Source of the DNA: a virus
Taxonomy: Duplodnaviria > Heunggongvirae > Uroviricota > Caudoviricetes
Virus record (IMG/VR): IMGVR_UViG_2563366822_000009
DNA: 11,226 nucleotides
Direction: 5' to 3' (one strand)
Program-made: the position numbers and the translations under genes
The notes under the pieces: model-generated
Database searches by the model: none
What the model was told of the DNA's origin: nothing
Seen by the model: the letters and a program-made list of their open reading frames with translations, nothing else
Part shown: positions 1 through 11,226 of the stretch, piece after piece
Layout of the letters: each line of letters starts with the position of its first letter
Position numbering within the stretch: position 1 is the first letter of the stretch

Positions 1-147
1 CTCATCACGCAGTTGTTTGACCCATCTTGTCATTGTGGAAAGGCCAACATCCATAGCTTTGGCGGCATCTGCCACCGTGTAGTTCTGGTCAACAACCAGT
101 TGAGCGGATTCGCGTTTAAACTCTGCGCTGAAATTTCTTTTTTTCAT
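1..147 (-). CDS. IS911-like transposase OrfA, N-terminal 49 codons only (partial, truncated by window edge)
   Basis: ATG at 145-147 (complement); in-frame translation to the window edge gives the OrfA N-terminal sequence quoted above. Not listed in the ORF track because it runs off the window. Confidence 0.8.
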
Positions 148-183
148 TGGAGCACCTGTGTTGTTCTGAGGTGAGCATATCAC

Positions 184-219
184 CTCTGTTCAGGTGGCCA
201 AATTCAGTGTGCCACTTCA
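184..219 (-). repeat. Terminal inverted repeat (IRL) of the IS element
   Basis: Reverse complement of 184-219 reads TGAAGTGGCACACTGAATTTGGCCACCTGAACAGAG, lying between the IS terminus and the orfA start as expected for an IS3-family IRL. Confidence 0.6.
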
Positions 220-786
220 AACAGCCACTAAATAGTTGTGCATAGAGAACGACTGGAAAAGGCCGTAGGAACTTACAAATCTCAATTCACGGTAGAGTAT
301 GATATGGGTATTCAATATAAATACAGCCCTCAAAGGTTTAAATATGAACGGAAGTGTTAAAAACAATCTATCGTCAAAAAAGTACAAGCTAAAAGAAAAA
401 TTTTGAATTTGAATCGCGAGCTTTCTAATGGAAAGATCACTCAGGCTGATTATTGTCTATACAAAAAACTGTTTGAAGACTACATTCAGGTATTAACATT
501 TCAACACACAAGAATTTTTGTGGAAAAAGATTTAATAGAACTATCAAATCATCGAAGTGGAGTATTCATTACAACTCAGCATGATACATTAGTAAATAGA
601 CTTGACAAAATTGATTATGAAATTGACAGATTAAAAAACTGTTTAAATAAAAAAATTATCGATTACACAAAATTCACATCCCTATATTAGGATTTTCTAA
701 GAGTACGACACCGTCACATTTAAATATTATTTGTAGAGGTAAAATGACAGCCTGACGGCGGTATTTCATTGCGAAATGCTATTTAA

Positions 787-807
787 AAGACCGCATTGAG
801 CGGTCTT
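787..807 (-). terminator. Candidate Rho-independent terminator downstream of the 484-aa gene
   Basis: Perfect 8-bp stem AAGACCGC (787-794) / GCGGTCTT (800-807) with 5-nt loop. On the minus-strand RNA the stem is followed by UUAAAU, giving a short U run. It lies about 40 bp past the stop codon at 843-845. Confidence 0.4.
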
Positions 808-842
808 ATGTATCTCACAACATATTACAGAATGACTTTAAA

Positions 843-2297
843 CTATTGTTTTAATAACATTTCAAAATCCTCATTCCAGTGCGTGTTTTGTGAAATACGG
901 GTATCAATTTCATCAAGCAGCATATCATGAGAAAGTATGCTTAAAGGGTCATTCCCATTTTTACCAAAACGCATCGTAGTTTCTGCTATTTCCCAATCTT
1001 CTGCGCTGATTGATGGCTGTATTGCATGGCAGTAGATAGCCTTCACATCCTTTTCATGACAGTCAAAATTATTGATGCTTTCTGCAATTTTACGAGCTCT
1101 TTCAATTTCGACAACTGGACCATGTAAAGTTTCATATGATATATGCACAATTGTAGGGGTATTATCTGGAACCTGTCGTACCACTTTGCTTAAGTGCGTT
1201 TTAATATCTTTTGCTTTTTTATTAATCGATTCCTCTGCTATACATTCCCAACGAGCACAGTAACCAGAGTGTATTCCAGTGCAAAAAATGTTAAGTATAT
1301 CAACACCGTCGTCCGGACCTACTCGTACAAGTCCTTTTGGGGCACAAAGATGAGTGTAATTTTCGCTGCTGCTAAAACTTCCGGCCAACAACGAAACCAT
1401 CTGTGGAGAGTTCCATTTAACCATGTATTTATCAAAATGCTCATTGATATTTTTCATATCTATTCTATTAATCAGTATTATAATTTCATCATTTTCTATT
1501 CTCAGTGACTTTCTCGTCGAGATATTAGACTTTATTTCATTGAAGATTTTTGCTAAAATATATTCATCTGTATCTTTTACTTCAACCTTGAAAAGCACGT
1601 CTAAAAATATGTTTTGTCTAGACTGAGTTAGAATAGGTACTAAATTGAGCCATCTTTGCCTCCATTCTCGACGCTCATTTTCAGAATATTCAGTCACTTT
1701 AGATAAACGCTTACATTCCACAAAAAAGCTTTCTTCACCTTTAGTAACTTTTAAATCAGGAGTTTTATTTAATGCTGTTTCTGGAATAAATTCTACTCTA
1801 TAACCATTGCGCGCATACATAATCGCAACAACTAATTCAAACAATGTTGAATCAGGTTGATTTATTTTACCGTTAAGAAATTCCGAAAGTTTTTCATCAA
1901 TCCCAACAATTTTTTTTGCAAGCTCAATATGTCTTCCAACAGCCGCAAAAAAGGGAAATACTCGGGCTGATTGCGCTAACTCGCTAACTAAAGGCCGTTC
2001 ATGTAAGCATTCTACAAGAAAAAGATACCATGCAACCCAATCCTCATGAAATGCCACCCTATTTTTTGGCTCTTCCATACTCTTCATTGCTTGGTCAAAA
2101 TTCTTATAGGTGTTATCTTCCTGTTCTCTGAAGTACTTGACTACATTTTTTTTGCGAGTCTCCCAAGTATCCTTTTCCAGATAAGATAAAAACCAGTCCA
2201 ATGCAATTTTCGTATGATGATGCCAGGGACTGGTATCCGTTGCTGCAAAAATCTCTTGTAGTTCTTTTGAATATTCCAATGTCTGTGTGTTAGCCAT
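843..2297 (-). CDS. Hypothetical protein, 484 aa, in A+T-rich cargo island; PD-(D/E)xK-like motif (E154, D181, E194-C-K196); function unknown
   Basis: Long uninterrupted ORF in A+T-rich DNA. ATG at 2295-2297 is preceded by GAGG with 5-nt spacing; stop TAG at 843-845. Motif codons checked directly: D181 at 1755-1757, E194 at 1716-1718, K196 at 1710-1712. I do not recognise the family. Confidence 0.85.
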   Translation of the reverse strand: MANTQTLEYSKELQEIFAATDTSPWHHHTKIALDWFLSYLEKDTWETRKKNVVKYFREQEDNTYKNFDQAMKSMEEPKNRVAFHEDWVAWYLFLVECLHERPLVSELAQSARVFPFFAAVGRHIELAKKIVGIDEKLSEFLNGKINQPDSTLFELVVAIMYARNGYRVEFIPETALNKTPDLKVTKGEESFFVECKRLSKVTEYSENERREWRQRWLNLVPILTQSRQNIFLDVLFKVEVKDTDEYILAKIFNEIKSNISTRKSLRIENDEIIILINRIDMKNINEHFDKYMVKWNSPQMVSLLAGSFSSSENYTHLCAPKGLVRVGPDDGVDILNIFCTGIHSGYCARWECIAEESINKKAKDIKTHLSKVVRQVPDNTPTIVHISYETLHGPVVEIERARKIAESINNFDCHEKDVKAIYCHAIQPSISAEDWEIAETTMRFGKNGNDPLSILSHDMLLDEIDTRISQNTHWNEDFEMLLKQ

Positions 2298-2668
2298 TTT
2301 GACCTCATCATTGTTAATTTATGAGATTTTACAACTTATAATGCATCTTCCAGATCGAGCCTCCAAGTAAGAAATCAGGCTAAATCAGACAGATATGTAA
2401 TATATCCCTAGTCAATTAGGCAGTCCACCCATAAATCCTAACAGTACGAAAATGGTTGGAACGTTATCCTAGGTTACTGCTCATCGTTTCCTTATGACCT
2501 CAATATATAAATATCCCAGCTCTTGCGGTTCGATTGTATGATTGACAGTCCGCTCCTGGCACAAAGCGGACAACCACGCCAGATCTACCCTGTGCCATGA
2601 AAAATGAGAATGTCAATTCACTCCTGAACTAATGCTTTTTAATCTAGTAACGTCTAAAATACCTAACA

Positions 2669-3070
2669 TTATCCCTGATAAAATGCCAGTATGCGCTGCA
2701 TAACTTCACTCATCCGGCACTCGCGACAGATTATGTTTAGGCGACTGTCGTAGCGACGTATTTCTCCATCAGGTAACGACCAGATAAGGTCCGGATCAAC
2801 CACAGCTGTTTTCTTCACCTTTGCCCTCGATAGTTTTTTGCGGGCGTTTTGCCAGTCCTTACGCGCCTGTTCAGACGGGAATAACCCGTAGCCGGAGTTG
2901 TATACATCGCCACTGGCTACCAGCTCTCTGGCAAGAACGCTCATCAGATATCTAGTCGCACCTGTTTTAGCTTCCAGTTGCCGTAACGTCTCACGACCAC
3001 TCTGGCGCACGAGTTCCACCACCTGCCCTTTAATTTTTTCCCGCTCTTCTTGTGTAAAAACTTTTGCCAC
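2669..3070 (-). CDS. Hypothetical protein, 133 aa, GTG start; possible winged-helix DNA-binding protein
   Basis: ORF with GTG at 3068-3070 preceded by AAGGGGGA; no in-frame ATG until codon 43. The segment TLRQLEAKTGATRYLMSVLARELVASG resembles a helix-turn-helix. Sits where lambda P would be but is too small to be a helicase loader. Confidence 0.55.
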   Translation of the reverse strand: MAKVFTQEEREKIKGQVVELVRQSGRETLRQLEAKTGATRYLMSVLARELVASGDVYNSGYGLFPSEQARKDWQNARKKLSRAKVKKTAVVDPDLIWSLPDGEIRRYDSRLNIICRECRMSEVMQRILAFYQG

Positions 3071-3110
3071 AAGTCCCCCTTAAAATTACCTCATGACCTG
3101 AAATCAAAAC

Positions 3111-4076
3111 TTATCCTCTGAAACCAGGCGGAATTTCTGTATCCGGTTCAGAAATATGATTCACACAACGCTGTACAGGTGAACGTCCCAGGCGGATGAC
3201 CAGTTCGTCCCATTTTTCGCGGAGTTTTGACGGGCTCATGATGTTTTTTACCCAGAATGGATCCCGCTGTACCCGACCAAACATTTCGCAAATTTGTCTG
3301 TGGCTTCTGCCATCCAGCATCCGCATTGTGCGCACGTCATTGGCCCAGGCTGTCCAGTTAGGCTCTTTTGGTCGCATGATCTCTCCATCGTCGCTGGCAG
3401 CCTGTTCGTAAAGGTTCACGATCCGCCCCCAAATCCACTGCGCACACGCCAAATCCTCCCTGCTACCCCACTGGCGTTTTTTCACACTAAACACAACCGC
3501 GTCGGGGTTCCGAGTTAAAAAATCCTGTTCAGTCGTCTGCGGGTCCGGTTGCGAAGCTTCCGGACGAAAAGTGTTTTTATTCTCTGTAGTAATCTCTGTT
3601 GTATTCTCTGTAAGATCATCAGGCCATTTTGACCCGATGACATTGGGTCGTTTTGAACCAATGGAGCGTTTCATTTTGACCTCTTCCATCGTGTCATTTT
3701 GACCTGATGGAGCGGCGCATTTTGAACCGATGGATTCGTTCAATTTGCCACCATCTAAAAGCTCGCTCCCATAGTTGATCGTGTAGAAATTGGTCATATC
3801 GCGCTTTGATTTATTGAGCTTTTCACAACGCAAAAGCCCCAGCGTTTTCAGACTTGCAAACGCGCGCTTTAACGTTGACTCTGACCAGAATGGGAACTGT
3901 TCCAGCCATTGTTCCGTTGTGTTATAAATCCAGCGAACACCATCACATTCCATACCGGAGTTGGTATCTCTCAACCAGTAGTGCAGTTGTTGCAAAACAA
4001 TGGCTTCGTTTAAGCCGATTTTCATTGCCAGCTGCGTGTTTATAACCAGTGGGCGTTCAGCAAAAAGAAGACTCAT
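3111..4076 (-). CDS. Phage replication initiator, lambda O-like, with the replication origin embedded in the coding sequence
   Basis: Start taken at the ATG at 4074-4076; the track ORF begins at a TTG at 4128-4130. The N-terminal region has a winged-helix-like segment (WSESTLKRAFASLKTLGLL). A central low-complexity linker (SIGSK repeats, TENTTEITTEN) coincides with the DNA iterons and A+T-rich repeats. Position is immediately downstream of the cro-like and cII-position genes, as in lambdoid phages. Confidence 0.7.
   Translation of the reverse strand: MSLLFAERPLVINTQLAMKIGLNEAIVLQQLHYWLRDTNSGMECDGVRWIYNTTEQWLEQFPFWSESTLKRAFASLKTLGLLRCEKLNKSKRDMTNFYTINYGSELLDGGKLNESIGSKCAAPSGQNDTMEEVKMKRSIGSKRPNVIGSKWPDDLTENTTEITTENKNTFRPEASQPDPQTTEQDFLTRNPDAVVFSVKKRQWGSREDLACAQWIWGRIVNLYEQAASDDGEIMRPKEPNWTAWANDVRTMRMLDGRSHRQICEMFGRVQRDPFWVKNIMSPSKLREKWDELVIRLGRSPVQRCVNHISEPDTEIPPGFRG
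3578..3613. repeat. A+T-rich tract with three tandem 12-bp repeats (TCTCTGT core) flanking the iterons; candidate DNA-unwinding element
   Basis: TCTCTGT occurs at 3581-3587, 3593-3599 and 3605-3611, preceded by GAAAAGTGTTTTTAT. It lies on the side of the iterons that is downstream in gene orientation, matching the ori-lambda layout of iterons followed by an AT-rich region. Confidence 0.5.
3625..3755. repeat. Origin-of-replication iterons: five to six tandem ~23-bp direct repeats, core CATTTTGACC-GATGGAGCG
   Basis: Repeat units begin at 3625, 3649, 3672, 3695, 3718 and a degenerate sixth at 3741; the TTTTGA core recurs at 3627, 3651, 3674, 3697, 3720. Periodicity is 23-24 bp, inside the O-like CDS. 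Confidence 0.7.
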
Positions 4077-4578
4077 AATTCCATCCAGCTTTTTGTTGGT
4101 ATTGCTGTCGATACGCAAGCTTGAAAGCAATTGCTTTTTCTATAAGTTCGTCAGTTTCACGATCTACAACGGCAGGATCTGCAAAAAGCAGTCCAGATTC
4201 CACCACATCGCCATATTCTTTATTTAACCCGGCGATCATGTACGTAATACTTTTTCCATCACTGATCTCACGATACAACCTGAAATCACTAATCCGGATA
4301 GCCTCCATAATTGCAGGCACTAGCGCTGTGAACTTTTCACGCTTATCCCTGGTGTCGATAGCCTTCCAGCGTTCGAATATCTTCACTCGATTAACGCTAA
4401 GCGCTCGCTGATCAACCGCGCCACCTTCATATGTGACACGCTGAACATCGATGTTCGGGCGCTCTTTCAAAGCCCAGAATGCTTCAGTGATTAATATCGT
4501 CGCCTGCTCCTGTGTCATTCCTGGTCGACATATCCAGGCATCCAGAGCCTCACGAGCCTGTTCAGGAGTGATTTTCAT
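4057..4578 (-). CDS. Hypothetical protein, 173 aa, between the cro-like gene and the replication initiator (cII-position gene; possibly a YdaT-like regulator)
   Basis: ATG at 4576-4578 overlaps the dicC-like stop (4562-4564) by 17 nt, and its stop (4057-4059) overlaps the O-like start by 20 nt, indicating one tightly packed operon. I do not recognise the family with confidence. Confidence 0.7.
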   Translation of the reverse strand: MKITPEQAREALDAWICRPGMTQEQATILITEAFWALKERPNIDVQRVTYEGGAVDQRALSVNRVKIFERWKAIDTRDKREKFTALVPAIMEAIRISDFRLYREISDGKSITYMIAGLNKEYGDVVESGLLFADPAVVDRETDELIEKAIAFKLAYRQQYQQKAGWNYESSFC

Positions 4579-4789
4579 TGTTCAACCGCCCCGCCCGCTT
4601 CGTCTTACGATATTCGTCATAAACTTTGGGATCATACTGAAGCTCCCCGCCAGATGCCTCCTGTAGACGCATCGCGCGACCTTCAGGAACCAGTATCCCC
4701 CAAGCAGCAACACTTGCCAGTCTCACTCCTGCGGCATTGGCAAGCTTTGTTTTGCTGCCAAAAAAAGTAATTGCGTCAACTTTAAGCAT
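4562..4789 (-). CDS. dicC: Cro-type repressor, DicC-like (75 aa)
   Basis: Translation MLKVDAITFFGSKTKLANAAGVRLASVAAWGILVPEGRAMRLQEASGGELQYDPKVYDEY... resembles DicC of the Qin prophage as I remember it. ATG at 4787-4789 is preceded by AGGGGG with 5-nt spacing; the track start is the TTG one codon upstream. Divergent from the dicA-like gene. Confidence 0.8.
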   Translation of the reverse strand: MLKVDAITFFGSKTKLANAAGVRLASVAAWGILVPEGRAMRLQEASGGELQYDPKVYDEYRKTKRAGRLNNENHS

Positions 4790-4802
4790 CAAAGCCCCCT
4801 CT

Positions 4803-4820
4803 TGTTAGATTTTTCTAACA
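4803..4820. promoter_or_regulatory. Operator palindrome TGTTAGA-TTTT-TCTAACA in the dicC/dicA divergent intergenic region
   Basis: Perfect 7-bp inverted arms with 4-bp spacer; the same arms recur at 5314-5331 and degenerately at 5349-5366. Confidence 0.55.
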
Positions 4821-4847
4821 TTATTGTGCGCGGGATACCTAAGTCAA
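4819..4847 (-). promoter_or_regulatory. Putative sigma70 promoter for the dicC-like operon (minus strand)
   Basis: On the minus strand: -35 TTGACT (4842-4847), 16-bp spacer, -10 AATAAT (4820-4825). The predicted transcription start overlaps the operator palindrome. Confidence 0.35.
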
Positions 4848-4869
4848 GAAAAATTAGAATTACCTAACT

Positions 4870-5277
4870 ATGGATACAAGAACCCTAGGCCAGCGAGTTC
4901 TGGCGCGACGAAAAGAATTACGCTTAACACAACGAGAAGCTGCGCGCCTCGCTGGAGTTGCTCACGTCACAATTTCACAATGGGAAAGAGACGAAACCCA
5001 GCCAGTCGGAAAACGATTGTTTGCTTTAGCGGATGCTCTGAAGTGCTCACCTACATGGCTAATGTTTGGTGACGAAGACAAGGCACCAGTGCCTGCACAA
5101 GAACTTCATGTGGAAACAGAGCTAACTCCCAACCACAAAGAATTGATCGAATTATTCGATGCTCTTCCATCTTCCGAGCAGGAAGCCTTGCTGTCTGAAA
5201 TGCGCGCAAGAGTAGAAAACTTCAACAAACTCTTCGAAGAAATGCTTAAAGCGCGTAAAAATAAATCAATAAAATAA
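4870..5277 (+). CDS. dicA: XRE-family HTH repressor, DicA-like (CI-type immunity repressor), 135 aa
   Basis: N-terminal HTH (LTQREAARLAGVAHVTISQWERDETQP) and the C-terminal portion (CSPTWLMFGDEDK...EMRARVENFNKLFEEMLKARK) resemble DicA as I remember it; same length as DicA. ATG at 4870, stop TAA at 5275-5277. Confidence 0.85.
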   Translation: MDTRTLGQRVLARRKELRLTQREAARLAGVAHVTISQWERDETQPVGKRLFALADALKCSPTWLMFGDEDKAPVPAQELHVETELTPNHKELIELFDALPSSEQEALLSEMRARVENFNKLFEEMLKARKNKSIK

Positions 5278-5310
5278 CATTCTTTTCAAGTGATTAGTTG
5301 CGCCCACTCT

Positions 5311-5334
5311 TTTTGTTAGACCAATCTAACAAAA
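5311..5334. promoter_or_regulatory. Operator palindrome TTTTGTTAGA-CCAA-TCTAACAAAA (perfect 10-bp arms)
   Basis: Seen directly at 5311-5334; the core is identical to the 4803-4820 operator. Lies immediately upstream of a candidate -35 element. Confidence 0.55.
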
Positions 5335-5338
5335 ACAC

Positions 5339-5367
5339 TTGCCTCTCATGTTAGGTTATTCTAAATT
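5339..5367 (+). promoter_or_regulatory. Putative promoter of the downstream plus-strand operon (dicB-operon promoter equivalent), overlapped by a third degenerate operator
   Basis: -35 TTGCCT (5339-5344), 17-bp spacer, -10 TAAATT (5362-5367). The degenerate operator TGTTAGG-TTAT-TCTAAAT (5349-5366) covers the spacer and -10. Confidence 0.4.
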
Positions 5368-5444
5368 ACTTTCTATCAAGACACCGCACGGTGTTCTCAG
5401 CAAGCAGTTCCGCTACCCCGGCGTTAAGGGGAAATGAGGTCAGC

Positions 5445-5597
5445 ATGGATACTATCGATCTTGGCAACAGCGAATCTCTGGTATGTGGCGTGTTCCCCAA
5501 CCAAGACGGTACGTTCACCGCGATGACATATACCAAAAGCAAAACGTTTAAAACCGAATCTGGCGCGCGTTGCTGGTTAGCCAGAAACACTGACTGA
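5445..5597 (+). CDS. ydfA: Small protein, 50 aa, YdfA-like (first gene of the dicB-type operon)
   Basis: ATG at 5445-5447 preceded by GAGG with 5-nt spacing; the track ORF starts at an upstream GTG without a ribosome-binding site. Size and position directly downstream of dicA match ydfA of Qin. Stop TGA 5595-5597. Confidence 0.55.
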   Translation: MDTIDLGNSESLVCGVFPNQDGTFTAMTYTKSKTFKTESGARCWLARNTD

Positions 5598-5608
5598 TGA
5601 GGCTGACG

Positions 5609-5974
5609 ATGGAATTTAAAGATTTACCGTCTGATGTACAGAAAACAGCAGCTCATACATTGCATTCTGTGCTGCGAGAAATCGGGAAAGATATTGCAAG
5701 CGAGCCAGCAAAAGATCTGGCCCGGAAAATCAAGACCGCTTTCGTTGAGCTTTATAATGTTGGCACTGACTCTGAAACTGTCGAGACCAAGACCGTAAGT
5801 TCACCAATATTCTCACTTGAGCCAGGCGTATTATCAGGTGAAATATGCACCGAGATTTCCAGCGAACTGCTTCCGGTAATACGAGAAGCAATTTGCCGTC
5901 GCGGTTTGGATGGAAGTTACGATCATGACGTCCTGCAAGTTCTCAGGACAATGGTGACTTCACTGGGGATTTGA
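5609..5974 (+). CDS. Hypothetical protein, 121 aa (dicB-operon-region protein, YdfB/YdfC position)
   Basis: ATG at 5609 preceded by GAGG (5599-5602) with 6-nt spacing. The track start at 5597 overlaps the upstream stop as TGATG but has no ribosome-binding site. Stop TGA 5972-5974. Confidence 0.6.
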   Translation: MEFKDLPSDVQKTAAHTLHSVLREIGKDIASEPAKDLARKIKTAFVELYNVGTDSETVETKTVSSPIFSLEPGVLSGEICTEISSELLPVIREAICRRGLDGSYDHDVLQVLRTMVTSLGI

Positions 5975-6143
5975 TCCCTGCGTCCTCTAACCTTTTGATA
6001 TAGCGGTCCTCCAAGAAGCGGTAAATTTTGTCGAAATCATCTTTCCCCTCTGGTTTATTCAGAGGATTACAGGACCCGTAAGTAGCGGCATACATTTCAA
6101 CCGTTTTATCAAAAATATAAGAGACAAATTCTTCTTTAGTCAT
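5943..6143 (-). CDS. Hypothetical small protein, 66 aa, convergent with and antisense to the dicB-type operon
   Basis: ATG at 6141-6143 (complement) preceded by AAGGA with 7-nt spacing. Its 3' end overlaps the 3' end of the 121-aa gene by 32 bp (5943-5974). Locally more A+T-rich than its neighbours by eye. Confidence 0.5.
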   Translation of the reverse strand: MTKEEFVSYIFDKTVEMYAATYGSCNPLNKPEGKDDFDKIYRFLEDRYIKRLEDAGIKSPVKSPLS

Positions 6144-6222
6144 ATAGATTTCCTTCTTGGTTATTCGGGATAAGAAGGATACCACCTCGCCTGACGTGGT
6201 TAAAAGCAGGCACACAACACGA

Positions 6223-6284
6223 AAGCGCACGGCGAAGTTCGTCTCACTGTACGGTGTCGTTAAATTTAATTCGACCGTGCGCTT
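6223..6284. repeat. Perfect 10-bp inverted repeat AAGCGCACGG / CCGTGCGCTT separated by 42 nt, followed by GGTTG-TGG-CAACC palindrome (6287-6299)
   Basis: Seen directly; located in the non-coding stretch between the 66-aa gene start and the DicF-like sRNA. Confidence 0.5.
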
Positions 6285-6418
6285 CCGGTTGTGGCAACCC
6301 GCGAAATGGCGCGGCGGTAAGTATGGCGGGGTTATTCCTTCCCCGTTGAGGACACCGAGTTGTCAGGTTGACCATACGCTTAAGTGACAACCCCGCTGCA
6401 ACGCCCTCTGTTATCAAT

Positions 6419-6476
6419 TTTCTGGTGACGTTTGGCGGTATCAGTTTTACTCCGTGACTGCTCTGCCGCCGTTTTT
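6419..6476 (+). ncRNA. dicF: DicF-like small RNA (ftsZ-targeting antisense sRNA of Qin-type prophages) with intrinsic terminator
   Basis: Sequence TTTCTGGTGACGTTTGGCGGTATCAGTTTTACTCCGTGACTGCTCTGCCGCC followed by GTTTTT matches my memory of the roughly 53-nt DicF RNA. GGCGG (6434-6438) / CCGCC (6466-6470) stem followed by a T5 run. Lies about 175 bp upstream of dicB. Confidence 0.6.
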
Positions 6477-6645
6477 AAAGTGAATTTTGTGATGCGGTGA
6501 ATGCGGCTAAGCACACGCGGAACAGTTAAAACCAAAAACAGTGTTATGGGTGGATTCTCTGTATCCGGCGTTAATTGTTAACTGGTTAACGTCACCTGGA
6601 GGCACCAGGCACTGCATCACAAAATTCATTGTTGAGGACGCGATA

Positions 6646-6834
6646 ATGAAAACGTTATTACCAAACGTTAATACGTCTGAAGGTTGTTTTGAAATTGGTG
6701 TCACTATCAGTAACCCTGTATTTACTGAAGATGCCATTAACAAGAGAAAACAAGAACGGGAGCTATTAAATAAAATATGCATTGTTTCAATGCTGGCTCG
6801 TTTACGTCTGATGCCAAAAGGATGTGCACAATGA
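6646..6834 (+). CDS. dicB: Cell-division inhibitor DicB, 62 aa
   Basis: Translation MKTLLPNVNTSEGCFEIGVTISNPVFTEDAINKRKQERELLNKICIVSMLARLRLMPKGCAQ matches my memory of DicB. ATG at 6646 preceded by GAGGA with 7-nt spacing; the track ORF begins further upstream at an unsupported start. Confidence 0.8.
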   Translation: MKTLLPNVNTSEGCFEIGVTISNPVFTEDAINKRKQERELLNKICIVSMLARLRLMPKGCAQ

Positions 6835-7022
6835 ATTCAGCATTTGCGCTTGTTCTGACAGTTTTTCTTGTTTCCGGAGAGCCAGTTGATATTGCAGTCA
6901 GTGTTCACAGGACAATGCAGGAGTGTATGACTGCAGCAACCGAACAGAAAATTCCCGGTAACTGTTACCCGGTCGATAAAGTTATTCACCAGGATAATAT
7001 CGAAATCCCGGCAGGTCTTTAA
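6831..7022 (+). CDS. ydfD: YdfD-like small protein, 63 aa, with hydrophobic N-terminus
   Basis: ATG 6831-6833 overlaps the dicB stop TGA 6832-6834 (ATGA). The N-terminus MNSAFALVLTVFLVSG is hydrophobic. Position after dicB matches ydfD of Qin. Confidence 0.7.
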   Translation: MNSAFALVLTVFLVSGEPVDIAVSVHRTMQECMTAATEQKIPGNCYPVDKVIHQDNIEIPAGL

Positions 7023-7115
7023 AACAGTTCCGTAATAAATATCCGGTTTCATTCTTATATGCCAGCAATGGCAGGGATTTGTTCATCCTTAAATCTGTCA
7101 TGAGGTTAAAACAAA

Positions 7116-9587
7116 ATGAGTAAAGTCTTTATTTGCGCCGCTATTCCTGACGAACTGGCAACAAGGGAAGAAGGCGCTGTGGCTGTAGCCACAGCCATTG
7201 AAGCTGGCGACGAACGCCGTGCTCGAGCAAAATTTCACTGGCAGTTCCTGGAACATTATCCGGCTGCTCAGGACTGCGCTTATAAATTTATTGTCTGCGA
7301 GGATAAACCTGGCATACCCCGCCCTGCCCTCGATTCATGGGATGCTGAATATATGCAGGAAAACCGCTGGGATGAGGAGTCTGCTTCTTTTGTCCCGGTT
7401 GAGACTGAATCCGATCCGATGAACGTCACTTTTGACAAGCTGGCCCCTGAAGTACAGAACGCTGTCATGGTTAAGTTCGACACATGTGAAAACATCACCG
7501 TTGATATGGTTATTAGCGCACAGGAATTGTTGCAGGAAGACATGGCAACATTCGACGGACATATCGTTGAAGCGTTGATGAAAATGCCAGAAGTTAACGC
7601 CATGTATCCGGAGCTTAAGTTGCACGCCATTGGGTGGGTTAAGCATAAATGTATTCCTGGTGCTAAATGGCCCGAAATTCAGGCAGAGATGCGCATCTGG
7701 AAAAAACGTCGCGAAGGTGAACGCAAGGAAACCGGAAAATACACGTCTGTTGTTGATCTCGCCCGCGCCAGAGCCAATCAACAGTACACTGAAAATTCAA
7801 CAGGAAAAATCAGCCCGGTCATTGCTGCCATTCATCGCGAATACAAGCAGACATGGAAAACACTGGATGACGAACTGGCCTACGCTCTCTGGCCTGGTGA
7901 TGTGGATGCCGGAAACATTGACGGCAGCATCCATCGCTGGGCAAAAAAAGAAGTTATCGACAACGACCGCGAAGACTGGAAGCGTATCTCGGCATCAATG
8001 CGCAAACAGCCTGATGCCCTTCGCTACGACCGCCAAACTATTTTTGGCCTTGTCCGTGAGCGTCCGATCGACATTCACAAAGATCCCGTAGCACTGAACA
8101 AATATATCTGCGAATACCTGACGACAAAGGGCGTGTTTGAGAATGAAGAAACAGACCTGGGCACTGTTGATGTTCTCCAGTCATCAGAAACACAAACTGA
8201 TGCAGTGGAAACTGAGGTATCTGATATCCCAAAAAATGAAACCGCGCCGGAAGCTGAACCATCTGTAGAGCGTGAGGGGCCGTTCTATTTCCTCTTCGCA
8301 GGTAAGGACGGAGAAAAATACGGTCGCGCAAACAAACTTTCTGGTCTGGATAAGGCACTGGCTGCTGGCGCCACTGAAATCACAAAAGAAGAATATTTTG
8401 CCCGAAAAAATGGCACATACACGGGCTTACCGCAAAATGTTGATACCGCTGAAAAGACCGAACAACCAGAGCCGATAAAAGTTACCGCTGACGAAGTAAA
8501 CAAAATTATGCAGGCAGCCAATATCAGCCAGCCTGACGCCGATAAGTTGCTTGCTGCATCACGTGGTGAATTTGTTGAAGGGATTAGTGCCCCGAATGAT
8601 CCGAAATGGGTTAAGGGGATCCAGACCCGCGATTCTATGAACCAGAACCAGCATGAATCGGAACGGAACTACCAAAAAGCGGAACAAAACAGCCCAAATG
8701 CGTTACAAAACGAGCCAGAAACGAAACAGCCTGAACCAATGGCGCAACAGGAAGTGGAAAAAGTCTGCACCGCCTGCGGTCAGACCGGCGGCGGCAACTG
8801 CCCTGATTGTGGCGCGGTGATGGGCGACGCAACATACCAAGAAACATTCGATGAAGAGTATCAGGTTGAAGTTCAGGAAGATGATCCGGAGGAAATGGAA
8901 GGCGCTGAACATCCACACAAGGAGAACACTGGCGGCAATCAGCATCACAATAGCGATAATGAAACTGGCGAGACGGCAGATCACTCAATTAAGGTGAACG
9001 GTCATCACGAAATCACATCCACCAGCAGGACGTGTGACCATCTAATGATCGACCTTGAAACCATGGGAAAAAATCCTGATGCCCCGATCATCTCAATAGG
9101 TGCAATATTTTTCGATCCGCAAACCGGAGATATGGGACCGGAATTTAGTAAGACTATCGATCTGGAAACTGCTGGCGGAGTCATTGATCGGGACACCATT
9201 AAATGGTGGCTTAAGCAATCACGCGAAGCGCAATCTGCCATTATGACCGATGAAATCCCGTTAGATGATGCACTGTTACAATTGCGGGAATTTATCGACG
9301 AAAACTCCGGTGAATTTTTTGTTCAGGTTTGGGGAAATGGAGCCAACTTCGACAACACGATTTTGCGCCGTTCATACGAACGGCAGGGGATCCCCTGCCC
9401 GTGGCGTTACTACAACGATCGCGATGTACGCACAATCGTTGAGCTGGGGAAAGCCATAGATTTCGATGCCAGAACGGCTATTCCATTCGAAGGTGAGCGC
9501 CATAATGCACTTGATGACGCCCGTTACCAGGCAAAATACGTTTCAGTTATCTGGCAAAAACTGATCCCGAGTCAGGCTGATTCTTAA
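7116..9587 (+). CDS. Large prophage protein, 823 aa, with C-terminal DnaQ-like DEDDh 3'-5' exonuclease domain; resembles the family annotated exodeoxyribonuclease VIII / YdfE-like in E. coli prophages
   Basis: ATG at 7116, stop TAA 9585-9587. C-terminal motifs seen directly: Exo I MIDLETMG (D646, E648; codon 9051), Exo [10 protein letters not shown] (D746; codon 9351), Exo III HNALDDA (H796, D801; codon 9501). Acidic low-complexity linker with C-x2-C-x7-C-x2-C zinc ribbon at 8766-8810. Segment [31 protein letters not shown] resembles a RecE segment as I recall it. Confidence 0.9.
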
Positions 9588-9598
9588 TGTTCAACTGT

Positions 9599-9630
9599 CG
9601 CCGGTTGTGACTGGTATTCTGCAACCGGCG
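9599..9630. other. Hairpin (9-bp perfect stem CGCCGGTTG / CAACCGGCG, 14-nt loop) between the exonuclease gene and xis
   Basis: Seen directly. No T-run follows on either strand, so it is not a canonical intrinsic terminator. Confidence 0.4.
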
Positions 9631-9659
9631 CTCGTCTGATGTAAGAGATAAAGAAATCG

Positions 9660-9911
9660 ATGAGCGAAGTAATCATGATTGTCTCTCCCGGCAAATGGGT
9701 ATCCGAAGAGCAGTTAATTGCGCTGAAAGGAATAAAAAAAGGTACGTTAAAAAAGGCCCGGGAAAAATCGTTTATGGAAGGAAGGGAATATAAGCATGTC
9801 GCTCATGACGGTATGCCATGGGATAACAGTCCATGCTTTTACAACCTGGAAGAAATTGATCGCTGGATTGAGCGCCAGGCATCAGCGAGACCAAGACGTC
9901 ATCTTACTTGA
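9660..9911 (+). CDS. xis: Excisionase, lambda Xis-like (83 aa; alternative start at 9675)
   Basis: Small basic protein immediately upstream of and co-oriented with the integrase. The central GREY segment resembles lambda Xis (KDGREYLFHESA). Stop TGA 9909-9911. Confidence 0.7.
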   Translation: MSEVIMIVSPGKWVSEEQLIALKGIKKGTLKKAREKSFMEGREYKHVAHDGMPWDNSPCFYNLEEIDRWIERQASARPRRHLT

Positions 9912-9945
9912 CTAAAAGCCACACTAACTAATGAGAGAAGTTGAA

Positions 9946-11226
9946 ATGAAATATCCGACAGGCGTGGAAAACCATGGAGGGAAATTACGTATCTGGTTTG
10001 TTTATAAAGGCGTAAGAGTCAGGGAAAATCTGGGGGTTCCTGACACAGCAAAAAACAGGCGCGTTGCAGGTGAACTACGCGCCTCTGTTTGTTACGCAAT
10101 AAAAACTGGTGTTTTCGACTATGCAAAACAGTTTCCCTCCTCACGCAATCTGGAAAAATTTGGTGAGGCCCGACAAGATTTAACCATAAAAGAACTGGCT
10201 GAAAAATTTCTGGCACTGAAAGAAACTGAAGTCGCCAAAACATCACTCAACACATACCGTGCCGTCATCAAAAATATCCTGAGCATAATCGGTGAAAAAA
10301 ATCTTGCCTCATCGATTAATAAAGAAAAATTACTGGAGGTTCGTAAAGAGCTACTGACTGGATACCAGATCCCTAAAAGTAACTATATTGTTACACAACC
10401 AGGGAGATCGGCTGTAACTGTAAATAATTACATGACAAATCTTAACGCCGTGTTCCAGTTTGGTGTTGATAACGGTTACCTGGCAGATAATCCGTTTAAG
10501 GGGATCTCGCCATTAAAGGAATCAAGAACCATTCCGGATCCTCTTTCGCGGGAGGAATTTATCCGTCTTATCGATGCGTGCAGAAATCAGCAAGCAAAAA
10601 ATTTATGGTGTGTTTCTGTTTATACTGGCGTTCGCCCTGGTGAGCTGTGTGCACTTGGATGGGAGGACATAGATCTGAAAAATGGAACAATGATGATCAG
10701 GAGAAATTTAGCAAAAGACCGTTTCACGGTACCAAAAACACAGGCGGGAACCAATCGGGTCATTCATCTTATTAAGCCAGCAATCGACGCTCTCCGGAGT
10801 CAGATGACATTAACGAGACTGAGCAAAGAGCATATCATTGATGTTCACCTCAGAGAGTATGGCAGAACAGAAAAACAAAAATGCACCTTTGTTTTTCAAC
10901 CTGAAGTGTCAGCGAGAGTAAAAAATTATGGTGACCATTTTACCGTTGACTCAATAAGGCAGATGTGGGACGCAGCGATAAAACGAGCCGGACTCCGCCA
11001 TCGAAAATCATATCAGTCGAGACATACTTATGCCTGCTGGTCGCTGACAGCTGGTGCTAACCCGGCATTTATAGCAAACCAGATGGGCCATGCAGATGCG
11101 CAAATGGTATTTCAGGTATACGGAAAATGGATGTCTGAAAACAATAATGCACAGGTAGCTTTGTTAAATACACAGTTAAGTGAGTTTGCCCCAACCATGC
11201 CCCATAACGAAGCAATGAAAAATTAA
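9946..11226 (+). CDS. int: Tyrosine-type site-specific integrase (phage integrase family), 426 aa from the ATG at 9946; track start 9931
   Basis: N-terminal arm-binding-like region (YPTGVENHGGKLRIWFVYKGVRVRENLG), then conserved catalytic-region elements: TGVRPGELCALGWEDID, SRHTYA, and C-terminal VFQVYGKWM with the candidate catalytic Tyr. ATG 9946 is preceded by GAGAGAAG with 5-nt spacing. Stop TAA 11224-11226 is the end of the window. Confidence 0.9.
   Translation: MKYPTGVENHGGKLRIWFVYKGVRVRENLGVPDTAKNRRVAGELRASVCYAIKTGVFDYAKQFPSSRNLEKFGEARQDLTIKELAEKFLALKETEVAKTSLNTYRAVIKNILSIIGEKNLASSINKEKLLEVRKELLTGYQIPKSNYIVTQPGRSAVTVNNYMTNLNAVFQFGVDNGYLADNPFKGISPLKESRTIPDPLSREEFIRLIDACRNQQAKNLWCVSVYTGVRPGELCALGWEDIDLKNGTMMIRRNLAKDRFTVPKTQAGTNRVIHLIKPAIDALRSQMTLTRLSKEHIIDVHLREYGRTEKQKCTFVFQPEVSARVKNYGDHFTVDSIRQMWDAAIKRAGLRHRKSYQSRHTYACWSLTAGANPAFIANQMGHADAQMVFQVYGKWMSENNNAQVALLNTQLSEFAPTMPHNEAMKN

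Follow-up and report, generated by a model that had tools for sequence, protein, structure and literature searches.

Background

Mrr-type and type IV restriction enzymes (PF04471; AF1548, PDB 1Y88) have an alpha-beta-beta-beta-alpha-beta core carrying E...D...ExK, and type IV restriction is carried out by a single polypeptide without a cognate methyltransferase. In the Mrr-type proteins the nuclease is C-terminal and is accompanied by a winged-helix or SRA-type reader. In Shedu (SduA) the nuclease is likewise a C-terminal domain, DUF4263. HamA of Hachiman requires the HamB helicase, NucC of CBASS and type III CRISPR requires a cyclic-oligonucleotide signal, and the DNases of EC869-type CdiA-CT are ~130-residue, CDI-delivered and encoded next to an immunity protein. 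Toxin-antitoxin systems are recognized by a conserved adjacent antitoxin gene or RNA. Two types of locus are also relevant here. Lambdoid morons (Hendrix/Juhala) are insertions of deviant composition in the phage backbone, equipped with a ribosome-binding site of their own, followed by a hairpin, and polymorphic among related prophages. Validated hotspot cargo includes P2 old, tin and Z/fun, PD-T7-1 and PD-T7-5, and the systems of the P2/P4 hotspots (Rousset 2022; Vassallo 2022), the interval between P2 gpA and the portal gene being the old/tin hotspot (PMC9122126) and Z/fun a further P2-type hotspot (bioRxiv 10.1101/2024.10.15.618418). In a 2026 study of P4 satellite hotspots, protection was seen with six of eight randomly picked loci of unassigned function (PMC13586616), which supports a high prior for hotspot cargo.

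The window analysed here is the whole 11,226-nucleotide stretch of IMG/VR record IMGVR_UViG_2563366822_000009 (Caudoviricetes), and it contains a cassette whose nuclease-family protein shares features with several of these systems. The protein resembles the Mrr-type and type IV enzymes in its core and in acting, as far as its gene content goes, without a cognate methyltransferase; in contrast to the Mrr-type enzymes its nuclease lies mid-protein, and in place of a winged-helix or SRA-type reader it has two family-specific domains without a fold match. Its likeness to Shedu is limited to the generic core, since domain order and flanking domains differ; there is no PADLOC match to Shedu and no C-terminal DUF4263 nuclease domain. 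Unlike HamA and NucC it has no partner gene, and unlike the CdiA-CT DNases it has neither a delivery domain nor an immunity gene. The locus is of the same type as validated hotspot cargo, with homologues in P2 gpA-gpQ and Z/fun, yet the protein is unrelated in sequence to all such cargo. All of the moron features listed above are seen, promoter and terminator being putative here; unlike a classic moron, the slot is a recurrent exchange site with conserved palindromes rather than the site of a one-off insertion.

The cassette and its slot

Positions 220-2668 had been described in the first-pass annotation as an A+T-rich island, its composition suggesting acquisition separate from the remainder of the prophage. 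Windowed G+C confirms the shift, the G+C fraction being 0.348 in 220-2547 and at least 0.443 (mean 0.465) in all equal-sized windows of 2548-11226; the gene itself has a G+C fraction of 0.359 and a GC3 of 0.29. The right edge, however, had been placed too far out. By comparison with prophages holding other cargo, in which homology is lost at EC93 L001 11862 and regained at 14329 (window 2548), the cassette ends at 2547, and 2548-2668 is conserved phage backbone. On the other side, the minus-strand translation of window 1-150 matches HTH_Tnp_1 (E 1e-8), and homology of the uninterrupted prophage of strain EC93 to the window begins at 220. The IS3-family end is thus a boundary, outside the system proper. 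Because the IS lies 139 bp into the cassette, the left end of the cassette is absent from the window, the 139 bp nearest hokD having been cut off from the remainder by the insertion. Coordinates are collected in Table 1.

Table 1. Features of the cassette and its borders (window positions)
Feature	Position	Strand	Basis or remark
IS3-family insertion sequence end, orfA N-terminus	1-219	-	HTH_Tnp_1 match
A+T-rich cargo cassette	220-2547	-	2,328 bp here; complete cassette 2,466 bp
95-codon convergent ORF, TTG start	403-690	+	no codon-position bias
Hairpin AAGACCGC-n5-GCGGTCTT, then UUAAAU	785-808	-	~40 nt past stop codon
Gene for 484-aa stand-alone nuclease-family protein (WP_032341362)	843-2297	-	ORF list, homologues, codon bias
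C-terminal alpha/beta domain, aa 262-484	846-1514	-	Q375, H385 invariant
PD-(D/E)xK nuclease core (predicted), aa 148-236	1590-1856	-	invariant E154, D181, E194, K196, E208
Motif codon K196	1710-1712	-	
Motif codon E194	1716-1718	-	
Motif codon D181	1755-1757	-	
Motif codon E154	1836-1838	-	
N-terminal all-helical domain, aa 1-145	1863-2297	-	model secondary structure and conservation
Shine-Dalgarno core GAGG	2303-2306	-	5 nt before ATG, read from sequence
Right-hand 24-bp palindrome GTCCGCTCC-TGGCAC-AAAGCGGAC	2548-2571		phage backbone, marks cassette junction

In this Qin-like lambdoid prophage the slot lies a short way downstream of the replication genes, with hokD on one side and a DUF977/Ren-like gene on the other. 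Its backbone is present in 1,060 of 5,426 complete E. coli genomes, about a fifth, and the cassette in 11 of the 5,426, that is, in only ~1% of the prophages with the slot. Elsewhere the slot holds at least 27 other cargos. Those with a link to defence include PD-T7-1 and PD-T7-5, validated genes that occupy the very slot of this cassette, as well as a CBASS cyclase with a 2TM effector, AbiH, GmrSD_N and the PADLOC candidates PDC-S06, S15, S33 and S39. Clearly non-defence cargo (a BCCT transporter, a short-chain dehydrogenase, an MFS transporter, a LysR regulator and QueH) is found there too, so location alone is no proof of defence. The cassette, non-coding flanks included, is 82-93% identical to a copy on a Kosakonia conjugative plasmid. 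Deviant composition, presence or absence at a fixed backbone position and replacement there by other cargo are the marks of morons and hotspot cargo; together with the plasmid copy they uphold the separate acquisition first suspected, and the segment is best explained as a cargo cassette that was exchanged horizontally and occupies a hypervariable slot.

Inverted 24-bp palindromes of 9-6-9 layout stand at both ends of the slot, and recombination junctions land on them. The partner of the right-hand palindrome, at EC93 L001 11840-11863, is lost from the window; the two form an inverted repeat, complementary at 22 of 24 positions. For six cargo types and for the plasmid copy the junctions lie at the palindrome or within it, and in viral contigs 27 distinct cassettes lie between such pairs. 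With at least 27 unrelated cargos lying between them, the palindromes are a property of the slot rather than of the nuclease gene. No terminal inverted repeats of the cassette's own were found.

The gene and its expression signals

Among the ORFs of the cassette, only that at 843-2297 on the minus strand has homologues and a coding signature, its substitutions relative to an orthologue of 92.6% nucleotide identity being distributed 23/20/64 by codon position. The cassette therefore has one convincing gene, as annotated at first, and the ribosome-binding site assigned to it is also present, GAGG being located 5 nt upstream of the ATG. A terminator hairpin had been proposed in addition. The stable hairpin past the stop codon stands (fold z-score -3.5), but the terminator scan passes over it because its T run is short, and the hairpin is possibly a weak or bidirectional terminator. 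Promoter-like sites, at consensus level only, are no commoner than in shuffled sequence (13 against 9.6 +/- 2.7). A promoter shared by the cassettes just within the right palindrome was considered and rejected, TTGNNN-N16-18-TANNNT fitting one of 27 cassette ends. An Rfam scan of 1-3200 gave no credible RNA match.

The small convergent ORF shows a different pattern. Substitutions are spread evenly over its codon positions (19/17/25), and its counterpart in the Kosakonia copy is open and annotated as 118 aa. The E. coli version is frameshifted relative to the Kosakonia start, with a further frameshift in strain FDAARGOS_946, and the ORF is missing from the remaining homologue loci fetched up to that comparison. 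It is probably a decaying or non-coding remnant, and, having neither coding signature nor conservation, it was ruled out as a partner or antitoxin.

Domains, conservation and assignment of the protein

The AlphaFold model is confident (pLDDT 88, pTM 0.88) and places the alpha-beta-beta-beta-alpha-beta core between the two flanking domains, with, throughout the family, an acid on helix 1, a D opening strand 2 and the (D/E)xK on strand 3. The motif noticed in the letters alone, E154, D181 and E194-C-K196, is present at those residues and is invariant in 38 of 38 close and 36 of 36 distant homologues; together with E208 it stays invariant down to 21% identity. Conserved residues extend into both flanking domains. 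In the N-terminal domain R48 is invariant, conservation in the distant set reaches at least 90% at W45 and D86, and W90 and Y91 are invariant among close homologues only; in the C-terminal domain E389, R400 and E439 are nearly invariant. No family or fold match was found for the N-terminal domain and no structural relative for the C-terminal one. A second, degenerate PD-(D/E)xK copy in the C-terminal domain was rejected (hhalign probability 0.1%). A cysteine cluster near residues 330-360, also marked at first, did not hold up: C339 is kept in 3, C347 in 5 and C352 in 17 of the 36 distant homologues, and with the cysteines so poorly conserved a Zn or Fe-S cluster was dismissed.

The sole recurrent Pfam signal in the family is Mrr_cat (PF04471, gathering threshold 21 bits), matched by the query below threshold at 13.2 bits (E 0.1). 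Sub-threshold matches occur in 8 of 36 members, every one at the motif region, the best member having E 0.0025 and member P0176 17.9 bits; the query and both of these are well below a confident match. PADLOC-DB v2.0.0 gave no significant match, GajB (E 0.0024, 14.6 bits) and AbiEi (E 0.02) being spurious partial matches, and neither Pfam nor NCBIfam has an above-threshold model for the protein. The full-length model found nothing in the PDB at E <= 1e-3 with Foldseek, and profile searches of PDB sequences, whether started from the entire family or from just the nuclease domain, returned insignificant matches only (Hjc, E 0.43; AF1548, E 0.61). Since no above-threshold PADLOC, Pfam or NCBIfam match exists, assignment to the PD-(D/E)xK (restriction-endonuclease-like) nucleases is based on remote similarity and predicted structure, and DNA cleavage is a prediction from these.

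More specific domains were also looked for. Neither Pfam nor fold comparison detects a type IV reader (SRA, winged helix or DUF262/GmrSD_N) in the N- and C-terminal domains, nor could a modified-base-reading or DNA-binding fold be recognised there, and sensor-type folds (STAND, SAVED, CARF, TPR) were not found in the protein. A literature search by accessions, PHROG id and keywords located no description of the family, and its accessions are absent from the supplements of Rousset 2022. The family was initially called undescribed, and these searches support that view: it is unnamed and absent from the libraries searched and from the searchable literature.

Distribution and genomic neighbourhoods

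Homologues form 86 clusters at 90% identity and 1,011 at 50% identity, and occur in E. coli, Klebsiella, Aeromonas, Vibrio, Bacteroidota, P2-like phages and conjugative plasmids; of the 66 plasmids with a homologue, 54 are conjugative. In a P2-like prophage, a 73%-identical homologue occupies the interval from gpA to the portal gene, and a 29%-identical one is located in Escherichia phage 899, at its Z/fun hotspot. Other homologues adjoin Hachiman (at a single locus, which already has its own HamA), AbiH and a methyltransferase, Abi_2 and AAA_13, a Gabija-like ATPase with a UvrD helicase, and dndBCD with a DGQHR protein. In Bacteroidota, homologues also occur in chromosomal defence islands without phage. 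The Kosakonia copy is surrounded by anti-restriction and orphan methyltransferase genes and is on the strand opposite to the anti-restriction genes. In Rhizobium and Agrobacterium, homologues are annotated as 'transposase'.

Among the 288 ORFs neighbouring it at 38 loci, no neighbour family is held in common beyond one syntenic lineage, in agreement with the single-gene system proposed from the window alone. Large upstream genes in Bacteroidota were considered as a conserved partner and rejected, being mutually unrelated. The survey likewise speaks against type II restriction-modification, the cassette having no methyltransferase and the 38 loci no conserved neighbour, and it found no conserved adjacent antitoxin gene.

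Discussion

A widespread, unnamed, single-gene family in anti-phage hotspots is a good candidate for a new phage-defence nuclease. A candidate role in defence, abortive infection or toxicity, suggested at the outset, draws its support from genomic context: known defence systems occupy the slot, and homologues are found in both P2 hotspots and beside Hachiman, AbiH, Gabija-like and Dnd genes. On this evidence the protein is somewhat more probably than otherwise a nuclease of conflict or defence, directed at phage or plasmid. Its most likely role would be to shield the lysogen, or the host of a plasmid, from incoming phages or other mobile DNA.

The following course of action is proposed. The lysogen would express the protein from the cassette, producing what is predicted to be a self-contained, metal-dependent PD-(D/E)xK DNA endonuclease. 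Fold and conservation point to E154, D181, E194, K196 and E208 as a catalytic centre, which by its presumed chemistry would cleave DNA. As no methyltransferase, antitoxin or other partner accompanies the gene, the protein must itself provide for self-protection. Its helical N-terminal domain and the C-terminal domain with Q375, H385, E389, R400 and E439 may license the nuclease to cut only where the DNA bears a feature that the host lacks, for example a base modification of phage type or an intermediate of replication or recombination, a logic that would resemble type IV restriction. Licensing by a DNA feature is put forward tentatively. It is slightly preferred to a phage-protein trigger because the non-catalytic domains display strictly conserved polar residues and not fast-evolving surfaces; with no modified-base or DNA-binding fold in the flanking domains, the licensing step is speculation.

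The best surviving alternative, which we nevertheless consider unlikely, is an abortive-infection effector, in which the flanking domains would restrain the nuclease until a phage protein or infection cue triggered indiscriminate degradation of host and phage DNA, and death before phage release. A lone gene without an immunity partner would suit such an effector, as would a nuclease core like that of the triggered effectors NucC, HamA, Can2 and SduA and the Abi-type neighbours (AbiH, CBASS, Abi_2) in the slot and at homologue loci. However, the polar residues of the non-catalytic domains are invariant to 21% identity, which is unusual for domains that track fast-evolving phage proteins, and the sensor folds sought were not found. 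Sequence analysis does not separate this course from direct restriction.

Improbable, but of wider reach, is the idea of a new class: a self-contained immune nuclease whose C-terminal domain would be a partner-free sensor of foreign versus host DNA or a second catalytic centre, together with 9-6-9 palindromes that would serve as dedicated integron-like exchange sites for dozens of cassettes. To our knowledge, integron-like cassette exchange has not been described for lambdoid phages.

An addiction or toxin-antitoxin toxin, stabilising the prophage or plasmid, would have either the small convergent ORF or an antisense RNA as its antitoxin. The slot adjoins hokD, some variants of it carry a Doc toxin, and the ORF is open in the E. 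coli and Kosakonia copies. Yet that ORF lacks codon bias and has been frameshifted while the nuclease gene is intact, it is missing from the other loci then fetched, none of the 38 loci supplies a conserved neighbour in its stead, and Rfam yields no RNA antitoxin. At 484 aa and with three conserved domains the protein is also far above typical toxin size, making a toxin-antitoxin role very unlikely. Equally slim are the chances of a nuclease that serves the element itself, whether in its own DNA metabolism (structure-specific resolution or recombination, as with Rap or RusA of the nin region) or in counter-defence or the takeover of the host. The position just downstream of the replication genes is lambdoid recombination-function territory, and the Kosakonia copy has anti-restriction and orphan methyltransferase genes around it. 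Against such a role, the gene is rare among slot-bearing prophages, unrelated defence and accessory genes take its place elsewhere, and homologues are also carried by phage-free chromosomal defence islands of Bacteroidota; in addition, the Kosakonia copy runs opposite to the anti-restriction genes surrounding it. Least likely of all is a selfish mobility or homing nuclease spreading its own cassette, for although the cassette travels with non-coding flanks between prophage and plasmid, has ends abutting palindromic sites and has homologues labelled 'transposase', the palindromes are common to unrelated cargos, the insertion contexts of homologues (P2 hotspots, plasmids, islands) are mutually unrelated, the cassette has no terminal inverted repeats and Pfam gives the label no backing.

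Should the defence nuclease be confirmed, a function would be provided for ~1,000 sequence clusters that are invisible to Pfam, NCBIfam and PADLOC. The slot, which about one in five complete E. coli genomes possesses and which holds at least 27 cassettes, is a compact source from which further candidate systems can easily be mined, and its palindromes possibly hint at the mechanism by which cargo is swapped. In a nuclease that protects without methyltransferase, antitoxin or signalling partner, the rule separating self from non-self must reside in the two flanking domains, and solving that rule could expose a new mode of foreign-DNA recognition.

Prophage setting and composition of the cassette

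The window represents the early-region arm of a Qin-like lambdoid prophage of E. coli (Table). Positions 220-11226 are 99.9% identical to E. coli strain EC93, in which the prophage adjoins rspB/ynfA and, beyond the A+T-rich cargo segment (hereafter the cassette), runs into hokD, rem, ydfU, and the lysis and head genes. The Cro-type regulator and YdaT_toxin-family genes overlap each other (4057-4792, minus strand) immediately upstream of the replication gene, the same arrangement as in the ydaS/ydaT pair of Rac. At its C-terminus the 823-aa exonuclease has an Rv2179c-like 3'-5' exoribonuclease (DEDD) domain (E 2e-67); no Pfam family was matched by its long N-terminal part.

Features of the window, of the EC93 left repeat and of the nuclease-family protein
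Feature	Position	Strand	Remarks
IS3-family element end	1-219		
Convergent 95-codon ORF	403-690	+	TTG start; matches annotated 118-aa ORF of the Kosakonia plasmid copy
Nuclease-family gene	843-2297	-	484 aa
Right repeat, DUF977 side	2548-2571		GTCCGCTCC-TGGCAC-AAAGCGGAC
Left repeat, hokD side	11840-11863 of the EC93 locus (L001)		GTCCGCTTT-GAGCGA-GGAGCGGAC; lost from the window
DUF977/Ren-like protein	2669-3070	-	
YdaT-family protein and 339-aa replication protein			also encoded in the window
Cro-type regulator	4562-4792	-	
CI-type repressor	4870-5277		
823-aa exonuclease	7116-9587	+	RecE position
Excisionase	9660-9911		
Integrase	9931-11226		
N-terminal helical domain	aa 1-145		R48 invariant; W45, D86 nearly invariant
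C-terminal alpha/beta domain	aa 262-484		Q375, H385 invariant; E389, R400, E439 nearly so

The A+T-rich island of the first-pass annotation is borne out by a windowed GC calculation: G+C is 34.8% in 220-2547 and at least 44.3% in all equal-sized windows of the remainder. Its right end, formerly put at 2668, is moved to 2547/2548 by comparison with prophages holding other cargo, and the IS is inserted 139 bp in from the left end of the cassette. As had been proposed, there is a single convincing gene, the only ORF with both homologues and a coding signature; its third codon positions have 29% G+C, and its ribosome-binding site is a GAGG 5 bases ahead of the ATG. Where a terminator had been suggested, a stable hairpin occurs some 40 nt past the stop codon; its U tract is short, and the hairpin was not called by a terminator scan.

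Rather than a partner gene, the convergent ORF at 403-690 is probably a remnant in decay. Its substitutions show no bias by codon position (19/17/25), as against 23/20/64 in the nuclease gene. The frame is open in the Kosakonia copy; E. coli carries a frameshift with respect to the start codon used in Kosakonia, and strain FDAARGOS_946 a further one. No counterpart was present at the other homologue loci compared.

IS elements cluster around the cassette, at 219/220 in the window and in strains JNE21-003 and 201609. In 201609 an IS2 lies about 170 bp upstream of the nuclease-gene start codon. In JNE21-003 (locus L017) an IS3 family transposase CDS that ends at 1178 lies on the hokD side, upstream of the cassette by a few hundred bp, and two ORFs of 333 and 144 aa stand in place of an intact nuclease gene. 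This clustering may reflect an expression cost or simply a preference for A+T-rich targets.

A nuclease-family protein with a conserved predicted centre

The 484-aa protein had no above-threshold match in Pfam, NCBIfam or PADLOC, and PHROG 37220, of unknown function, is the only family it matched. An indexed search returned 86 homologue clusters at 90% identity, and an exhaustive profile search 1,011 representatives at 50% identity (235 below 1e-30), almost all full-length at 430-510 aa. E154, D181, E194, K196, and E208, which include every catalytic position initially proposed, are invariant in 38 close and 36 distant homologues, down to 21% identity. An AlphaFold2 model from the family alignment (pLDDT 88, pTM 0.88) places all five residues on a helix-strand-strand-strand-helix-strand core. 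Sub-threshold Mrr_cat matches at the motif region came from 8 of 36 members, and Hjc matches from two. Given the invariant residues, the confident model and these matches, the predicted PD-(D/E)xK fold is accepted, as the motif had first suggested; membership of Pfam Mrr_cat is not. The cysteine cluster put forward earlier is dropped, its cysteines not being conserved.

No solved structural relative was found for the N-terminal or the C-terminal domain, and Foldseek with the whole model gave no match at E <= 1e-3. A duplication of the nuclease domain as the origin of the C-terminal domain was ruled out on comparison.

Distribution and neighbourhoods of homologues

The cassette is present in 11 of 5,426 complete E. 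coli genomes, whereas the backbone immediately to its right is present in 1,060. The same cassette lies on the Kosakonia pseudosacchari conjugative plasmid pBDA62-3 (L027, 5721-8080), on the strand opposite to its neighbours, among anti-restriction, DUF1380, and orphan methyltransferase genes. With its flanks counted in, it shares 82-93% identity with the E. coli prophage copy (protein 91%, non-coding flanks 82-90%). This copy, together with cluster members of >90% identity in Pectobacterium and Yersinia, shows that transfer between replicons and genera is recent. Conjugative plasmids account for 54 of the 66 homologue-bearing plasmids.

Homologues and the cassette repeatedly reside in hotspots and islands holding defence systems. 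Both classical P2 hotspots are occupied: in a Pantoea prophage, a 73%-identical homologue separates gpA from the portal gene (a hotspot defined in PMC9122126), and in Escherichia phage 899 another sits between tail-fibre assembly and sheath genes (the Z/fun hotspot). Others are found within a small Aeromonas integrase islet, beside Hachiman, with AbiH and a methyltransferase in a Bacteroidota island, and with Abi_2 and AAA_13 on an IncFII plasmid. The commonest neighbours are OLD/Gabija/PARIS-type ATPases (5 of 34 loci), followed by integrases (4 loci).

On an Aeromonas plasmid (L029, 7129-11062), a 669-aa AAA ATPase just downstream of the family member is followed by a UvrD-type helicase, an arrangement resembling Gabija/OLD. 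A 669-aa AAA ATPase also stands just downstream of a family member on a Bacteroidota chromosome (L171, 8568-9809), in a very distant host. On a Rhizobium leguminosarum plasmid (L026, 4748-7368), a 29%-identical member annotated 'transposase' adjoins dndBCD, 27 bp downstream of 'DNA phosphorothioation-associated DGQHR protein 1'; the two may form a phosphorothioate-linked restriction module using the nuclease family. A DUF4365 gene (167-184 aa) paired with a gene for a protein of about 375 aa occurs near homologues in a Pantoea P2-like hotspot and a Vibrio fluvialis prophage (L020, 4198-5825; L013, 14970-16653), and may represent a candidate two-gene system in its own right.

In a survey of 38 loci from Gammaproteobacteria, Alphaproteobacteria, Bacteroidota, and Verrucomicrobiota, with 288 ORFs within 4 kb clustered, no common neighbour family was found beyond one syntenic Chryseobacterium/Epilithonimonas lineage, and no methyltransferase, antitoxin, helicase or ATPase accompanied the nuclease gene across the set. 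The single-gene system first suggested is thus supported.

The slot and its palindromes

The EC93 cassette is flanked by a 24-bp inverted repeat (22/24 complementary), each copy itself palindromic with a 9-6-9 architecture. Between hokD and DUF977 other strains hold DUF4209 (PADLOC candidate PDC-S39), HEPN, a Sll1717-type ATPase, an ATPase with a STAS-like protein, QueH, an alpha/beta hydrolase, or small ORFs. Four types of other cargo join exactly at the right-palindrome edge and two inside it; the Kosakonia copy keeps the palindrome's first 16 nt. Searching viral contigs for the palindrome's outer arm gave at least 120 loci, with at least 26 distinct cargo-side ends among the matches listed. 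The left site is also present in at least 50 loci, giving at least 27 distinct, mutually unrelated cassettes of 993-6,724 bp, with both palindromes complete in almost all of those listed. R-T-T stands beside the right palindrome in about 19 of 27 cassette ends among the matches listed; a promoter immediately inside the palindromes is not general across cassette ends.

Proteins of the listed cassettes match PD-T7-1 (E 4e-157), PD-T7-5, AbiH, GmrSD_N, AAA_13, RelA_SpoT, and PADLOC candidates S06, S15, S33, and S39, as well as a CBASS cyclase with a 2TM effector. Large cassettes additionally hold a BCCT transporter, a dehydrogenase, an MFS transporter, and a LysR regulator. With such mixed cargo in at least 27 cassettes, the slot is a genuine diversity hotspot, defence-rich and not defence-exclusive. 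The palindromes could be recombination sites, operators or other protein-binding sites, or merely conserved module borders. A related prophage, in E. coli LB14b (L015), has lost by deletion both the slot and the 3' portion of the DUF977 gene; hokD and the shortened gene are 261 bp apart and both palindromes are gone.

Possible function

The cassette is mobile, compositionally foreign, and carries a single intact gene without a partner, whose predicted PD-(D/E)xK centre is conserved and supported by the model. We infer that the protein cuts DNA in conflicts with phages or other mobile elements. Self-protection would be intrinsic to the protein, because nothing else travels with its gene, and the conserved flanking domains would license cleavage on reading some feature of the target DNA, a logic resembling type IV restriction. 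Licensing by a DNA feature is tentatively favoured over triggering by a phage protein since these domains are strictly conserved, not variable. An abortive-infection mechanism is nearly as likely as DNA-feature licensing. A toxin-antitoxin role founders on the lack of a conserved antitoxin, one in the element's own recombination on cargo that is sporadic and replaceable, and one in homing or mobility on palindromes that belong to the slot, not to the nuclease gene. The first-pass annotation, confirmed overall by the composition, ORF, and motif results, had read the gene as a defence, abortive-infection or toxin gene; as a candidate, that reading is supported by the hotspots and islands shared with defence systems.

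The family is, as first claimed, undescribed in Pfam (2025), NCBIfam (2026), PADLOC (2023), and the searchable literature, and it is absent among the hotspot systems newly reported in 2026 (PMC13586616). A new family of a familiar kind, the stand-alone nuclease cargo found in mobile-element hotspots, it brings with it two domains of unknown fold and a self/non-self rule still to be explained.

Follow-up and report, generated by a model that had tools for sequence, protein, structure and literature searches.

Tandem repeats inside a protein-coding gene raise the question of whether they are kept for the DNA or for the peptide, and, if for the DNA, what that DNA does. We addressed this question in an 11,226-nucleotide stretch from a Caudoviricetes virus (IMG/VR record IMGVR_UViG_2563366822_000009), hereafter the window, in which an earlier note, made from the letters alone, had recognized the arrangement of ori-lambda. 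The repeats do lie at the junction between the N- and C-terminal domains of a replication-initiator gene, as judged from its match to PHROG 391 and from the homology of its C-terminal domain to that of lambda O. On the sequence evidence set out below, we hold with good confidence that a Qin/mEp460-like lambdoid prophage has its vegetative replication origin at positions 3576-3755, within the gene of its own initiator. A gene present at a coverage of at least 80% in 1,749 of 5,426 complete E. coli genomes, where RefSeq labels it mostly as 'hypothetical protein', would thereby gain a function, with its origin pinpointed. Origins within initiator genes have precedents in lambda, P22 and RepA_N plasmids, and this arrangement is itself already known; the unexpected part is an array of 12-mers that is conserved across phyla.

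The initiator gene and its repeats

The gene product matches PHROG 391 ('replication initiation O-like') over its full length (E 1.9e-92; residues 17-321 on positions 11-298 of a 298-position profile). Genes 96-98% identical to it are found in phages PhiR42_1 and HannyBb, annotated as 'DNA replication protein O' or 'replication initiation O-like protein', and the iteron and 12-mer DNA is nearly unchanged in these modules, with 1 substitution in each of the two copies compared. In HannyBb, a sequenced phage, the module is the only annotated replication gene, and the genome annotation contains no helicase or loader anywhere. The C-terminal domain is 34% identical to lambda O over 148 residues (BLASTP, E 1e-27), in which the C-terminal domain is the P-interacting part. 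The N-terminal domain, which belongs to a family of 10,213 clusters, showed no similarity to residues 1-134 of lambda O by BLASTP, and a Pfam scan of the initiator gave no Phage_rep_O (PF04492) match at E ≤ 0.01; the description of the initiator as O-like therefore holds for its C-terminal half and not for its N-terminal domain. RepA_N (PF06970) was also absent among the Pfam matches. The AF2 model of the initiator is of modest quality (mean pLDDT 56.5), and a Foldseek search of the PDB with its N-terminal domain gave as top match the staphylococcal RepA_N NTD (4pql/5kbj), with weak similarity (E 0.012, TM(target) 0.55-0.57). By modelled fold and by iteron style the domain looks more like the RepA_N/DnaD-N winged helices, and it is presumed to be the iteron-binding domain. 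Residues 85-175 are predicted to form a disordered linker (pLDDT <50, AF2), encoded by the repeat stretch.

A promoter scan returned a pR-like site as its sole find, from which the cro-like, YdaT/cII-like and initiator genes would be transcribed, carrying transcription across the origin. Downstream of the initiator lie a DUF977 gene (annotated Ren-like) and a gene for a 484-aa protein without assigned function; PADLOC gave no matches for the neighbouring genes of unassigned function, and no P-type, DnaC-type or DnaB-type partner gene lies beside the initiator. The prophage in the window could be defective.

Table 1. Coordinates of the features of the locus within the window
Feature	Position	Strand	Sequence or basis
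pR-like promoter	4820..4847	minus	TTGACT-16-AATAAT; consensus scan only
Initiator gene	3111..4076	minus	321 aa + stop, ATG at 4076; ORF and translation, PHROG 391
N-terminal winged-helix domain, aa 1-105	3762..4076	minus	AF2 topology H-H-b-b-H-H-b-b, pLDDT 56-76
Iteron 1 (degenerate)	3733..3755	minus	GATGGTGGCAAATTGAACGAATC; 13/23 to consensus
Iteron 2	3710..3732	minus	CATCGGTTCAAAATGCGCCGCTC
Iteron 3	3687..3709	minus	CATCAGGTCAAAATGACACGATG; near-perfect palindrome, 21/23 to consensus
Iteron 4	3664..3686	minus	GAAGAGGTCAAAATGAAACGCTC
Iteron 5	3641..3663	minus	CATTGGTTCAAAACGACCCAATG
Iteron 6	3617..3639	minus	CATCGGGTCAAAATGGCCTGATG; 21/23 to consensus; adjoins the 12-mers
Three 12-mers (ACAGAGAWTACW)	3576..3611 (units 3600-3611, 3588-3599, 3576-3587)	minus	ACAGAGAATACA / ACAGAGATTACT / ACAGAGAATAAA; encodes TENTTEITTENK
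C-terminal helical domain, aa 183-297	3186..3530	minus	AF2 helical, pLDDT 65-84; homologue of lambda O C-terminal domain
C-terminal tail ...DTEIPPGFRG	3114..3173	minus	common to Rac YdaU; weakly like DnaT C-terminus (E 0.0058)

The repeats consist of six 23-bp semi-palindromic direct repeats at 3617-3755, five good and one degenerate, with the consensus CATCAGGTCA-AAA-TGACCTGATG, followed in gene orientation by the three 12-mers; both families, and the TTTTGA cores at 3627, 3651, 3674, 3697 and 3720, are as the earlier note had described them. Tandem Repeats Finder reported two arrays, one of period 23 at 3651-3734 (3.7 copies, 70% matches) and one of period 12 at 3581-3612 (2.7 copies, 85% matches), and a second repeat search recovered the same repeat families with an iteron spacing of 23/23/23/24 bp. 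For the core GKTCAAAAYG, 0.23 copies are expected in the whole window, yet 3625-3727 alone contains 5, and the window total of 6 was reached by 0 of 200 shuffles, while ACAGAGAWTA has 3 copies at 3578-3611 against 0.07 expected; the iterons and the array are real and non-random. The two iteron arms are complementary at 8 of 10 positions in the three best copies. Iteron 1 is better conserved in two relatives, L003 and L004, where it reads GAGGTCAAAGTGA, and iteron 6 is invariant in 69 related genes.

The tract after the iterons, which had been called A+T-rich, is the least stable 36-bp duplex of the initiator gene (dG -39.8 against a mean of -49.3, sd 3.2), but it is only moderately A+T-rich: the array has about 65% A+T, its flanks are not A+T-rich, and the GC content of 3560-3619 is 0.35. 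Among 216 loci that carry the array, it forms the local stability minimum in 64%, a share that rises to 94% where GC is at least 0.5 and falls to only 11 of 56 loci in low-GC hosts, so that ease of melting cannot explain why the array is conserved. Its polarity is nearly fixed: of 225 loci, 183 have periodic repeats upstream of the array and 6 have them downstream, and the period is 23 bp in 145. The array is probably the invariant core of the origin and its unwinding or helicase-loading site. Read by eye as a promoter on both strands, the 12-mers gave at best 3-4 of 6 matches to the -10 hexamer with key bases missing, and this reading was rejected. Primase sites (bottom-strand CTG) were rejected as a general explanation because primase trinucleotide preference varies between phyla while the array does not. 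An Rfam scan of 3300-4000 found no RNA family, and DnaA boxes (TTWTNCACA) are not enriched: the window has 3, with 1.57 expected, and the one at 3478-3486 is some 90 bp away from the array.

Spread of the array and co-variation of the iterons

Identical array DNA follows iterons of at least seven unrelated types and goes with many C-terminal domains, in loci whose hosts range from Escherichia to Bacillus, Staphylococcus, Burkholderia, cyanobacteria and Chloroflexota. A BLAST search of plasmids with the natural 49-mer as query gave matches. One plasmid that has no initiator gene still carries the array, at the fixed position and polarity beside iterons. The array is absent from Rac ydaU and P22 gene 18, which were checked as possible experimentally known examples. 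The single archaeal match (L197) proved to be a false positive, a DYYGD-repeat protein in another frame. The array is described nowhere in the full-text literature searched (DNA on both strands and peptide forms), although subscription journals may hold a description.

The iterons vary in step with the initiator. Relatives whose N-terminal domains are about 50% identical carry differing palindromic iterons (GGTCAAAATGACC, GGGCAAATTGCCC or GGACAATTTGTCC), and the iteron class tracks both the predicted recognition helix at residues 66-78 (SESTLKR, SSDTVKR or TAKTIQR) and the wing (RDM, HDR or HDQ). This co-variation points to a distinct initiator specificity, as the earlier note had proposed from the iteron period and sequence.

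DNA-level constraint and alternative readings of the repeats

We compared entropy at codon positions 1/2/3 across 69 unique related genes that are 72-99.9% identical. The N-terminal domain (.175/.093/.595) and the C-terminal domain (.257/.236/.729) vary mostly at third positions, whereas the iterons (.183/.239/.188) have no codon periodicity and the 12-mers (0/.037/0) are invariant at third positions. The iterons do encode the peptide repeats (SIGSK/IGSK) of the predicted inter-domain linker, and the idea that these low-complexity SIGSK and TENTTE segments are selected for a protein function, with the likeness in DNA as a by-product, draws on T156, E157, T159, T160, E161 and T163, which are invariant or nearly so in 93 proteins, and on the reading frame of the array, which is almost always T-E-x-T. 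This frame preference is accounted for by the other two sense frames, which give QRLL or RDYY, and by stop codons in two of the three antisense frames. A codon-usage comparison was dropped since it was biased by how the loci had been found, and degenerate-codon scans and a set of homologues retrieved by protein similarity alone were used instead. In one scan all 120 matches fell within 4 of 49,152 possible DNA sequences; in a second, the same codons recurred in 79 of 84 contexts. The protein-retrieved set has the CAGAGA core in 9 of 9 homologues (gene GC.53-.66), with GAG 25 times and GAA 0 times by hand count over the nine, and ACA/ACT codons are kept in the array even in genes of 57-66% GC. 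Where DNA and peptide part, the DNA is kept: edge units 11 nt apart alter the peptide (TRDY/TREY), P0235 changes it (PETS/PEIS/SETS) and retains CAGAGA, the 23-bp iterons are translated in three frames (SIGSK, SGQN and EVKM), arrays with iterons also occur in non-coding DNA, and frameshifted copies exist. Selection on the peptide is thus already largely refuted and scarcely credible; iterons and 12-mers are constrained as DNA rather than as protein, in agreement with the earlier view that DNA-level constraints dominate here.

Granted a role as DNA, the 23-mers might be operators through which the initiator, or a neighbouring DNA-binding protein (YdaT/cII-like or DUF977), exerts autoregulation or copy control. 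Plasmid iterons also serve autoregulation and handcuffing, and an iteron-like GAGGTCAAAATGG at 2295-2307 overlaps the ribosome-binding site and start of the 484-aa ORF. We regard this as very unlikely, given that the domain-junction position, the multiplicity, the polarity towards a low-stability array and the co-variation with the N-terminal domain match known origins, and that Klebsiella relatives keep the iterons and lack the DUF977 neighbour. The array, in turn, might be a recombination linker placed where the origin-binding and helicase-recruiting modules join, letting initiator halves swap and having no direct role in initiation. Homology to other phages does break there: in Klebsiella phages, whose C-terminal domain is different, it is limited to 3581-4019, and in Stx phages to 3578-3617. 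Moreover, one N-terminal domain family pairs with several C-terminal domain families and vice versa, and the chimeric pPR9 Rep is a documented swap of this kind. Yet mere homology suffices for recombination, which does not call for one particular sequence from Staphylococcus to Burkholderia over a GC range of 35-66%, and a linker would account neither for the coincidence with the duplex-stability minimum nor for a position and polarity that stay fixed beside iterons even in non-coding DNA and on the initiator-less plasmid. If the array is conserved for another reason, module exchange at that point is an expected side effect, and we consider the linker reading unlikely, though less so than the operator one.

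A model of initiation and its relation to known origins

For the origin reading, we envisage that N-terminal winged-helix dimers would bind the six iterons, whose arms converge on an A-tract, to form a bent nucleoprotein complex. This complex may destabilize the adjoining 12-mer array, the least stable duplex in the gene, at which the replicative helicase would be loaded. The lambda-O-like C-terminal domain, with its PPGFRG tail, would recruit the helicase machinery, presumably host DnaB-DnaC because the phage encodes no loader of its own; we offer this recruitment step as conjecture. Rightward transcription from the pR-like promoter would cross the origin, as in lambda. An initiator without a helicase loader makes a simple system for asking how a lambda-O-type C-terminal domain recruits host DnaB.

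In this model the 12-mer array would be what stays constant in a very large family of phage origins whose iteron specificity and C-terminal recruiting domain are free to vary. We infer that a conserved partner reads the 12-mers sequence-specifically, most likely as single-stranded DNA, the candidates being the conserved winged-helix initiator superfamily or a universal replisome component, in analogy to oriC 13-mers and DnaA-trios or to the 13-mers of plasmid RK2. Put most broadly, (ACAGAGAHTACW)2-5 may be an unrecognized sequence-specific core of pan-bacterial phage, prophage and plasmid origins, a fixed companion to thousands of winged-helix initiators that have otherwise diversified freely in iteron specificity and helicase-recruiting domain. 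A conserved surface of the initiator superfamily, or a universal replisome component, would read it in a DnaA-trio-like manner, probably in single-stranded form; this proposal is a tentative one, about which we are slightly more doubtful than confident. If it is true, the 36-bp motif would show where the origin lies, and exactly where opening or loading takes place, in a large share of the temperate phages of Proteobacteria, Bacillota, Cyanobacteria, Chloroflexota and candidate phyla, and would expose orphan plasmid origins. The array is a rare case of roughly 36 bp of DNA that hardly changes between phyla or with GC content although it sits in mosaic phage genes that evolve fast. Should it be an opening or loading signal, it would provide a one-line computational marker for phage origins and a way into the step of phage and RepA_N-type initiation that is least understood, and would explain why initiator genes recombine exactly there.

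Like ori-lambda (gene O) and the P22 origin (gene 18), the locus has several dyad-symmetric iterons centred on an A-tract (TCCCTCAAAACGAGGGA in lambda, GGTCAAAATGACC here). As in lambda, the iterons occupy the stretch of the initiator gene where the N- and C-terminal domains meet, and a low-stability purine-rich tract comes after them in gene orientation; the initiator C-terminal domain is homologous to O, and the gene stands downstream of cro/cII-like genes and a pR-like promoter. The 23-bp period had been counted as a difference from lambda, but lambda iterons, 18-19 bp long, start 20, 24 and 23 bp apart, much as the 23/24 bp here, so that only the iteron sequence differs. The N-terminal domain and the iteron number of six also set the locus apart from lambda, and from both lambda and P22 it differs in having no P or gene-12 partner and in its low-stability tract, three ACAGAGAWTACW units in place of A-rich ACAAAAGACA repeats.

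The RepA_N plasmids pSK41 and pTZ2162 share the three-part initiator, with a winged-helix NTD that binds iterons lying centrally in its own gene, a dispensable ori-encoded linker and a host-specific CTD; the Rep protein of pSK41 functions without its ori-encoded central domain. As in these plasmids, the iterons here sit within the initiator gene, are semi-palindromic and converge on a poly-A tract, and the predicted linker is ori-encoded. The locus differs in its lack of a Pfam RepA_N match, its weak fold similarity, its lambda-O-like CTD and its setting in Enterobacteria phages and prophages rather than Firmicute plasmids.

The oriC and RK2 13-mers and the DnaA-trios are short repeats in unwinding elements that the initiator reads as single-stranded DNA. 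The 12-mers resemble them as short direct repeats of fixed polarity directly beside a presumed initiator-binding array, in the least stable segment; their sequence is unrelated to these elements and only about 65% A+T, and, unlike plasmid 13-mers, they are conserved across phyla and across initiators of differing DNA-binding specificity. In lambdoid-looking E. coli phages, the non-lambdoid Eru modules of Stx phages replace O-P, Eru2B and Eru3B being DnaB-type helicases; the paper on these modules contains no origin analysis and uses the word 'iteron' 0 times. In the Stx2_14040 module, genes annotated 'DNA helicase' and 'replication protein' follow the initiator, whereas none do here; the 12-mer array in Stx phage initiators, that of Stx2_14040 among them, is identical to the one here.

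A probable origin inside the initiator gene

Neither Pfam nor NCBIfam recognises the initiator protein, and neither has a model for its N-domain; of 5,426 complete E. coli genomes, 1,749 carry the gene at a coverage of at least 80%, and in most of these RefSeq (PGAP) labels it 'hypothetical protein'. A full-length match links the protein to PHROG 391, 'replication initiation O-like' (E 1.9e-92), and its C-domain is 34% identical to the lambda O C-domain (E 1e-27); protein comparison found no similarity between the N-domain and lambda O. AlphaFold2 predicted a winged-helix N-domain (aa 9-103, pLDDT 56-76) and a helical C-domain (aa 183-297, pLDDT 65-84), as well as a disordered segment (aa 85-175, pLDDT below 50) that is exactly the repeat-encoded part. 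The top, though weak, structural matches of the N-domain model were 4pql and 5kbj, N-terminal domains of staphylococcal RepA_N proteins, with DnaD-N lower in the list. In RepA_N initiators the bound iterons sit centrally in the initiator's own gene, an anatomy shared by the gene in the window.

Tandem Repeats Finder located a 23-bp periodicity at 3651-3734 and a 12-bp periodicity at 3581-3612 in the window, and a second, separate repeat search recovered the same families with iteron spacings of 23, 23, 23 and 24 bp. For the iteron core GKTCAAAAYG, 0.23 occurrences are expected per window and five are present within 3625-3727; for ACAGAGAWTA the expectation is 0.07, and three copies stand in 3578-3611. 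No shuffled sequence attained either count. These searches and counts bear out the repeat coordinates and copy numbers of the earlier note, which had proposed a lambda-like origin within the initiator gene, and that interpretation is supported by the O-like match, the disordered linker, the constraint on the DNA and the minimum of duplex stability. Origins of this type are a known kind, of which the probable one in the window is an uncharacterised new member; the 12-mer array is what sets it apart.

Features of the initiator region and its surroundings
Feature	Position	Strand	Remark
Initiator gene, 321 aa	3111-4076	minus	ORF and translation
Six 23-mers (iterons)	3755 down to 3617, gene orientation	minus	
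12-mers ACAGAGAATACA, ACAGAGATTACT, ACAGAGAATAAA	3611 down to 3576	minus	five bases past last iteron
C-terminal tail ...IPPGFRG	3114-3173		
Seventh iteron-core copy	2295-2307	minus	
Predicted pR-like promoter	4820-4847		
cI-like repressor		plus	
P22-Cro-like gene, YdaT/cII-like gene, initiator, DUF977, 484-aa unknown		minus	in that order
Integrase, excisionase, exonuclease			on other side of region
484-aa ORF	843-2297	minus	
Intergenic region, roughly 370 bp	2298-2668		precedes 484-aa ORF
823-aa protein	7116-9587	plus	

The 23-mer consensus is a palindrome, CATCAGGTCA-AAA-TGACCTGATG. Arm complementarity is 8/10 in iterons 3, 5 and 6, mainly the left arm is retained in iterons 2 and 4, and iteron 1, degenerate in the window, is better preserved among relatives. 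Phages PhiR42_1, mEp460_ev081 and HannyBb carry 96-98% identical genes with nearly unchanged iteron and 12-mer DNA (one substitution in each of two copies compared). Relatives with N-domains about 50% identical have different palindromes at the same place. The core of the window, GGTCAAAATGACC, accompanies the recognition helix SESTLKR and the wing RDM, GGGCAAATTGCCC accompanies SSDTVKR and HDR, and GGACAATTTGTCC accompanies TAKTIQR and HDQ; the wing residues D-M are retained in more distant members that again have GGTCAAAATGACC. Such co-variation is what an initiator-iteron pair predicts, and suggests putative binding of the iterons by the N-domain. The 484-aa ORF has the seventh iteron-core copy, GATGAGGTCAAAATGGC, overlapping its ribosome-binding site and ATG; this copy may be either a chance occurrence, GAGG...ATG being typical of start regions, or a regulatory site for the initiator.

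Distribution of the 12-mer array

The 12-mer array is the point where the finding exceeds an ordinary lambda-like origin. As DNA, (ACAGAGAHTACW)n is conserved in initiator genes of phages and prophages that span many bacterial phyla and GC contents (loci L128-L135, L137-L256 and L363-L371), preceded by at least seven unrelated iteron classes and followed by many different C-terminal domains. Arrays identical to that of the window occur in Klebsiella phages, with the same N-domain and a different C-domain, in Pantoea phage AH07, with different iterons, and in Stx phages, where both N-domain and iterons differ. BLAST with a 49-bp segment matched 91 GenBank phage records, among them phages of Acinetobacter (21), Bacillus (14), Klebsiella (12) and Staphylococcus (9) as well as Erwinia, Burkholderia, Pseudomonas, Vibrio, Geobacillus and Providencia, and in almost every annotated record listed the match lay in an O-like, DnaD-like, replication/primosomal or HTH-type regulator gene. 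In each of eight phage loci that we read, ranging from 35% to 65% GC, the array directly follows a different iteron set. A bacterial scan of one genome per species returned at least 120 matches; those listed include Gamma-, Alpha- and Deltaproteobacteria, Bacillota, Chloroflexota, Cyanobacteria, Gracilibacteria, Nitrospirae and Fibrobacteres, and in 80/120 of them (two-thirds) the motif has 90 or more codons to either side within a complete ORF, its usual distance from the ORF start being about 150 codons. The single archaeal match listed was a false positive. No earlier account of the array turned up in the literature open to search, a scope that does not include two key reviews.

Across 241 unique arrays the consensus unit is A-C-A-G-A-G-A-[T/A/C]-T-A-C-[A/T], usually in three copies (range 2-5). 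Units are spaced by 12 nt in 378/402 cases, and the rare 11-nt spacings retain the DNA and alter the peptide. In 183/225 loci the array has periodic repeats upstream of it, and in only 6 downstream. Array-carrying proteins have a common N-domain, with Y33 and W34 conserved at 90% or more, and their C-domains are of the Phg_2220_C, DUF6017, DnaD, DnaA_N, DnaT or lambda-O-C type; the neighbouring gene encodes a DnaC-like loader, a DnaB helicase or a G39P-type loader, or there is none. Clustering at 50% identity divides the N-domain superfamily into 10,213 clusters; of the single-domain members inspected, most contain the 12-mer motif or a degenerate form. In a further set, with the long proteins P0125, P0127 and P0130 (roughly 390-880 aa), the N-domain is present in two tandem copies.

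Iteron-preceded arrays also lie in non-coding DNA (L151 ~7640-7905, L160 ~1500-1770, L188 ~1-265, L240 ~3210-3490). The iterons of a Hyphomicrobiales MAG (L151) and of Orenia (L160) resemble those of the window (TGGTCAAAATGACCA, GTTGTCAAAATGACAAC), and in the MAG the element recurs close to contig ends, in at least four contigs (L151, L176, L213, L219). The 8.4-kb rolling-circle Bacillus plasmid pBSG3 (L359, NC_014104) carries non-coding phage-type iterons, similar to those of Bacillus phage PM1 (CCTACAGGGAAAGA), and three 12-mers at 700-845, and encodes no initiator N-domain. By its sequence this appears to be an orphan phage-type origin, which could be a decoy titrating phage initiator or a means of hitch-hiking on phage replication. 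Lambda and P22 are without the array and have their own A-rich repeat ACAAAAGACA at the same position. The common form, ACAAAAGACA(C/A)TAT, lies in the A+T-rich tract after their differing iterons (lambda, L136 620-680; P22, L362 1925-1965) and may be the lambda-family counterpart of the array.

Constraint on the DNA and the role of the array

Selection of the repeats as peptide, in a protein-level linker, is contradicted by codon-position entropies, codon choice, protein-retrieved homologues and the non-coding arrays. The entropies come from an alignment of 69 unique related genes, all with the same class of iteron and 72-99.9% identical in pairs. At codon positions 1, 2 and 3 they were.175,.093 and.595 in the N-domain and.257,.236 and.729 in the C-domain, the variable third positions being the usual signature of protein-level selection. 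This codon periodicity was absent from the iteron region (.183,.239,.188), and the 12-mers (0,.037, 0), together with the iteron adjoining them, were essentially invariant. The iteron period of 23 is not divisible by 3, so copies of the same DNA repeat are read in different frames, as SIGSK, SGQN or EVKM. A fully degenerate back-translation of TENTTEITTE gave 120 matches in viral contigs that use only 4/49,152 possible DNA sequences, always with GAG, AAT, ATT, and ACA or ACT, and a degenerate scan for TEITTEIT met the canonical codons in 79/84 distinct contexts; by sequence context the other five look like unrelated proteins. For a check free of DNA-based ascertainment, nine homologues (gene GC.53-.66) were retrieved by N-domain protein similarity alone and their DNA was read afterwards. 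The CAGAGA core encodes the motif in 9/9, is kept even where the peptide has changed, and the arrays contain 25 GAG and no GAA (counted from printed sequences). The linker is frameshifted in some close relatives, a change that implies retention of the underlying DNA motif; proteins P0133 and P0134 read the 12-mers as QRLQQR.

Klebsiella-phage nucleotide similarity ends exactly at the distal edge of the array (3581) and Stx-phage similarity is confined to it (3578-3617), breakpoints that make the array a junction where initiator N- and C-halves were exchanged. Retention of the array for such recombination would, however, explain neither its particular sequence, nor its polarity next to the iterons, nor the non-coding and plasmid copies, and we regard exchange as a consequence rather than the cause. 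It is also unlikely that the 23-mers serve as operators only, as they match known origins. The array is the least stable 36-bp duplex in the gene (dG -39.8 versus a mean of -49.3, sd 3.2), and it overlaps the stability minimum of the surrounding ±300 bp in 64% of 216 loci, against an estimated 11% or so by chance. The overlap reaches 94% at GC of at least 0.5; in low-GC hosts the array is usually not the minimum (11/56 are). Stability minimum, position and polarity together fit a site of unwinding and helicase loading. With an A+T content of only about 65%, and usually without the minimum in low-GC hosts, the array needs a sequence-specific reader to account for its letter-level conservation. 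What all cases share is limited to the winged-helix N-domain superfamily and the universal bacterial replisome, which favours reading by the initiator assembly; we infer that this assembly would read the array as single-stranded DNA. DnaA-trios and the RK2 13-mers are analogues read in this form.

Genomic context and helicase recruitment

The initiator gene lies in a lambdoid immunity and replication region, and transcription from the predicted pR-like promoter would traverse the repeats. Window 843-3110, downstream of the initiator, contains no P, DnaC, DnaB or primase gene, PhiR42_1 and HannyBb have none for P, DnaC or DnaB next to their initiators, and the whole HannyBb genome (L360) has no annotated replication gene other than the initiator, pointing to an initiator-only replication module in the window and HannyBb. 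The C-terminal tail is common to the initiator and Rac YdaU (L361 2120-2977), occurs as VPAGFRS and VPHGFRG in Klebsiella and Pantoea relatives with an unrelated C-domain, and weakly resembles the last 20 residues of the primosomal protein DnaT (E 0.0058). Perhaps a short docking motif, the tail provides a lead, not a result, for direct recruitment of the host helicase.

The sole match of the 484-aa ORF is phrog_37220 (unknown function), with none in Pfam, NCBIfam or PADLOC; as other genes occupy its position in PhiR42_1 and HannyBb, it looks like inserted cargo. The 823-aa protein, called 'exodeoxyribonuclease VIII' in related phages, has a C-terminal Pfam Rv2179c-like 3'-5' exoribonuclease domain (E 2.3e-67).

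Follow-up and report, generated by a model that had tools for sequence, protein, structure and literature searches.

The DNA analyzed here, a viral stretch of 11,226 nucleotides that we refer to as the window, has the gene content of the early region of a Qin-like prophage. We estimate a probability of about 0.86 that the locus around dicA in this window serves a Qin-like lambdoid prophage as its immunity switch and represents a variant allele of the dicA/dicC switch of E. coli K-12. Judged from the DNA sequence, the three palindromes first noted around dicA are almost certainly the repressor-binding sites through which this switch would silence DicF and DicB. The allele is an ordinary member of the known DicA/DicC system, whose layout was described for K-12 decades ago.

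The genes of the putative switch and of the operon that it would repress are located as follows.

4562-4789, minus strand: dicC-like gene (Cro analogue, 75 aa, ATG at 4789); Pfam P22_Cro, E = 4.9e-12
4870-5277, plus strand: dicA-like repressor gene (135 aa); Pfam HTH_3, E = 1.5e-14
5445-5597, plus strand: ydfA-like gene (DUF1391), with which the operon proposed to be repressed begins; 88% identical to K-12 YdfA
6420-6471, plus strand: DicF small RNA; Rfam RF00039, 72.5 bits (gathering score 48), E = 8.5e-15
6646-6834, plus strand: dicB (cell-division inhibitor, 62 aa); 100% identical to K-12 DicB

The initial annotation had named all of these genes, and each call held when checked against Pfam, Rfam and the K-12 sequences. 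The DicA-like product, which is just 56% identical to K-12 DicA over its full length, consists of an N-terminal P22 C2-type HTH domain (residues 1-71 correspond to the C2 N-terminal domain, E = 1.3e-18) followed by a short C-terminal domain. A Pfam search of this 135-aa protein gave no match to Peptidase_S24, the autocleavage domain, and K-12 DicA has been described as having no RecA-dependent cleavage site (PMC10448788). From its sequence, the protein is predicted to act at DNA like a CI/C2 repressor, yet it falls outside the SOS-cleavable class. The DicC-like product is 87% identical to K-12 DicC, with all differences in the N-terminal HTH part, and its gene is followed in the leftward operon by a ydaT-like gene and then an O-like replication gene. 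In near-identical genomes, the ydfA-like gene is labeled as encoding a DUF1391 family protein. The locus thus contains an HTH repressor of approximately 135 aa, a divergent Cro-like gene, dyads at the K-12 positions and a ydfA/DicF/DicB operon, all features of a Qin-like switch. No rem gene was identified within the window.

We searched the whole window for the pattern TGTTAGA-N4-TCTAACA. There were two exact matches, at 4803-4820 (TGTTAGATTTTTCTAACA) and 5314-5331 (TGTTAGACCAATCTAACA), and a copy with three mismatches at 5349-5366 (TGTTAGGTTATTCTAAAT); these are the three palindromes reported previously. A fourth, degenerate site, which adjoins the dicA ATG at 4852-4869 (AATTAGAATTACCTAACT) and is 89% complementary to 5349-5366, had been overlooked. 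The sites and the promoters that they accompany are listed below.

4803-4820, no strand: operator 1 (equivalent of K-12 Oc), perfect palindrome TGTTAGA-TTTT-TCTAACA
4820-4847, minus strand: leftward dicC promoter; -35 TTGACT (4847-4842), 16-bp spacer, -10 AATAAT (4825-4820)
4852-4869, no strand: fourth, degenerate operator-like site (equivalent of K-12 Oa), AATTAGA-ATTA-CCTAACT
5310-5335, no strand: operator 2, an 11+4+11 perfect palindrome with core TGTTAGA-CCAA-TCTAACA at 5314-5331
5339-5367, plus strand: rightward operon promoter (equivalent of K-12 dicBp, lambda PL analogue); -35 TTGCCT (5339-5344), 17-bp spacer, -10 TAAATT (5362-5367)
5349-5366, no strand: operator 3, degenerate TGTTAGG-TTAT-TCTAAAT with three mismatches

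Operator 2, previously delimited as a perfect palindrome at 5311-5334, agrees with the 11+4+11 palindrome, and operator 3 starts 35 bp past it. The proposed operator sequence needed trimming: the palindromes stand, and the conserved core is TGTTAG-N6-CTAACA, as in K-12 Oc, with position 7 free (A or G even inside this allele). The window contains six perfect 7-N4-7 palindromes, compared to a mean of 0.92 in first-order Markov simulations of the window (n = 1000), and among these six only 4803-4820 and 5314-5331 have a common half-site. A perfect-palindrome pair with a common half-site occurred in 0 of the 1000 simulations, and by analytic calculation a second exact copy is expected 4e-5 times. 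Two exact copies and one degenerate copy are far more than chance would give. Another three-mismatch match, in AT-rich DNA at 685-702, was set aside as noise, as approximately 0.5 such matches are expected by chance.

The sites are closely fitted to the promoters. The leftward dicC promoter, matching the consensus at 10/12 positions, was the sole match of a consensus promoter scan in the region. Operator 1 begins at the last base of its -10 and spans the dicC start region, as expected from the earlier placement of an operator in the divergent dicC/dicA promoter region. Between dicA and ydfA, the top sigma-70 match is TTGCCT-17-TAAATT, whose 8/12 agreement lies below the threshold of a stricter consensus promoter scan. 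The operator 2 core ends 7 bp 5′ of this -35, and operator 3 spans the spacer and five of the six bases of the -10, matching the initial description of two downstream sites that bracket the -35 and cover the -10. The literature texts searched contained no experimentally mapped dicBp start site. The likely dicA -10, TAGAAT (4855-4860), lies inside 4852-4869, 9 nt before the ATG and without a Shine-Dalgarno sequence, and a -10-like hexamer is present 6-9 nt before the dicA ATG in 20/20 loci that we compared. As K-12 dicA mRNA is leaderless (PMC4681348), the dicA mRNA of this allele is probably leaderless as well. At 5380-5395, the ydfA leader has a conserved hairpin, but folding of the leader as a whole was no more stable than that of shuffled sequences.

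The original description of the three K-12 dyad sequences is reportedly that of Bejar et al. in 1986. Compared to K-12 Qin, the window is near-identical in its flanks and clearly diverged from approximately 4690 to 5375. Identity within this segment is concentrated in islands at TTGTTAG, CTAACA, the dicA start, both -35 boxes, (T)GTTAG and CTAA. The three sites of the initial annotation align column by column with known K-12 Qin sites, Oc among them. The K-12 immunity locus, with operators Oc, Om and Oa and the dicBp sites (Bejar et al., 1986, 1988; Yun et al., 2012; Ragunathan and Vanderpool, 2023), and the locus described here have a common gene order, with dicC leftward and dicA, ydfA, DicF, dicB and ydfD rightward. 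Also common to both are the site offsets (-67/-68 and -18 from the dicA ATG, +36/37 and +71/72 past the stop), 12 conserved operator bases (TGTTAG...CTAACA), the TTGACT dicC -35, a TTGnCn-17-TAAnnT operon promoter whose spacer carries an operator, and a short repressor of 135 aa. Besides the repressor sequence, they differ at site bases 7-12, with position 7 being A or G here and T or C in K-12. The site 5′ of the operon -35 is perfect and extended here, whereas its K-12 homologue (TGTTAGCTATAGCATACA) is a poor palindrome, and this allele has no counterpart of K-12 Om (TGTTAACAAAAACATA). The window also carries xis, int and an exonuclease gene that is intact (823 aa), while K-12 has a ydfE pseudogene and an IS2 element.

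Binding and expression data exist for the K-12 counterparts. In vivo, DicA binds K-12 Oc (TTGTTAGTCATAACTAACAA), but no longer when a single A of its CTAACA is replaced by C (PMC3441716); all three sites of the initial annotation retain this A. When each was assayed alone, K-12 Oa and Om showed no DicA binding in vivo (PMC3441716). K-12 DicA represses dicC and activates dicA (PMC3441716), and it strongly represses dicBp, upstream of ydfA, where no other promoter was found (PMC10448788). The repression of dicBp supports the likeness to DicA at the dicB promoter that had been suggested for this locus. K-12 DicC represses dicA 48- to 84-fold, and its ChIP-seq peaks flank dicA on both sides and contain a palindromic motif, TT(A/C/T)G..C(G/A/T)AA (PMC11430063). 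The main text of the ChIP-seq compendium does not mention DicA, a paper on DicC of O157:H7 contains no binding-site data, and the operator strings of this allele had no match in the literature texts searched.

We compared approximately 20 DicA-like loci from at least eight genera, including Escherichia, Citrobacter, Enterobacter, Rahnella, Symbiopectobacterium, Superficieibacter, Buttiauxella and others. All have one layout, in which a single strong palindrome upstream of dicA adjoins the -10 of the leftward dicC promoter and two sites downstream of dicA, 35-36 bp apart, lie around a TTGnnn-17-TAAnnT promoter. In most loci, operator 1 is at -67/-68 from the dicA ATG and the TTGnnn-17-TAAnnT frame is the top or joint-top promoter match; the dicC -35 reads TTGAC[TAC] in 16/20. 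Ten loci were aligned. In the dicC-dicA spacer, their invariant positions are TTGTTAG and TAACA of operator 1 and AGTCAA, the dicC -35 on the plus strand. Downstream of dicA they are TGTTAG (5314-5319), CTTG (-35), GTTAG (5350-5354) and TAA..T (-10), and at the fourth site (4852-4869), TTAG..ATT..CTAACTATG / TTAG..CTAACTATG. Inside this allele, variation falls at central positions 7-12 (TTTT, CTTT or TATT; CCAA, TCAA or TTGA; A/G at 7), and the sole change elsewhere is a T-to-C at position 1 of site 3 in one locus (L023). Since the P22 repressor contacts positions 2-7 and 12-17 and not 8-11 (PMC4267663), changes limited to the central positions are as expected.

The palindrome sequence also shifts with the HTH residues of the repressor. 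Across the approximately 20 loci, TQR in helix 2 accompanies TGT.. (7/7 types), while SQA, SQN or SQS accompanies CCTT, TATT or ACTT; similarly, ISQWE is paired with TTAG and ISLWE with TTGAG. The matrix of cognate and non-cognate matches is block-diagonal, with the types being few and phylogenetically related. For this comparison, each palindrome was taken from a position-restricted search with 7-4-7 geometry, which replaced an unrestricted search for the best 7-4-7 palindrome in the 100 nt upstream of the dicA homologues that had returned unrelated palindromes in several loci. For L013, L016, L017, L019 and L018, the most distant types, a fixed 7-4-7 geometry is a poor fit, making their matrix rows weak evidence. 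The repeats of these loci resemble ATAAC-N-GTTAT or CTTAAC types.

Comparative footprinting and repressor/operator co-variation support the putative operator and promoter assignments. Together with the K-12 site alignment, they also favor the earlier suggestion that a single repressor would control both its own switch and the division-inhibitor operon.

In the switch that we propose, the DicA-like repressor would most likely bind as a dimer to 18-bp sites with the core TGTTAG-N6-CTAACA. On operator 1, it would silence the counterpart of lambda PR and with it dicC, the ydaT-like gene and the replication genes, since this site starts at the last -10 base and spans the start site. There it would also favor the weak, overlapping rightward dicA promoter, whose TAGAAT 9 nt before the ATG would probably give a leaderless mRNA, as at lambda PRM. 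On operators 2 and 3, the repressor would block the rightward operon (ydfA ... DicF, dicB, ydfD, exonuclease, xis and int; the lambda PL analogue) and so keep the cell-division inhibitors silent. We infer dicA activation and DicC use of the same sites by analogy: the Cro-like DicC probably shares the operators, including the weak 4852-4869 over the dicA -10 and start, and would turn dicA off. Opposition between the repressor and this counter-repressor would make the switch bistable. As K-12 Om and Oa, each on its own, were not bound by DicA in vivo, the degenerate sites 5349-5366 and 4852-4869 may be weak sites, sites that depend on cooperativity, or DicC sites.

The status of these degenerate sites is where an alternative deserves most weight. 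The true DicA operators might be just the perfect palindromes at 4803-4820 and 5314-5331, with the degenerate copies kept mainly for their -10 boxes and the dicA start and bound, if at all, by DicC. Such an arrangement would fit the lack of DicA binding at K-12 Oa and Om (PMC3441716) as well as the DicC peaks on either side of dicA and the strong repression of dicA by DicC (PMC11430063). Moreover, TAGAAT lies inside 4852-4869, TAAATT overlaps 5349-5366, and an Oa-like element (TTAGAAT / TTAAGAT ... CTAA..ATG) persists in the TTGAG-type loci L009, L011, L014 and L018. Since this element is conserved even where the main palindrome differs, its conservation comes in part from promoter and start-codon constraint and not from repressor recognition, and conservation of the degenerate sites may be owed in part to the -10 boxes that they contain. 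However, the GTTAG left half-site of 5349-5366 is invariant in the 10 loci although promoter function by itself does not constrain the sequence of the spacer in which it lies. Further, this spacer half-site tracks the immunity type (GTTAG, CTTAGG, GTTGAG, AATGAG), which argues for recognition by an immunity-specific protein. In addition, weak sites often need cooperativity with a strong neighbor, as with lambda OR2 and OR3, and an assay of isolated sites is blind to this. On balance, we consider it rather unlikely that DicA uses the perfect palindromes alone.

Far less probable is that the palindrome at 5310-5335 acts in RNA, as the dicA transcription terminator. It can form an 11-bp hairpin on the plus strand (-9.7 kcal/mol, z = -4.9 compared to shuffles), 33 nt past the dicA stop codon, but the stem is AU-rich, the hairpin is followed on either strand by AAAAA rather than a U-run, and a terminator scan was negative at this position. 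Folding of the K-12 counterpart is weak (-4.7 kcal/mol, z = -1.5), yet the TGTTAG half-site is invariant, and the 14 bases are repeated at 4803-4820, a place at which one would not expect a terminator. On these grounds, we rejected the terminator. That the repeats are chance matches or functionless relics in a decaying cryptic prophage is hardly credible. K-12 Qin is cryptic and the window is limited to the early region, but none of the simulations produced the palindrome pair, half-sites are invariant across species while adjacent DNA falls to low identity, and the K-12 switch is functional. The layout is also kept in records deposited as complete phage genomes (PPompW). The conservation data thus contradict an origin by chance or decay.

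Viewed as an immunity switch, the locus can be set beside P22 immC (C2/Cro) and lambda CI/Cro. The DicA-like N-terminal domain is homologous to that of C2 (E = 1e-18), with a recognition helix of the form ..V.ISQWER., the DicC-like protein belongs to the Pfam P22_Cro family, and both systems have 18-bp dyads with a variable center, corresponding to the uncontacted positions 8-11 in P22. Unlike the 135-aa DicA-like protein, C2 has 216 aa, and its C-terminal domain is RecA-cleavable (as cited in PMC10448788). OR and OL of P22 each contain three adjacent operators, whereas here the PR-like side has one strong and one weak site 49 bp apart and the PL-like side has two sites 35 bp apart; the half-site sequence also differs. 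With lambda, the locus has in common divergent repressor and Cro genes, a repressor that would block both early promoters and sustain its own expression from a weak promoter, a leaderless repressor mRNA (as for K-12 dicA) and predicted bistability. Operator number and spacing differ from lambda, and there is no SOS autocleavage, derepression in K-12 occurring via the antirepressor Rem, heat or urea. There are 11 bp between the end of operator 1 and the putative dicA -35, so that no sigma contact of the lambda kind is apparent.

The allele is present in 566/5426 complete E. coli genomes, including E. coli B derivatives, or approximately one-tenth. Its conceptual gain over the K-12 DicA/DicC model is none and its practical value is modest. 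The allele would control DicF and DicB, both of them toxic division inhibitors as well as phage-resistance factors, and the map of operators and promoters is useful for engineering carrier strains or interpreting their filamentation and prophage induction. The table of HTH residues and palindromes from the approximately 20 loci is a ready specificity series for P22 C2-type HTH domains.

Since this DicA and that of K-12, though just 56% identical, have in common the 12 contacted operator bases and almost all of the recognition helix, prophages with different dicA alleles in one cell might be homo-immune and cross-regulate their DicF/DicB operons, an idea that we hold tentatively and with considerable doubt. 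A further idea, held with the same reserve, is that the repressor loops out its own gene. With 2+2 sites around dicA and the strong ones 511 bp apart, looping could occur as between OL and OR bound by lambda CI.

The window carries the early genes of a lambdoid prophage of the Qin type, and its repressor locus is an uncharacterised but common allele of the known dicA/dicC system. Knowledge of this system and its layout goes back to the 1980s, with renewed study in 2012-2024; Bejar et al. (1986, 1988) reportedly gave the first account of the three dyad sequences. We found no description of the window allele in the accessible literature. Of 5426 complete E. coli genomes, 566 carry the immunity allele, and it is found in E. 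ruysiae and E. albertii as well. In the E. coli B laboratory derivatives C2566 and B-RalR, the allele (4700-5400) has 99.3% identity, and an 89.5%-identical copy of 4700-5400 in 'Escherichia phage Rac' (MN652886) is annotated dicA/dicC. The layout is lambdoid: DicA stands where CI would be, DicC corresponds to Cro, and the PL operon has its counterpart in the ydfA-to-int operon.

Genes around the switch
3111-4130, minus strand: O-like replication gene
4057-4578, minus strand: YdaT-family gene
4562-4789, minus strand: dicC-like gene (P22_Cro family; 87% identity to DicC)
4870-5277, plus strand: dicA-like gene (135 aa; HTH_3 domain; 56% identity to K-12 DicA)
5445-5597, plus strand: ydfA-like gene (88% identity to YdfA)
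5597-5974, plus strand: ORF, function unassigned
6420-6471, plus strand: DicF RNA (Rfam 72.5 bits; gathering score 48)
6646-6834, plus strand: dicB (100% identity to K-12)
7116-9587, plus strand: exonuclease (823 aa)

Residues 1-71 of the DicA-like protein match the N-terminal domain of P22 C2 (E=1.3e-18). Downstream of dicB, a ydfD-like ORF is followed by the exonuclease and then by xis-like and int ORFs.

The initial annotation proposed three copies of a TGTTAGA-N4-TCTAACA operator flanking the dicA-like gene. All three sites are present, two as exact copies and one with three mismatches, and a fourth, degenerate copy had been overlooked.

Palindromes at the switch
4803-4820: operator 1, TGTTAGATTTTTCTAACA, exact (pattern search)
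5314-5331: operator 2, TGTTAGACCAATCTAACA, exact (pattern search)
5349-5366: operator 3, TGTTAGGTTATTCTAAAT, three mismatches (pattern search)
4852-4869: fourth, degenerate copy, AATTAGAATTACCTAACT (repeat finder)

Operator 2 is the core of a perfect 11+4+11 palindrome (5310-5335). The fourth site, which the repeat finder scored as 89% complementary to operator 3, adjoins the dicA ATG at 4870. Of six perfect 7-N4-7 palindromes in the window, only those at 4803-4820 and 5314-5331 have a half-site in common. A pair sharing its half-site arose in none of 1000 first-order Markov simulations, and the analytic expectation of a second exact copy by chance is 4e-5. A further three-mismatch match, TATTAGGATTTTCTAAGA (685-702), lies in AT-rich DNA at the end of the ORF at 403-690 and is probably noise, since about 0.5 such matches are expected by chance.

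A consensus scan of 4500-5700 returned a single promoter, that of dicC, reading leftward (TTGACT, 4847-4842; 16 bp; AATAAT, 4825-4820). Operator 1 starts at the last base of the dicC -10 and spans the expected start; a protein bound there would thus keep RNA polymerase off this promoter. The top sigma-70 candidate in the interval from dicA to ydfA (TTGCCT, 5339-5344; 17 bp; TAAATT, 5362-5367) agrees with consensus at 8/12 positions, compared to six for the runner-up. Operator 2 lies upstream of this -35, separated from it by 7 bp, and operator 3 spans the spacer together with five of the six -10 bases. The sites thus bracket the -35 and cover the -10 of the presumed ydfA-dicF-dicB promoter, exactly as the initial annotation had claimed. 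The dicA gene lacks a Shine-Dalgarno sequence and has a putative, near-consensus -10 (TAGAAT, 4855-4860) 9 nt before its ATG; the hexamer at the -35 position (GGGATA, 4832-4837) is a poor match. All 20 DicA-like loci with intact genes share a -10-like hexamer placed 6-9 nt ahead of the ATG. This position, together with the missing Shine-Dalgarno sequence, fits the K-12 dicA mRNA, which is among the five E. coli mRNAs found to be leaderless (PMC4681348). The dicC promoter (4820-4847) and the putative dicA promoter (4832-4860) overlap in their core elements, so shutting off dicC could be enough on its own to favour dicA transcription.

The ydfA leader contains a small hairpin at 5380-5395 (ACACCG-CA-CGGTGT / GACACC..GGTGUU) that many loci keep; in Citrobacter loci, the same place holds a hairpin of different spelling. 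The hairpin might serve in processing or as a nut-like signal. Compared with shuffled sequence, the whole leader showed no excess stability (z = -0.5).

We compared the window with the K-12 Qin prophage (MG1655 1645500-1651500). The two are nearly identical left of ~4690 and right of ~5375 and clearly diverged between, a pattern that reads, on alignment, as a classic immunity-region mosaic. Because the left joint falls within dicC, the DicC C terminus is identical and the proteins differ only in the N-terminal HTH part. Within the diverged block, identity clusters at the regulatory elements: TTGTTAG ... CTAACA, where operator 1 aligns to K-12 Oc (TTGTTAGTCATAACTAACAA); AGTCAA, the dicC -35; TTAG.ATTA.CTAACTATG, the Oa-like site and dicA start; TGTTAG, where operator 2 aligns to K-12 TGTTAGCTATAGCATACA; CACTTG, the -35 of the operon promoter; and ATGTTAG ... 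CTAA, where operator 3 aligns to K-12 TGTTAGTCATGGCTAATC. Among the matches listed, in genomes that cover 98% of the window (99.4-99.9% identity), the match begins at position 220; 1-219 is of different origin in those genomes, which suggests a further mosaic or insertion joint.

Among five copies of the window allele (the window and loci L002, L003, L023 and L024), nearly all operator changes fall at positions 7-12 (centres TTTT/CTTT/TATT and CCAA/TCAA/TTGA; position 7, A/G; position 12, T/C). The sole exception is in L023, where position 1 of site 3 has changed from T to C. These patterns define the conserved operator as TGTTAG-N6-CTAACA, whose 12 bases are identical to those of K-12 Oc, in place of the proposed 7-4-7 motif. 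The variable centre agrees with the P22 repressor, which on 18-bp sites contacts positions 2-7 and 12-17, not 8-11 (PMC4267663).

A pattern scan that took a single genome for each species yielded 21 loci encoding DicA relatives; phage records and E. coli genomes supplied four more. Across the 20 loci with intact genes, a common arrangement recurs. A strong dyad is positioned -65 to -68 relative to the dicA ATG, directly after the -10 of a leftward promoter with -35 TTGAC[TAC]. Downstream of dicA, two sites 35-36 bp apart flank the -35 and fill the 17-bp spacer of a TTGnnn-17-TAAnnT promoter. Alignment of ten TTAG-type loci revealed invariant TTGTTAG, TAACA, AGTCAA and TTAG..ATT..CTAACTATG upstream, and TGTTAG (5314-5319), CTTG (5338-5341), GTTAG (5350-5354) and TAA..T (5362-5364, 5367) downstream. 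Operators also co-vary with the repressor. TQR at the start of helix 2 accompanies TGT.. outer bases in all seven types, SQA/SQN/SQS loci have CCTT, TATT or ACTT, and recognition helices ending ISQWE or ISLWE go with TTAG or TTGAG, respectively. When the upstream dyad of each locus was matched to the downstream regions of all loci, the matrix was block-diagonal. As the independent types are few and related, this co-variation is supporting evidence rather than statistical proof.

The simulations and the invariant columns of the ten-locus alignments exclude the possibility that the repeats are chance matches or relics. The 5310-5335 palindrome could also be read as a terminator, as its hairpin is stable (-9.7 kcal/mol). 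However, it is followed by A's whichever strand is read, its K-12 counterpart hardly folds and the operator 2 half-sites recur at the divergent promoter, and we rejected this reading. A less likely reading than the main one is that only the perfect palindromes are DicA sites. Both degenerate sites (4852-4869 and 5349-5366) do contain -10 boxes, the Oa-like element is kept even in loci with a different main dyad, and the sequence-predicted K-12 Om and Oa, each alone, did not bind DicA (PMC3441716). Against this, the GTTAG half of site 3 is invariant despite its place in the promoter spacer and varies with immunity type.

Experiments in K-12 suggest how the switch may work. DicA is a repressor of dicC and an activator of dicA, and it binds Oc in vivo; high-copy cloning of the dicA/dicC promoter region selected single-base changes clustered in Oc, and an A-to-C change in its CTAACA abolished binding (PMC3441716). 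DicA, which lacks a RecA cleavage site, strongly represses dicBp, upstream of ydfA, and no further promoter was found in that region; derepression follows the antirepressor Rem, heat or urea, or occurs spontaneously in ~1% of cells (PMC10448788). In ChIP-seq, DicC bound most strongly on both sides of dicA, at a palindromic motif TT(A/C/T)G ... C(G/A/T)AA, and its induction lowered dicA expression 48- to 84-fold (PMC11430063). By analogy, DicA-like dimers, perhaps binding cooperatively, would block the dicC promoter at operator 1 while allowing or stimulating leaderless dicA expression, and at operators 2 and 3 would block the ydfA-DicF-dicB promoter. The DicC-like protein would compete for the same sites and, by binding the weak site that overlies the dicA -10, switch dicA off. 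Sequence, position, homology, conservation and co-variation support the original proposal of a single repressor controlling its own locus and the division-inhibitor operon, with the motif and site count corrected.

Two ORFs in the window match protein families of unknown function. A small ORF (5943-6152, minus strand; PHROG 34441, E=1.8e-50) lies antisense within the ydfA-DicF-dicB operon, between the ydfB/C-like ORF and DicF, where K-12 has ydfC in sense orientation. The other (843-2297, minus strand, 484 aa; PHROG 37220) sits just past the replication genes in a low-GC block (1-2500; GC 0.32-0.40 compared to 0.44-0.51 elsewhere in the window). A Pfam search with this protein gave no match, and PADLOC gave only a marginal match to a GajB fragment (E=0.0024). 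This ORF has the look of prophage cargo and may be a defence gene.

Follow-up and report, generated by a model that had tools for sequence, protein, structure and literature searches.

The interval upstream of the small RNA DicF in the stretch of prophage DNA analysed here (11,226 nucleotides, hereafter the window) holds two separable things, a long inverted repeat and a small gene that is read in the opposite direction. We consider it likely, taking the account as a whole, that the repeat is the RNase III processing stem of the DicF precursor and that the 66-aa open reading frame (ORF) to its left is a real gene which is expressed in the lysogen. A sequence-only reading of this DNA had drawn attention to both, and every sequence feature that it described was recovered at its position. 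The ORF and the repeat do not make up one device: K-12-type loci carry the repeat without the ORF, and in four loci that keep the ORF and a DicF-like RNA the stem-loop is gone. The stem must therefore be dispensable for something in these four loci.

The window derives from a lambdoid prophage that resembles Qin and is of the type represented by E. coli B/BL21 and phage mEp460. Within its dicB-type early operon, a plus-strand 121-aa gene taken from the ORF list (5609–5974) converges on the minus-strand 66-aa gene (5943–6143), which is thus reversed inside the operon. To the right of this pair lie, on the plus strand, the long interrupted stem-loop of the operon-sense RNA (6213–6293), a conserved structured leader that is almost identical to its K-12 counterpart and runs from the stem to DicF (6294–6418), and DicF itself (6419/6420–6471), followed by dicB (6646–6834). 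DicF was recognised by Rfam model RF00039 over its full length (6420–6471) with 72.5 bits against a gathering score of 48, and 52 of its 53 bases are identical to those of K-12 dicF. At a permissive threshold, an Rfam search of positions 5800–6418 returned no RNA family besides DicF; a sub-threshold match to STnc100 was seen downstream. Consensus scanning for promoters and terminators gave match counts at the level expected by chance.

The inverted repeat had been described as perfect over 10 bp (6223–6232 and 6275–6284) with a 42-nt spacer, which is what the DNA holds. A bare repeat of this length and spacing is unremarkable, about 0.1 being expected by chance in 800 nt according to our estimate. 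These 10 bp form the core of an interrupted stem of ~19–23 bp, some two helical turns, in which 6213–6236 faces 6270–6293. More specifically, a repeat search extended the arms to 13 nt at 92% (6220–6232 with 6275–6287, including one A/C mismatch); outside this segment A6219 is bulged and 6213–6218 pairs with 6288–6293, while inside it 6233–6236 pairs with 6270–6273, leaving a variable apical part of ~33 nt. The stem-loop 6211–6295 folds at −35.6 kcal/mol, a value that none of 200 shuffled sequences reached (z = −4.4).

Comparison of 96 unique DicF leaders revealed arms that are near-invariant and a loop that is hypervariable, with several unrelated variants, and RNAalifold returned a consensus stem of 20 pairs. 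DicF-less relatives and Salmonella retain the stem with compensatory changes (loci L132, L134, L196 and L133). Where the window has CACGG/CCGTG, L132 has CACTCC/GGAGTG, L134 has GCACAT/GTGTGC and L196 has CATTG/CAGTG; L133 retains the outer CATAAC/GTTGTG but has GCTAAG/CTTAGC for its inner helix. In a formal count of pairs, 92.9% of the cells were paired and double changes were found in 5 pairs (9 cells); none of 500 shuffles reached this score, and controls in which the arms were slid gave 18–43% of cells paired. Since the DicF-less relatives keep the stem at the same place, its distribution indicates that it belongs ancestrally to early-left operons of this type and not to DicF itself.

Arms that stay identical around unrelated loops might also be explained as a recombination joint, the arms having persisted through the mosaic exchange of lambdoid early-operon cassettes and not on account of any function in RNA. 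On the left, homology with K-12, HannyBb and others does break off within about 40 nt of the stem. The right arm of L132 and L133 directly joins sequence that is found downstream of DicF in the window (GTTGTGG joined to TGAATGCGGCT), which gives the ~200-bp DicF segment the look of an insert, and L177-type loci carry a deletion that has its ends in CAAC(N)CG repeats at the base of the stem. Compensatory double changes that preserve pairing would, however, be unexpected of a mere joint, and in K-12 an RNA end at this place has been shown by experiment to depend on RNase III, so that we hold a joint alone to be an improbable explanation of the arms. Exchange at the stem is compatible with its being a processing site.

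The idea that the repeat could be a processing structure was borne out by the covariation of the stem and by comparison with the K-12 Qin prophage. Formation of a 190-nt DicF species requires RNase III in K-12, and that of the 53-nt species requires RNase E (PMC10448788). The RNase III site upstream of dicBF in K-12 Qin goes back to Faubladier, Cam and Bouché 1990 (as cited) and is treated by Ragunathan et al. 2023 (PMC10448788); two papers that map RNase III cleavages mention DicF by citation only. Pairwise alignment of the window and K-12 is near-identical from window position 6267 onward. The right arm is identical, the left arm has a single C/U difference that preserves pairing, and the distance to DicF is the same. 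Counting 190 nt back from the 3′ end of DicF leads to 6282, or to about 6287 with the U-tail counted, inside the right arm in either case. The cut that would give the 5′ end of the 190-nt species is placed on the plus strand at 6281–6287, where the range 6282–6287 derives from length arithmetic on the K-12 data and carries an uncertainty of about 5 nt. The repeat is orthologous to the K-12 sequence holding this RNase III-dependent end (PMC10448788). It is most likely the already-described RNase III site that trims the DicF precursor, and judging from its sequence it would be cleaved in the window prophage as well.

We propose that the stem forms in the plus-strand RNA read from the DicA-repressed promoter that precedes ydfA. 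Cleavage by RNase III would part the upstream coding RNA from the DicF portion and create the 5′ end of a ~190-nt precursor, which RNase E would then trim to the 53-nt DicF. In K-12, the RNase E-dependent 5′ end of the latter falls at the 3′ border of the leader 6294–6418 (PMC10448788). The window differs from the K-12 site in its apical loop and in its left flank, which consists of the 121-aa gene and the reversed ORF in the window and of ydfB and ydfC in K-12.

The stem could in principle act on the other strand, as part of a long structured 5′ leader of a 66-aa mRNA that started to the right of 6293, where it would be a processing or stabilising element accompanied by a hairpin masking the Shine-Dalgarno sequence. 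The window stem is slightly more stable as minus-strand RNA (−37.3 vs −35.6 kcal/mol), and its invariant A/C mismatch becomes a G·U pair there. The masking hairpin, moreover, makes sense only in an RNA that starts upstream of 6180, and a promoter-like site is present on the minus strand at 6581–6554. This site is nevertheless a chance-level consensus match (2 found vs 2.4 expected), the stem is also present in K-12-type loci, which have no reversed gene, and the RNase III-dependent end of K-12 was mapped on plus-strand RNA. C-to-U changes opposite G occur at five columns and preserve pairing on the plus strand only; the resulting U·G pairs, which in minus-strand RNA would turn into A·C mismatches, are found in 17 of the 26 distinct arm types. 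A minus-strand role for the stem is in our judgement very unlikely.

RNase III sites are also known from the PL operon of phage lambda, in the N-leader and at sib, where int is subject to retroregulation. As at the window stem, these are long imperfect stems of an early-left transcript, whose cleavage by the host RNase III alters the fate of the flanking RNA. The two are unrelated in sequence, however, and the outcome in the window would be release of a small-RNA precursor, possibly with stabilisation of the upstream RNA, and not control of N or int.

Attenuation had been named as a further possible role of the repeat. It was discarded, because no U-run follows: the right arm continues into GGCAACCCGCG, which contains no T-run. 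The loop spans 33–42 nt and the terminator scan found nothing there, so that a terminator was rejected likewise. Lastly, the second palindrome reported in this region (GGTTG-TGG-CAACC, 6287–6299, plus strand) does exist but is no feature in its own right. Its fold is weak (−3.1 kcal/mol, equalled or bettered by 34 of 200 shuffles), its left half is taken by the competing pairing of the long stem, and its CAACC reads CAATC or CACTC in most DicF leaders. This palindrome is probably not functional.

Another long-range inverted repeat lies downstream of DicF, where 6481–6499 pairs with 6610–6628 (19 nt, 95%) in the plus-strand RNA and spans the dicF–dicB spacer. A 72-nt DicF species is given as an RNase III product, by citation, in PMC5069750 and PMC9438474. 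Counting 72 nt from the 5′ end of DicF leads to 6490, inside the left arm, and this repeat is probably the downstream RNase III site that gives rise to the 72-nt species.

The second component of the interval is the minus-strand ORF, which was found as described: its ATG occupies 6143–6141, its stop codon ends at 5943, and it overlaps the 3′ part of the 121-aa gene by 32 bp (5943–5974). The ribosome-binding site reads AAGAAGGAAA (6158–6149), with its core AAGGA 7 nt from the ATG. RefSeq already annotates this ORF in BL21(DE3) as hypothetical protein WP_000159335.1, and its product belongs to phrog_34441. Two other frames were considered and rejected. The 95-aa version extended to a GTG at 6230 has an unconserved extension that would cross the stem, and a plus-strand 76-aa ORF with a TTG start (6157–6387) sits in the structured leader.

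The substitution pattern of the ORF is that of a protein-coding gene under purifying selection. Over the 55 codons that overlap nothing, pN was 0.15–0.28 vs pS of 0.62–0.77, giving a dN/dS of about 0.1–0.26 at saturated synonymous sites, and the variable sites were distributed 15/13/34 over the three codon positions, an excess at the third. Homologues in other prophage contexts share 54–91% identity; frame, length and start are preserved at 54–73% identity in three unrelated contexts, and the Shine-Dalgarno sequence is kept as (A/G)GAAGGAAA or AAAGGAAA in all homologous loci. The ORF is short, has no family, fold or literature support and no strong consensus promoter or terminator, all of which could be expected of a chance open frame in untranslated spacer. 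Such a frame is hard to reconcile with the selection and conservation just described or with an AlphaFold2 (AF2) model that is confident for its size; this explanation looks already refuted by the substitution pattern, and we regard it as extremely unlikely. On the evidence of its evolution, the 66-aa ORF is a real, conserved small prophage gene.

Its product is hydrophilic, and AF2 predicts a soluble helical hairpin (pLDDT 81.5; helices 3–22 and 31–54). Neither this protein nor its 121-aa neighbour matched Pfam, NCBIfam or PADLOC, and among PHROGs both fell into families of unknown function only. A profile search of PDB sequences gave no match for the 66-aa protein, and Foldseek comparison of its model with the PDB gave none with an E-value below 4, the fold being a generic two-helix hairpin. 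Exhaustive HMMER profile searching of 1.84 billion representative proteins yielded 13 matches, all from the same small family or noise, and the literature search returned nothing on WP_000159335 or the ORF. The protein is thus predicted to be a two-helix hairpin without recognisable relatives. A toxin-antitoxin pair or a known anti-phage defence system formed by the ORF and its partner was rejected on the lack of Pfam, NCBIfam and PADLOC matches, and a small hydrophobic type I toxin on the hydrophilic, soluble character predicted for the protein.

The phrog_34441 family is tiny and confined to enterobacteria. Of 5426 complete E. coli genomes, 398 carry the ORF (about 7%, BL21(DE3) among them), as does a minority of the DicF-carrying viral contigs (8 of ~120); K-12, HannyBb and most phages have other cassettes at this place. 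Homologues were found in at least seven contexts, always reversed in the early operon and next to immunity genes. Every one of them converges on a gene with a co-conserved C-terminus of ~45 residues, corresponding to about residues 77–121 of the 121-aa protein, and this domain and the reversed ORF travel together through contexts L006, L007, L132–134 and L195–197. The N-terminal ~50 residues of the 121-aa protein are, by contrast, common to proteins with unrelated C-termini: the full length matches phrog_33007, and the N-terminal part matches four other PHROGs. Its AF2 model is poor (pLDDT 54) and comprises two helical hairpins and a linker, and the protein has no similarity to YdfC of K-12. 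The module occurs with at least three unrelated types of repressor, on which ground we rejected the palindrome ACCAC-N10-GTGGT as a candidate operator of the prophage repressor.

Upstream of the 66-aa gene, the motif TG(G/A)TA(T/C)CCT stands 31–38 nt before the ATG in all 17 distinct upstream sequences, which come from at least seven genomic contexts. This motif (TGnTAyCCT) and the Shine-Dalgarno sequence are both conserved at a fixed distance from the ATG. In the window it reads TGgTATCCT (minus strand, 6176–6184), which we put forward as a candidate extended −10 promoter element of the 66-aa gene. The corresponding −35 region is weak, with 3–4 of 6 positions matching; at a threshold of 9 of 12 matches the consensus scan found no promoter upstream of the ORF, the candidate −10 falling below it. 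The same region can form an 8-bp hairpin (6151–6158 with 6172–6179) in which the Shine-Dalgarno and −10 regions are paired, with a z-score of −2.4 for the minus-strand fold. It is conserved with covarying extensions, TCCTTTTAAGT with ACTTGAAAGGA in L006 and TCCTTC-TAG with CTA-G-GAAGGA in L134. An mRNA from the proposed promoter would not contain this hairpin, so the hairpin either acts in the sense RNA or points to a start site further upstream.

A small moron gene had been offered as one possible identity for the ORF, and this suggestion fares well: the gene is coding, its candidate promoter is conserved, and related prophages may either carry or lack it. Morons and reversed accessory genes are known from the early-left operons of prophages, sieB of lambda and P22 being an example. 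Like these, the 66-aa gene is small, comes and goes between close relatives, adjoins the immunity region and opposes a repressed operon. It differs in that its product has no homology to SieB or to a known exclusion or defence protein and no transmembrane segment, in having only a weak candidate promoter and no terminator of its own (no terminator-like site was found on the minus strand downstream of 5943), and in its constant association with the C-terminal domain of the convergent gene, a trait that morons do not show.

We read the 66-aa ORF as a moron-like gene that is expressed in the lysogen. It would be one half of a mobile two-gene module, the other half being the C-terminal domain of the convergent gene, and its transcription would most likely come from a weak extended −10 promoter of its own during repression of the operon. 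Induction of the operon would then silence it through collision and antisense pairing. Prophage morons and accessory genes usually follow this logic, being on in the lysogen and off upon induction.

Control by convergent transcription, which had likewise been suggested, would give the leftward RNA a different task. By colliding or pairing with leaky rightward transcripts it would act as a brake that keeps the toxic products DicF and DicB (KilR in Salmonella) off in the lysogen, and the long sense/antisense duplex would be another substrate for RNase III. The convergent geometry is indeed conserved in every context, and the module lies upstream of division inhibitors both in the window (DicF, DicB) and in Salmonella (DicF-like RNA, KilR). 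No promoter has been found inside the K-12 operon (PMC10448788), which implies that the transcript from dicBp must cross the 66-aa ORF in antisense; as no terminator follows the ORF, its own transcript would run antisense into the 121-aa gene. The strong purifying selection on the protein sequence points, however, to the importance of the protein itself. Loci of the K-12 type do without the module, in Cedecea it lies between cro and a cII-like gene and not upstream of a known toxin, and the candidate promoter is weak. We therefore think it unlikely that an antisense brake is what the ORF is for; such a brake is compatible with the main explanation.

A more far-reaching proposal is that the 66-aa protein and the convergent C-terminal helical domain make up a mobile two-gene module, hitherto unrecognised in the lambdoid prophages of enterobacteria, whose 3′-overlapping and mutually antisense transcripts would couple its expression to the lysis-lysogeny state. 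The two proteins might then act together, for instance as a switch-linked exclusion, antirepressor or toxin-neutralising pair, and gate the toxic early-left genes DicF, DicB and KilR. In this full form the proposal is speculative and rather doubtful.

DicF and DicB are toxic division inhibitors in many E. coli strains, including BL21 production strains and EHEC, and the control of their dose is still under study. Our findings are largely ordinary in this respect, the role of the repeat being known and the ORF being an uncharacterised small prophage gene; the analysis of the stem mostly re-derives the known RNase III site, and neither result overturns anything. New here are the presence of the helix in DicF-less prophages, which places it before DicF in this operon type, and the covariation that supports it. 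The natural deletion of the stem in some prophages provides ready-made comparison strains. As for the ORF, a hypothetical protein becomes a defined small gene with a conserved partner domain, a candidate promoter and a predicted logic of expression.

A small protein of the same prophage type has a known function, namely Rem, a Qin-encoded antirepressor of DicA (PMC10448788). Like the 66-aa protein, it is a small prophage protein encoded near the immunity region. It is nonetheless a different gene at a different place and without similarity, and the 66-aa gene occurs alongside at least three unrelated repressor types. The BL21 prophage also carries rem.

The layout of the region was taken from the RefSeq annotation of BL21(DE3) and the ORF list of the window, which were in agreement. 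The minus-strand Cro/DicC-like gene (4562-4792) and the plus-strand DicA-like repressor gene (4870-5277) are followed on the plus strand by the gene for YdfA (DUF1391, Pfam match, ending at 5597) and by a hypothetical gene of 121 aa (5609-5974). A hypothetical 66-aa gene lies on the minus strand at 5943-6143, and the plus strand continues with DicF (6419-6471; Rfam, 72.5 bits), dicB (6646-6834) and ydfD (6831-7022), the latter two assigned by Pfam matches. Window positions 5600-6650 are 99.9% identical to the Qin-like prophage of the E. coli B strains BL21(DE3) and REL606, and likewise to many other E. coli, while phage mEp460_ev081 is 99.8% identical over 5900-6420. Further along, an 823-aa exonuclease-domain gene (7116-9587) is intact in the window and in mEp460_ev081 (a 2472-bp gene), and a 7.6-kb match to the window at 99.1%, spanning this gene, was found in an E. 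ruysiae contig. In the BL21(DE3) annotation its counterpart is a truncated pseudogene with xis and int behind it, so the prophage copy in the window has decayed less than that of BL21.

The 66-codon ORF, its 32-bp overlap with the 121-aa gene and its ribosome-binding site (an AAGGA core 7 nt before the ATG) had been described in a sequence-only reading of the region, and all three were confirmed. The encoded protein belongs to phrog_34441, a family of unknown function, and no relatives were found in Pfam, NCBIfam, PADLOC or PDB. This family is very small, with 19 clusters among 5.8 billion sequences and 13 matches when 1.84 billion representative proteins were searched exhaustively with a profile. 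Its named sources in the protein lists and in a scan of genome contigs were Escherichia (including E. ruysiae), Shigella and Cedecea; Salmonella and Enterobacter carriers were found via loci of the partner gene, and three MAG matches bearing unrelated bin names were regarded as E. coli-like contigs that had been binned wrongly. The length, start and frame of the ORF are retained in homologues of 54-91% identity. In the 55 codons free of overlap, pN was 0.15-0.28 against a pS of 0.69-0.81, and the ORF had 15, 13 and 34 variable sites at first, second and third codon positions, respectively. The low pN and the third-position excess show the ORF to be a real coding gene. AlphaFold predicts a two-helix hairpin (residues 3-22 and 31-54; pLDDT 81.5), for which no informative structural neighbours were found. 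No literature was found on this ORF, which is annotated as a hypothetical protein; the finding that it is reversed, conserved and has a fixed partner adds modestly to the record.

At every locus the 66-aa gene adjoins the immunity genes and is oriented against the surrounding early operon. At most loci it comes after the repressor gene and a gene of 121-137 aa in the early-left operon, and the Cedecea copy is flanked by cro and a cII-like gene of the early-right operon. Its 3' end overlaps in all loci the 3' end of a convergent ORF, the last ~45 residues of which are conserved (…ELLPVIREAI.RRGLDG.YDHDVLQVLRTMVTSLG…); the Cedecea convergent ORF, short and uncalled, consists of this C-terminal domain. 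For the first ~50 residues of the 121-aa protein, matches were found in several PHROGs and in proteins whose C-termini are unrelated, which indicates that the protein is a mosaic and that the conserved unit is the C-terminal domain of the convergent gene together with the reversed ORF. BLAST comparison of the window with L132, a DicF-less prophage locus, bounded the shared module at 5609-6230. Residues ~77-121 of the 121-aa protein were found only beside the reversed gene.

All 17 distinct upstream sequences of the 66-aa gene carry a conserved Shine-Dalgarno sequence and the motif TG(G/A)TA(T/C)CCT 31-38 nt before the ATG. The latter is a plausible candidate for an extended -10 promoter, whose -35 is weak (TTTTAA or TTTTCA, 18-bp spacing); the motif fell below the threshold of a consensus promoter scan, and a terminator scan found none after the gene. 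An 8-bp perfect hairpin (6151-6158 with 6172-6179) is formed between the Shine-Dalgarno and -10 regions and is conserved in homologues with differing, covarying extensions (11 bp in prophage L006). The mRNA from the proposed promoter would lack the upstream arm of this hairpin. A small conserved palindrome in the candidate promoter spacer (ACCAC-N10-GTGGT, 6183-6201; CCACC-N6-GGTGG in L006 and L007) may form a hairpin or be bound by a dimeric regulator. Elsewhere on the minus strand, a leftward promoter-like sequence at 6554-6581 (TTAACA-16-GAGAAT, 9/12) would give a transcript antisense to DicF; consensus promoter matches near this position were at chance level.

The 66-aa ORF is most likely a moron-like accessory gene, one of the options raised by the sequence-only reading, which would be transcribed leftward at a low level while DicA holds the operon off. 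Upon firing of the operon, the gene would be shut down by head-on transcription and duplex formation, and its product probably acts together with the C-terminal domain that is co-conserved in the neighbouring gene. Another of those options, control of DicF/DicB dosage by convergent transcription, is one possibility that the geometry would allow. The purifying selection on the ORF shows, as judged from its substitutions, that the protein is maintained, beyond the mere act of transcription. The arrangement first described is confirmed, and its interpretation supported in part.

The perfect 10-bp inverted repeat noted between this gene and DicF (6223-6232 with 6275-6284, 42-nt spacer) holds, and a repeat search of the window extended it to 13 nt with one mismatch. 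An outer 6-bp segment (6213-6218 with 6288-6293) joins the repeat past one bulged base, and four further inner pairs are present in the minimum-energy fold. The resulting stem-loop (6211-6295) has a predicted energy of -35.6 kcal/mol, with none of 200 shuffles as good, and the window's own version folds equally well on both strands. A second palindrome reported at 6287-6299 is present but comprises 5 bp (-3.1 kcal/mol, equalled by 34 of 200 shuffles), and its left half is common to the long stem.

In the alignment with K-12 Qin, homology starts near window position 6208, becomes nearly perfect at 6267 and stays so through dicB. K-12 has both arms of the stem, the sole left-arm difference (C6230 to T) keeping a U·G pair on the plus strand. 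Some 120 DicF-bearing viral contigs were gathered, giving 96 distinct leaders in which the arms (6213-6236 with 6270-6293) were nearly invariant, with several unrelated sequence variants between them and an RNAalifold consensus stem of 20 pairs. The changes in this set were one-sided only and so provide no real covariation. The decisive comparison came from homologues of the 66-aa gene in the DicF-less prophages L132, L133 and L134 and from a prophage of Salmonella (L196 and L197) whose DicF-like RNA is divergent; all of these carry the same stem in the same place, directly downstream of the reversed gene in the operon sense, with compensatory changes. Specifically, CACGG/CCGTG of the window corresponds to CACTCC/GGAGTG in L132, GCACAT/GTGTGC in L134 and CATTG/CAGTG in L196, and L133 has an entirely different inner helix, GCTAAG/CTTAGC, and retains the outer CATAAC/GTTGTG. 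Across 26 distinct arm constructs, 92.9% of cells were paired, with double changes in five pairs (nine cells). The observed covariation score was reached in 0 of 500 shuffles, and pairing fell to 18-43% in a control where the partner was slid by 1-3 columns. Five columns showed C-to-U changes opposite G, for which pairing is preserved on the plus strand only, mildly favouring the operon-sense RNA as the strand of the stem.

DicF is processed from a polycistronic transcript that begins at dicBp, and the operon showed no sign of an internal promoter (Ragunathan et al. 2023, PMC10448788); that paper confirmed earlier work by Faubladier et al. 1990, and the sequence displayed in a supplementary figure begins inside the stem loop as defined here. 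In K-12, a 190-nt DicF species has an RNase III-dependent 5' end, and RNase E is needed for the 53-nt species (PMC10448788). By length arithmetic from this K-12 product, the 5' end expected 190 nt upstream of the annotated DicF 3' end falls at window position 6282, or ~6287 with the terminator U-tail, both within the right arm. The published numbering, 'between 813 and 814', is consistent with an origin lying a few bases past a good promoter match between dicA and ydfA in the K-12 locus (L002, 1895-1932; TTGACC-17-TAATCT); a start there reconciles this numbering with the 190-nt product, so the arithmetic is self-consistent. A 72-nt DicF species with a 3' end made by RNase III is cited in two reviews (PMC5069750, PMC9438474), and 72 nt from the DicF 5' end is 6490, within the left arm of a long-range inverted repeat (6481-6499 with 6610-6628; 19 nt, 95% complementary) that was found by repeat search and brackets the dicF-dicB spacer. 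DicF thus appears to have a helix on either side, and each helix coincides with a reported RNase III product; from this we infer that the inverted repeat is the upstream RNase III site and is cut in this prophage. The earlier suggestion of a processing structure is supported in this form by the covariation, the K-12 orthology and the estimated position of the 190-nt end within the right arm. RNase III would cut the stem in the dicBp transcript and so release the DicF precursor. The role of the stem is already in the literature; the covariation support, its occurrence outside DicF loci and the natural deletion variants are added here. A sub-threshold Rfam match to STnc100 (32.6 bits vs 47) lies over 6469-6678.

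The stem is tied neither to the ORF nor strictly to DicF. It occurs without the 66-aa ORF in K-12-type loci and with the ORF, in the absence of DicF, in L132-134; four further loci (L177, L178, L193 and L194) keep the ORF and a DicF-like RNA and have lost window 6219 to ~6299, that is, the stem-loop. The deletion in these natural stem-less variants joins CACACAAC to GCGAAATG. In L132 and L133 the right arm (…GTTGTGG) runs straight into TGAATGCGGCT..., which follows DicF in the window, and for this reason the segment of ~200 bp comprising leader and DicF seems to have been inserted into a backbone that is older and already bore the stem. The L132/L133 sequence directly past the right arm reads TGAATGCGGCTCAGCGCACGCG, with its window counterpart at ~6497-6520, just downstream of DicF. 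Short TGTGG/TGCGG repeats border the apparent insertion (window 6294-6496 region). Lastly, L196 and L197 (Salmonella Braenderup) and L177 share the same leader architecture, ending in a divergent DicF-like small RNA (…TTTGGCGGCATCAGTTT(A/C)ATTGCTGGCTGATGTCCGCCCTTTT) whose 5' region differs, and downstream of which, in Salmonella, kilR and ydaE take the place of dicB.

Follow-up and report, generated by a model that had tools for sequence, protein, structure and literature searches.

The dicF-dicB-ydfD module and the adjoining exonuclease, xis and int genes of a probable Qin/Tritos-type prophage remnant

Results

A probable early leftward operon at the Qin attachment site

The DNA analyzed here (the window) is a stretch of 11,226 bases, given as one strand. 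With a probability of about 85%, it represents the early leftward (PL-like) operon of a lambdoid prophage of the Qin/Tritos type that occupies the chromosomal site of the Qin prophage of Escherichia coli K-12 (ynfP/rspB), most likely as a remnant of approximately 11 kb. The features that we assigned are compiled in Table 1. Judged by sequence identity and family matches, every element of the dicF-dicB-ydfD module is intact. The three genes that follow, coding for a protein of 823 amino acids, an excisionase and an integrase, are all open and full length, and the claim of an earlier reading made from the sequence alone (the sequence-only reading) that this region is uninterrupted thus holds.

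Table 1. Features of the 11,226-nt window, with their positions, strands and the evidence used for their assignment
Feature	Position	Strand	Evidence
Left end of IS911-type (IS3-family) insertion sequence	1..219	-	HTH_Tnp_1 PF01527; terminal repeat
Hypothetical 484-aa gene, context outside the module	843..2297	-	phrog_37220, E 4.2e-51
DicC-type Cro-like regulator, 75 aa	4562..4789	-	NF007282, 165.7 bits (cutoff 130); P22_Cro
DicA-family repressor, 135 aa	4870..5277	+	NF007257, 224.7 bits (cutoff 101); Pfam HTH_3
Putative dicBp-equivalent promoter	5339..5367	+	Alignment to K-12 dicBp
ydfA homologue, DUF1391, 50 aa, operon gene 1	5445..5597	+	PF07151, E 4.3e-27
Hypothetical 121-aa gene, variable cassette	5609..5974	+	phrog_33007, E 1.3e-82
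Hypothetical convergent 66-aa gene inside the operon	5943..6143	-	phrog_34441, E 1.5e-50; annotated in EC93
5' part of the equivalent of the 190-nt DicF precursor	6282..6418	+	K-12 alignment
DicF sRNA and intrinsic terminator	6419..6471	+	Rfam RF00039; K-12 alignment
dicB, 62 aa	6646..6834	+	PF05358; NF049927
ydfD, 63 aa, DUF1482	6831..7022	+	PF07358
YdfE-type protein, 823 aa, C-terminal DEDDh 3'-5' exonuclease domain	7116..9587	+	PF16473; phrog_2082; YdfE_N + YdfE_C
Excisionase (xis), 83 aa	9660..9911	+	PF06806
Tyrosine integrase (int), 426 aa	9946..11226	+	PF12167 (Arm-DNA-bind_2) + PF00589

The DicF small RNA

DicF was the sole match to the Rfam collection across the whole window. The RF00039 (DicF) model aligns with positions 6420-6471 of the plus strand over its entire length (52/52 positions) and scores 72.5 bits against a gathering score of 48 (E = 8.5e-15). 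The 53-nt dicF annotation of K-12 corresponds to window positions 6419-6471; when the two are aligned, positions 1-52 are identical and the last base differs, a C in K-12 being replaced by a G in the window. This base is unpaired in the Rfam structure and directly precedes a run of T residues. A terminator can be read from the sequence as a GGCGG...CCGCC stem followed by TTTTT. In K-12, DicF is processed by RNase III into a 190-nt form and by RNase E into the 53-nt form (PMC10448788, PMC5069750), and the terminator of DicF itself determines where the RNA ends (PMC10448788). The window's equivalent of the 190-nt precursor region contains one mismatch to K-12. Since the fold of this region was unremarkable (z-score of -1.49), we limit our structural claim to the DicF structure described by Rfam. 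DicF is located upstream of dicB, at a distance of 174 nt from the dicB start.

DicB, YdfD and the overlap of their genes

The DicB protein is identical to that of K-12, and its gene differs by one synonymous base change. It matches PF05358 with an E value of 1.9e-40 (136.8 bits; cutoff 27) and NF049927 with 132.8 bits (cutoff 100), with 62/62 residues covered. A GAGGA Shine-Dalgarno sequence is present 9 nt upstream of the ATG. The dicB frame can be lengthened to 97 aa (6541-6834) from a GTG codon at 6541, and this longer open reading frame is annotated in the record of phage HannyBb. The 97-aa form is probably an annotation artefact, since the 62-aa form starting from the ATG at 6646 fits the K-12 protein, the full Pfam model and the GAGGA sequence.

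YdfD matches PF07358 (E = 2.1e-26; 92 bits, cutoff 25) and departs from its K-12 counterpart by one substitution, V6A. The stop codon of dicB and the start codon of ydfD share the tetranucleotide ATGA at 6831-6834 (ATG, 6831-6833; TGA, 6832-6834), exactly as had been described from the sequence. Translational coupling of the two genes is plausible in view of this 4-nt overlap. An identical overlap is found in K-12 and the overlap therefore adds nothing new. Alignment of the module with K-12 revealed no inactivating change, in agreement with the initial description of dicF, dicB and ydfD as intact.

The exonuclease, xis and int genes

A spacer of 93 nt separates ydfD from the gene for the 823-aa protein. 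The C-terminal part of this protein (residues 642-813) matches PF16473 (Rv2179c-like) with an E value of 2.3e-67 (226.5 bits; cutoff 27), and it contains the DEDDh motifs DLET at residue 646, NFD at residue 744 and HNALDD at residue 796; phrog_2082 matches the protein from end to end. Some phage records label this gene as "exodeoxyribonuclease VIII / RecE". We rejected this label, both on the score obtained with NF007259 (only 282 bits against a cutoff of 1269) and on the type of the catalytic domain, which is that of a DEDDh Rv2179c-like 3'-5' exonuclease. A search with PADLOC returned no defence-system match for the exonuclease, the genes of the variable cassette or a 95-aa open reading frame further to the left.

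The xis gene is located directly upstream of int, and its product covers positions 1-69 of the 70 positions of PF06806 (E = 1.6e-31; 108.1 bits, cutoff 22). A longer version of the int open reading frame begins at 9931. The catalytic residues of Int, which we placed by alignment to the solved Tn1549 integrase and six relatives, are present as R230, K264, R359, H382 and Y392. At the position of the first catalytic histidine, Int carries a tyrosine (Tyr356).

It is in this context that decay of the module has to be considered, i.e., the possibility of a loss of activity of DicF, DicB, YdfD or Int in spite of open reading frames. Besides the tyrosine in Int, the differences from K-12 in residue 6 of YdfD and in the last base of DicF could be taken to point in this direction. 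Tyr356 is, however, invariant in all seven aligned family members, among them the integrases of mEp460_ev081, HannyBb and the two Stx phages VT1-Sakai and BP-4795. This tyrosine characterizes the family and is not a lesion, and since functional phages are among its carriers, we dismiss a catalytically dead integrase. DicF (its 3' G included), DicB, YdfD (A6 included) and Xis of the living phage Tritos are 100% identical to those encoded in the window, and Int differs from the Tritos integrase at two residues, both of them non-catalytic. Together with the identity of DicB to its K-12 counterpart and the full length of all genes relative to their family profiles, these data make a decayed module highly improbable. 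Inactivating changes in the module and a dead integrase were the two findings that the sequence-only reading had named as speaking against it; we looked for both and found neither.

The attachment site

Since the window stops at the int stop codon, it contains no att junction, and the junction that had been proposed for an excision experiment lies outside of it; the att core is found about 39-53 bp past the window end. The sequence 3' of the int stop codon is almost identical to that of K-12 through the core and into rspB. The linear genome of phage HannyBb matches both ends of K-12 Qin, and the two matches overlap by about 15 bp: GAAATCCATAA(A)TTCA. The free HannyBb genome is thus the exact product of an excision event at the Qin att site, and the int/xis/att system therefore works in close relatives.

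Upstream control region and variable cassette

The repressor encoded at 4870-5277 diverges from DicA of K-12 over most of its length, and blastn detects similarity in parts of the gene only. The putative promoter downstream of it consists of the hexamers TTGCCT and TAAATT separated by 17 nt; the aligned dicBp promoter of K-12 reads TTGACC, 17 nt, TAATCT. This element, which we placed by the alignment to K-12 only, may act as a dicBp-like promoter if the function known from K-12 (PMC10448788) carries over. A simple consensus scan for promoters and terminators of the region 4700-7200 yielded no more sites than were found in shuffled sequence, and it missed both the dicBp equivalent and the DicF terminator. 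An operator-like palindrome (TTGTTAG...CTAACAA) is situated just upstream of the dicBp-like promoter. Palindromes of this kind occur in both intergenic regions (4780-5370) and resemble those of K-12 despite the divergent repressor.

While ydfA is conserved relative to K-12, the ydfB and ydfC genes of K-12 are replaced by a cassette at 5589-6174, over which blastn detected no homology to K-12 or HannyBb. Between ydfA and the DicF precursor, K-12 (ydfB/ydfC), HannyBb and the window each have a mosaic segment of their own. Within the cassette, the 66-aa gene overlaps the 3' end of the 121-aa gene by 32 nt and is preceded by a good Shine-Dalgarno sequence (AAGGAA).

Comparison with the Qin prophage of K-12

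As the K-12 reference, we aligned positions 1630000-1656000 of the MG1655 genome to the window. Homology extends from 6202 to 7882, ends at a remnant of IS2E, and restarts at 10067 inside intQ; K-12 therefore lacks window positions 7883-10066. Missing in K-12 are the C-terminal two-thirds of the exonuclease gene, xis and the first 41 codons of int, in place of which the IS2 remnant is found. The operon of MG1655 reads dicA, dicC, ydfABC, dicF, dicB, ydfD, ydfE', IS2E and intQ', and the earlier portrayal of the K-12 locus with a truncated ydfE, an insertion sequence and a defective integrase was right. Shared between the two elements are the chromosomal insertion site, the right junction, the DicA/DicC-type regulators and the aligned promoter. 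K-12 Qin retains rem, hokD and lysis genes, whereas the copy in the window appears to have lost them.

Occurrence of the module in E. coli genomes and phages

Among 5426 complete E. coli genomes, 2256 (about 42%) contain the stretch from dicF to int in one place with at least 80% coverage, and 3778 contain the dicF-dicB-ydfD stretch at the same coverage. The intact dicF-to-int arrangement is common in E. coli, and K-12 Qin is the degraded exception; the uninterrupted arrangement, to which the sequence-only reading had drawn attention, is not unusual.

The whole dicF-to-int stretch is also present, with 95-99.5% identity, in four deposited phage genomes of the phage collection that we searched: Escherichia phage HannyBb (PP925841; 99.5% identity), PhiR42_1 (PV340562; 99.3%), Tritos (LF82 prophage 3, OV696610; 99.2%) and mEp460_ev081 (LR597641; 95.1%). 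These are complete genomes of 45-49 kb with head, tail and lysis genes, whereas the copy in the window is truncated at IS911, and the window deviates from them in parts of the immunity and replication regions. The Tritos record annotates, in this order, "DicF antisense sRNA", "Division inhibition protein dicB", "ydfD", an exonuclease, an excisionase and an integrase. Tritos is spontaneously induced from LF82, forms virions that were seen by electron microscopy, and plaques on MG1655 hsdR- (PMC9928086). A survey from 2016 had found no match to DicB or DicF in about 2,000 phage genomes, and it was argued that defective prophages are the only place in which the operon survives (PMC5069750); since newer phage records carry the module, this statement is outdated.

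A Qin-like prophage of E. coli EC93 (NZ_CP061329.1) and the genomes of eight further completely sequenced strains share 99.4-99.9% identity with the window over positions 220-11226, at the site beside rspB. EC93 is the closest complete genome (99.9% over 220-11226), with homology beginning at 220; IS911 at window position 219/220 is found in none of the nine. On the left side, the EC93 prophage continues with hokD, rem, ydfU, lysis genes, terminase, portal, capsid and tail genes, and ydfJ. Within its tail region (positions 3264-5439 of our locus L001), the annotation lists gpG and the genes for a tail tube protein, gpU and another tail protein as frameshifted or partial. The full-length prophage of EC93 may itself be defective, or its assembly may contain homopolymer errors.

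Small inhibitors of host cell division are also known from phage lambda (Kil) and the Rac prophage (KilR), where their genes stand in the early leftward operon, flanked by the immunity region and the exo/xis/int genes. Their sequences are unrelated to DicB, and their loci are devoid of a DicF-type small RNA; in our DNA comparisons, Rac-type loci gave only weak partial matches.

The left end and the state of this prophage copy

The window corresponds to a segment of scaffold KB732916.1 of the assembly GCA_000351925.1 (positions 2886-14111 of our locus L010), with 100% identity over the 11226 bases; this scaffold was located through an exact match of the exonuclease protein. Its left end is formed by an IS911-type element, the terminal repeat of which ends at position 219 (TGAAGTGG on the minus strand). 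The orfA gene of this element, also on the minus strand, begins at 147 and continues past the first base of the window; on the source scaffold, a 50-aa product is encoded at L010 2884-3032. Among complete E. coli genomes, no match was found to positions 1-219 joined with the remaining window, nor did an exact-match scan of species-representative genomes detect the IS911/prophage junction. To the left of the window, the source scaffold contains a gap of 395 Ns. The approximately 9 kb beyond this gap hold a truncated vgrG gene, a split rhs core, rhs-associated open reading frames and a fragment of an H-repeat-type transposase, and are free of phage late genes; on the corresponding side of EC93, no vgrG gene is present within 35 kb. 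On the right side, int is followed by the junction that also forms the right end of K-12 Qin and then by ynfP/rspB. Of the features by which we would recognize a complete prophage, namely two flanking att junctions and late genes, only the int-side junction was found, with the evidence on the left side reaching across the scaffold gap.

From these findings, we consider it probable that the copy is a right-arm remnant of about 11 kb, which extends from the 484-aa gene to int and the right junction and has lost the late genes, the antirepressor gene rem and attL. An IS911-associated deletion or rearrangement that removed the late arm is the most economical reading. Alternatively, the source strain might harbor a complete, inducible and excisable Tritos-like prophage, into which IS911 was simply inserted or whose left side was wrongly joined during scaffolding. 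The region from the 484-aa gene to int is intact throughout and 99.9% identical to that of EC93, as are Int, Xis and the right att junction intact, and near-identical modules are carried by phages that excise and form plaques; moreover, a scaffold gap flanked by two repeat families coincides with the left junction. Since the join crosses this gap, and since IS911 and vgrG are both repeats, a scaffolding misjoin may have occurred at the IS911/vgrG join, and the estimated gap of 395 nt would not suffice for what is missing from a full IS911. However, the roughly 9 kb past the gap contain vgrG, rhs and H-repeat genes and not a single prophage gene, and 395 Ns are too few to accommodate the missing arm, which in EC93 runs for more than 30 kb to ydfJ. 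Likewise, independent short-read contigs with the 484-aa gene stop about 650 nt past this gene, approximately at the IS boundary, and no copy of the att core other than that at the right junction was found in the 22-kb loci. We therefore regard a complete prophage as unlikely.

Under the remnant reading, the description of the element as a non-degraded relative of Qin applies to the module and the int/xis arm but not to the left side, which is cut by IS911 and followed by vgrG and rhs genes. Similarly, the proposed excisability is borne out for the Int/Xis/att system of close relatives; excision of the copy in the window by Int and Xis is unlikely, since only the int-side junction is in place.

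A second IS3-family element, flanked by a 4-bp target duplication, is inserted in rspB about 390 bp past the right end of the window (L010 14498-15754). The rspA gene of the source genome is called as two fragments, and the neighbourhood of the remnant is rich in insertion sequences.

Discussion

Proposed mode of action

We infer the functions of the elements found here from work conducted with K-12 (PMC10448788, PMC5069750, PMC6832061). In the resulting scheme, the DicA-family repressor and the DicC-type Cro protein, whose genes flank operator-like palindromes, would control the dicBp-like promoter at about 5339-5367, which the repressor would keep off. Upon derepression, a transcript would be made that comprises ydfA, the variable cassette, dicF, dicB, ydfD, the exonuclease gene, xis and int, and from which DicF would be cut out as in K-12. 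DicF would base-pair with the ftsZ, xylR and pykA mRNAs and lead to their repression, while DicB would redirect MinC so that Z-ring formation is blocked, and YdfD would serve as a lysis protein, the function described for it in K-12 (PMC10448788, PMC6832061). DicB of K-12 also lowers infection by phages requiring inner-membrane receptor proteins (PMC10448788, PMC5069750, PMC6832061). The copy would accordingly behave much like K-12 Qin, as a cryptic prophage with a toxic dicBF operon under repression, with the difference that exonuclease, xis and int are intact. The convergent 66-aa gene, which is absent from K-12 and lies between the dicBp-like promoter and dicF, may affect read-through into dicF and dicB and counts against such a simple operon account.

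The module in living phages and in the remnant

Public records, namely the annotation of Tritos and thousands of E. coli genomes, already document the module, the order of its genes and its occurrence in a functional phage. The present analysis thus carries little weight as a discovery, and we see two modest but useful points in it. One is the position of K-12 as the exception. The other is that a locally intact int/xis arm is no evidence of a complete prophage, as in the present case the opposite end is cut by an insertion sequence.

We tentatively suggest that DicF, DicB and YdfD could be working early-operon functions of living temperate phages of the Tritos/mEp460 type and not primarily domesticated genes of dead prophages. 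The window might then represent an intermediate stage of domestication, in which the late arm, attL and Rem are gone, and dicBF, the repressor and the exonuclease, xis and int genes are kept. If this were true, Int and Xis of the remnant could serve related prophages at the same att site in trans, and derepression of dicBF would no longer answer to Rem. Should rem truly be lost, the derepression route through Rem known from K-12 would be unavailable in the source strain. Isolated phages and about 42% of the complete E. coli genomes have the dicF-to-int stretch in intact form, so that a living phage such as Tritos could be used to study what dicBF does in nature.

An AT-rich cargo block next to IS911

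Positions 220-2500 of the window form an AT-rich cargo block (32-37% GC) that holds the 484-aa gene and the 95-aa open reading frame (403-690, plus strand) and sits in the slot that is taken by relBE/flxA in K-12 Qin. Sequence searches with the 484-aa protein gave no match in Pfam, NCBIfam or PDB, and PADLOC returned only an insignificant match to GajB (E = 0.0024). By eye, a PD...(E)CK-like motif can be discerned in it ("TPDLKV...FVECKRL"), and we may be dealing with a moron or defence gene of the nuclease type, as yet uncharacterised. In strain JNE21-003, the 484-aa gene is split in two.
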